A stretch of DNA of 64,000 bases from an uncultured bacterium (GTDB lineage Bacteria > Babelota > Babeliae > Babelales > JACPOV01), in contig CAVUUR010000006.1 of the NCBI GenBank assembly GCA_963744715.1, positions 32,001-96,000 on the forward strand, written 5' to 3'. The notes beneath the pieces were generated by a model. It had not been told where the DNA came from. It ran no database searches and saw only the letters and a program-made list of their open reading frames with translations. Made by a program: the position numbers and the translations under genes. Positions 1-64,000 of the stretch are shown piece after piece (positions within the stretch are counted from its first letter, which is position 1; each line of letters opens with the position of its first letter).

Positions 1-14942: not shown

Positions 14943-15953
14943 CTAATCTAGATGAATGATATTTTTTATGCACATGGCATCTCCTGTTTTTATCCCTCTT
15001 ACTATTGAAGCGCTGCCAACTTCTACAATCTCGTTAGATTCTGTTACATCGCTCCGGCATTGATCAATCCCTCTATGACATTCTTCATGTTCTTGTTTGG
15101 CTAATTCTATTTCTTCTCGAGTGCCTTTAATCATAAAAGAACACGCTTGACCAAAAACATCTCGATTGCAATGGTATATATACTTTACAGAATTATTTGT
15201 ATCATCTATAGCTTTGTTGAAATCAAATAATGCTTTCTGCGACTGATCTAATGAGCCTGGAGCATTAGCCGCTTCTTCCAATTTTAATAAAAATTGATGC
15301 CTCGATAACTCGCGATACTTCTCTTCATGCAGCCTTTTATACCCTTCTGCAAGCTGCAAGTCCTCATATGCCTCAGATACATTATTACATTTTCTGCATG
15401 TATGTATATAAGATACGTTATTTCTATCATATATATCATTCGTATAACGACTCAAAGTATAATTATGTAAATTATTGAAATGCCAAGAGATATTCGCTTG
15501 GACAAAAATCTGTTCAACACAGGTCAAATAATCACTACAATTGATACAATGTTTAACAAATTTTTCAAGTAAATAAAATTTATTTGGCGCAGAAATTAGC
15601 GCATTGCAACTTTCGCATGCTTTCCTAGACTGTATTTCGTTACAGGTATGATCCTGAAATTTCTTGTTACACACTTTCTTATTCCCCGCAAAGAGATAAC
15701 AATTCTCGCAATAACCTTTGGCATCCTTAATCACAATCTGGCCTCTATTTTCAACCTTGATCGGATTCAAATGAGGGCCAGAATCTTCTCCTGCCGTCAA
15801 TATTTCTGCAAGTTTGTAAATATTTGGCATCACAATCGGTTTCTCCAATACTTTTGCCTTACGCTTGCCGCGTGTAGTTATTGCATTGTTTTCCATACCA
15901 TACATAGTATTAAAAAAAACAATCAATCCTATAATTATTAATTTTTTTTTCAT
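14943..15953 (-). CDS. Secreted Cys/His-rich hypothetical protein
   Basis: MKKKLIIIGLIVFFNTMYGME signal; several CxxC...H motifs; basic RGKRKAK. Confidence 0.75.
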   Translation of the reverse strand: MKKKLIIIGLIVFFNTMYGMENNAITTRGKRKAKVLEKPIVMPNIYKLAEILTAGEDSGPHLNPIKVENRGQIVIKDAKGYCENCYLFAGNKKVCNKKFQDHTCNEIQSRKACESCNALISAPNKFYLLEKFVKHCINCSDYLTCVEQIFVQANISWHFNNLHNYTLSRYTNDIYDRNNVSYIHTCRKCNNVSEAYEDLQLAEGYKRLHEEKYRELSRHQFLLKLEEAANAPGSLDQSQKALFDFNKAIDDTNNSVKYIYHCNRDVFGQACSFMIKGTREEIELAKQEHEECHRGIDQCRSDVTESNEIVEVGSASIVRGIKTGDAMCIKNIIHLD

Positions 15954-16252
15954 GGTTCCCCCTACTGTACCCAATATTTTTAAATCATTTTTTTAAAATG
16001 ATCCACACTATTAATTTCTGCAAAAGATTATTGCGCACAGAAGCTTAGCAAATACTTAATTAAATGTCACATTATTAAGTACGTTAATATTCATGTTTTT
16101 TTACTTGTTTTCTATTTCAACGTAATTAAATATATACAACATCTTCTCTTACATAATCTATTGCAACCTAGGTACATAGCCAAAAAATCATATTTTCGTT
16201 ATACTAATAATCGATTTTTAGACACATAGTTTTAGCATTTAGAGGATTATCA

Positions 16253-18718
<2,466 letters not shown>

Positions 18719-18726
18719 AAAACGTA

Positions 18727-18777
18727 ATTAGAAATACAGTTACATGGTAATATTACTTGTGTAACTGTATTTCTAAT
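18727..18777. terminator. 18-bp perfect stem between convergent leuS and NhaC-family gene
   Basis: attagaaatacagttaca ... tgtaactgtatttctaat. Confidence 0.75.
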
Positions 18778-18791
18778 ATTAAAAAAGTTTT

Positions 18792-20414
18792 TTATTGTTT
18801 TATTTTCTTATTCCCCAACCTTAACCAATAATATTGTATAAGCTCAAATATTATTATTACCGTAAAAATCCCCAAAAATAATGATAGTAATAAAGATTTG
18901 AAAAAACCACATGCTGTAAAACTTATTCCAAAAACACAATAACTCAACGCTGTCGCAATACCGACCGGCACTACATACCAAATCATAGATTTTATAAGTT
19001 CAAAGTGTTCTGCGCCACAACTGGCTGATGCCATAATGGGATTATCTGAGATTAATGAAATATGTGTCCCCATAACGCAGCCAGAAAGAGTTGCCCCTAT
19101 GATTGGTAATAGTAAGGGAACAGCATCGAGCGATGCTCCTTCCGGTATCGCTATGATAGTTTTAAGCATTGGTATAACGATTGGAAACATAAGTCCTATG
19201 GTACCCCATGCCGACCCAATCATCCAGGCAATGAGGGTGGCAACAATAAAACAACCTGCTGGAAAAAATATTGTATTTACAAAAGAAGAAAACATAGATG
19301 CAATATAAGAACCAGTTTGTAAATCTTGCTTTAAAAGCATACTAAGTGCCCATACATGAACAAGCATTAATAATGATGGAATCATTAATTGAATACCTTG
19401 CCACATCATTGGCCCTATCATTTTTAGTGTAATTTTATTACGTGCTAAGAAAAATAAAAAACTAACTATTACACTGCTCAGACCACCTACTAAAAATGCC
19501 TGTTGAATAGAACCATTTTTTATGGCTTCTGAGAAAGTATGCATACCACCAAACCAACTGATATCTCCCGTTATCAAAAGCATAATAAATACACTGCTAA
19601 TGAGAAAAAAAATTGGAAATACAAAATCAATAAGTGATGCTGATTGCTTTTCATCAGATGTAAATACGTGAACGCTTGTGGGATTCTTTTGATTATCATA
19701 ATACGCCATAGGGCCATATGAAATGCCGCGTAGAACAATATACCATGTACTTATGATCATAAATATTGCATAAAAAATAAAGGGAATCGACATCAAAAAT
19801 ACATAAAAAGGATCTGCATGTATAAGTGCCCTTGAATCTAATACGCCTATCCCAACCTGTTTAAGTTGGCCAACTATTTCACCAACCCAACTTGATAATG
19901 GCGAGAGAATAGCAATTGGTTCTGCCATGGCCGTTACTAAAAATGCTAATTTAACCGAGTTTAATCCATATAAATGAGCAAGCGGTCTCATAATAGAGCC
20001 AACCGTTAAAGCAGAAAAATAATCATCAATAAAAAAAATTAACGAAAGCAGGAGCGATGTTATTTCAGCAGATTTCTGATTTTTAACTTTTTTTTGCGCA
20101 AGTTTAATAAATGCCTGTGTACTTCCCGATTGTTGTAATAAAACAATCAAAATTCCCAATGATATCAAAAAAATGAAAATACTGAGATTCCAATTGGTCC
20201 AAATCGCATGCAAAGAATAAAGTTTACTTAAACCACTGCTTTCTGCCAATCGCTCTACAATCAGGTGCATGGACAAGGATAAATTACCATTTTTTGCTAT
20301 AAAAGCACTGCTAATAATGCCAATCAGAAAAGATACAATCATACGTCGTGTTATCAAAACAGATAACAATACCAATAATGGAGGAACTACAACAATCCAT
20401 GAATTAGTTATCAT
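18792..20414 (-). CDS. Na+/H+ antiporter NhaC-family transporter (possibly amino acid uptake)
   Basis: IFFIDDYF...VG..MRPL, PLSSW, GSAWGT, G.H.S.ISD..IMAS motifs; polytopic membrane protein. Confidence 0.88.
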   Translation of the reverse strand: MITNSWIVVVPPLLVLLSVLITRRMIVSFLIGIISSAFIAKNGNLSLSMHLIVERLAESSGLSKLYSLHAIWTNWNLSIFIFLISLGILIVLLQQSGSTQAFIKLAQKKVKNQKSAEITSLLLSLIFFIDDYFSALTVGSIMRPLAHLYGLNSVKLAFLVTAMAEPIAILSPLSSWVGEIVGQLKQVGIGVLDSRALIHADPFYVFLMSIPFIFYAIFMIISTWYIVLRGISYGPMAYYDNQKNPTSVHVFTSDEKQSASLIDFVFPIFFLISSVFIMLLITGDISWFGGMHTFSEAIKNGSIQQAFLVGGLSSVIVSFLFFLARNKITLKMIGPMMWQGIQLMIPSLLMLVHVWALSMLLKQDLQTGSYIASMFSSFVNTIFFPAGCFIVATLIAWMIGSAWGTIGLMFPIVIPMLKTIIAIPEGASLDAVPLLLPIIGATLSGCVMGTHISLISDNPIMASASCGAEHFELIKSMIWYVVPVGIATALSYCVFGISFTACGFFKSLLLSLFLGIFTVIIIFELIQYYWLRLGNKKIKQ

Positions 20415-20758
20415 TTAAGTCTCCCCCTGTGCTTGCTCGGTTAATCTTCTCAATAGAAATACAGGTGATATTATCTTTACTAAGAGTGTGATTTGTCCTA
20501 AAGAACGGTGAGATTGCATTATAATAAGTATTTGATGCACTAAAACATCCGTGTCCCTTAAAAAAGGGAATTCTATAATTATGAGCCATGTTAAATCCAA
20601 AAAAATTAAATATATAAATCAATTAAATTAATAATATAAAAAAATAAATATAGAGGGGCACAAAAAACTAATGTATAACATTACAATTTATGCACTAAAA
20701 AATATTATTTTGTTTATTTACTAAAAAAGGGAAATAAGTAGTAGAAAATAAACAGTAA

Positions 20759-20899
20759 TTACTGTTTTCGTTTGGGAAAACGTTTGAGGTAACGTTTTGA
20801 AAGAGAAAAAGAAGAAGAAAAAATAGAAAAAGTTGTTAATGCTGTCAGTTGATCTGCTAGCAGTTGCCTAAAATGATAAAAATTGGTTGTGCTACCCAT
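20759..20899 (-). CDS. Putative 46-aa small ORF / leader peptide (not in ORF track)
   Basis: AAGGAG RBS then MGSTTNFYHFRQLLADQLTALTTFSIFSSSFSLSKRYLKRFPKRKQ*, directly after a consensus-like promoter. Confidence 0.45.
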   Translation of the reverse strand: MGSTTNFYHFRQLLADQLTALTTFSIFSSSFSLSKRYLKRFPKRKQ

Positions 20900-20944
20900 T
20901 TGTTAACTCCTTATAGTTAAGCACATTGAAATATTATCATTATA

Positions 20945-20973
20945 AATGTAATTATTTTTGTTCTGTTTGTCAA
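20945..20973 (-). promoter_or_regulatory. Sigma70-type promoter
   Basis: TTGACA-17 nt-TACATT on the minus strand. Confidence 0.6.
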
Positions 20974-21003
20974 ATATTAATTTTTTTTGCTAACTATTGA
21001 ATC

Positions 21004-21034
21004 AAAAAAGGGTGCACTGATTCGATGCACCCTT
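21004..21034 (-). terminator. Rho-independent terminator of the YccA-family gene
   Basis: aagggtgca-tcgaatcag-tgcaccc-tttttt on the minus strand. Confidence 0.8.
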
Positions 21035-21057
21035 GAATACTAGCAATAAAATAGTAG

Positions 21058-21753
21058 TTACTCTTGTCTATTTTTACCCATAACACGTAATAAAAATAAG
21101 AATAAGTTAATAAAATCAAGATAGAGCGTTAATGCACCTACAATGGCGACTTTATTAACGACTTCACCTTGGCCAACCAACGCAGAACCAAGTTGTTTTA
21201 TTTTTTGACTATCGTACGCTGTTAGTAAGGTAAAAACGCCAACACCAATCAGCGAAATAATATAATCGGCAGCGGCACTTTTAACAAATAAATTAACCAA
21301 TAATGCAATGATGATACCAAATAATCCCATACGCGCTATCGAACCAACGCCGGTTAAATCATCTTTTGTTACATAACCGTAGATTGCCATAGAACCAAAC
21401 ATTCCAGCAGTTACCGCAAAAGCGAGATAAATGGAGGAAGAGGTATAGGCATAAAAAATTGATGAAAGTGTAACGCCCGTTAACACTGAGTATGCTATAA
21501 ATGCCATTGTTGCTGCTGCAGTGCTCATGCGCATTACAAAACCTGATAATGCAATAACGAGTGCGAGTTGTGCAATAAAAAGGCCAATAATAATATAAAA
21601 ATGTTTAAAAATAGCATTAAATAATGCGGTATTGGTGTACACGTAAAATGCAGTTCCCGCGGTTATTGCTAATCCTGCCGCCATCCATCCGTATACTTTA
21701 TACATGAATGATGAGGCCGTACCACTGGCTGAATAATTGTTGTTGTAATACAT
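21058..21753 (-). CDS. Bax inhibitor-1/YccA family membrane protein
   Basis: FMYKVYGWMA.GL, TAYDSQKIK, ALTLYLDFINLFL; start placed at the ATG after AAGGAG. Confidence 0.93.
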   Translation of the reverse strand: MYYNNNYSASGTASSFMYKVYGWMAAGLAITAGTAFYVYTNTALFNAIFKHFYIIIGLFIAQLALVIALSGFVMRMSTAAATMAFIAYSVLTGVTLSSIFYAYTSSSIYLAFAVTAGMFGSMAIYGYVTKDDLTGVGSIARMGLFGIIIALLVNLFVKSAAADYIISLIGVGVFTLLTAYDSQKIKQLGSALVGQGEVVNKVAIVGALTLYLDFINLFLFLLRVMGKNRQE

Positions 21754-21915
21754 AAAAACTCCTTTACCAATTAATAATGAGAAAGATTTCATCCTTTATA
21801 ATACGAAAAAAATCTGTACTATGCAATAGTAAAGGCCTGATGCCATGATACTTGCACTTTTTACTTATAGTTAAGTACAGTAAGAGAAAACTATAATTGC
21901 TTAAGGAGATACAAA

Positions 21916-22458
21916 ATGACCGGTAAAAAAAAATTATATGGTGCGTATATGTATGTACTATCAAGTTTATTGTTAGCGCAATTTAGTTCACAACAATCTT
22001 CAACAGGACACGAAAAACCAAACGTAAATTTTTTTGGTGAGCTCAAAGACCAAAGCGGCAATACCTATAACGTAGAAAATATTACTATTTCAGGACTTTA
22101 TAAACAAGTTCCTTTTTATAAGGTTCCCCCGCGCCCAACCATGAATCCTGATACCAATACCACCCGTATTGATCTGGAAGAAATATATCAAATTTCTGTT
22201 CCTTATAAAGGTGATGTCCCTAAAACATATACGTTAAATAAACGGGAATATATAGAAATTGAAGTTACCTATAATGATAGCGTAAAAACGAAAAGCTCGT
22301 ATATTATTGAAAAACGCAGAAAATTATATTGTGATCAACTAAGCGATGCGGGGATTATTCAAAAAGAGCTTTCTTTTGAAGCCGTAGATTACCTTATAAT
22401 AAAGGGCCATAGAGAACATGATGAAAAAAAATCTAACAAACTTTCTGAATTAGACTAA
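21916..22458 (+). CDS. Hypothetical exported protein
   Basis: 180-aa ORF with AAGGAG RBS and a hydrophobic N-terminal segment. Confidence 0.7.
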   Translation: MTGKKKLYGAYMYVLSSLLLAQFSSQQSSTGHEKPNVNFFGELKDQSGNTYNVENITISGLYKQVPFYKVPPRPTMNPDTNTTRIDLEEIYQISVPYKGDVPKTYTLNKREYIEIEVTYNDSVKTKSSYIIEKRRKLYCDQLSDAGIIQKELSFEAVDYLIIKGHREHDEKKSNKLSELD

Positions 22459-22535
22459 TTGGATCTTTCCCAATTTTTTATTTTTGTATATAGTTTTTAA
22501 AGAACTATGTACATTTTTTTAACAAGGAATACGCA

Positions 22536-22856
22536 ATGCCTGTCTTAATTACCAAAGATAACTACGATAAAGAAATCGTTAAGTCAACATTACCGATTGT
22601 TTTAGATGTTTTTGCCACCTGGTGCGGACCATGTAATCAAATGATGCCAACATTTGAAGAATTAGAAAAAGAATTGGGATCTCAGTATAGATTTGCTAAA
22701 TTAAATGTAGATGAATCACGAGAATTAGCCATTCAATTTGGCATTACTTCAATTCCAACCTTTGTCTTTATCAAAAATAATGAAATAAAGGCCAAAGAAG
22801 TTGGTTACATGAGTAAAGATGATTTACGAAAAAAAATAACTACTTCTCTCGCATAA
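22536..22856 (+). CDS. trxA: Thioredoxin
   Basis: WCGPC, KLNVDE, SIPTF. Confidence 0.95.
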   Translation: MPVLITKDNYDKEIVKSTLPIVLDVFATWCGPCNQMMPTFEELEKELGSQYRFAKLNVDESRELAIQFGITSIPTFVFIKNNEIKAKEVGYMSKDDLRKKITTSLA

Positions 22857-22862
22857 TAATTA

Positions 22863-22890
22863 AGCCAGGAAAATATCCTGGCTTTTTTTT
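22863..22890 (+). terminator. Rho-independent terminator after trxA
   Basis: agccagga-aaata-tcctggct followed by a T tract. Confidence 0.8.
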
Positions 22891-22892
22891 GC

Positions 22893-23663
22893 CTATGATG
22901 CGCGTGGAAACCATGGGAAAAATGCATTGGTTTCTTTTTTGTATTGTTGATATGCAATACTTCTTTCAAATGTTTTTTCTGCTAAAGGAATACCGGATAC
23001 AAACAGCAACAAATAGGTTAATAACAATGGGCTTATAATGGTTGTAAACCCAAAAGGAACTGGTAATGCAAGTAAAAATATGCCCCACCACATACTACTT
23101 TCACCAAAATAATTCGGGTGGCGTGTAAATCGCCATAATCCAGTTTTCATAACCATTTCTTGATCACGCCGATGCCCCAAAAATTGGCGCAATTGATAAT
23201 CAGCTATTGTTTCAATCAAAAAACCGCTCATCCATAGTAAAAAACCAATACTATCAAACCACCTTAATGGCACCGGCACGCTCGTATTTATTAATAACAC
23301 TGGATACGAAATAACTATGATTAAAAAACCTTGCAGCATAAAAATAAATACAAAAGCTTTGAACCGTGCATACTGACCCCATTTAGCACGCCACGTACGA
23401 TAACGTGGATCTTCACCATGCTTATAATTCCGCATAAGAAGGTAATACGAAATACGAATTCCCCATAATAGTACCAATAGGGTAACCCCTATACTACGCC
23501 CGTAAAAATTGTTGGAAATTATTAATGAACTAAGTGCAAGAATGATAAACCCTATACCCCATCCAACGTCAGCTATACTGTTATCCCGTTTATATTGGGC
23601 AATAATAAATAAGACTGTCATGTAACAAAAAATAAGTAGTGGTGCTAACAAAAACCAACTCAT
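22893..23663 (-). CDS. DUF1295 / steroid 5-alpha-reductase-like membrane protein
   Basis: D..WG, ED.RY, E..AD.Q, GLWRFTRHPNYFGE. Confidence 0.9.
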   Translation of the reverse strand: MSWFLLAPLLIFCYMTVLFIIAQYKRDNSIADVGWGIGFIILALSSLIISNNFYGRSIGVTLLVLLWGIRISYYLLMRNYKHGEDPRYRTWRAKWGQYARFKAFVFIFMLQGFLIIVISYPVLLINTSVPVPLRWFDSIGFLLWMSGFLIETIADYQLRQFLGHRRDQEMVMKTGLWRFTRHPNYFGESSMWWGIFLLALPVPFGFTTIISPLLLTYLLLFVSGIPLAEKTFERSIAYQQYKKETNAFFPWFPRAS

Positions 23664-23762
23664 ACATTCCCCTTTTTTTGATAATAGGTCTTTTTTATAT
23701 TCAATATAATATTGCTATCATATTGATAATACTATCATCAATAATTTATGGTTCAGCACTAA

Positions 23763-26336
23763 TTAGAATTCGTGATAGGCACTAAAATGAATTTCGCTTC
23801 TATTTTCGCCTCTGCGTGGATCAAGCTTGAAACCCCAATCAACTTTCATAGGAGTTGGCCTGAGCAATCTAACACCAAAACCTATAGCATGCCGATAGCT
23901 AAACGAATTATTTCTTAATCTAATTTTAGCAATTTCATCGGCATCTGGCGTATCCCAACCGGCACCACCATCATAAAAAAGAGCACCCTTCATAGAAAAA
24001 TCACGCGAAATCGGGAAGGACAATTCAGCATTAAGCCAAAATGCTTTTTGAGCGCCCAGAATATTTCTTTTGCCTGGATTAAGAGGGCTAACCAAATTAG
24101 GACCAATTTCACCAAATAAAAATCCTCTGACACTTGCAGGACCACCAACATTATATAGTTCGCGGAATGGGATGGTGCGATTTTTAAACGGAACCACTAA
24201 ACCTAAGTGTCCATGTAAACAGAATACTAAATCACGCTCTCCAATAAGTGGTGAATACCAACTTGCATCAAGATCTAGTTTAAAGAATCCAAATTCTCTT
24301 CGTTCATTACCATTAGTAAATGCTATCTTGGTTTGGCCAAACCATTGGTATCCACGGCTTGGATGCAACGGATGGTTGCGAACATCTTTTGATAGTTGTC
24401 CACCAAACCAAATAAAGTTACCGCTGGCAAATCTCTTATTTAATATTTCTTGTAATTCAATACGTTCTTCCGGTGTTAATGCCTGATCTGATACTTTTGG
24501 AAGATTTTTATAGGTCACCCCTTCAAACCCCAATTTAAATCCTGCAAGGGAATCTAATAATTTTTGTGAAAGAAAACCTATATTTATCGAACCACCCGTA
24601 ATTTCTTCATGAATCTCATTCTTTTCAAGAAAGTTAAATTCATCATACAGTGAACGGCGAGAGAAAACATCAACACCGGCACTGATAGGACGATCAAACA
24701 ACCATGGATCAGTAAGGTTAAAGAGTATATTACGTTCTTCCTTGGAAATTTCCCCATTTAAATTAAATTGAATACCACGTCCAAATAAATTGGTATCACT
24801 AGCCCCCATTTTTAAACTCAATGACTTCATGGGAGAAGAGAAATCTTCAGGAGAACCATTAAAACCGAGTTGCCACTCTAATCTGCCAGTTTTTACTTCT
24901 TTAACAATCAAATCCAACGTTGCTTTATTTTTATCAATACGATTAATTTTCCAATTGACACCATTGCGTGTATCAAAATAACCAAGCAATTCTACGCGAT
25001 TTTTTGATTCATCCATTGCCTGCGTTGTTAATAAACCACCTTCTTTGAGAGTAAGTTGGCGACGAATCACTCTATCATAGGTCTTTTCATTACCAATAAT
25101 ATTAATTCTGTCCAAATATACTTTTGATCCTAATTCGCTATAGAAACCGATTGCCACTGTTTTATTATCATCGTCAGGTTGAATTGATGGTTCAATATCG
25201 GCATTAATATACCCATATTCACCCCACAATAATCGTAAAACTTCCATTGATTCTCTGATTTTTTCTTTCGAATATAAATCACCAACTCTAACAGGAAGTT
25301 GTGCTAATAAAATATCCTCAGAGATAAGCTCATTACCAGGAACCTTGATAGAACTTATGGTATATTGCTCTCCTTCTTGAATAGAGAAGGTAACATTTAC
25401 CCGCTCACGTTTAGCATCCATATCTATGTTTACATCAATAACGTGAGCATTTAAAAATCCATTACTTTGATAATAGTTTTCAATAGTATGCCTATCACCT
25501 TCAATAGCATCTGGTTGATAGCTTCCTGCTCTATCTAAAAAACCGAGCAACCAATCTTCACGAGTAAAGATAAGACTACGTAGCTTTTTGCTCGTAAAAT
25601 AGGAATTGCCAGTAAAAAAAACCCGTTTCACGAGTGATTTGTGATTTTCTTTAATATCAAAAACAACCGTCGCTTTATTATCATCCGTTTGTAACGATGC
25701 TTGAATCTGCACATTATGATAATCTTTATCACGATACATTTTTTTAAGAATCGCTACATATTTGGCAAGGTCTTCTTCATCAACTGCGGATAGTTGAGAA
25801 AAATTAACTTTCTTTTTTATGTCTTTTTCAGTTAAATGAACATTACCTTTAAAAACAACGCCTTCGATAAATTTCTTTTCTTGAACCACAACAATAAGAT
25901 TCATGGTATCTGCATCAATAGTTTGCCCAAGAACTCTAACATGCTTGAAATATCCCAAACTATATATATTTTTGATGAGTGCGTTGGTTTTTTGCTTATC
26001 AAAAACCTCCCCAACCTTGTAAGGAATTTTACGCATAACCGCTTCAAGCGGGATATGATTTACCCCTTCTATAATAATATTCTTAATAGTTTTTGGTGTT
26101 TTTATCGGTTCAATAACTTCTTCAAGTTCACGATCATCATCTTCTTCTTGTTCTGATTGATCACCATCCACATCATCTTCTTGAGTATCAATACCCTCAG
26201 TATCATCAAAATCTTGTGCATTCGCTGGATCTGCAAGAATTTGAGCATACATCAAATCTAGTGGATATACGCTAACCATCAAAACAATTAAAAAAAATCG
26301 CAAGCAATAGACTATTCTTGACTGCGCTGATATCAT
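23763..26336 (-). CDS. bamA: Outer membrane protein assembly factor BamA (start uncertain)
   Basis: POTRA repeats, T.DRVIRR, GG..SVRGF, C-terminal Phe. Confidence 0.93.
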   Translation of the reverse strand: MISAQSRIVYCLRFFLIVLMVSVYPLDLMYAQILADPANAQDFDDTEGIDTQEDDVDGDQSEQEEDDDRELEEVIEPIKTPKTIKNIIIEGVNHIPLEAVMRKIPYKVGEVFDKQKTNALIKNIYSLGYFKHVRVLGQTIDADTMNLIVVVQEKKFIEGVVFKGNVHLTEKDIKKKVNFSQLSAVDEEDLAKYVAILKKMYRDKDYHNVQIQASLQTDDNKATVVFDIKENHKSLVKRVFFTGNSYFTSKKLRSLIFTREDWLLGFLDRAGSYQPDAIEGDRHTIENYYQSNGFLNAHVIDVNIDMDAKRERVNVTFSIQEGEQYTISSIKVPGNELISEDILLAQLPVRVGDLYSKEKIRESMEVLRLLWGEYGYINADIEPSIQPDDDNKTVAIGFYSELGSKVYLDRINIIGNEKTYDRVIRRQLTLKEGGLLTTQAMDESKNRVELLGYFDTRNGVNWKINRIDKNKATLDLIVKEVKTGRLEWQLGFNGSPEDFSSPMKSLSLKMGASDTNLFGRGIQFNLNGEISKEERNILFNLTDPWLFDRPISAGVDVFSRRSLYDEFNFLEKNEIHEEITGGSINIGFLSQKLLDSLAGFKLGFEGVTYKNLPKVSDQALTPEERIELQEILNKRFASGNFIWFGGQLSKDVRNHPLHPSRGYQWFGQTKIAFTNGNERREFGFFKLDLDASWYSPLIGERDLVFCLHGHLGLVVPFKNRTIPFRELYNVGGPASVRGFLFGEIGPNLVSPLNPGKRNILGAQKAFWLNAELSFPISRDFSMKGALFYDGGAGWDTPDADEIAKIRLRNNSFSYRHAIGFGVRLLRPTPMKVDWGFKLDPRRGENRSEIHFSAYHEF

Positions 26337-26528
26337 GTAATGCGCTCCTAACTTTATAAAGCTGTAATGTTTCATTTTTTTTGGTTCATGTAATAAAGTT
26401 AAGAATTTAGGATACCTTTTTTTTAAAAATTGACCAGAGAAGCCAATTTTTTTTACTATCTTTAATATATATAATATATTTTTTTTACATATGTAATTTA
26501 TTATTTCATAGCACATTAGGAATGTTTC

Positions 26529-27875
26529 ATGTTGAAAATTATTAATACATTAACTGGAAAAAAACAATCGGTTATTCCACTCAAAAATAAAACCATTACC
26601 TTATACGTGTGCGGCATTACTCCTTATGATTATCCACATATAGGACACGGTCGGGTATATGTCATGTTTGATCTTCTTTATCGCCTTTTGGTTTTTCTCG
26701 GTTATCACGTAATCTACTGCCGCAATTTTACGGACATCGATGATAAATTATTAAAAAAAGCGGAAGAACAATTCGGCAACCAAGCTCGTTATCATGAAAT
26801 AGCTCGTCATTTTATTGATGCATTTCATGAAGATCTAGCAGCTTTACATTGCCTTACTCCTACCTATGAGCCATTAGTGACAGAACATATCCCGGAAATT
26901 ATCACATTCATAACTGGATTATTGCAAACCGGTAAAGCCTATCGTGTTAATGGTGACATTTATTTTAGTATAGAGCAATTTCCAGATTATGGAAAATTAT
27001 CTAAACAGCACCTTGAACAACTTCGTGCCGGGCAACGAGTAGAAATAAATGAAGCAAAAAAAGACCCTCTCGATTTTGCGTTGTGGAAAAGTGAGCCCGA
27101 AGGTACTTTTTGGAAAAGTCCGTGGGGATACGGAAGACCGGGCTGGCACATTGAATGTTCTGCGCTAGCAAAACGTTACTTAGGAGATCAAGTCGATATG
27201 CATGGAGGAGGTATGGATCTTATATTCCCTCATCATGAAAATGAAATTGCACAATCGGAAGGGTTAACCGGCAAACCGTTCGTACATTTATGGATGCATT
27301 GTGCTTTTGTGCGCATTAATAAAGAGAAAATGTCAAAATCTCTAGGTAATTTTTTTACGTTGCGTGAGGTTTTTCGTGATGTTGATCCAATGGTACTTCG
27401 TTTTTATTATTTAAGTCATCATTACCGCTCACCGTTAGATTTTTCTTTTGAAGATCTTGCCGTAGCACAAAAAACATATCAAAAATTATGCTTATTTTTC
27501 GCACCACACACCTGCAACAAAACATATTCACAGGACGAATTGATTACCATGCCGGTTATTAAAGAAATGCTTGAGTTTCTGCAAGACGATTTAAATACAC
27601 CGGGCATGTTTGGCGTGCTTTTTACCTATATACACAAAGCACCTCATGACGAAAAAACTATAGGTGCACTACAATACTTTTTGAATACCGTACTTGGCTT
27701 GTCGCTACAACCACTACCGGAAAAACAGGTTGCTATCACACCGGAAATTCAAACGTTACTTGATCAACGAGAAGCCGCACGCGTAGTAAAAGATTGGGCA
27801 CGCGCAGATCAGTTGCGCAAACAATTAGAAGAGCTGGGAATAAACGTACATGACAAAAAAATTAATAAACCTTAA
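26529..27875 (+). CDS. cysS: Cysteine--tRNA ligase
   Basis: YVCG.T.Y..PHIGH, GRPGWHIECS, FPHHENE, KMSKSLGNF. Confidence 0.98.
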   Translation: MLKIINTLTGKKQSVIPLKNKTITLYVCGITPYDYPHIGHGRVYVMFDLLYRLLVFLGYHVIYCRNFTDIDDKLLKKAEEQFGNQARYHEIARHFIDAFHEDLAALHCLTPTYEPLVTEHIPEIITFITGLLQTGKAYRVNGDIYFSIEQFPDYGKLSKQHLEQLRAGQRVEINEAKKDPLDFALWKSEPEGTFWKSPWGYGRPGWHIECSALAKRYLGDQVDMHGGGMDLIFPHHENEIAQSEGLTGKPFVHLWMHCAFVRINKEKMSKSLGNFFTLREVFRDVDPMVLRFYYLSHHYRSPLDFSFEDLAVAQKTYQKLCLFFAPHTCNKTYSQDELITMPVIKEMLEFLQDDLNTPGMFGVLFTYIHKAPHDEKTIGALQYFLNTVLGLSLQPLPEKQVAITPEIQTLLDQREAARVVKDWARADQLRKQLEELGINVHDKKINKP

Positions 27876-28212
27876 CTGTTTTTTGTCATTAATTATTAAT
27901 CGCATGTACGCTTATAGTATGGAAGAAAATCAGTTTACTGATCACAGAAAAAAAGTTGCACGACAACATGCATTACAACTAGGGACATGTTTTAATTTTA
28001 ATTCCTATGTAACTAGCATGATGCCAGATAAAGTTAATAGAAAACGAATAATGAATGACATCAATGAACTTGAACTCTTACAACCCACTATATTCAAACA
28101 TGTACTAATGCATCTAAATCTGCCTGCTGTTATTACAAAAGCAAAACAAAATCATGATACTAAATTATTATATTTTCTAAACACAAAAGGTCTCATAGAT
28201 ACTGAAAAATAG
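27850..28212 (+). CDS. Small secreted hypothetical protein (paralog of next gene)
   Basis: N-terminal segment ending AYSMEE; C-terminal half similar to 28292..28651. Confidence 0.6.
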   Translation: MTKKLINLNCFLSLIINRMYAYSMEENQFTDHRKKVARQHALQLGTCFNFNSYVTSMMPDKVNRKRIMNDINELELLQPTIFKHVLMHLNLPAVITKAKQNHDTKLLYFLNTKGLIDTEK

Positions 28213-28291
28213 TACTCATTATTATGAATATTCACATTGATCTTTATACAACAAAAGGTATACTGGCCCAGTAAAATTTATTAACTTCTAC

Positions 28292-28651
28292 ATGTTCAGG
28301 GGAATTATCATGGAATTTTCAAAAAAAATACTTTTTTTACTCATAATTAATTGCGCATATTCCTATGGCATGGAAGAAACAGAAAATGAAATTGCACCAT
28401 CGACGATAGAAATCGAAATATTTACCTCTTCTATTTCCTACGTACAAGCAGGAGAAGAGGTTGCCATTATTCAAACACGACAGCAATTAATAGATGAAAT
28501 TAACGAATTTAAAGATTCAAATTTTCTTGTATTTCAAAATTCTCAAGCCGAACTAATACCAGCTATTGTTTTTACAACAGCGCAGCAAAGAGAAGATCAT
28601 GCATTATTAGAGTTTCTGGATCGAAATAATTTAACAAGTCCTTACTTGTAA
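28292..28651 (+). CDS. Small secreted hypothetical protein
   Basis: Signal ending SYGMEE; similar to the upstream ORF. Confidence 0.7.
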   Translation: MFRGIIMEFSKKILFLLIINCAYSYGMEETENEIAPSTIEIEIFTSSISYVQAGEEVAIIQTRQQLIDEINEFKDSNFLVFQNSQAELIPAIVFTTAQQREDHALLEFLDRNNLTSPYL

Positions 28652-28652
28652 A

Positions 28653-29489
28653 TCAAAATCTAATTTGGAAATCCAGAACTGCTCGTAAATCGTATGGTTG
28701 TTGATTGCCATTTAAATATTGTCCTATGGGCAATTGAAGCAGGCCTTGCAATAAGAAATCATCGCGAGTCCATGCAATTAAGGGGCCCAAAAAAGCAACA
28801 AAGCTACCGGTATTAGGAAGATCAATGCCAGCGACCCTGTTTGGTAAGAAATCATAGAAGGTCAGTTGCATAATAAAATAAAGGGTTGATTTTGAATCTT
28901 GTTTAAATTTAATAACTCTTCCTGAAGCTATTTCATATAAAAAGTTATTCCCTAATTTAAATTTATGTGCTGCTCTTGAAAAAAGAAGCATATAAAAACG
29001 ATACCCTACATACCAATCGGGAGAAACGTTGCTTCCTGATAATTCTCCAAAAAATCCATAAGAACCGGCACCGGTAACGGGCACGTGTTTAATACTTCCC
29101 GAGGGAAAAGTAACGCCCAATTTAGTAAAAACTAGAAAACGCTCCATTTTGACCGTTAAATATTTTATTCGAATAAGAATATCACTAATACCGATTGTAG
29201 ACAAATTGGGTGGTAGCGTATTAATAACCCAGAATGGTACAATAGTTTGTATACTTAATTTTTCCGTAACCCTACGAGAAACTTTTGTTTCAAGCCCGCC
29301 AAAAATCGTGTCATGTTGCTTTATATATTCAAAGTTTTGCTCGATACTCCATGGCTTATTTGGGTCAGGAGGTAATAATTGCGTTAATGCTTCCTCCAAC
29401 AGAAAACCTGGCGCCGTTGCCTGTAATGAAGTATAAAGCTGTGTTATGCCTACTAACACACAATAAAAAAACAAGCGATGTATGTTCAT
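28653..29489 (-). CDS. Putative outer-membrane beta-barrel (MetA/phenol 'transporter'-like)
   Basis: Signal peptide, GISDI..R.KY, G.TFPSG, TGAGS, amphipathic strands, terminal F. Confidence 0.65.
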   Translation of the reverse strand: MNIHRLFFYCVLVGITQLYTSLQATAPGFLLEEALTQLLPPDPNKPWSIEQNFEYIKQHDTIFGGLETKVSRRVTEKLSIQTIVPFWVINTLPPNLSTIGISDILIRIKYLTVKMERFLVFTKLGVTFPSGSIKHVPVTGAGSYGFFGELSGSNVSPDWYVGYRFYMLLFSRAAHKFKLGNNFLYEIASGRVIKFKQDSKSTLYFIMQLTFYDFLPNRVAGIDLPNTGSFVAFLGPLIAWTRDDFLLQGLLQLPIGQYLNGNQQPYDLRAVLDFQIRF

Positions 29490-29494
29490 GATGC

Positions 29495-29914
29495 TTACAG
29501 AGAATCCGCTATCTGTTTACATTGCTCACATGCTTGAGCGCATTCGGTACAAATTTGAATGAGGTCTACACAGTTATCAATGCATTCTTCATCGCCACCC
29601 TTACATTCTTTAATCATTTCGCGGCATTCTATGATGCATGCTTCACATTTCATAATGCATTCATTGCATGCTTCTTGGCAACGTTTATTTGAACAGGTTT
29701 TCATATGTTCAGTACATTGTTTAATACATTCATGGCACGCATCGATACATTGTGATGCAATACTGACACCTATACCAACTTGTTCAGAACAATCAGAATC
29801 ATTACTGATGGTGCACAAGTCTACAATACGTTGACAGCTATCGATACATTCTTCACAAATATCTATACAGGTTGTTAATGCTTTTAAGTGGGCTTGATTG
29901 ATATGTTCTTTCAT
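29495..29914 (-). CDS. Cys-rich four-helix-bundle copper storage protein (Csp3/DUF326-like)
   Basis: 24 Cys in 139 aa in CxxxCxxCxxxC helical spacing; no signal peptide. Confidence 0.75.
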   Translation of the reverse strand: MKEHINQAHLKALTTCIDICEECIDSCQRIVDLCTISNDSDCSEQVGIGVSIASQCIDACHECIKQCTEHMKTCSNKRCQEACNECIMKCEACIIECREMIKECKGGDEECIDNCVDLIQICTECAQACEQCKQIADSL

Positions 29915-30113
29915 AGAATCTCCTTTTCCAATAATAAGCGTAACGTTACTAGCACATTAATTAAAGACAATCTATCCGCCAATAAAAAATCTTAAAAAAC
30001 CTGAAAAAAAATATGCTCCAAAAAATAGTATAATTTATTGACAAACCAATAATAACTGATAATTTTAAATTATATTGTTAACATGTATGCAATTTTAAAA
30101 CTATTACAAATGG

Positions 30114-30713
30114 ATGTTATCTATGAAAAAATTGTTATTATCCGCACTCTGTATCAGTAGCTTAGCAACCACTGCTACCTACTCAGCTAACGATTTTGCA
30201 AATCAAGAATGGCGCAGTTTGGTAGGATTAATGCAAAAATGGCATGATTTAAGTCGCAATAAATGGCTACATAAAGAGGCATCAACTATATTATTAAAGA
30301 AATACTTGCAAGAAGATTTAAAAAAATTAGCAACACTATCAAATGCATCAGAGTATCAGCAAGAACTATCTTCTATTCTCAAAGAACAGAAAACTAAGAT
30401 TTCTAATAAACTATGCAACGCTATAAACTCAGTAGCAATTGCTGGGCCAATAGCACTAACTTCAGGCATTGGATTCCTTACATGTTTAGCAAAATTCTGT
30501 AATAGCCACCAAAACGATGAAATTCTATTGGGCCTTGCTGCTATAGTACTTCTGCCATTATTTATGGGTAGTTTTATCGCTACTTTAGAAAATTCTGGAG
30601 ATGTTAGGCAGTTACAAAAAGAAAAAACATTTCTTAAAGATTTTATATCTTTTGCAAAAGAACAAGAACAAAAAATATTGCAACAAAAAAATATATTACC
30701 AAATGCAGCGTAA
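30114..30713 (+). CDS. Hypothetical protein, signal peptide plus two hydrophobic segments
   Basis: 199-aa ORF, MKKLLLSALC... signal. Confidence 0.7.
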   Translation: MLSMKKLLLSALCISSLATTATYSANDFANQEWRSLVGLMQKWHDLSRNKWLHKEASTILLKKYLQEDLKKLATLSNASEYQQELSSILKEQKTKISNKLCNAINSVAIAGPIALTSGIGFLTCLAKFCNSHQNDEILLGLAAIVLLPLFMGSFIATLENSGDVRQLQKEKTFLKDFISFAKEQEQKILQQKNILPNAA

Positions 30714-30756
30714 CTAAAAAGTAAGTTTTGCTAAAAATTATCATTTTTATGGAAGT

Positions 30757-30795
30757 AAGGGCTTGTTGATTGCATATGGTCAGCAGGCCCCTTTT
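30757..30795 (+). terminator. Probable terminator
   Basis: aagggcttgttgat ... gtcagcaggcccctttt imperfect stem plus T tract. Confidence 0.55.
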
Positions 30796-30826
30796 CAATT
30801 AGTATTAAATATGTTATACTCTGTGT

Positions 30827-32801
30827 ATGAAGAAGACCTTTAAACTCCACTCACCCTTTTTACCATCTGGCAGTCAACCGAATGCCATTGAGCAATTAAC
30901 CAAAGGCCGCCCGGGCCGATCAACCCTTATTGGGGTTACCGGTTCAGGTAAAACCTTCACTATGGCTAATGTTATTGCTAATCAAAATAAACCGGTGCTT
31001 GGTGCTTGCCCCCAATAAAACATTGGCGGCACAACTCTATGAAGAGTTTTCATTATTTTTCCCCGAAAACAAGGTATGTTATTTTGTCAGCTATTATGAT
31101 TATTATCAGCCAGAATCGTATTTGCCGGCACAAGATATTTATGTAGCCAAAGAAACAAAAGTTAATAGTGAAATTGAACGGTTACGCGTTGAAGCTACTG
31201 CTTCATTAATTAATCGTCAGGACACCATTATTATTACCTCAGTTTCTTGCATTTACTCACTTGGTAATCCTTCTGATTATCGTGAACTTGCTTTTCCTCT
31301 TTCGGTTGGGCAAACAATAAAACGAGCTGATCTTATTAAACAGTTACAATTTATTCAATATAAACGAAATGATCTTGATAAAAGTTCGGGTACCTTCCAG
31401 GTACTCGGTAATACCATTGAAGTTCAATTGCCATACCAAAAAGAAAAATTACGCATCGAACTGTTTGGTGATATGATAGAAACCCTTTCATGGGTTGATA
31501 AACATAATAATACCGTGCTGATGCCTCTTGATAATACCATTATTTTTCCAGCAAAACATTTTGTAACCACCCAAGACAAAAAAAATTCGGCAATAAGCAG
31601 TATAAAAACTGAAATGGAAGAATGGGCACCAAAATTATCAAAACCGATCTATGAAGAACGAATTCGTCAGCGCGTAACGCACGATCTTGAAATGTTACAG
31701 GAAGTTGGCTATTGCTCAGGGATTGAAAATTATTCTACGCATTTTGATGGACGTTTGCCAGGACAAGCTCCATTTTGTTTATTTGATTTCTTTCCTGAAG
31801 ATTTTTTATTGATTATTGATGAATCGCATATTGCAGTTCCGCAATTACGTGGCATGTATGCAGGGGATCGCTCACGCAAACAAGCATTAATTGATTTTGG
31901 TTTTCGGCTTCCTTCGGCATTTGATAATAGACCATTACAATTTTCAGAAATTGAACGTTATTTTAATGACGTTCTTTTTGTTTCAGCCACGCCGGGTGAT
32001 TATGAATTACGCAATTCTGATTTAGTCGTTGAACAACTTATACGGCCAACGGGTCTGGTTGATCCGGTAATAGAAATTCATCCGCGCAATAATCAAATGA
32101 ATCATTTAATTGAACAAATTAAAGCGACCAAAGAAAAAGGATTTCGATCATTAGTAATGGTAATGACAAAAAAATTAGCAGAACAATTGGCAACCTATCT
32201 TGAAGAACACCATATTAAAGTGTGTTATCTGCATAGCGAAATTAAAACACCTGAACGAAGTGAAATTTTACATAAATTACGGCTGGGTGTTTTTGATTGT
32301 TTGGTTGGTGTCAATTTATTGCGAGAAGGAATTGATTTACCAGAAGTTGCACTTGTGGCCATTATGGATGCTGATGTAGAAAGTTTTTTACGTGACAAAC
32401 GTTCATTAATTCAGATTATGGGCCGAGCCGCACGAAACACTGAATCGCGTGTATTATTATACGGAGATAAAATTACTAAATCGATGCAAGCAGCGCTTGA
32501 TGAATCAAAACGGCGTCGCAGTATTCAACAGGCTTATAACGAAGCCCATAATATTACACCAGAAAGCGTTAAGCGCGAAGTTGGTAAAACCATTTCATCA
32601 TTACAAGCTTCCATTGCACTTGCTTCAAAGAAAAAAAGTAGTAAAAAAGAGGCTAAAAAATCATCGTTGCCTCTTGCTCAACAATTAGCAAATCTAGAAA
32701 AAGAGATGCAAAAAGCTGCAGAAAATCTTGATTTCGAACAAGCAATCGCATTACGTGAGCAATGGCTTACCCTAAAAAAAAATGAAATGCCTACAAAATA
32801 G
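30827..32801 (+). CDS. uvrB: Excinuclease ABC subunit B, one apparent +1 indel near 31001
   Basis: [15 protein letters not shown], then in the next frame [38 protein letters not shown]. Confidence 0.95.
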
Positions 32802-32815
32802 AAGTAAAATCTTTC

Positions 32816-33187
32816 TTAATAGATACTATGAACCTCTGAACTATGAAAATGATGCCGCATACCAGCAGAAAATTCTAACGTTACAATTTCTTGTTTCATT
32901 TCATCAGAAAGTTTATCAAAACAAATTTTAAATCCATCTATGTCATGCGCAAAGGCACTTTTTTTTGCAGGAGTATGAAGTGTTGCCACTTTTTTAAGAA
33001 TAACATTGCGAGCCTTTGGTGTTATTATGTTAAAATCGATAACATCGGGATCAACTTTTTTCCCCCTAGCATTAGTATGCGGCTTACCTGTGACAAAATA
33101 CTCATCATCCCTATACTCCATTCCCTTAATATTGGGTATCATAGTTAAAATCGGTAGTATTATATATACTAAAAAAATATACTTCAT
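32816..33187 (-). CDS. Small secreted hypothetical protein
   Basis: MKYIFLVYIILPILTMIPNIKGME signal-like N-terminus. Confidence 0.65.
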   Translation of the reverse strand: MKYIFLVYIILPILTMIPNIKGMEYRDDEYFVTGKPHTNARGKKVDPDVIDFNIITPKARNVILKKVATLHTPAKKSAFAHDIDGFKICFDKLSDEMKQEIVTLEFSAGMRHHFHSSEVHSIY

Positions 33188-33269
33188 AACATTCCTCTTT
33201 TTTTTATACAATGTTCTTTATCACCATGATAAAAATAATAAAAAAACGCAATAATTAAAAAAGAGTGTT

Positions 33270-35369
33270 ATGGAAAAAAAATATTTTTTTGGAACTGCCA
33301 GTATACTTGTGTTAATTTTTTGTATCTATTATCTTACCTTCACTAAGCAAAAGGCGTATAGCATGAATTATAGTCTCACTGAACCTCATAGTATGATTCC
33401 GGAATTATTTCCTAAAAATCCCCAAGATATTAATGACCTTGTTCATTGGATAAAAAAACAAACGACGGCCGAAATTAATAATATTTTAGCAATTCCTGAT
33501 AATCAACGCACTTTTGATAATACCGTGCGCAGACTTGATCAAGCTAAAGCATTTAATTTTTCAGTCCCTTCAAGTAGCATCGCGGTGTTAGCCTATGTAA
33601 GTAATGATGAACAAATTCGGAATACCGCACATCAAGCATTAATTTCTCTTGAAGAATATGCTATTGATACGTTTGAACAAAATATAGATCTTTATAATGC
33701 TGTTAAATCATATGCAGATACTCTCGTTGATGATAGTTCATCATTAACACAAGAACAAGACTATGCACTCAGAAAAATACTACATAATGGGCAACGCAAT
33801 GGTCTTCATTTGCCAGAGCAGCAACGCACTCGTATAAAAAAATTAAAAAAAGAACTTGCAACATTGGCCGTGGAATTTGAACGTAATATTAGTACTGATC
33901 AACGATCAATTACGGCAACCTTGGAAGAATTGCAAGGCCTCGATGCTGATTTTATCGCACAATTAAAACGGACTGATAATGGTCTTTATATTCTTGGCAC
34001 CGACTATCCAACCTATTTTATGGTTATGCAACATGCCGACAATCAATCGGTACGTAAAAATCTTTTTAGGCAATTTAGTAATCGAGCTCATCCTACCAAT
34101 TATGAATTACTCCAAAAAATCATTGCAAAACGTCATGACCTTGCAACGTTGCTAGGTTTTTCTAGTTATGCGCATTACAATATTGATACAGAAATGGCAG
34201 AATCCCCAGAGCGAGTAATAACATTTTTAAATAGCCTCATTAAAAAAGCCGCTTACAAAGAAAAACAAGAAATTGAACAATTATTGCAAGATCTTCCGCC
34301 TTCAATAACCATTGCTGCCAATAAAAAAATTAATCCGTGGGATAAAGATTATATTAATGCATACTACAAAAAAAAGCATTTCGATATTGATAATAGAGAA
34401 ATAGCAAATTATTTTCCTATGGAACATACGGTAAAAGCTCTATTATCGATATATACCTCATTTTTCGCTATTGAATTTGATCAATTACCAATACAAGGTT
34501 TGTGGGATGAACAGGTGCGCCTCATTCAAGTACGCACAACAGATAATACTATACTCGGTTATTTGTTACTTGATCTATTTCCTCGCCCTAACAAATTTAC
34601 TCATGCTTGCCAAATGACCGTAATTCCCGCATTAAAAGAAAATGCCACCATGAAACCTTCTCTAGCGGTGGTGTTGGCCAATTTTCCTAAACCAAGCGAT
34701 GATAAACCATCGTTACTTCCTCTTGAAGATGTAAGGACCTTCTTTCATGAATTTGGCCATGCATTACATGCAATTTTAGGTTCAACTGAATTGGCCTCTT
34801 GTTCCGGTACCAATGTAAAAACTGATTTTGTAGAAATGCCATCGCAGATGCTCGAACAATGGTTATGGGATCCTGAAATATTAAGAAAAACCAGCAGCCA
34901 CTATAAAACGGGACAATCGTTGCCTGATCAACTTATAGAAAAAATTATTGCTTTAAAACATTTTAGCACCGGTTCATGGTTAACGCGGCAATTATATTTT
35001 AGTTCACTTTCACTCTATTCTTTTATGCCTAATAATATAGAATCCATCGATACTATGTCCAAAAAATTATACGAACGCATTCGCATGCATGATTTATTTG
35101 ATTCTGAAGACCATCACACCGCATCATTTGGCCATTTGATGGGCTATGGAGCGGGATATTATGGTTATTTATGGGCATTAGTTTTTGCCCATGATTTATT
35201 TGCTCACATAAAAAAAGAAGGCTTATTAAATCCTGTTATTGGCACCAAATACAAAGAAAAAATACTGAGTAAAGGTGGCAGTGATGATCCAGAAAATCTT
35301 TTGGAATCATTTTTAGGAAGAAAGCCAAATGAACGCGCTTTTTTAAAAAATATGGGATTTATCAATTAG
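33270..35369 (+). CDS. M3A-family (thimet oligopeptidase-like) metallopeptidase with N-terminal signal/anchor
   Basis: FFHEFGHALH, DFVEMPSQMLE, GY.AGYYGYLW. Confidence 0.92.
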   Translation: MEKKYFFGTASILVLIFCIYYLTFTKQKAYSMNYSLTEPHSMIPELFPKNPQDINDLVHWIKKQTTAEINNILAIPDNQRTFDNTVRRLDQAKAFNFSVPSSSIAVLAYVSNDEQIRNTAHQALISLEEYAIDTFEQNIDLYNAVKSYADTLVDDSSSLTQEQDYALRKILHNGQRNGLHLPEQQRTRIKKLKKELATLAVEFERNISTDQRSITATLEELQGLDADFIAQLKRTDNGLYILGTDYPTYFMVMQHADNQSVRKNLFRQFSNRAHPTNYELLQKIIAKRHDLATLLGFSSYAHYNIDTEMAESPERVITFLNSLIKKAAYKEKQEIEQLLQDLPPSITIAANKKINPWDKDYINAYYKKKHFDIDNREIANYFPMEHTVKALLSIYTSFFAIEFDQLPIQGLWDEQVRLIQVRTTDNTILGYLLLDLFPRPNKFTHACQMTVIPALKENATMKPSLAVVLANFPKPSDDKPSLLPLEDVRTFFHEFGHALHAILGSTELASCSGTNVKTDFVEMPSQMLEQWLWDPEILRKTSSHYKTGQSLPDQLIEKIIALKHFSTGSWLTRQLYFSSLSLYSFMPNNIESIDTMSKKLYERIRMHDLFDSEDHHTASFGHLMGYGAGYYGYLWALVFAHDLFAHIKKEGLLNPVIGTKYKEKILSKGGSDDPENLLESFLGRKPNERAFLKNMGFIN

Positions 35370-35407
35370 CGCAAGACCTATTATTTTTTACCTATTTATT
35401 TTAGCTT

Positions 35408-35761
35408 TTAAACGTTGGGTCTAAAATAAACCGTACAGTATTTACTGAATCCAGGTAGACCTTCTAAATTAACCGGATTGTTATATTTAGTAATAATTTC
35501 AGCGCCACGAGGAATTACATTTTCTTCGCATGTTTTTGCAACGATATCCGAATGCTTGCTAACAAGGTTAGTGAAGAAATCATCAATTTTTTGATTAGAA
35601 TAACCTTTACTTAAAGCTTCACCCATAAAAGTTTTAACCTCTTCCTTAATCATGCTTTTTGCACGTTGCGTAATAATGTTACTCATATTTTCTGTTTTTT
35701 GTGCATACGTTACTGATGCCATCATCAAAAAACTAAGAGTTATTAATAGTGTATAACGCAT
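35408..35761 (-). CDS. Secreted hypothetical protein, single-domain member of the adjacent paralog family
   Basis: Signal peptide; IDDFF...C...ITKYNNP...CTVYF pattern. Confidence 0.7.
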   Translation of the reverse strand: MRYTLLITLSFLMMASVTYAQKTENMSNIITQRAKSMIKEEVKTFMGEALSKGYSNQKIDDFFTNLVSKHSDIVAKTCEENVIPRGAEIITKYNNPVNLEGLPGFSKYCTVYFRPNV

Positions 35762-35829
35762 AGTATTTTCCTTTTTTAACAAATGTATCTTGTCTATCCA
35801 ATTTTTCACTGCTCTTTTAAAAAACAAAT

Positions 35830-35861
35830 AAAGCTGCCCTTGAATAATAAGAGCAGCTTTT
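35830..35861 (-). terminator. Terminator-like hairpin
   Basis: aaagctgc...gcagcttt stem with a T-rich tail on the minus strand. Confidence 0.6.
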
Positions 35862-35871
35862 CTATTAACTA

Positions 35872-36564
35872 TTAGCTATTAGCACTGGCTGAAGGTTGTG
35901 ACATACTTCTATAAGGAGTAGTGTTGGTGAAAAATTTACTCATGTAATTATTAGAATTAGATTTACGTAATTTTACTGGCTTACCTTCTGTTCCAATAAG
36001 TCCGCTTGTATGGAAAGGGGTTGCATATACTTCAACTTCTGCTAAACCACCACCAGTAAGTCCTGCTTTTCCGCTCTTATTTGGGTTATTATAACGCGCA
36101 ATTGGCTCTTCATTAGGTTTTTGTACACCACCTTGAGTCACTAAGGTTACTTTTCCTTGCTTTTGTAATTTCATGAAAAATGCATTAATTTGATTTAATA
36201 TACTTTGTTCTTCTCTGCTTATTTTTGGCTTGTTCAATACAACAACGTTACTTGTTTGTTGAGATCGACCTATATTGGTACTACCGGTAAAGAATACCTT
36301 ACAGTTTTCTGCTGATCCTATCGCTCCGGTATAATCAGGATTTTCAAAGACAGCAATTGCCTTGCCTTTTTGCAGAACACTGCCGCCATGACAGTCAACG
36401 GTGACAATATTTTTATTTCCTTCAGATAAAGACTCGAAGAAGTTATCAATTTCCATCAATAACGATTTATTTAACGTAGATCCTTGATCTGCCAATGCTA
36501 TCTGATTATTGCTCACCAATAATCCTAACATGGCAAAAGTCATTATTTTTAATAGATTTTTCAT
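35872..36564 (-). CDS. Secreted two-repeat hypothetical protein (paralog 1)
   Basis: Signal peptide; LLMEIDNFFESL / ILNQINAFFMKL repeats. Confidence 0.8.
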   Translation of the reverse strand: MKNLLKIMTFAMLGLLVSNNQIALADQGSTLNKSLLMEIDNFFESLSEGNKNIVTVDCHGGSVLQKGKAIAVFENPDYTGAIGSAENCKVFFTGSTNIGRSQQTSNVVVLNKPKISREEQSILNQINAFFMKLQKQGKVTLVTQGGVQKPNEEPIARYNNPNKSGKAGLTGGGLAEVEVYATPFHTSGLIGTEGKPVKLRKSNSNNYMSKFFTNTTPYRSMSQPSASANS

Positions 36565-36803
36565 AAAAACTCCTTTTTAGAAAAAATTAATATAGTTTAC
36601 CTATAACATTTCCTTACTATTATGTATTTAATTTAATACCAATATTGCTTAAATTAAATATATCTAATAATAATTATACAGTTTGAAATAATTAAATAGC
36701 AACAATTTTTTACTATTTTTTCTGGGATATTCCTACAACCATTAATAAAGGCGTAAAATAGGCATTATTTCTTCATTGGTGCATGAATTGGGATAACGTG
36801 TAT

Positions 36804-37448
36804 TTATTTGATATTTTTAGGGGTCGCGAATACTAAAATTTCTTCTCGAGCATTGCCGATTAATGTTGATCCTTTGACGTAATTTGGATTATTATAACGG
36901 GCAACTGGATCTCCACTAGGTATCTGTGTGCCCACTTGGGACACTAGCGTTACTTTTCCCTGCTTTTGCAACGACATAAAAAAATCATTAATTTTCATTA
37001 ATACTGCCTTTTCTTGCCCACTCATTTTTACGTTGCTAGCATTAAAAAATACTTTACATTCTTTTTCAAATGGGTTACCAAATTCATCTGTACTTACATT
37101 ACCAAATTGAACTGGTTTATAATTTGGATTATCGTAACGGGCAATTAAGTTGCCCATTGAGACATTCTTTTCAATTGGATTACCAAGTTGATCAAATGAT
37201 ACACTAGGATTTTTGCCACAATTAATGGTAATGTCAGCTTTTTTAAGTGGCTTGCCAAATTTATCAACTGGGTTACCAAATTGATCAAATGATACACTTT
37301 GTTCTGGAGTAACTAATGATTTAAAGAATTTATCAATCTCCATTAATAAATCTTGATTCTTTACCTTAGTTTGAGCCAATACTATCTGATTGCTACTCAG
37401 CAATAACCCTAGCATTGAAAAAGTTATTATTCTTACTATCTTATTCAT
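36804..37448 (-). CDS. Secreted two-repeat hypothetical protein (paralog 2)
   Basis: Same architecture, with DxFGNP micro-repeats. Confidence 0.8.
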   Translation of the reverse strand: MNKIVRIITFSMLGLLLSSNQIVLAQTKVKNQDLLMEIDKFFKSLVTPEQSVSFDQFGNPVDKFGKPLKKADITINCGKNPSVSFDQLGNPIEKNVSMGNLIARYDNPNYKPVQFGNVSTDEFGNPFEKECKVFFNASNVKMSGQEKAVLMKINDFFMSLQKQGKVTLVSQVGTQIPSGDPVARYNNPNYVKGSTLIGNAREEILVFATPKNIK

Positions 37449-37541
37449 ACAAAATTCCTTTTTTTATAACACATCAACAACTATCCTATTCCTGAGGCAC
37501 ATTAAAAATGCATAAACAACAAGATTATTGCCAATGTCACC

Positions 37542-38054
37542 TTAAGGCTTCGCGAATACTAAAACTTCTTCTCGCGCACTTCCAATTGACGTTGATCCTT
37601 TAACGTAACTTGAATTGTTATAATGGGCAACCGGATCTCCACCAGGTATCTGTGTGCCCACTTGAGACACTAACGTTACTTTTCCCTGCTTTTGCAACGA
37701 CATAAAAAAATCATTAATTTTCATTAATACTGATTTTTCTTGCTCACTCATTTTTGCGTTTGCCTTATCATCTAAAAATACTCTACATTCTTTTGCTTTG
37801 CCTAGCATCGCCATCACTCCAGCCCCTTCTGCCTGCAGATATTTTAAATTACTATAACTAGCAATTGCATCATTATTATGCATATTAGTGGGCAATCGAA
37901 CACCGCAATAAACAGAAACACCTGACAATGAATTGAAAAAATTATCAATTTCCTTTAATAAATCTTGGTTCTTTATCTGAGCCAATACTATCTGATTGCT
38001 ACTCAGCAATAATCCCAGCATTGCAAAAGTCATTATTCTTACTATCTTATTCAT
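37542..38054 (-). CDS. Secreted two-repeat hypothetical protein (paralog 3)
   Basis: N- and C-termini nearly identical to paralog 2. Confidence 0.8.
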   Translation of the reverse strand: MNKIVRIMTFAMLGLLLSSNQIVLAQIKNQDLLKEIDNFFNSLSGVSVYCGVRLPTNMHNNDAIASYSNLKYLQAEGAGVMAMLGKAKECRVFLDDKANAKMSEQEKSVLMKINDFFMSLQKQGKVTLVSQVGTQIPGGDPVAHYNNSSYVKGSTSIGSAREEVLVFAKP

Positions 38055-38264
38055 ACCAAAATCTCCTAATACTTTTTATCGCTACTATAGAATTAAATTA
38101 TTTTATAATAAATTTTAATATAATTTTATATCTACTATTATTATACAGCTTGAAACAATAAAATAGCAATAGTTTTTACTATTTTTTACTGGATATGTTC
38201 AACGTGGTTCGTTACACTAAATGCAAAGAATTTTTATAGTTACTATTATGGCAAAATCTGAACT

Positions 38265-38864
38265 ATGCATAAACAACAGGGAATAATTTTAAAAACATAT
38301 CTACCCAAAAAACAAAAAATTTCTCTTTTTGATTATGCAAGGGGGAAAATTACTGCTATTGCTTATAATCCTAATGCTTTTGAGCGTTTAAGTGCAGGTT
38401 TTTTTATTGAATATTATGCAACAGAACGGATTACGGCCTATGAACTAGAAGCAATTGATATTGTGCATGCCCCCTTTGCATTAGCGCAGCATAATATTGT
38501 TTTTTTACATCATATTCTTGAACTGTGTTATTATTTTCTTCCTGAAAACTGCGCAGCGCAAGAATTATTTAATTTGGTATATTTTTTATTGAGTTCTGTA
38601 CACAAAATAGAATATACTTTATACAAAAAAATATTTTTAATGAGATTTTTTATTTACTTAGGAATGTATCCTCAGGATCAACAATTGCAAAGTGCAGCAA
38701 TGAATCAATTACTCTATGGATCTTTTGAACATATAGATGATAATCTTACTATAGTTGAACATAAAGCACTCGAACAATGGTTATTTAGTTGCATAAAGGA
38801 ACATCCACAAAAAAGTCACTTCAAAACAATAATTGTCGGACAAGGCGATATTAACCATGAATAA
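38265..38864 (+). CDS. recO: DNA repair protein RecO-like
   Basis: QGIILK...SLF....GKI N-terminal OB pattern, ELC..FLPE....ELF..L, LG.YP. Confidence 0.6.
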   Translation: MHKQQGIILKTYLPKKQKISLFDYARGKITAIAYNPNAFERLSAGFFIEYYATERITAYELEAIDIVHAPFALAQHNIVFLHHILELCYYFLPENCAAQELFNLVYFLLSSVHKIEYTLYKKIFLMRFFIYLGMYPQDQQLQSAAMNQLLYGSFEHIDDNLTIVEHKALEQWLFSCIKEHPQKSHFKTIIVGQGDINHE

Positions 38865-41800
38865 AACAAGATTTTTTTTCATACATATTTTACTTTTTTT
38901 TCAAACCACTAATTTTTGCAGCACTATTTTTGATTCTGCAAAGACATTATTTGTGTTAGGCCGCAATGAACATGAAGAACAACTCAATCACTTAAAAAGT
39001 GAGTTCGCTACCCTACAAACAGCAAGTCAAGAGCAACTTAAAATAGTTCAAAAACATCTGGATCAAACAACCAGAGAAAACAATGATATTAAAAATCAGA
39101 TAAAAATTTCTGAAACCGACCTTAAAATGGTTGATTTTTTAAACAAAAAGCAATCCATTCTTAATGAAATCAATCAAACCTTATTTAATATTCAGTTTTT
39201 AGTTAAAGAAAATGTAAGTACGATAGAACAGCATATAAAATTATTAGAAGATTATAAAAAGGACCCTGGATTTACTTCGCTTACGCTTGAGCCCCGTTCA
39301 TACTATACATTTGATTTTGTTAAAAATGCGAATCGCAAGGTGTTGTATCAAGAAGACACCCTTAGTCAAATGCAGGCACAAAAAACTGATGCTCTTGTTG
39401 AACTTGATAACCGAAAGAAAAAGCTTACTACTGCCATTAAAGAATCTCAGGACGCTAAAAAGGCACAAGAAGAATTCAGTAGCAAGGCTGCTACCGCGCA
39501 ACAAGAAACCGGCACAGAATTTAATTTCCATCAACGTGGAGAACTACTTGATTTAGAAAGTAAATTAGCCAATTATGAAAAACAACTTGCTGCATTAAAA
39601 GTACAAGAAATTAATCGCAGGCTTGCCTTAATCAATACCAAGATTTTCGTAGAACAAGAAAAATTAAAAATACTTAAAGAAAACCTTGATAAAGCAAAAT
39701 CAGGACTTCGTGTTGCTGAATCTGAAGTTATGCAAGCTCGTGAAAAACTTGATAAACGAAAACAAGAATCACTAGCAATCAAAGACACTCGTTATGCTGA
39801 AATAAAAACTCTTTCGGCACAGCGTGAAAAATTAAAAAAGGAACTTGAGTATCTTGTTAAACGCTATGGTATTACGGCAGGACATGATGTAACCGCATGG
39901 ACCCTCGATACAAAAACTATTGATTCCTATAGCACGTTGGGTGAAATGGGGTATAAAAATGCACAAATCCAATTGCTTGATAGAAAAATAGATTATTTAC
40001 GGGCCAAAATTGAATTAGAAGAAATAAATTTCAATCGTGAAGAAATTAATGCCAATATCTTAAATACCTGGTACAAAATAAAACAACGCAAATTTAAAAG
40101 TAATAATGAAATTTTGGGTGAGATAAAAAGATTTAAAGAAGCTTATGAAGAAGCCAACAGGGAATCAATTCTTTTTCAAGATAAACGAAACGCTTCAACC
40201 GCATTGCTCGCTATTCAAAATAAAGAACTTATCAATCTTAGAAACTTTATCCAAGAAGTAGACACTGAAAAAGAACAGCTCTTTAAAAAATATCCAACGC
40301 GCTATGCAACGTTAAGCATCCGTTTACATGAATCTGAAAAAATTATTGCTGAACAAATAGAAAACAACAGTAAATTAATCGAAGCCTATTCGAGCTTAAT
40401 TGCGACTTTTGATGAAACTATTAAAGAATTAAGTTTTATTTTAAATGAACTCGAAACAAAGAGTATCTGGCAACGTTCGGAATATGCAATTTCATGGCAA
40501 GGCGTTAAAAATATCATTCCGGATATTATTTACTTTATGGTTGACGTTGAGCAGTTAGGTGCCCTTTATATTATGAATATGAGCACCAGCAATACCATAC
40601 TATGGTTAACATCAATAGTGCAAACGCCGACACGCATCATTATCTACCTTTGTATACTACTTATCTTGATACTACTTTTTGTATTACTACGGTTATGGTT
40701 GGCAAATTTACAAGATTATTTTCTCGCCCTTAAATTCAGAAATAGGATTCTATCGTTATCGAGTAAAGTTTTAAGCGCAATTTGTTCTTTTTTACATGCC
40801 CATTTTGTTTCATTTTTTATATGGCTTGTTTTATTTGCAGTAATCTATACCGAAATGATCTCTGAACTCTTCCCCCGCATCATGTTTTATCTGATATCAA
40901 TTCCGTATTTATTATACTTATCAACCATGTTTATACGCTTTTTAATTCAGTTCAATGAAAAACATCGCATGATTTTATTTGGTAAGCATTTTGAGCGTAG
41001 ATTTGTTATTGTGTTTTCTCTTTTTGCTTATGTTACCATTGTTATTTTGTTCTTCAGAGAAGCATTTATTCTGGTCACCCTACATAAATCTGAATTGCCC
41101 ACTATTTTATTAGCAATGTACTCAATCTTTTTAAGAACCCTCATTATTTTCTCCATAGGAAAAGAAGAGGTATTATCGCTCATTGCTAACCGTAGCGGTT
41201 TCTGGATGTGGATTTCGCCGTACGTTGATACGTATTATTATCTCCTGTTGATTTCCATTATCGGCATTATGATCATAAGTGATCCTTATGTTGGTGGCTA
41301 TGGTAATCTCGTATCCTATATACTATGGGGCGTCGTAGGATCTCTCATCTTACTTAAAATATTTTTTACCATGCATTTATATTTCAAACGCATGTCAGTA
41401 AAAATATTTTTCGATACTGATGAAGAAGTAATGCATAAACGATTTGCGTATGCAAAAACAGGGTATGGTCTCTTTGTTATTACTCTTTTTATTATCTTTA
41501 CGTTAGTAGGTATTTTTATTGCTACTAAGATCTGGAATGTACCAATTTCACTTCATGATATTGCACAAATGTCATATTTCCCTTTATTTGATACGGGCTT
41601 TGATAAAAATACCGGCCAGGTAATTTGGTTTACACCACTCAAGTTTTTTATCATTATCGCATTTATTTTAGGCGGATTTATTTTTGCAATAATAGTTAAC
41701 CGTTACATATTGCGTTTTATATTTGATTTATTACCGGTTGATCTTGGCGTTCAGAATACCGTAGTAAGCATTACTCGTTATCTCATTATTGTTATTGCCA

Positions 41801-42408
41801 TTTATCTTGGTTTTCAGTGGGGAGGTCTGGGAACATTACTTCTTGCTATCGGTGTTGTTATAGGTAGTATTGGGTATATTGTTAAAGAACCAATTGGTGA
41901 CTTTATTTCTTATTTTATCATTTTGGTACAACGACCTGTTCAAATAGGCGATTACATTCTGTTAGATGAAGAAAATCAAGGTGTGGTAAGAAAAATTACA
42001 CCTCGTTCCGTTATTTTGCGCCGCAAAGATAGTTATACCATTATTTTGCCAAACTCGATGCTGTTAAATCGACCGATAAACAATTGGAACTATGCTCGTA
42101 ACTTTGTTGCCTTTGATGATATTGAATTTACGGTTCCTTACACGGTTGACCCAGTGCAAGTAAAATCATTAGTTGCTCAAGTACTCGATCAAAGCCTTGA
42201 TATCTTAAAAAGCCCGCGGCCTATCATTCGTTTGCACGATTTTGGTGAATACGGTTTTGTGTTTAAGGTGCGTGGTTTTATTAGTGATGTTAATATTCCA
42301 CGTAAATGGGATATTGCCAGTGATATCCGTTTTGCGCTGGTTAAATCATTAACAGAACATGGTATCAAAATTGCAATTCCTACAAGAATTATTTTGAGCA
42401 AAGAATAG
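38857..42408 (+). CDS. Large MscS-family mechanosensitive channel (MscK-like: long coiled coil plus many TMs)
   Basis: C-terminal DFIS.FIIL.QRP.QIGDYI, G.V.KI..RS, ILPNS..L...I.NW. Confidence 0.9.
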   Translation: MNKTRFFFIHILLFFQTTNFCSTIFDSAKTLFVLGRNEHEEQLNHLKSEFATLQTASQEQLKIVQKHLDQTTRENNDIKNQIKISETDLKMVDFLNKKQSILNEINQTLFNIQFLVKENVSTIEQHIKLLEDYKKDPGFTSLTLEPRSYYTFDFVKNANRKVLYQEDTLSQMQAQKTDALVELDNRKKKLTTAIKESQDAKKAQEEFSSKAATAQQETGTEFNFHQRGELLDLESKLANYEKQLAALKVQEINRRLALINTKIFVEQEKLKILKENLDKAKSGLRVAESEVMQAREKLDKRKQESLAIKDTRYAEIKTLSAQREKLKKELEYLVKRYGITAGHDVTAWTLDTKTIDSYSTLGEMGYKNAQIQLLDRKIDYLRAKIELEEINFNREEINANILNTWYKIKQRKFKSNNEILGEIKRFKEAYEEANRESILFQDKRNASTALLAIQNKELINLRNFIQEVDTEKEQLFKKYPTRYATLSIRLHESEKIIAEQIENNSKLIEAYSSLIATFDETIKELSFILNELETKSIWQRSEYAISWQGVKNIIPDIIYFMVDVEQLGALYIMNMSTSNTILWLTSIVQTPTRIIIYLCILLILILLFVLLRLWLANLQDYFLALKFRNRILSLSSKVLSAICSFLHAHFVSFFIWLVLFAVIYTEMISELFPRIMFYLISIPYLLYLSTMFIRFLIQFNEKHRMILFGKHFERRFVIVFSLFAYVTIVILFFREAFILVTLHKSELPTILLAMYSIFLRTLIIFSIGKEEVLSLIANRSGFWMWISPYVDTYYYLLLISIIGIMIISDPYVGGYGNLVSYILWGVVGSLILLKIFFTMHLYFKRMSVKIFFDTDEEVMHKRFAYAKTGYGLFVITLFIIFTLVGIFIATKIWNVPISLHDIAQMSYFPLFDTGFDKNTGQVIWFTPLKFFIIIAFILGGFIFAIIVNRYILRFIFDLLPVDLGVQNTVVSITRYLIIVIAIYLGFQWGGLGTLLLAIGVVIGSIGYIVKEPIGDFISYFIILVQRPVQIGDYILLDEENQGVVRKITPRSVILRRKDSYTIILPNSMLLNRPINNWNYARNFVAFDDIEFTVPYTVDPVQVKSLVAQVLDQSLDILKSPRPIIRLHDFGEYGFVFKVRGFISDVNIPRKWDIASDIRFALVKSLTEHGIKIAIPTRIILSKE

Positions 42409-42422
42409 TACCAGAAACCGTA

Positions 42423-42647
42423 TTAATGTTTCTTTTGTTGTCTTTCTTGTTTTTTAATAAAGTGCATTATTTTTACGCTGATGCGCGTTTTTATAAGGCC
42501 GTATATGATTAACGTGATTGAGATAAATACCACAATCCAATTTAATTGCAAAATATTAAGAACGTGAAGGAGCATGAGAGTTCCCAAGATGAGAGCACCA
42601 AAACCTTTTTGTTCATCAGATAATTTAGTTATATTAAAATTTGTCAT
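42423..42647 (-). CDS. Small two-TM membrane protein
   Basis: 74 aa, AAGGGAG RBS, two hydrophobic segments. Confidence 0.65.
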   Translation of the reverse strand: MTNFNITKLSDEQKGFGALILGTLMLLHVLNILQLNWIVVFISITLIIYGLIKTRISVKIMHFIKKQERQQKKH

Positions 42648-42822
42648 ACAAAACTCCCTTATTTTATATACTTTACTTTGATTTGATTAGTATCATAATG
42701 GTGTAAAATAATACAAGCTTTGCTATAATTTTTTCTCCACAATATTTTATGGACAAGATATTAGTAATAAGAATCAAAATTATCTGAAACATTATTTTGA
42801 AGTAAGATAACTCGTTATTAAT

Positions 42823-43236
42823 CTAACTGTCCAATATCTGCTGAAGCACATCTCTATTTTGCTCAAGCGCATCTCTATCTTGAAGATATAAAAGCCTTTC
42901 ATATTGAGCATTACTTATATTGAATGTTTCGATCGGATAACCCTTAAATTGATAAATTAAATAATGACTTTCAGGCGTTAAGGGCACATTATGATCCCCA
43001 TTTGCATTAAGATATATTGCCTCATTATCATTCCCGGTTATACTTAAGCTCTGTTGTGATGGAATACGCTTTTTTTCAAACGTAAACTTACGCTTTTGCT
43101 TAAATTTAAAATGTACCGTGAATTCAGATCCTGAAAAGTTGTGAATCTTATAAGTAGATTTCGCCCCATTAGTTACTCTGAATACCATTACCATTAATAA
43201 AAAAATGATTACTTTAACCTTCATGATAACAATCAA
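42823..43236 (-). CDS. Secreted hypothetical protein
   Basis: AAGGAG RBS and signal-peptide-like N-terminus. Confidence 0.6.
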   Translation of the reverse strand: MIVIMKVKVIIFLLMVMVFRVTNGAKSTYKIHNFSGSEFTVHFKFKQKRKFTFEKKRIPSQQSLSITGNDNEAIYLNANGDHNVPLTPESHYLIYQFKGYPIETFNISNAQYERLLYLQDRDALEQNRDVLQQILDS

Positions 43237-43364
43237 CTCCTTCTATTTTCTATATGTACCATAACAACGGCAGTATAGAATATAGTTTTTTTAGTAAAAA
43301 ACAAATTTATTATCTTAATGTACGTTCGGATTAGAAATTTGCGACAATAAAACGTTAACGGATA

Positions 43365-44513
43365 TTATTTCGCAAGAGCTTGATACGCCGTAATTACCGC
43401 GTGAACAAATGCTTCGGGATGATAAGTGCGACTCATTTCAGATGCTTTTTGGCTCGTGGCATTATAAAGATGTGCATCAGAAACTAATAATTCGATAGTC
43501 ATTTTCATTTCATGTTCAGAATGTACTAAAAAACCATTAACACCATCTACTATGGATTCTTGTTGCGCAGGTGCGTTAAGAGCTATGATAGGCAACCCAC
43601 ATGCCATCGCTTCGGCAAGAACGATGCCTTGCGTTTCCGATTGCGAGGCAAAAAGAAACATATCTGCATTGTTATACAATTCTATGAGTTTATCTTTTGA
43701 TGGCTTTACACTAAACATTACCTGCTTGGCAGACAACTTAAGCTCACTATAAGCATAATGCTGTAATGCTTCACATTCACTGCCATAGCCAACAAGGTGT
43801 AGCGTATAATAATCCGGGTCAAGCATGCTCATAACACGTAATAAAAAAGGAATATTTTTTTCTTTGGTAAAGCGGCTCACACTTAACAAATTATAAGTTG
43901 TTTTATGTAACAAGGATTTTGTTTTTTGTTGTATAAAAAATTGCTCATTAATAGCGCTTGGAATAATTGCATGCACGCCCGAAATACCTTTATCTTGCAA
44001 TTGCTTTGTCAAAAATGAACTGGGGAAAATGAGCATATCAACCGCTTTACAAAAATATCTTAAACGACGTTCAAGCAAGAGGTAACTCATAAAACGAGGT
44101 AATGGAACATAATGTAAATACGCTTCATAACGAGTATGATACGTAAACAATATCGGAATATTATAGGAGCGGGCTACGCGCAAAGCTGATATACCCAATA
44201 GGAATGGGTGATGCACATGAATAATAGTTGGATTCAATAATTCAATAAGCCGTTGCAATTTTTTTTTGGCCCGCAACGGAATTGCCATATAATTCCCTTT
44301 ATATTTAAAACGCAATAGTGAAGGAATGCGTATGACATCCTGCTCAACAGGTTGCTCACAGCCAAGAAAATCCAGCGTAACAATAACTGGTCGATGCCCC
44401 TTTTTTTTTAGTTCCGCACATAATACATCCAGTGAGCTAACAACGCCTCCTGAATACGGGCGATAATTGTTAGTAATGAGTAATACGGTTAATGATTGTC
44501 CGGAACTATACAT
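43365..44513 (-). CDS. Glycosyltransferase family 4 (diacylglycerol glucosyltransferase-like)
   Basis: Y.P..GGV..S, IHVHHPF..G, TYHT.YE.YLHY, S.SETQGIVLAEAMACG. Confidence 0.9.
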   Translation of the reverse strand: MYSSGQSLTVLLITNNYRPYSGGVVSSLDVLCAELKKKGHRPVIVTLDFLGCEQPVEQDVIRIPSLLRFKYKGNYMAIPLRAKKKLQRLIELLNPTIIHVHHPFLLGISALRVARSYNIPILFTYHTRYEAYLHYVPLPRFMSYLLLERRLRYFCKAVDMLIFPSSFLTKQLQDKGISGVHAIIPSAINEQFFIQQKTKSLLHKTTYNLLSVSRFTKEKNIPFLLRVMSMLDPDYYTLHLVGYGSECEALQHYAYSELKLSAKQVMFSVKPSKDKLIELYNNADMFLFASQSETQGIVLAEAMACGLPIIALNAPAQQESIVDGVNGFLVHSEHEMKMTIELLVSDAHLYNATSQKASEMSRTYHPEAFVHAVITAYQALAK

Positions 44514-44526
44514 AGATAATGTGATC

Positions 44527-45189
44527 TTATTTTTTGCTTGGAAATGATTGATTGCCCAGTTTTTTCCAATCAGCATTGAACAAGGTAATTCCTTGATCGG
44601 TAAGCGGATGTTCCGTAGCTTTTTCTAACAAAGAAACGGGTACGGTAGCAACATCCGCACATGCCATAATCGCGGTATGTAAATGGCGTGGGTGGCGCAG
44701 CGAAGCTGCAAGTATTTTTGTTGAATAGCCATAGGCATCAATCATATCCCGTAATTGAAAAAGAGTATCGGATCCTTCTACGTCAATATCATCCCAGCGC
44801 CCAACAAAAGGAGAAATATATTTTACGCCTAGTTTAGCCATAAAAAGACCTTGAATGAGCGTAAAAACTAAGGTTATATTGATTGCAATGTTTTCATTAA
44901 CCAGTTTACTGATAATTTCATAATATTGTTGGGAGCAAGGAATTTTTACCACAACGTTGCTTGCTAATTTTGCTATGGCATGAGCTTGTTTATATACCGC
45001 CGCAGGATCCGTTTCAGTAACTTCAATACTAACGTCACGATCTTTCATGATAGTACAAATTTCGGAAGCAATTGCAGTTGAATCACCGCCTTCTTTACTT
45101 AAATTTGAAGGATTTGTAGTAATACCATCAATCATAAATGACCATTTTTTTATAGAGTCAATATGAGAAGTATCTAAAAATAGTTGCAT
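44527..45189 (-). CDS. tal: Transaldolase (short TalC/FSA family)
   Basis: FLDT, GITTNPS, SIEV, VVKIP, ISPFVGR. Glu and Phe at the diagnostic positions favour transaldolase over FSA. Confidence 0.9.
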   Translation of the reverse strand: MQLFLDTSHIDSIKKWSFMIDGITTNPSNLSKEGGDSTAIASEICTIMKDRDVSIEVTETDPAAVYKQAHAIAKLASNVVVKIPCSQQYYEIISKLVNENIAINITLVFTLIQGLFMAKLGVKYISPFVGRWDDIDVEGSDTLFQLRDMIDAYGYSTKILAASLRHPRHLHTAIMACADVATVPVSLLEKATEHPLTDQGITLFNADWKKLGNQSFPSKK

Positions 45190-45306
45190 AATAAACTCCT
45201 TACGATTTAATTAATCAATTATGAAATATAATGCATATAATTAGTGTTTGCCAATTCTACATAATTTGCAATAATTAATTAACAATATTAAGAAAAGGAA
45301 TACCCA

Positions 45307-46374
45307 ATGAAATATGTATTGTTATCTACTTTTTCTATCATAACGTTTTTCTCTATAGTTGCACAAGAACAACCAATAATTACGCCTACCATTACCACAC
45401 TTTTTGGAAATTTTGCTATTACTGAGCCGGTATTACAAGAACTCCTGGAATGTCCTACCATGCAACGATTAAAAAATATTCATCAGTATGGGATGCGCTA
45501 TTATGCAGGTTGTACCCAACCTTATTCACGGTATGAGCATAGCATTGGCGTATTAGCATTATTGCGTCGCTATGGGGCAAATCTTGAAGAACAAATTGCA
45601 GGCCTTTTGCATGATGCTTCTCATACTGTTTTTTCTCATATTGCTGAGTTTCTTTTTAAACATAAATCTTTAGTAACCTCATATCAAGATGATATTCATC
45701 ACTGGTTGCTGGAACAAACGGAAGTTCCGGCGATTTTAGCCAAACACAACATATCATTTGATGAAATTATTAATAAAAAATGTCTCTACAAATGTTTGGA
45801 GCAAGATTTGCCGTATTTATGCGCTGACCGCATTGAATATAATATACATGGTGGTTTTTTAGAAAACTATATCACCAAAGAAGAAATCGACACCTTACTC
45901 GACACACTTTTTTTTGAACATGGACAATGGTTTTTTACTGATCCTGTACAAGCAGAAAAACTTGGGCGAATTTCTCTCGCATTAACCGAAAATGTCTTTG
46001 CTGCGCCGTTTGATTGGCTTATTAATCATTGGGGAGCACAAGCGTTGCAACGAGCATTGGATATTCATATCATAACGCTCAATGATATTCATTTTTCTAC
46101 TGATGCAATAATCTGGGAACGTTTACAATTAAGTAATGATGTTGAACTACAACAACTACGTGCCACTATCGCAACGTGCAAAAATAATTTTGTAATAACT
46201 AACGCGACCGCACACTATGATTATTGTATTCATCCTAAATTTAGAGGCGTTGACCCTTTGGTAAAAACAAATAAGGGTTTGCAACCATTAACACACCTAA
46301 ATACAGCCTATGCTCATGATTATTATGCGTTAAAAAATACGTTAGCCGAAGGAATTTATATTACGCTACAATAA
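45307..46374 (+). CDS. HD-domain phosphohydrolase (SAMHD1/YdhJ-like) with signal peptide
   Basis: MQRLK.IHQ.G, SRYEHSIGV, GLLHDASHTVFSH, ADRIEY. Confidence 0.88.
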   Translation: MKYVLLSTFSIITFFSIVAQEQPIITPTITTLFGNFAITEPVLQELLECPTMQRLKNIHQYGMRYYAGCTQPYSRYEHSIGVLALLRRYGANLEEQIAGLLHDASHTVFSHIAEFLFKHKSLVTSYQDDIHHWLLEQTEVPAILAKHNISFDEIINKKCLYKCLEQDLPYLCADRIEYNIHGGFLENYITKEEIDTLLDTLFFEHGQWFFTDPVQAEKLGRISLALTENVFAAPFDWLINHWGAQALQRALDIHIITLNDIHFSTDAIIWERLQLSNDVELQQLRATIATCKNNFVITNATAHYDYCIHPKFRGVDPLVKTNKGLQPLTHLNTAYAHDYYALKNTLAEGIYITLQ

Positions 46375-46621
46375 CTGCATATTTCGTTAAAAAATTAACA
46401 AATTTTTACATTTTTCATCAAAAATGTCATTTTTCCCTTTAAATCTAAAGTTTTTTAAGATAACTCTTGCATTTTATATAGTTCAAATAGTAAAATAATT
46501 ATAATTATAAATATATTAAATTAATTAATATTTATTTTAATTATGCATAAAGCACATAAAAAAACTCACATAAACCAAAAGCGTATTCGTAATTTTACAA
46601 ACAACTAAAAAAGGAAAAATA

Positions 46622-47449
46622 ATGATATCAAAAAAACATCTTATTTTTTATATAGTGTTACTGGCTATTCCAGTAACTGATATGTTTTCTCGTGGGGGCG
46701 GCGGAGGCGGCCATGGCGGTGGCGGTGGTCACGGCGGTGGGGGCGGAGGTTTCCACGGCGGCGGAGGCGGCGGCCGAGGTGGCTATAGTGGCGGTGGCGT
46801 TTCACGTGGCGGAGGCTACAGAAGTTCAGGTGTTGCACGAAGTGGTGGCGCAGGAACCCGTAGCGTTTCGCATACTAGTGCTTCCAGAGTTTCACGTACC
46901 GGTGCAACCGGAAGAACCACGGCAGCTCGTGTTAACAGATCAAACGCTGCAGTACGAAATATAGGGCGTGGAACTGGCGCTAGAGGAACTCACGCGGGTG
47001 CTTTAGGCAGAGGTGGTAGAGGAACTCACGCAGCAAACAGAAACCTTGCACACAATAAGCAAAATTTACATAACTTTAACAATCACTGGAACGGCCATCA
47101 TGGATGGGGCAATAACTGGTGGAACAACGGTTGGGGCTGGGGTGGTCTCGGTTTAGGTTTAGGTCTCGGTTTCGGCTGGTGGTGGGGAAGTCCATTCTGG
47201 CTGTATAGTCCTTGGTGGTATTGGGGATATAATGATTATAACCCATGGTGGACTGCTAGCATACCTGAAATACAGGTAGTAAGTTCTAGTGACTATGAAA
47301 GTTTACCGGAAGATCAACAAACTTCGTTTATAGATAACAATGTAAATGATCTTCAAAAGGCCATAGACGCACTTACTGATGGTTTAGAAAATCAAAAAAC
47401 GAAGGCTCTTCAAAAGCTTGATGAAAGAGTCAACGCACTGGGTATGTAA
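46622..47449 (+). CDS. Secreted Gly/Arg-rich, Trp-rich low-complexity protein
   Basis: Signal peptide, poly-G/RGG tract, NHW/GWGW block, coiled-coil tail. Confidence 0.8.
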   Translation: MISKKHLIFYIVLLAIPVTDMFSRGGGGGGHGGGGGHGGGGGGFHGGGGGGRGGYSGGGVSRGGGYRSSGVARSGGAGTRSVSHTSASRVSRTGATGRTTAARVNRSNAAVRNIGRGTGARGTHAGALGRGGRGTHAANRNLAHNKQNLHNFNNHWNGHHGWGNNWWNNGWGWGGLGLGLGLGFGWWWGSPFWLYSPWWYWGYNDYNPWWTASIPEIQVVSSSDYESLPEDQQTSFIDNNVNDLQKAIDALTDGLENQKTKALQKLDERVNALGM

Positions 47450-47471
47450 TAAATAAAAAAAAGGAAAAACA

Positions 47472-47720
47472 ATGAATAAAAAGAATATATTATATCTTAC
47501 AGGACTTATGTTAACCACAGGCTCACTGTTCTCAGCAGATGCAGATCGTCTTGCTAAATTACAAGAACAAGTTAACGCTATTGTAAAAAACTCAAAAGAA
47601 CAAGCTGACGCGATTAATAGGTTAGCTAGTAACATTTTACAACTTGAGCGAAAACAAAAAGGCGCTGGCGCTGCGGAATCTAAGTCTGGCATGGAATCTG
47701 AAGACTCAGACATGGATTAA
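47472..47720 (+). CDS. Small secreted coiled-coil protein
   Basis: Signal peptide, heptad pattern, acidic tail; same AAAAAGGAAAAA RBS context as the upstream gene. Confidence 0.75.
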   Translation: MNKKNILYLTGLMLTTGSLFSADADRLAKLQEQVNAIVKNSKEQADAINRLASNILQLERKQKGAGAAESKSGMESEDSDMD

Positions 47721-47739
47721 TTGTTTTGATAAAAACAAA

Positions 47740-47768
47740 AAGAGGGATGTATTTACTACATCCCTCTT
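47740..47768. terminator. Hairpin terminator between convergent genes
   Basis: aagagggatgta-tttac-tacatccctctt. Confidence 0.8.
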
Positions 47769-47845
47769 ACCAATAATACTTTCATAATAAGCTCATTACC
47801 TACAATACATTGCAGTAGAATGACTTTTTTCGCGGATACCTATTT

Positions 47846-48817
47846 TTATACAAATATTAACTTAATGAGATTGGCAATGAAAAGATACGGGCCTAAAACT
47901 ATTGATGCAACCGTAGAAAACTTACCATAAGGAACCGCTGGAACCTTTTTTTGTGCACAAATTTCTGGGCGCAATGCTACTTCTTCGATGGTGGGTTGAT
48001 AGTTCGATAGTAAAGAATTTCCTTGCTGGGCAGCCTGTTCATTATGCGGCAAATGATATTTTTTTAACCAGGCATGAACACCGTTAATATATTCTTGTAC
48101 ATAAGTACCAATCATCAACTTACCGTGTAATCCATCAGCAAATTCACATAAATACACATCGCCATGCCCATTTTTAACCAATTGGCAATATAAATTACGG
48201 GAACTTTTAATCGGCACAACCTGATCATTTTGAGCATGAATAAATATAATGGGGATATCGTGAGCAATTTCATTAATACTCTCTGCAGGAAAAATACCTA
48301 AGGGGTCAACGGCCTTAAAGTGAAATTGCGCTATTTTAATCCCTACAGAAGTAGGTAAAAAACCAAGATGAAAGCGATTCATAAGATGTTCAACTAAATT
48401 AACCAAGGTGTCAAAAGGCGATTCAAGTATTAATGCTTTAACATTCTTTGGCTTATAATGCGCCATGTAATTGAGTATAGTTGCAGAACCACGAGAAAGC
48501 CCTATAAAAACAACATCGTATCCCGGGAATTGCATCATTGCCCTTTGATAGGCACCATGCAACGCCTCCATATCAATTTTTTGCCCTAAATTAACAAGAT
48601 TTGAATCATATTGATCGGTGCCTTTTGCATCTGGAAAATCAAAAGAAATTATAGGCCCAGAGGCCAAAGCAGCAAAAAGATCTGCCTGTTTTTGCGTTGC
48701 TCCTAAGCCATGAGCAAATATATAAACAATATTTGACGAATATGCATACGCTGTAAAAAACAGGAAAATTATAGATAATAATGGCTTGAGCATTTTTTTC
48801 ATAATGCAGTTTTTCAT
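47846..48817 (-). CDS. Secreted alpha/beta hydrolase
   Basis: FAHGLG, GLSRG nucleophile elbow, LESPF, H..ND.VVP, catalytic His in GLHG. Confidence 0.85.
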   Translation of the reverse strand: MKNCIMKKMLKPLLSIIFLFFTAYAYSSNIVYIFAHGLGATQKQADLFAALASGPIISFDFPDAKGTDQYDSNLVNLGQKIDMEALHGAYQRAMMQFPGYDVVFIGLSRGSATILNYMAHYKPKNVKALILESPFDTLVNLVEHLMNRFHLGFLPTSVGIKIAQFHFKAVDPLGIFPAESINEIAHDIPIIFIHAQNDQVVPIKSSRNLYCQLVKNGHGDVYLCEFADGLHGKLMIGTYVQEYINGVHAWLKKYHLPHNEQAAQQGNSLLSNYQPTIEEVALRPEICAQKKVPAVPYGKFSTVASIVLGPYLFIANLIKLIFV

Positions 48818-49103
48818 ATTTATAAATATTTAATTATATTTTTATTTTTAATTGTATCACAATATGCCAAAATAATCAATCTACTTGGCATAAAAAATCC
48901 CCGTAAAATAATACAATGAGAAATCAGTTTAAAAAATTATCCCTAAACAACAACAAGCCCACCCACTATTAACGAGAAAATTTTGACGGGGAAATATTCT
49001 AAATAACCCAAAAAATTTGGTATAAAAAGCATATAAAAGCGTATAATGGACAATCATACACTTATTTTTTGCTTAAAATCGAAGGAATTTTGCTTATATT
49101 TTT

Positions 49104-49487
49104 TTAAATTGACTCAATTCTAACAATAGTCATTTCTTGACGATGACCCTTTTTAACCCGTGATTTCTTGCGTCGTTTAAACTTAAAAATAATCACTTTA
49201 GGTCCACGCATTTGCTTTACGATAGATGCAGCAACTGATTTAGCCAAAAAAGGTTTCCCTATTTCCATGCTATCAGCACCTTCTTTACGGAATAATACCT
49301 CATTAAATTCAATTTTATCCCCTACTTCACCCTCTATTTTTTCAATAGCGATAGTTTTACCTTCTATAGCCTGGTATTGCTTGCCGCCTGTTTGAATAAT
49401 GGCATAACGATCAAAAGACATAATAGTGTCATTATGCTCTTCCTGGGTTTCTGGAGCGGGAGCTACTGCTGTTTTTTTGTTTTCCAT
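49104..49487 (-). CDS. rplU: 50S ribosomal protein L21 with ~25-aa N-terminal extension
   Basis: YAIIQTGGKQY, KVIIFKFKRRK, GHRQ. Confidence 0.97.
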   Translation of the reverse strand: MENKKTAVAPAPETQEEHNDTIMSFDRYAIIQTGGKQYQAIEGKTIAIEKIEGEVGDKIEFNEVLFRKEGADSMEIGKPFLAKSVAASIVKQMRGPKVIIFKFKRRKKSRVKKGHRQEMTIVRIESI

Positions 49488-49663
49488 TGATGGATCCTTT
49501 GTCTATCAAAATAACTATATTTTAATTTATGGTACCAAAACCTTCAATTTTGTCTAGGGGAAATGCATATTTTATTTTTTCTACTAGCAACTTTTAAAAT
49601 ATTTGTTACATTAATATAGTATGTTTTTGATTTGTTGCTATATTTTTAAGGTATTTAAAAAGT

Positions 49664-51391
49664 ATGTTTAGCAAAAAAACCCTTTCCATCATTATTTCAT
49701 TGCTCTTCGCACGGTATGGACTAGCATTACCTCTTGAACAAAATAAGCAATATCCTTTTTTTGAAACGCTCTATAAAACTCTTTATGCTGAAAGCAAAAA
49801 TTCAAGCATTCACGCCTCAAGAATCAATTACATTTTAGAGGGAATTAGTGATAAAAAAAACCCCGAACGCTTGAGTACTTTTTTGCAAGCTATTCACACC
49901 TATCAAGCACAAACTTCCCCTAAAACCGCACTTGATGAAAAATTATATGAACAAACTGAACTTCTCGTTTTAGCGTTAATAGCTATTCATCAAGCAGAAT
50001 CATTGTGCATGGACCTTTTGATGGTTCTTAATAATCTTCTTATGTACCAACAGTACTGGGAAAAAATTAATATTAAACCTATCAGAAAAATAACCGCCCA
50101 AGGCCCTTTAGGGTGGACCAAAAAAGAAGAATCTCAGAATAATGAACAGCTACGCAAAACATTGGAACAAGAAATTGAGACAGCAACCCATTACCTGGGT
50201 GCCTTATATTATCATTTGCAACAATTTTCTTACGTGCAAACCGATCAAGATGTCGATCAAAATATTCAAAAAACAGCAATTATTATTAGCGATTGTTTAA
50301 AACATTCAACAATTAATCAAGATTCTTCAACTGAACTGATTTCTCATAAACAATTACATATTATGTTTCTTACTAATTGGAGCCGCATCGCTACGTATAA
50401 AAAAGATAGGCTCGTTGCGCTCGCAGAGGTAAAAAAACCATCTCACTTGCAACATTATTGGCTTGATTATACTCTTGGCGCATTAGCTATTGGCGCAGCA
50501 GGATTATATTGGTATCACCACCAAGAAGAATGCAATAAATTACAAGAAACGGTACAAGCAGCCATACCTAATTTTTATAGAAATTATCTTTTTGGCCCCT
50601 TCAAACGTATATATAATCTAATTTTTTCAAATAACAATGCATTATCAAAAGAAGATCTCGATCACGAACGGGCTGTTAATGAAGCAATAATTGCTCATGA
50701 CCAAGAGGGATTTGCGGCAATATACAAAGATTTATTACGCAAAGGACAACCTAATCTTTCAGAAGAAGAAATTGAGCAAAAATCTCAAAAAGCAGCATCG
50801 GAGGGAAATTACAGCTTATTTGAACCATCATATGCCAAGCAAGCTAATAATGCAGCATCAAACATATTAAGTCCATCTTGGTATTCTAAGTTGGTGGGTC
50901 AAGAGGGAACGCTTCTTAGTATTTTATTTCTTAAAGTACAACGAGCTTTTATTCTTTCAAATAAGACTAATATGAAACTCAATAACATATTTCATAGGGT
51001 CGACAACTTGGAATTAACCTTACAATTATTTGCAATAATACCCGCCGCTTTATGCATAAATGCTCTTTATAAAATTGGCCAAACTATGTACAACAAACCA
51101 AGCAAGGATATGTACAAGACTATTCATGCCATCTTGTTAAAAATGGAGCGCATTCTCAATAAACATAATACTACTGATCAATGTATGAATTTCCAAGCTC
51201 AGGGCCTTTTACTATATTGGGTTTATGCATTACAAAAATATCACACCTCTATTCCTGCTACTTACGCAGATGATTTTCAAGCAGATATTATTGAACTTTC
51301 ATCATCGCACTACGAAATACATCAAAAATTGGGAACGATACAAAGAATGTATCGCGCATATCCTTTCTTGGCTGCTCAAATAATGTGCTAA
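49664..51391 (+). CDS. Signal-peptide protein with Nca2/DGS1-like C-terminal region
   Basis: KPSHLQHYW + TM, F..NYL..P...IY..IF, ELT..L.A.IPA, GLLLY, DI.EL.......QKL..IQRM...Y.FL. Confidence 0.7.
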   Translation: MFSKKTLSIIISLLFARYGLALPLEQNKQYPFFETLYKTLYAESKNSSIHASRINYILEGISDKKNPERLSTFLQAIHTYQAQTSPKTALDEKLYEQTELLVLALIAIHQAESLCMDLLMVLNNLLMYQQYWEKINIKPIRKITAQGPLGWTKKEESQNNEQLRKTLEQEIETATHYLGALYYHLQQFSYVQTDQDVDQNIQKTAIIISDCLKHSTINQDSSTELISHKQLHIMFLTNWSRIATYKKDRLVALAEVKKPSHLQHYWLDYTLGALAIGAAGLYWYHHQEECNKLQETVQAAIPNFYRNYLFGPFKRIYNLIFSNNNALSKEDLDHERAVNEAIIAHDQEGFAAIYKDLLRKGQPNLSEEEIEQKSQKAASEGNYSLFEPSYAKQANNAASNILSPSWYSKLVGQEGTLLSILFLKVQRAFILSNKTNMKLNNIFHRVDNLELTLQLFAIIPAALCINALYKIGQTMYNKPSKDMYKTIHAILLKMERILNKHNTTDQCMNFQAQGLLLYWVYALQKYHTSIPATYADDFQADIIELSSSHYEIHQKLGTIQRMYRAYPFLAAQIMC

Positions 51392-51511
51392 AAAGCACGG
51401 AATATTCATAAAAACTCCTGTTTTTAAGCTTGTGTAAAATATTGCAATTATGCAAATAATTATGGTATTCTAGTACATAGATAGCTTTTACAAAAATGAA
51501 AAAGGAATACC

Positions 51512-52015
51512 GTGAAGAAAAAATTATTTACCCTAGGATGGCTGTGTGTTTTTTGTATAACACCGTACCTTGTTGCCGATCAAAATGTTTATACGCAAGA
51601 AGAAGCGGAAAGAATTCGTAACGAACAGAAAGAAAAAGCTGTTGCCGCTGAGCAAACATTATTAGCAAAAATTCATCATATGGAGTTAACGCAATCAGAT
51701 AGTAGCAAACTTCTTAAAGCCATCGATCGATATAAAGCACAAGCTACGCAATTTAATGGAAAGACAGCTTCTGATGAAGTACGTAAAATTAGTACTCAAT
51801 TATCGCTTTCTAGTGACGCACAGGGACTTTTAAAAGATATAGCATTAGCAGCGTCAACGATAGAATCAACTGGTTTTTTACACAAACCTAATGAATGGAA
51901 AAGAACTAACCAGATTTTCTTTGATAATGCTAAGGGATTACTGCAAACAATTATTTCACAACAAATTTCAAATAACGATACCCAATCAGAGTCTGGTAAC
52001 ACAAATTTAGATTAA
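51512..52015 (+). CDS. Secreted helical hypothetical protein
   Basis: GTG start with AAGGA RBS; signal peptide. Confidence 0.7.
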   Translation: MKKKLFTLGWLCVFCITPYLVADQNVYTQEEAERIRNEQKEKAVAAEQTLLAKIHHMELTQSDSSKLLKAIDRYKAQATQFNGKTASDEVRKISTQLSLSSDAQGLLKDIALAASTIESTGFLHKPNEWKRTNQIFFDNAKGLLQTIISQQISNNDTQSESGNTNLD

Positions 52016-54629
52016 TGTTCCTTTAGGGTATTCTGTTTAAAGGTCCATAGCACATCGAATGCTTTTTTGGGTGAAAGATTGTCATAATCAATAGTATCGA
52101 GTGCCGATAGCAATAGTTGTAATGATGCGGTTATCTGCTTCAAGATTTTTTATTTTTTCTTGTAATCGAGCATTTGTGGTAAATAATTCTTGAACGTCTG
52201 ACGATTCCGTTCCGATTGTTTTTGCATGTTCTTTTAAGTATAACAATACTTCTTGCGCTCGTTCTATAACCGGTAATGGTAAATGTGCTTGTTTGGCGAT
52301 TTCGATACCAAAGCTTCCGTCAGCAATGCCTGGCACAATTTTATGCAATAAGTACAATCGCCTTGATCAGTTTTAGAGCTAGCAGCAAAATAGGTTTTAT
52401 GCCGGAAAACGTTTCACAAAGGCAGTCAATTCATGATAATGCGTCGCAAAAAGACAGCGCGCTTTAATACTGCGTATAAATATATTCAACCACTGCCTGT
52501 GCGATTGCAAGCCCATCAAAGGTGCTCGTACCCCGTCCCACTTCATCCAAGAATAACCAAACTATTTTTGTTGCTTGAGTGCAAATAGATGCCGTTTCTT
52601 CCATTTCAACCAAAAAGGTACTTTTGCCTTCGGCCACATTATCGCCTGCGCCAATTCGGGTAAAAATACGATCAATAATCGACAATATGCTGCTGCTTGT
52701 GCTGGCACAAATGAACCCATATGTGCCATAATGCGTAATCAACGCAACTTGCCGCAAATAGGTAGATTTACCACCCATATTTGGGCCGGTAATAATCCAT
52801 AAAGACTGCTCATCGTCAAGTTGCGTATCATTGGGAATAAATTGTGCGCGAACACTGCGTTCAACAACTGGATGACGACCCTGATGATAGTAATATCATG
52901 ATCTTCATTAAAAGTTGGCCGCACATACTGTTGATCATAGGCAATACATGCAAGGCCGCAAGTAAAGCATCAAGATGGGCAAGCGCATGCGCCAATTTAC
53001 GCAATGGGCAATGATAGATCTCAACTTCATATTTAACACGTTCGATAAATCTCTTCTTCAAGTGCGTCATCTTCTGTTCGAGCATCATGAATTTCATGCT
53101 CAAGCTGCTTTAAGCTCTGAGTAGTAAACCGTTCCGTACCAACAATGTTTGATGACGAAGATAATCGATCAGGAATCAAATGCAGATTAGGTTTTGTAAC
53201 TTCAATATAATAGCCATGCACTTGATTATATCGAATTTTAAGCGAATAAATGCCCGTTATTTTTTGCTCTTGCTGCTCAAATTCAAAATATTGCATGTAC
53301 TATTTTCGATCAAATCTCGCATGCAATCAAGCTCTGATCAAAACCTTGCTTAATAATCCATTCGTTACTTGCATCATCATTCAAGGCGCGCGTAAAAGAT
53401 TACTCAATGATGAAAAATCGCCACATGCGTAACAATGCATGTGATAAAGGATTATTACATGCGCTGTGCAGATCAGTTGTTTAATAGTGCGGAATAGTGT
53501 AACGCGCTTTAAGTAGCAAAAAAATCATTAATGTTGCACGCCGCAATGCAATTCTACCAATAACACGTTCAATATCCCAAAGCAGGAATAGCAAAAGAAT
53601 TGTTGCGCTACATTGCAACTATCATGCACTAAAATGTTCGATAACACATCTTGCCGTTGAACGATTGCATCTTCTTTGACAAGGGACGCAAATCCATTTT
53701 TTAATCATACGCGAACCCATTGGTGTTGACTGAGCCATCCAAAACTGCAAACAAGCGTATTGTTGCGCCTGCCATCCTGATTATTTTTAACAATTCCAAA
53801 TTGCTTTGCGTTGCAGCATCAAGAATAAGAAAATCATCTGGCTCATAAAAATGAATATGTTGAATTGTTCTAATGCAGCATTCTTGCGTTTTTTTCATGT
53901 AGCATAAAAATTATAGACTGCTTGATCGCAGATGATTCTTACTTAAATGTGATTACGTGCTCAGGATTAAACTGATCCAGCCATGAGCATGCATGAGTTG
54001 ATCATCAGGATTTTACTATTAACGTTGTGAAATAACCAATGTTTAGAAATATGTGCTGAAACATGTTTACCCATTTGATATCTGGAATATAATTTCATCG
54101 GGAAAAAATCGTATCAATTCTGATTCTAACAGCTTTTTCAAGCATCGCAGGAACTATAGTTACAAAAATTTGTGCAGTTAATAAGCTCGCCAAATAACAA
54201 TCCCCATTGATTTGCTGCGGGAAAAAATGAAAATAGATATGATGCAGATTTTTCGTCAAGGAGTTTGGATCAGTCAATGTTCCAGGAGTTAATACTTGCG
54301 TGACACCGCGCTCCACCACCTTACCGGGTTTTGGCTCTTCTAAGCTGATCGCAAATCGCAACATTAAAACCACCTTGCACTAATTTAATCAAGATAATAA
54401 TCCAATGCATGTACAGGAACTCCACACAACGGAATTGGATCATCATTCATTTTTGCTTCGTGCTTGTTAATGTAATGCCTAAAAATGCTGCCGCTTTTTT
54501 TGCATCGTCAAAAAAAAGTTCGTAAAAATCACCGACTTGAAATAACACTAATGTATCGGGGTATTGCTCTTTTATTGCTAGATACTGTTTTATCAATGGT
54601 GTTATTGTTGCATTCTTGGCATCGTTCAT
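52012..54629 (-). CDS. mutS: DNA mismatch repair protein MutS, heavily frameshifted in this sequence (error or pseudogene)
   Basis: [75 protein letters not shown]. Confidence 0.92.
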
Positions 54630-54746
54630 AAGTATACTTTCATCAATGCATAATGTTCAATGGGAGAATAATAGAAAATATTTTTAATCATGTATTAATA
54701 AAGCATAATTGATTATCGCAATAGCGCAATAATTGAATTAAACAGA

Positions 54747-56300
54747 ATGAAAAAAATAGTAGTATTAACGATAGCATCTTCTCTATTTGGTAACGAATTA
54801 ACTGATTTACAACAACAATTAAATAATTTGTCCAACGCACCGCAAGCTTTACAATTTCGTCATTTCTGCGACCACGAAATAGCCCAAGTCAGATATTCTC
54901 CCATAGATGATATTTCACAAGAAGAAAAAATATACCAAAAAAAACGATTGCTCATAGTAAAAAAATCAATTGAACAAATGCTATCACTATCATTATCTGA
55001 AGATCGCATTCCAAAAATAGCGTTATGTTTTAGTGGCGGTGGATTTCGATCAATGCTTATGAGCTTAGGTTTTCTTATGCAAGCAGAACGTAGTGGCTTG
55101 CTCAATGCAATATCATACATAGCAACACTTTCCGGATCAACCTGGGCGATAGCTCCGTGGATTGCGTCAGAAAATTCTGTTAATAATTTTTCTCGTATGC
55201 TCAATAATCGTATTGCAAAAAACGTCACCAGTATCTCTGAACATCATGCAATAAAAAAGATCGTTAAAAATTTGATCAATAAACTGCTCGCTCATCAATC
55301 TGTTTCATGTATTGATATTTTTGGTAACATATTGGCAAAAACTTTACTCGGGACAACGTGTACAAATCCTTTTGAAATAACGTTAACCGAATCCCATAAA
55401 AATGTTTACACTGGCATGGTTCCATTACCTATTTATACAACCATTAAAGCCAATACTCATCCTTATGAGTGGATGGAAATAACACCATTTGAAGTGGGTA
55501 GTTCATATTTAAAATCGTATATACCAACCTGGGCTTTTGGTAGAATGTTTTTCAAAGGAGTTTCCTGCAATAACGCGCCCGAACAAACGTTAGCATATTT
55601 TTTAGGTCTTTTTGGTTCTGCATTCCATGTAAATTTGAAAGATATTATTCGGTTGAGCGCAGAAACAATTTCTGCCGTTAAAACTGAAATAGAGCCTTTT
55701 TTTTGGAAGCCATTAAAAACATGCATACAATATATTGTGCATTCGTCAATTGGTGATATGCGTTTTTTTCCCTCCATATTTGCAAATTTTAGTTATCAAC
55801 ATCCTGAAAGTCCCCTCGCTGATGATAAAACTATTTCCTTAGTTGATGCTGGTATCGATTTTAATATCCCATTACCCCCACTCTTAAGAAAAACACGCAT
55901 GCTTGATATGATTATTATTTATGATAGTTCTGTATCAGTAACCGGTGCCCCTGAATTACGCAGAGCAGTAGAATACGCTCAGCGTAAAGGAATTGCTTTA
56001 CCCACTATTGATTATGAACATATTCATGAAAGAGTAGTTAGTATTTTTAAAGATGAACAAGATTATTCAAAACCTATTATTGTTTATTTTCCACGCATAA
56101 AAAATGATCATTATTCGACACTGTTTGATCCTGAACGATGTATTGAATCTGATTATTGCAACACCTTCAATTTTAATTATACCGCTGAACAAATATCGTT
56201 ATTACAAGGTCTTGTAGAATTTACTCTAAAAGAACAGCAGGGCTGTATCAATACTCTTATTAGAGAATTATTAACAAAAAAGTATGGGTATTCATGTTAA
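54747..56300 (+). CDS. cPLA2/lysophospholipase-type (PLA2_B) catalytic domain protein with signal peptide
   Basis: SGGGFRSM oxyanion loop, LSGSTW nucleophile, P.PIYT, W.E.TPFEVG, LVDAG, N.P.PPLL...R..D.II. Confidence 0.88.
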   Translation: MKKIVVLTIASSLFGNELTDLQQQLNNLSNAPQALQFRHFCDHEIAQVRYSPIDDISQEEKIYQKKRLLIVKKSIEQMLSLSLSEDRIPKIALCFSGGGFRSMLMSLGFLMQAERSGLLNAISYIATLSGSTWAIAPWIASENSVNNFSRMLNNRIAKNVTSISEHHAIKKIVKNLINKLLAHQSVSCIDIFGNILAKTLLGTTCTNPFEITLTESHKNVYTGMVPLPIYTTIKANTHPYEWMEITPFEVGSSYLKSYIPTWAFGRMFFKGVSCNNAPEQTLAYFLGLFGSAFHVNLKDIIRLSAETISAVKTEIEPFFWKPLKTCIQYIVHSSIGDMRFFPSIFANFSYQHPESPLADDKTISLVDAGIDFNIPLPPLLRKTRMLDMIIIYDSSVSVTGAPELRRAVEYAQRKGIALPTIDYEHIHERVVSIFKDEQDYSKPIIVYFPRIKNDHYSTLFDPERCIESDYCNTFNFNYTAEQISLLQGLVEFTLKEQQGCINTLIRELLTKKYGYSC

Positions 56301-56316
56301 TAAAAAATGGTACTCT

Positions 56317-57279
56317 TTATGAAAAAATGAGTACTTGCTCACACTGCACAAAACGATTAAATTCATGCTCAAGCGAGACTCTGAATTCATGAAAAATATC
56401 GTATACCGTATGCGGCTCTTTCATTAATGCATAGGCTATATCAATACTGCAATTATCAGCAAGAATAAGTATCTTGTTAGCAATTGCCTTGGCATGATCG
56501 GCATGCAAACGAGAAACCGCACTGAAAGATTCCGATTTCAATTGCATAAAGCCCAAAATGGATTCTAATTGATGTACGCAAAGAGCCCAGGTGTTACTGG
56601 TTGTAATTCGATAATAGGTATAATCTTTTTTAGTACGCACCCCAGAATCAGCTGATGCTTTGTTAATTTGTTCTTTAATTGCTGCTGCTTGATATTCAAT
56701 ATCATCAATCAAGGGCCATAGGGTGCTGCGTTGTGTAGTAAACCATGTAAAATCAGCATCATGAAAAACAGAACCTACCACGTTGTCAACACAAGTATTA
56801 AACACTTTAAAATATTTTATAAATGGTTGAAGAGTTACATTAGCGATGGCACCTAACAGAGCTAATACGAACTGTCCCCCTAATCGATTTCCCCATCGTT
56901 TTAACCAACTAGAATTAGCAGAACAACCTTGATCCTTCATACAAGAATAAATATGCTTAATCATTGATTCAGTTTCAGCTCTACTAATTTCTTCCGCAGT
57001 AATTGGCACTAAAGGACTCGGTGCTTTTCCATCGCCAAAAAGTGCATAAATACCAACGCCACCCCCAACAATCATACTAGCAACAATGCCCACTCTGACA
57101 TATGAATTGCGCTTCAAATCTGCAGCGACTTTTTCTTTACAATGCTCTACGGTTGTTAAATTAATTCGTTGTAATGCAGGAACTGTTTCTGTATCAGCTA
57201 TAGAGAGTACTGAGATTGAATGGCTCAGCATCAGAACTATTAATGATATTCGAGTATACATTCTTTTTAAATCAACCAA
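56317..57279 (-). CDS. Hypothetical membrane-anchored protein
   Basis: 320-aa ORF, signal-like N-terminus and two hydrophobic segments. Confidence 0.7.
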   Translation of the reverse strand: MVDLKRMYTRISLIVLMLSHSISVLSIADTETVPALQRINLTTVEHCKEKVAADLKRNSYVRVGIVASMIVGGGVGIYALFGDGKAPSPLVPITAEEISRAETESMIKHIYSCMKDQGCSANSSWLKRWGNRLGGQFVLALLGAIANVTLQPFIKYFKVFNTCVDNVVGSVFHDADFTWFTTQRSTLWPLIDDIEYQAAAIKEQINKASADSGVRTKKDYTYYRITTSNTWALCVHQLESILGFMQLKSESFSAVSRLHADHAKAIANKILILADNCSIDIAYALMKEPHTVYDIFHEFRVSLEHEFNRFVQCEQVLIFS

Positions 57280-57436
57280 CGTAACCCCTTTGATGGTAAA
57301 AAATAATATTTCGCATTATTACGATAAATGGTGCAGTTATTATTATGCCATAATAACGGTAAATAATCCAATCACTCAGATAGCATTAACAAATTCTACA
57401 TTTGCAATTTAAACAACACCTATTGCGTTATGATGC

Positions 57437-60042
57437 TCATTTAAGATTGTTAGCAAGGTATTTTCCGGTATGACTGCCAGAATGTTTAACAATGGTTTCG
57501 GGTGTACCATAAACAATAATGGAACCTCCGCCATCACCGCCTTCTGGGCCAAAATCAATAATATAATCAGCAGTTTTAAGCACATCAATATTATGTTCAA
57601 TAACAATCATAGAATTGCCTTTTTCGATCAAGCGATTGAGAACCTTAAGCAATTTTTCAATATCATTTGTATGTAATCCTGTTGTCGGTTCATCAAGAAT
57701 ATATAATGTTTTGTTGCCCCGTTTTGCCAATTCATCAACCAATTTAATACGTTGCGCTTCGCCACCAGATAGCGTAGTTGATGGTTGACCAAGTTTTATA
57801 TAATCAAGCCCAACATCACAAATAAGCTCCAACCGTTTAGCAATATGTTTATGCGCCGCAAAAAAACTAACCGCTTCAAAAGCCGTCATATCAAGAATTT
57901 CGGCAATATTTTTACCTTTATAGGTAATTTCTAATGTTTCCTGATTATAGCGTTGCCCTTTGCAGCTTTTACACACCATAACAACATCAGGTAAAAAATG
58001 CATAGAAACTGTAATAGAACCATCTCCATTACATTCAAAACAACGTCCTTCTGGCAACATTAAAACTAAATCGTCCAACTTTATAGCCTCGCGCATTACT
58101 TTCTGGCAATGCAGCAAATAATTTTCTAATTTCATCAAAAATACCCAAATACGTTGCAGGATTTGAACGAGGCGTTCTTCCAATAGGAGATTGATCAATC
58201 ACCACCATATTCTCAAGCTGTTCTACCCCTGCAATATCTTGCATACTCTGTAATCGCCTTACCACGCGATACCTGATAAGTCGCGCTTGCAATGCCGGCA
58301 CCAATTCATCTACATAACTAAGAGTACTTTTACCTGAACCAGAAACACCAGAAACACCACACAAAACACCTAATGGAAATGTAACCGTTACATTTTTTAA
58401 ATTATTTTTTGAAGCATCAGATAATGTCATAAAATTCTGATGGCTTGCGCATTTTTTAGGAATTGCAATATAGCGCTTGCCTGCTAAATAAGCACCAGTT
58501 AACGAATTTTTATTTTACCAACTTGCTCAGGAGTTACCATAAGCAGTAATAGTGCCACCAAAAATACCGGCCGCAGGGCCCATATCAATAAGATAATCTG
58601 CTTGGCGCATCGTATCAATATCATGTTCAACAACAACAACCGTATTACCTTGATCACGTAATGCTTTTAAGCGTTTCAATCAACCGATCATTATCTCGTT
58701 GATGCAATCCAATACTCGGTTCATCAAGAATATACAAAACACCACTTAATGCATGATCCAATTTGCGTTGCAAACGAATACGTTGTCCTTCGCCACCAGA
58801 AAGTGTTCGTGCTGATACGATTTAATGATAAATATGAAACCCAACATTATTCAAAAATTGTAACCGATTAATAATTTCTTTTAACAATCTATCAGCAATT
58901 GCATGTTCAGTTTCAGTAAGTTCAAAATGTATAAAAAATTGTAACGCATCTTTAATAGAAAGATCACCCAATTCAATAAATATTTTTTCCACCAACGGTA
59001 ACCGCTAATGCATGTTTATTTAACCGTTTACCATAGCAACTGTGACAGGTTTTTTCCTGCGCATATGTATACCAAAAAAATCTGGATATTTGGCTTTCCA
59101 TGCTCTGATCATCATCCGGTTCCAAGGCCATTCATGAATAATACCTAATCCATGACATTCTTTACAGGCACCAATGGGAGAATTAAATGAAAAAAATCGC
59201 GGTTCAAGTTCAGGAAACGATGATAGCACATTCTAAACACATACGGTTGTGATGAATACAAATGTTCTTTATCTCCTACAATAACTTTACAAAAGCCACT
59301 GGCCAAGAGCAAATGCACTTTTCAACGGCCTCATGCACCCGTGCACGTTCATCGATGATCAATTTCAAGATAATCAATCAAAAGATCAATGGAATGTTTA
59401 TAGGTTTTGCTAATTTAAGTTGTTTGATTTCATCTTCAGATGCAAATCGATAGGCAACACCATCAATAATAAACCGATAATAACCCTTTTGTAAAAATCT
59501 AATAAATCATTAATAAATTCACCCTTTTTTTCTATCCAACGGCGCCGCAATAGTAATGGTACTTCTTGCAAAAGTGTTCACAACATATGCAGTAATATTA
59601 TCAGGAGATTCCGGTTTAATAGTCTATGGTACAATCTGGGCAATGCGGCACTACCAATGCGAGCAAATAAAACCCGTAAATAATCATAAATTTCAGTAAT
59701 CGTCCCTACGGTTGATCGGGGATTAGAACCAACGGTTTTTTGTTCAATAGCAATAGCTGGGCAAAAACCTTCAATACGATCAAAATCAGGCTTTTTGGCA
59801 ATACCAAAAAATTGGCGCGCATAGGAAGAAAGTGATTCCATATAACGCCGTTTACCCTCAGTAAATAGAATATCAAGGCCAAATGAGCTTTTACCCGATC
59901 CCGATGGCCCCGTAATAACCGTTAGCTTATTTTTAGGTATCGAAACGTAATATTTTTTAAATTATGCTCTCGAGCACCGGTAACCGTAATCCACTCTGTT
60001 GCCTTACGGATAGGCTCTTTTTTTATGCTTTTTGATATCCAT
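57437..60042 (-). CDS. uvrA: Excinuclease ABC subunit A, multiply frameshifted in this sequence
   Basis: [81 protein letters not shown]. Confidence 0.93.
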
Positions 60043-60332
60043 ATACGCTCACTTGAGTTAGCTACTTATTTTTTATATTTTCCATTGAAAATTATTATTT
60101 AATGTAATAATAGCATATTTTTCAAAAAAAGAAAAATGGCACTTTTTTGATATTTTCCACCCAATTTTATGATTTTTAATAGAAAAATCTGTTGAAATAC
60201 CCACCTCTTGATCTTTTTATGAAATAATATGCAATTAGAGTATAATGGGTTAATTTGTCTACAAAATGGGAGTTTAAAAATATACAATTAATAATTGAGT
60301 AAATACAGTTCTTATGCGTTATTCAGCGAACA

Positions 60333-61356
60333 CTAATCAACATCATCATAATTAGATCGACACAAAGACGTTCTACGAATCCAGGGTCCTAGCAAACGAC
60401 CATTATCCATTATGTATTCTGCGATATCTTCTCTTCCAATTCTATTATACCCTAAGTTGATGGTCAGAGTATGCCTAAGATCCTGGCAACTAACGGATAT
60501 ACTTTCTTTAATATTATTACGAGATGCATTTATTTCCCTAATATTAGGAAAGTTTTTTATAATAATCGCTTCGTCTAGTTTTTTCAACTTGTTATTCTCC
60601 AGAGATACAAACTTTACTGAGTCTCTAGGGAATTGCAATCTTTCTATTCCATCAAGTGATTCAAGCATTTGATTGCTCAAATCTATTCTATCTATTCCAT
60701 CTATTGTTTGGAAATATATCATTTTGCTTTCTAACAACAGTGTATTTACTGATCTTTCTTGTCCTACCAATTTAATGCGAATTTTATGTATCGCTTCCTT
60801 CTCGTCATGAGTTAGGCTTTCTTTTTCCCACGGTTGTAATATTTTCTTTTCATATAATGCCGCGAGCTTTTGTCTTAGTTTTACAGGAGCTTCCAAATAA
60901 TCTGCAGCATGAAACGTTGCTTTAATTTCTTGATTAGTTAATTGATCACATATTGATATTTCCTGCATACCTTTTAACAGTATATCAATAGCTTGACCAT
61001 CCAATGGAAGATCAATTGAAATAGGAGCGCGGCAATCTTTCAACATATTTTTTAACGTTTTACATCGTTTTATTTGATCAACAGAGACAATAATTGAGTT
61101 ATTTGAACAATTAAGTACTATCTTTTTTGCAGTAGTATTTTTTTGATTTTTTTTTATCAAAGGCAAACAATAGAAATCTTGTAGATGCTCTGTAAATGAA
61201 TTATGCAAAAGGGGAATTTTTTCTATATTTTTAATACACAAAACACCTTGATTCATTCCCCGTGAAAAACGCCGATAATAAAAGCATTAATATATTAACA
61301 AAAAATAAATTTTTTCTCTTACTTACGATATTGATAATAAAAGTTATTGTTTTCAT
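60333..61356 (-). CDS. Skp1/POZ-like plus LRR protein; signal peptide separated by one apparent indel near 61265-61270
   Basis: IVL...CKTLKNMLKD...IDLP...FHAADYL (Skp1-like); IDLSNQML, VSLENNKL, INASRNNI, INLGYNRI (LRR). The main ORF is 60333..61256. Confidence 0.75.
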
Positions 61357-61692
61357 AATTAAATTATAGAACTTTCTATGCTTACTAAAATAGCAATGAT
61401 AATAAATATTTCGCAAAGAAATCAACGTTAGACTTTATCTGCTTTATATTGTTTTATAATTTTACACAAAAATTACAAACAGTCTATGTGAAAAAATCGA
61501 AATATTATACAATCACCAGAGAATCATCGTAATGTTAATTATTTACATCTTAATTATTTTTCTACTCCATAAAATCACGCAAGAGATTGTAAATTACCAT
61601 TCATATATCTCTAATACCTCATAAAAAACTCTTGATTTTATTAGCATATTAGTGCTTAACTTGAAAAAGAAAATAAGGGTTAGGGGGAAATA

Positions 61693-62183
61693 ATGAATAA
61701 GGTTGGACACAAGAATAATGGATTTACGTTAATTGAATTAATGATTGTTATTTCCATTATTGCTTTTCTTTCCATGATTTCAATACCAAACTTTATTCGA
61801 TTTTTAGCAAAAGCAAAACGAACCAAGCCTATATGAGTTTAGGTTCTTCATATGTGGCAGAAAAATCTTATTGGGCAGAACACGGCCACTACACAACGGT
61901 TTTGAATGGCAAAGATGGGGTTGGTTGGCAACCGGAAGGATATTCCGGCGGTGGTAGAATGAGCGTTTTTATTATACCTACGGATTTGCACAAGGCCAAG
62001 AAGGTCTACATTATTTTACTGGTAAATTGGGTGCTTCATCCTCACAACTGAACAAAAAAAGCTGATACCACAACATTTCTTGCTGCCGCAGCACAGAACC
62101 TTAATAATGATGGCATTGCTTATCTATTAACGGTAAATCACTATAATAATATTACCTTAGTTCGTGATGATTTAAATAAATGA
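61693..62183 (+). CDS. Type IV pilin (prepilin), frameshifted in this sequence
   Basis: MNKVGHKNNG|FTLIELMIVISIIAFLSMISIPNFIRFLAKAKR, continuing in other frames (AEKSYWAE, GWQPEG); the stop overlaps the next ATG (ATGA). Confidence 0.85.
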
Positions 62184-62716
62184 ATCGATATTATTGTGCA
62201 TGTTTTGTTGTTCTTTGTTACGGCACCAGTATAATGTTTAATACGATCCTCACCATCTATGCAACCAATGTTAGTGCCGCCAAACATGTGATAAAAATAC
62301 CAACCGCTTGGTACTGTGGTTTTAAAACCATCGCCGCTGATTTTTATTGGTGTTTGCTGCAATTGCACGATGATATAAATGCTGAATATATTTTTCACAC
62401 TGCCGACAACATTACCGATCTTGATCCGCATTATAATATTGTCTATCGATATGCAGCGATTCGTTTATTAATTGAATATTCTGATGCAAATTTAGCAACA
62501 ACGCTCCTTGAAAAAAGTCTTCCTTCCTGTTTTAATAATGATGATTGGCGCATATATTTTTATTTAGTCTATGCCTATAAATTTTTTCTGCATGATCAAA
62601 CAAAAGCTCATCACTATTACGCTGTCATGCGTCAACAACAATATACTAACAATCATTACCTGAAAAAAGATCGTAATCTTCCACCTGAATATCTTTTTTC
62701 AGGGCACGGTATTTAA
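62180..62716 (+). CDS. TPR-like protein coupled to the pilin gene
   Basis: ADFYW, ITDLDP.Y...Y, A..LLEK......WR..FY, A..YY helical-repeat pattern. Confidence 0.6.
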   Translation: MNRYYCACFVVLCYGTSIMFNTILTIYATNVSAAKHVIKIPTAWYCGFKTIAADFYWCLLQLHDDINAEYIFHTADNITDLDPHYNIVYRYAAIRLLIEYSDANLATTLLEKSLPSCFNNDDWRIYFYLVYAYKFFLHDQTKAHHYYAVMRQQQYTNNHYLKKDRNLPPEYLFSGHGI

Positions 62717-62823
62717 ATTCTAAAAAATGGGATACAATCTTTTATCATAAGGCTACCAATCAGGAAAAAAATTATAGATTGATATTCTACACCTAATTTT
62801 TTTGCACTATTTTTTAGGATTTT

Positions 62824-63888
62824 ATGTTATATCACATCGCAATGGCATTAAGACCATATATATCAGTGGGTAATATTATTCATTACGTTAGTTTTCGTTC
62901 TTTAGCAGCGTTATTAACATCGCTCATATTTTCTTTTTTGTGGGGCGAAAAATTTATTGAATTTTCAAAACAATTTTTTCGTGCAAAAGCACGCGCATGG
63001 ACGCCAGAATCTCATCGCATGAAAGATGACATGCCTACCATGGGTGGTGTATTTATTTTATGTGTAGTTATATGCACCTGCTTATTGTGGTGCAATCTCA
63101 CCAAAAAAGAACTCTGGATTTTTTTAGCATCATTACTTAGCTTTGGTGCCATTGGTGGCTGGGATGATTGGAATAAAATTAACTATAAAAAAGGAATTTC
63201 TGCTCGCAATAAATTATTTTTGCAATGCATATGCGCCCTTTTTATTATGAGCATGATAGTATACGCATTGCATTTTTCAACTACCGTATCGATACCATTT
63301 TTTAAATGGCTCAATCCGGATATCGGATTATTTTTTATTCCGTGGGGGATGTTTTTATTGGTTGGCACCAGCAATGCCGTGAATTTAACTGATGGCCTTG
63401 ATGGCCTTGCGATTGGATCACTCATTCCAAATTTTGCTACATTTTCCATCATTGCCTATGCAGCCGGTCACTATGGTATTGCCTCATACTTGCATATTCC
63501 ATTTGCGCACAGTGCAGAATTATCAGTTATTGGTTCGGCGTTAGTAGGAGCATCAATTGGTTTTTTGTGGTACAACACCTATCCTGCACAAATTTTTATG
63601 GGAGATGTTGGGTCGTTAGCGTTAGGGACAAGCCTTGCTCTTATGGCACTTATGACAAAACAAGAATTATTATTACCTATTGCTGGAGGGCTTTTTGTCA
63701 TTGAGGCGCTCTCAGTAATTATTCAAGTTTTTTCATACAAATATTTGGGAAAACGCATGTTCAAAATGGCACCTATTCATCACCATTTTGAATTATTAGG
63801 TTGGCAAGAATCAAAGATAACCATTCGTTTTTGTATTATCTCTTTTATTTTGTGCCTTCTTACCTTAATGACCTTAAAAATGCGTTAA
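62824..63888 (+). CDS. mraY: Phospho-N-acetylmuramoyl-pentapeptide transferase
   Basis: PTMGG, DD..K, SNAVNLTDGLDGLA, FMGDVGS, MAPIHHHFE. Confidence 0.98.
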   Translation: MLYHIAMALRPYISVGNIIHYVSFRSLAALLTSLIFSFLWGEKFIEFSKQFFRAKARAWTPESHRMKDDMPTMGGVFILCVVICTCLLWCNLTKKELWIFLASLLSFGAIGGWDDWNKINYKKGISARNKLFLQCICALFIMSMIVYALHFSTTVSIPFFKWLNPDIGLFFIPWGMFLLVGTSNAVNLTDGLDGLAIGSLIPNFATFSIIAYAAGHYGIASYLHIPFAHSAELSVIGSALVGASIGFLWYNTYPAQIFMGDVGSLALGTSLALMALMTKQELLLPIAGGLFVIEALSVIIQVFSYKYLGKRMFKMAPIHHHFELLGWQESKITIRFCIISFILCLLTLMTLKMR

Positions 63889-64000
63889 TAAAAAATTTAT
63901 TTTCCTACGCAAAATTCTCTAAAAACGGCATCCATACCCTGCTCACTAATTGTTTTTCCGGTAAGCTCCGTTAAACATTCAAGAGCATCTTTTATATGAT

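Follow-up and report, generated by a model that had tools for sequence, protein, structure and literature searches.

The 64,000-nucleotide stretch of DNA analysed here (the window) comes from an uncultured bacterium of the phylum Babelota (Dependentiae/TM6) whose genome, 86% complete, amounts to 1.26 Mb. Within it lies an intact gene, free of internal stops, for a 575-residue protein (P0001), flanked by rplU and by a fragmented mutS (Table 1). The contig is bacterial, carrying 16S, 23S and 5S rRNA genes together with rplU, BamA, CysS, UvrB and a release factor, and the GC content of the gene (0.345; GC3 0.278) is typical of long open reading frames in the genome (means 0.367 ± 0.041 and 0.282 ± 0.054). 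Because both context and composition are those of the genome itself, contamination or recent transfer of the gene is unlikely. The same genome encodes three ATP/ADP translocases and two secretins, the latter an encoded route across the outer membrane (secretins were the route that the search covered).

Table 1. Features at the locus and along the encoded protein; positions are those of the window.
Feature	Position	Strand	Remarks
rplU (L21), divergent neighbour	49104..49487	-	synteny marker, no functional part
NCA2/DGS1-family gene P0001	49664..51391	+	575 aa, single copy in source genome
Predicted Sec signal peptide	49664..49726	+	about residues 1-21, no lipobox; from sequence and hydropathy
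Conserved N-terminal helical block	49964..50233	+	residues 101-190, outside Pfam model; helical in structural model
Weakly hydrophobic helix 1	50459..50515	+	residues 266-284
PF08637 NCA2 match	50510..51361	+	residues 283-566, Pfam profile
Variable helical region between hydrophobic helices	50516..51013	+	166 aa here; 96-321 aa across family
Weakly hydrophobic helix 2	51014..51070	+	residues 451-469; conserved central Pro in 48/57
C-terminal four-helix-bundle-like domain	51092..51388	+	residues 477-575
mutS, frameshifted into pieces	52036..54629	-	synteny marker, no functional part

Several other genes of the window deserve mention in their own right. Both mutS and uvrA (57443-59841, minus strand) are broken by several frameshifts and have no second copy in the genome, whereas their neighbours, including the genes that separate the two, are intact; the breaks reflect either DNA-repair genes in decay or a local assembly error. 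A signal-bearing gene of the lysophospholipase/cPLA2 type (54747-56300, plus strand; PF01735, E = 4.6e-32) lies 3.4 kb from the NCA2 gene, as one does at a similar distance in several genomes of f1, the family of the source genome, and of f18 (f-numbers denote bacterial families in our sample of 201 Babelota genomes). This type is found in 157 of the 201, often in multiple copies, and in none of 14 control genomes, and is a further candidate factor for scavenging host lipids. A small signal-bearing reading frame matching no Pfam family (51512-52015, plus strand) separates the NCA2 gene from mutS, likewise in some f1 relatives, and a further signal-bearing protein (46622-47449, plus strand), also unmatched in Pfam, has a long Gly/Arg-rich N-terminal half and a Trp/Gly-rich middle. 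Host-lipid and host-wall functions, respectively, are possible for a DUF1295/steroid-reductase-like membrane protein (22893-23663, minus strand) and a GH18 chitinase-family gene (5182-6324, plus strand). Elsewhere in the genome (contig C10, 6045-6278) we noted the core envelope lipid transporter MlaD, present in 188 of the 201 genomes and in most of them a single MlaD/MCE domain within an open frame of about 450-570 residues; E. coli MlaD is much shorter, and the long Babelota protein is a candidate lipid-import tunnel.

The original prediction held that the gene encodes a bacterial homologue of Nca2/DGS1, and the Pfam profile it had proposed as a check bears this out: PF08637 (NCA2) matches P0001 with E = 2.1e-15 and a score of 57.2 bits (gathering score 20.6), the alignment pairing residues 283-566 with profile positions 12-289 of 289 in the family of yeast Nca2 (YPR155C) and Arabidopsis DGS1. 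The motifs on which the prediction had drawn occur in the order claimed, from KKPSHLQHYW at residue 257 (nt 50432) to QKL..RMY..YPFL at the C-terminus. PF08637 is the sole Pfam family matching P0001 at E ≤ 1; it matches 37 of 57 aligned members of the bacterial family at E ≤ 0.01 (best 8e-22), and no other Pfam family matches more than one of them. Identity of the bacterial members to P0001 is 13-37%. In the ESM Atlas, the clusters closest to the whole protein are eukaryotic NCA2 (0.96, 0.93 and 0.93, with a low recognition value of 1417), and residues 22-285 alone are weakly closest to NCA2-bearing clusters (0.83, 0.78 and 0.75; all below 0.9 and a lead only).

An all-helical, partly hydrophobic protein of low identity, whose fold has no solved structure to confirm it, could in principle resemble the profile by chance, or its gene could be eukaryotic contamination. 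Either is exceedingly improbable: the match extends at E = 2e-15 across model positions 12-289 and reaches 8e-22 in the best family member, PF08637 is absent from the 14 controls, the language model agrees independently, and a bacterial contig and composition with conserved synteny already contradict the idea. At the level of sequence, P0001 is confirmed as a genuine member of the Nca2/DGS1 family.

A Sec-type signal, also predicted originally, is recognizable by hydropathy at the N-terminus, where two Lys precede a hydrophobic stretch with an A-x-A-like ending. By a permissive hydropathy test, 56 of the 57 family members have such a stretch; a stricter, crude signal test is passed by 20 of 30 members and by 216 of 720 long reading frames of the source genome. 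Signal peptides are reported on 44% of the CDS of Chromulinavorax destructans (PMC6561590). P0001 has no lipobox cysteine, and lipobox-like motifs occur in two of the 57 members, so the sequences do not mark the family as lipoproteins.

The AlphaFold model of P0001 is all-helical (pLDDT 81.5, pTM 0.66). DGS1 has two hydrophobic helices that enclose a soluble region and are followed by a conserved helical domain at the C-terminus, and the same anatomy recurs across the family alignment as two conserved, weakly hydrophobic segments and a C-terminal domain of about 100 residues. The N-terminal block carries the family motifs YW, P..W and LG (mean pairwise identity 0.18, 4% gaps), and a KP.H..RNW..Y motif leads directly into the first hydrophobic helix. 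Across the family, length varies most between the two helices, and conservation is highest in the C-terminal domain, with G514 invariant and K555 kept in 53 of 57 members. Fold searches with this domain returned generic four-helix bundles only, and a sequence search for a relative of solved structure found none. Residues ~140-190 and 467-525 show a faint, non-significant profile likeness (probability 1.6-4.5%), which might reflect an old internal duplication. Gly, Pro, aromatic residues and one Lys make up most of the conserved positions, with no invariant catalytic set evident, a pattern that would fit a scaffold better than an enzyme.

Both helices are weak by the measures we applied. Family medians are 1.0 and 1.5 on the Kyte-Doolittle scale and +2.2 and +2.6 in insertion score for helices 1 and 2, compared with 1.97-3.14 and -4.4 to +0.7 for six single-pass inner-membrane anchors of the source genome, picked by motif or position; the insertion scale is ad hoc, with six controls, and individual helices of a multi-pass translocase score as high as +2.9. 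Helix 1 is strong in two f6 members (-1.2 and +0.1). Mean Lys plus Arg counts are 2.23 before and 2.11 after helix 1, and 1.72 before and 2.75 after helix 2; a positive-inside bias is absent around both, the helix 2 values being opposite to those of a cytoplasmic loop.

Among the 201 phylum genomes, PF08637 alone finds the gene in 56 (48 over the cut-off) and in none of the 14 controls. The 57-sequence family profile matches 103 at E ≤ 0.01, from which we dropped 15 with a best match of E ≥ 6e-5 (the gap begins at 8.8e-21), leaving 88. These comprise all genomes of f1 (9/9, the source genome included), f4 (14/14), f5 (13/13), f17 (4/4) and the singletons f14, f18 and f20 (1/1 each), with 35/67 in f2, 2/4 in f6 and 8/9 in f12; by the same profile the gene is absent from f8 (28 genomes), f10 (23), f7 (8) and seven smaller families. 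The C. destructans protein (P0008) matches NCA2 at E = 5.7e-10, and the four described Babelota isolates are reported as strictly intracellular in protists (PMC12172432).

Beyond this sample, scanning 185,579 species genomes with a Babelota-derived motif, which distant bacterial relatives may escape, returned 21 stretches, 18 of them encoding homologues. Twelve of the 18 are labelled Babeliales, Dependentiae or Chromulinivoraceae; the remaining six carry depositor labels of other phyla and score 298-543 bits on the Babelota profile. Two of these were examined further (L045 and L051), the former showing the ybeY neighbourhood typical of f5. NCBI records of two family proteins name Dependentiae and Chromulinavorax, which together with the scan and the three ATP/ADP translocase genes assigns the source genome to the Babelota. 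In metagenomes, 19 of 25 motif matches encode homologues, mostly with the same Babelota-type neighbours. PF08637 was found in none of 201 genomes around an Aquimarina genome, none of 201 around a Flexilinea genome and one of 351 Chlamydiota-centred genomes, a sampling that excludes Proteobacteria; the one match is probably misbinned, its contig being just 1.7 kb long and its protein sharing 60% identity with one from f5.

The tree of the 57 proteins (FastTree) follows the bacterial families: its 11 groups require 10 label changes, as few as is possible, where shuffled labels require 32.8. It has long branches (end branches with a median of 1.21 changes per column), and its deep nodes are unsure. 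Neighbourhoods are likewise family-specific. The gene is divergent from rplU and/or faces mutS in f1, f4, f14, f17, f18 and f20; in most f2 genomes the order is mnmA, CDP-alcohol phosphatidyltransferase, a small secreted gene, NCA2 and ssb; in f5 it is convergent with ybeY; and in f6 and f12 it sits between phosphoglucomutase and serS. Tandem duplicates occur in one f2 genus and one further f2 genome. All five profile-negative f2 genomes that we inspected have either no gene or unrelated ones at the slot, and one f7 genome has mutS and rplU directly adjacent. We also observed that the small secreted f2 gene just upstream of NCA2 persists after NCA2 loss. Given a tree that follows families, family-specific neighbourhoods and empty syntenic slots, the sequence record indicates that the gene is old in the Babeliales, vertically inherited and, in parts of f2 at least, genuinely lost. 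Whether "host-derived or anciently shared", as originally predicted, the gene is by tree, distribution and composition old in the phylum and not a recent pickup.

As to how it came there, the distribution of the gene makes a single early transfer from a eukaryotic host into the Babeliales the more economical origin, and this is what we infer. The family might instead be older in bacteria and have passed to eukaryotes, as Nca2/DGS1, before their last common ancestor, the donor being a Babelota-like or related bacterium; in that case the bacterial protein would show the ancestral job, wherever it is located. The deep divergence and family-congruent history in the Babeliales agree with this, as does the great age in eukaryotes suggested by the occurrence of Nca2 in fungi, plants, a jakobid and trypanosomes. 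It is nonetheless quite improbable, as intracellular parasites commonly acquire host genes, searches of 350 other Chlamydiota-centred genomes, of 201 plus 201 genomes of two other phyla and of the 14 controls did not find the family, and the f7 mutS-rplU junction fits insertion into an older junction (or a deletion).

Bacterial proteins of this family have been named before. Supplementary file 2 of PMC4776705 contains two singleton rows with the label "ATP synthase regulation protein NCA2"; they are not treated there as orthologues of each other, and "nca2" does not occur in the main text. The NCBI name of one family protein (P0013) is an NCA2 label, and that of the C. destructans protein is "hypothetical protein". 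These existing names are automatic pipeline labels only and belong to the same bacterial family. Among the papers listed for Babelota, TM6 and endosymbionts in full-text searches, a body short of most subscription journals, none on these bacteria contains "nca2", and we found no discussion of bacterial NCA2.

Among eukaryotic relatives, yeast Nca2 is tabulated as an outer-membrane protein (PMC4889329), T. brucei NCA2 is listed with a presequence (PMC9981465) and Andalucia is reported to have Nca2 (PMC7050145). DGS1, according to the literature, is a MICOS/MTL subunit of the outer membrane that bridges TOM and MIC60 and whose loss alters lipids and cristae (PMC7865480, PMC10069894, PMC8154082). 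P0001 differs from its eukaryotic counterparts in being encoded by a bacterium and in bearing a bacterial signal-like N-terminus, not a mitochondrial targeting sequence. Proteins by which parasites recruit or target mitochondria include Toxoplasma MAF1b, Legionella LncP and Chlamydia Inc proteins; the likeness to them, by description and not by sequence or fold, is a proposed role at the parasite-mitochondrion contact. LncP is likewise bacterial and homologous to a family of mitochondrial proteins, and it uses a type IV system, whereas the bacterial NCA2 family bears a Sec-type signal. A mitochondrial carrier was not found in the source genome (86% complete). This genome does encode a signal-bearing AAA ATPase (L141:1138-2682, contig C7) with a weak hydrophobic helix and an ATAD3_N match at E = 3.8e-4, below the cut-off, possibly a second protein resembling those of mitochondrial contact sites; like bacterial NCA2, it would join a eukaryotic mitochondrial membrane family to a bacterial signal in the same phylum. 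ATAD3_N is matched in 17 of the 201 genomes at E ≤ 0.01 (two over the cut-off), and since these include the NCA2-negative families f3, f8 and f10 the two are not co-distributed.

The originally predicted role as an effector targeting host mitochondria or lipid traffic is plausible, and is consistent with the weak helices, the two secretins, fast evolution, patchy loss and the presence of a homologue in the isolate that is wrapped by a mitochondrion. Our best guess, tentative and short of an even chance, is that P0001 leaves the bacterium and inserts where it contacts host membranes, the outer membrane of mitochondria being the likeliest; with similar reserve, an exported factor at mitochondrial or vacuolar contacts would tether membranes and tap lipids. 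Sec would carry the protein across the inner membrane, both helices being presumably too weak to stop transfer, and a type II system or outer-membrane vesicles would release it. A host outer-membrane insertase would then place it, its two weakly hydrophobic helices inserting into the host membrane at the parasite-host contact, where it may mimic or compete with host Nca2/DGS1 as a membrane-contact scaffold in the MICOS/TOM/lipid-transfer complex. As an outcome, it would help the mitochondrion to wrap round the parasite and lipids to reach a bacterium unable to make fatty acids. C. destructans is described as replicating wrapped by an expanded host mitochondrion, shedding vesicles and lacking lipid synthesis (PMC6561590), and TM6 genomes as lacking fatty-acid synthesis and encoding a type II system, with the route to host lipids stated to be unknown (PMC4776705). 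That the helices have stayed weak throughout a long bacterial history suggests selection against inner-membrane retention, and the fast evolution and patchy loss of the gene (88/201) contrast with core MlaD (188/201).

Several observations count against export. Signal peptides are so common that the signal does not discriminate, about half of this intracellular phylum is without the gene, and the link to mitochondrial wrapping comes from one isolate. With identity to P0001 down to 13-37% within the bacterial family, the eukaryotic interaction surface may be gone from the bacterial protein, and passage through a type II system would require a protein with two membrane helices to be kept soluble, a step that the model does not explain. 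A signal and two hydrophobic helices also fit a protein of the bacterium's own envelope, and with signals so widespread in the phylum and the gene missing from half of it, explanations that retain the protein there stay live. It could cross the inner membrane and remain periplasmic, or lodge in the outer membrane as a helical hairpin whose variable loop faces the host, tethering the parasite to host membranes or passing host lipids inward and using the periplasm as mitochondria use the intermembrane space. Such an arrangement makes delivery into the host unnecessary, is fitted equally by the weak helices and signal, and agrees with the great length variation between the helices and with the position of the f2 gene just downstream of a CDP-alcohol phosphatidyltransferase gene. 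We consider it rather unlikely, however: that linkage is restricted to f2 and persists after NCA2 loss, alpha-helical insertion in bacterial outer membranes is rare and usually involves oligomers or a lipid anchor, lipobox-like motifs are found in only two of the 57 members, and MlaD is already near-universal.

Residence in the inner membrane, with both ends periplasmic and the variable loop cytoplasmic, would make the protein an envelope scaffold or lipid-handling subunit. Its anatomy is that of a default Sec/YidC substrate, some f6 members do have a strongly hydrophobic helix 1, and the gene is mostly single-copy and lies among housekeeping genes. Both helices are nevertheless weaker than all six control anchors (on the ad hoc scale), they lack a positive-inside bias, with Lys and Arg around helix 2 opposite to what a cytoplasmic loop would show, and the gene is dispensable in about half of the sampled genomes; we judge this location unlikely. 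Returning to export, its fullest form would have the Babelota capture a mitochondrial contact-site protein of an early host, add a Sec signal and return it to the host's mitochondrial outer membrane, hijacking the MICOS/lipid-transfer machinery, a doubtful but real possibility.

The gene described here is a genuine bacterial variant, shared family-wide, of proteins that have otherwise been described in mitochondria. We know of no biochemical mechanism for Nca2/DGS1, and the literature on them that we examined deals with eukaryotes only; a deep bacterial branch reveals which residues survive long divergence and offers new proteins for structure work. For the Babelota, the gene is a candidate in two questions, the mitochondrial expansion and wrapping caused by C. 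destructans and the lipid supply of fatty-acid auxotrophs. If capture from and return to the host were true, it would provide both a molecular cause of the mitochondrial wrapping seen with Chromulinavorax and the missing route to host lipids.
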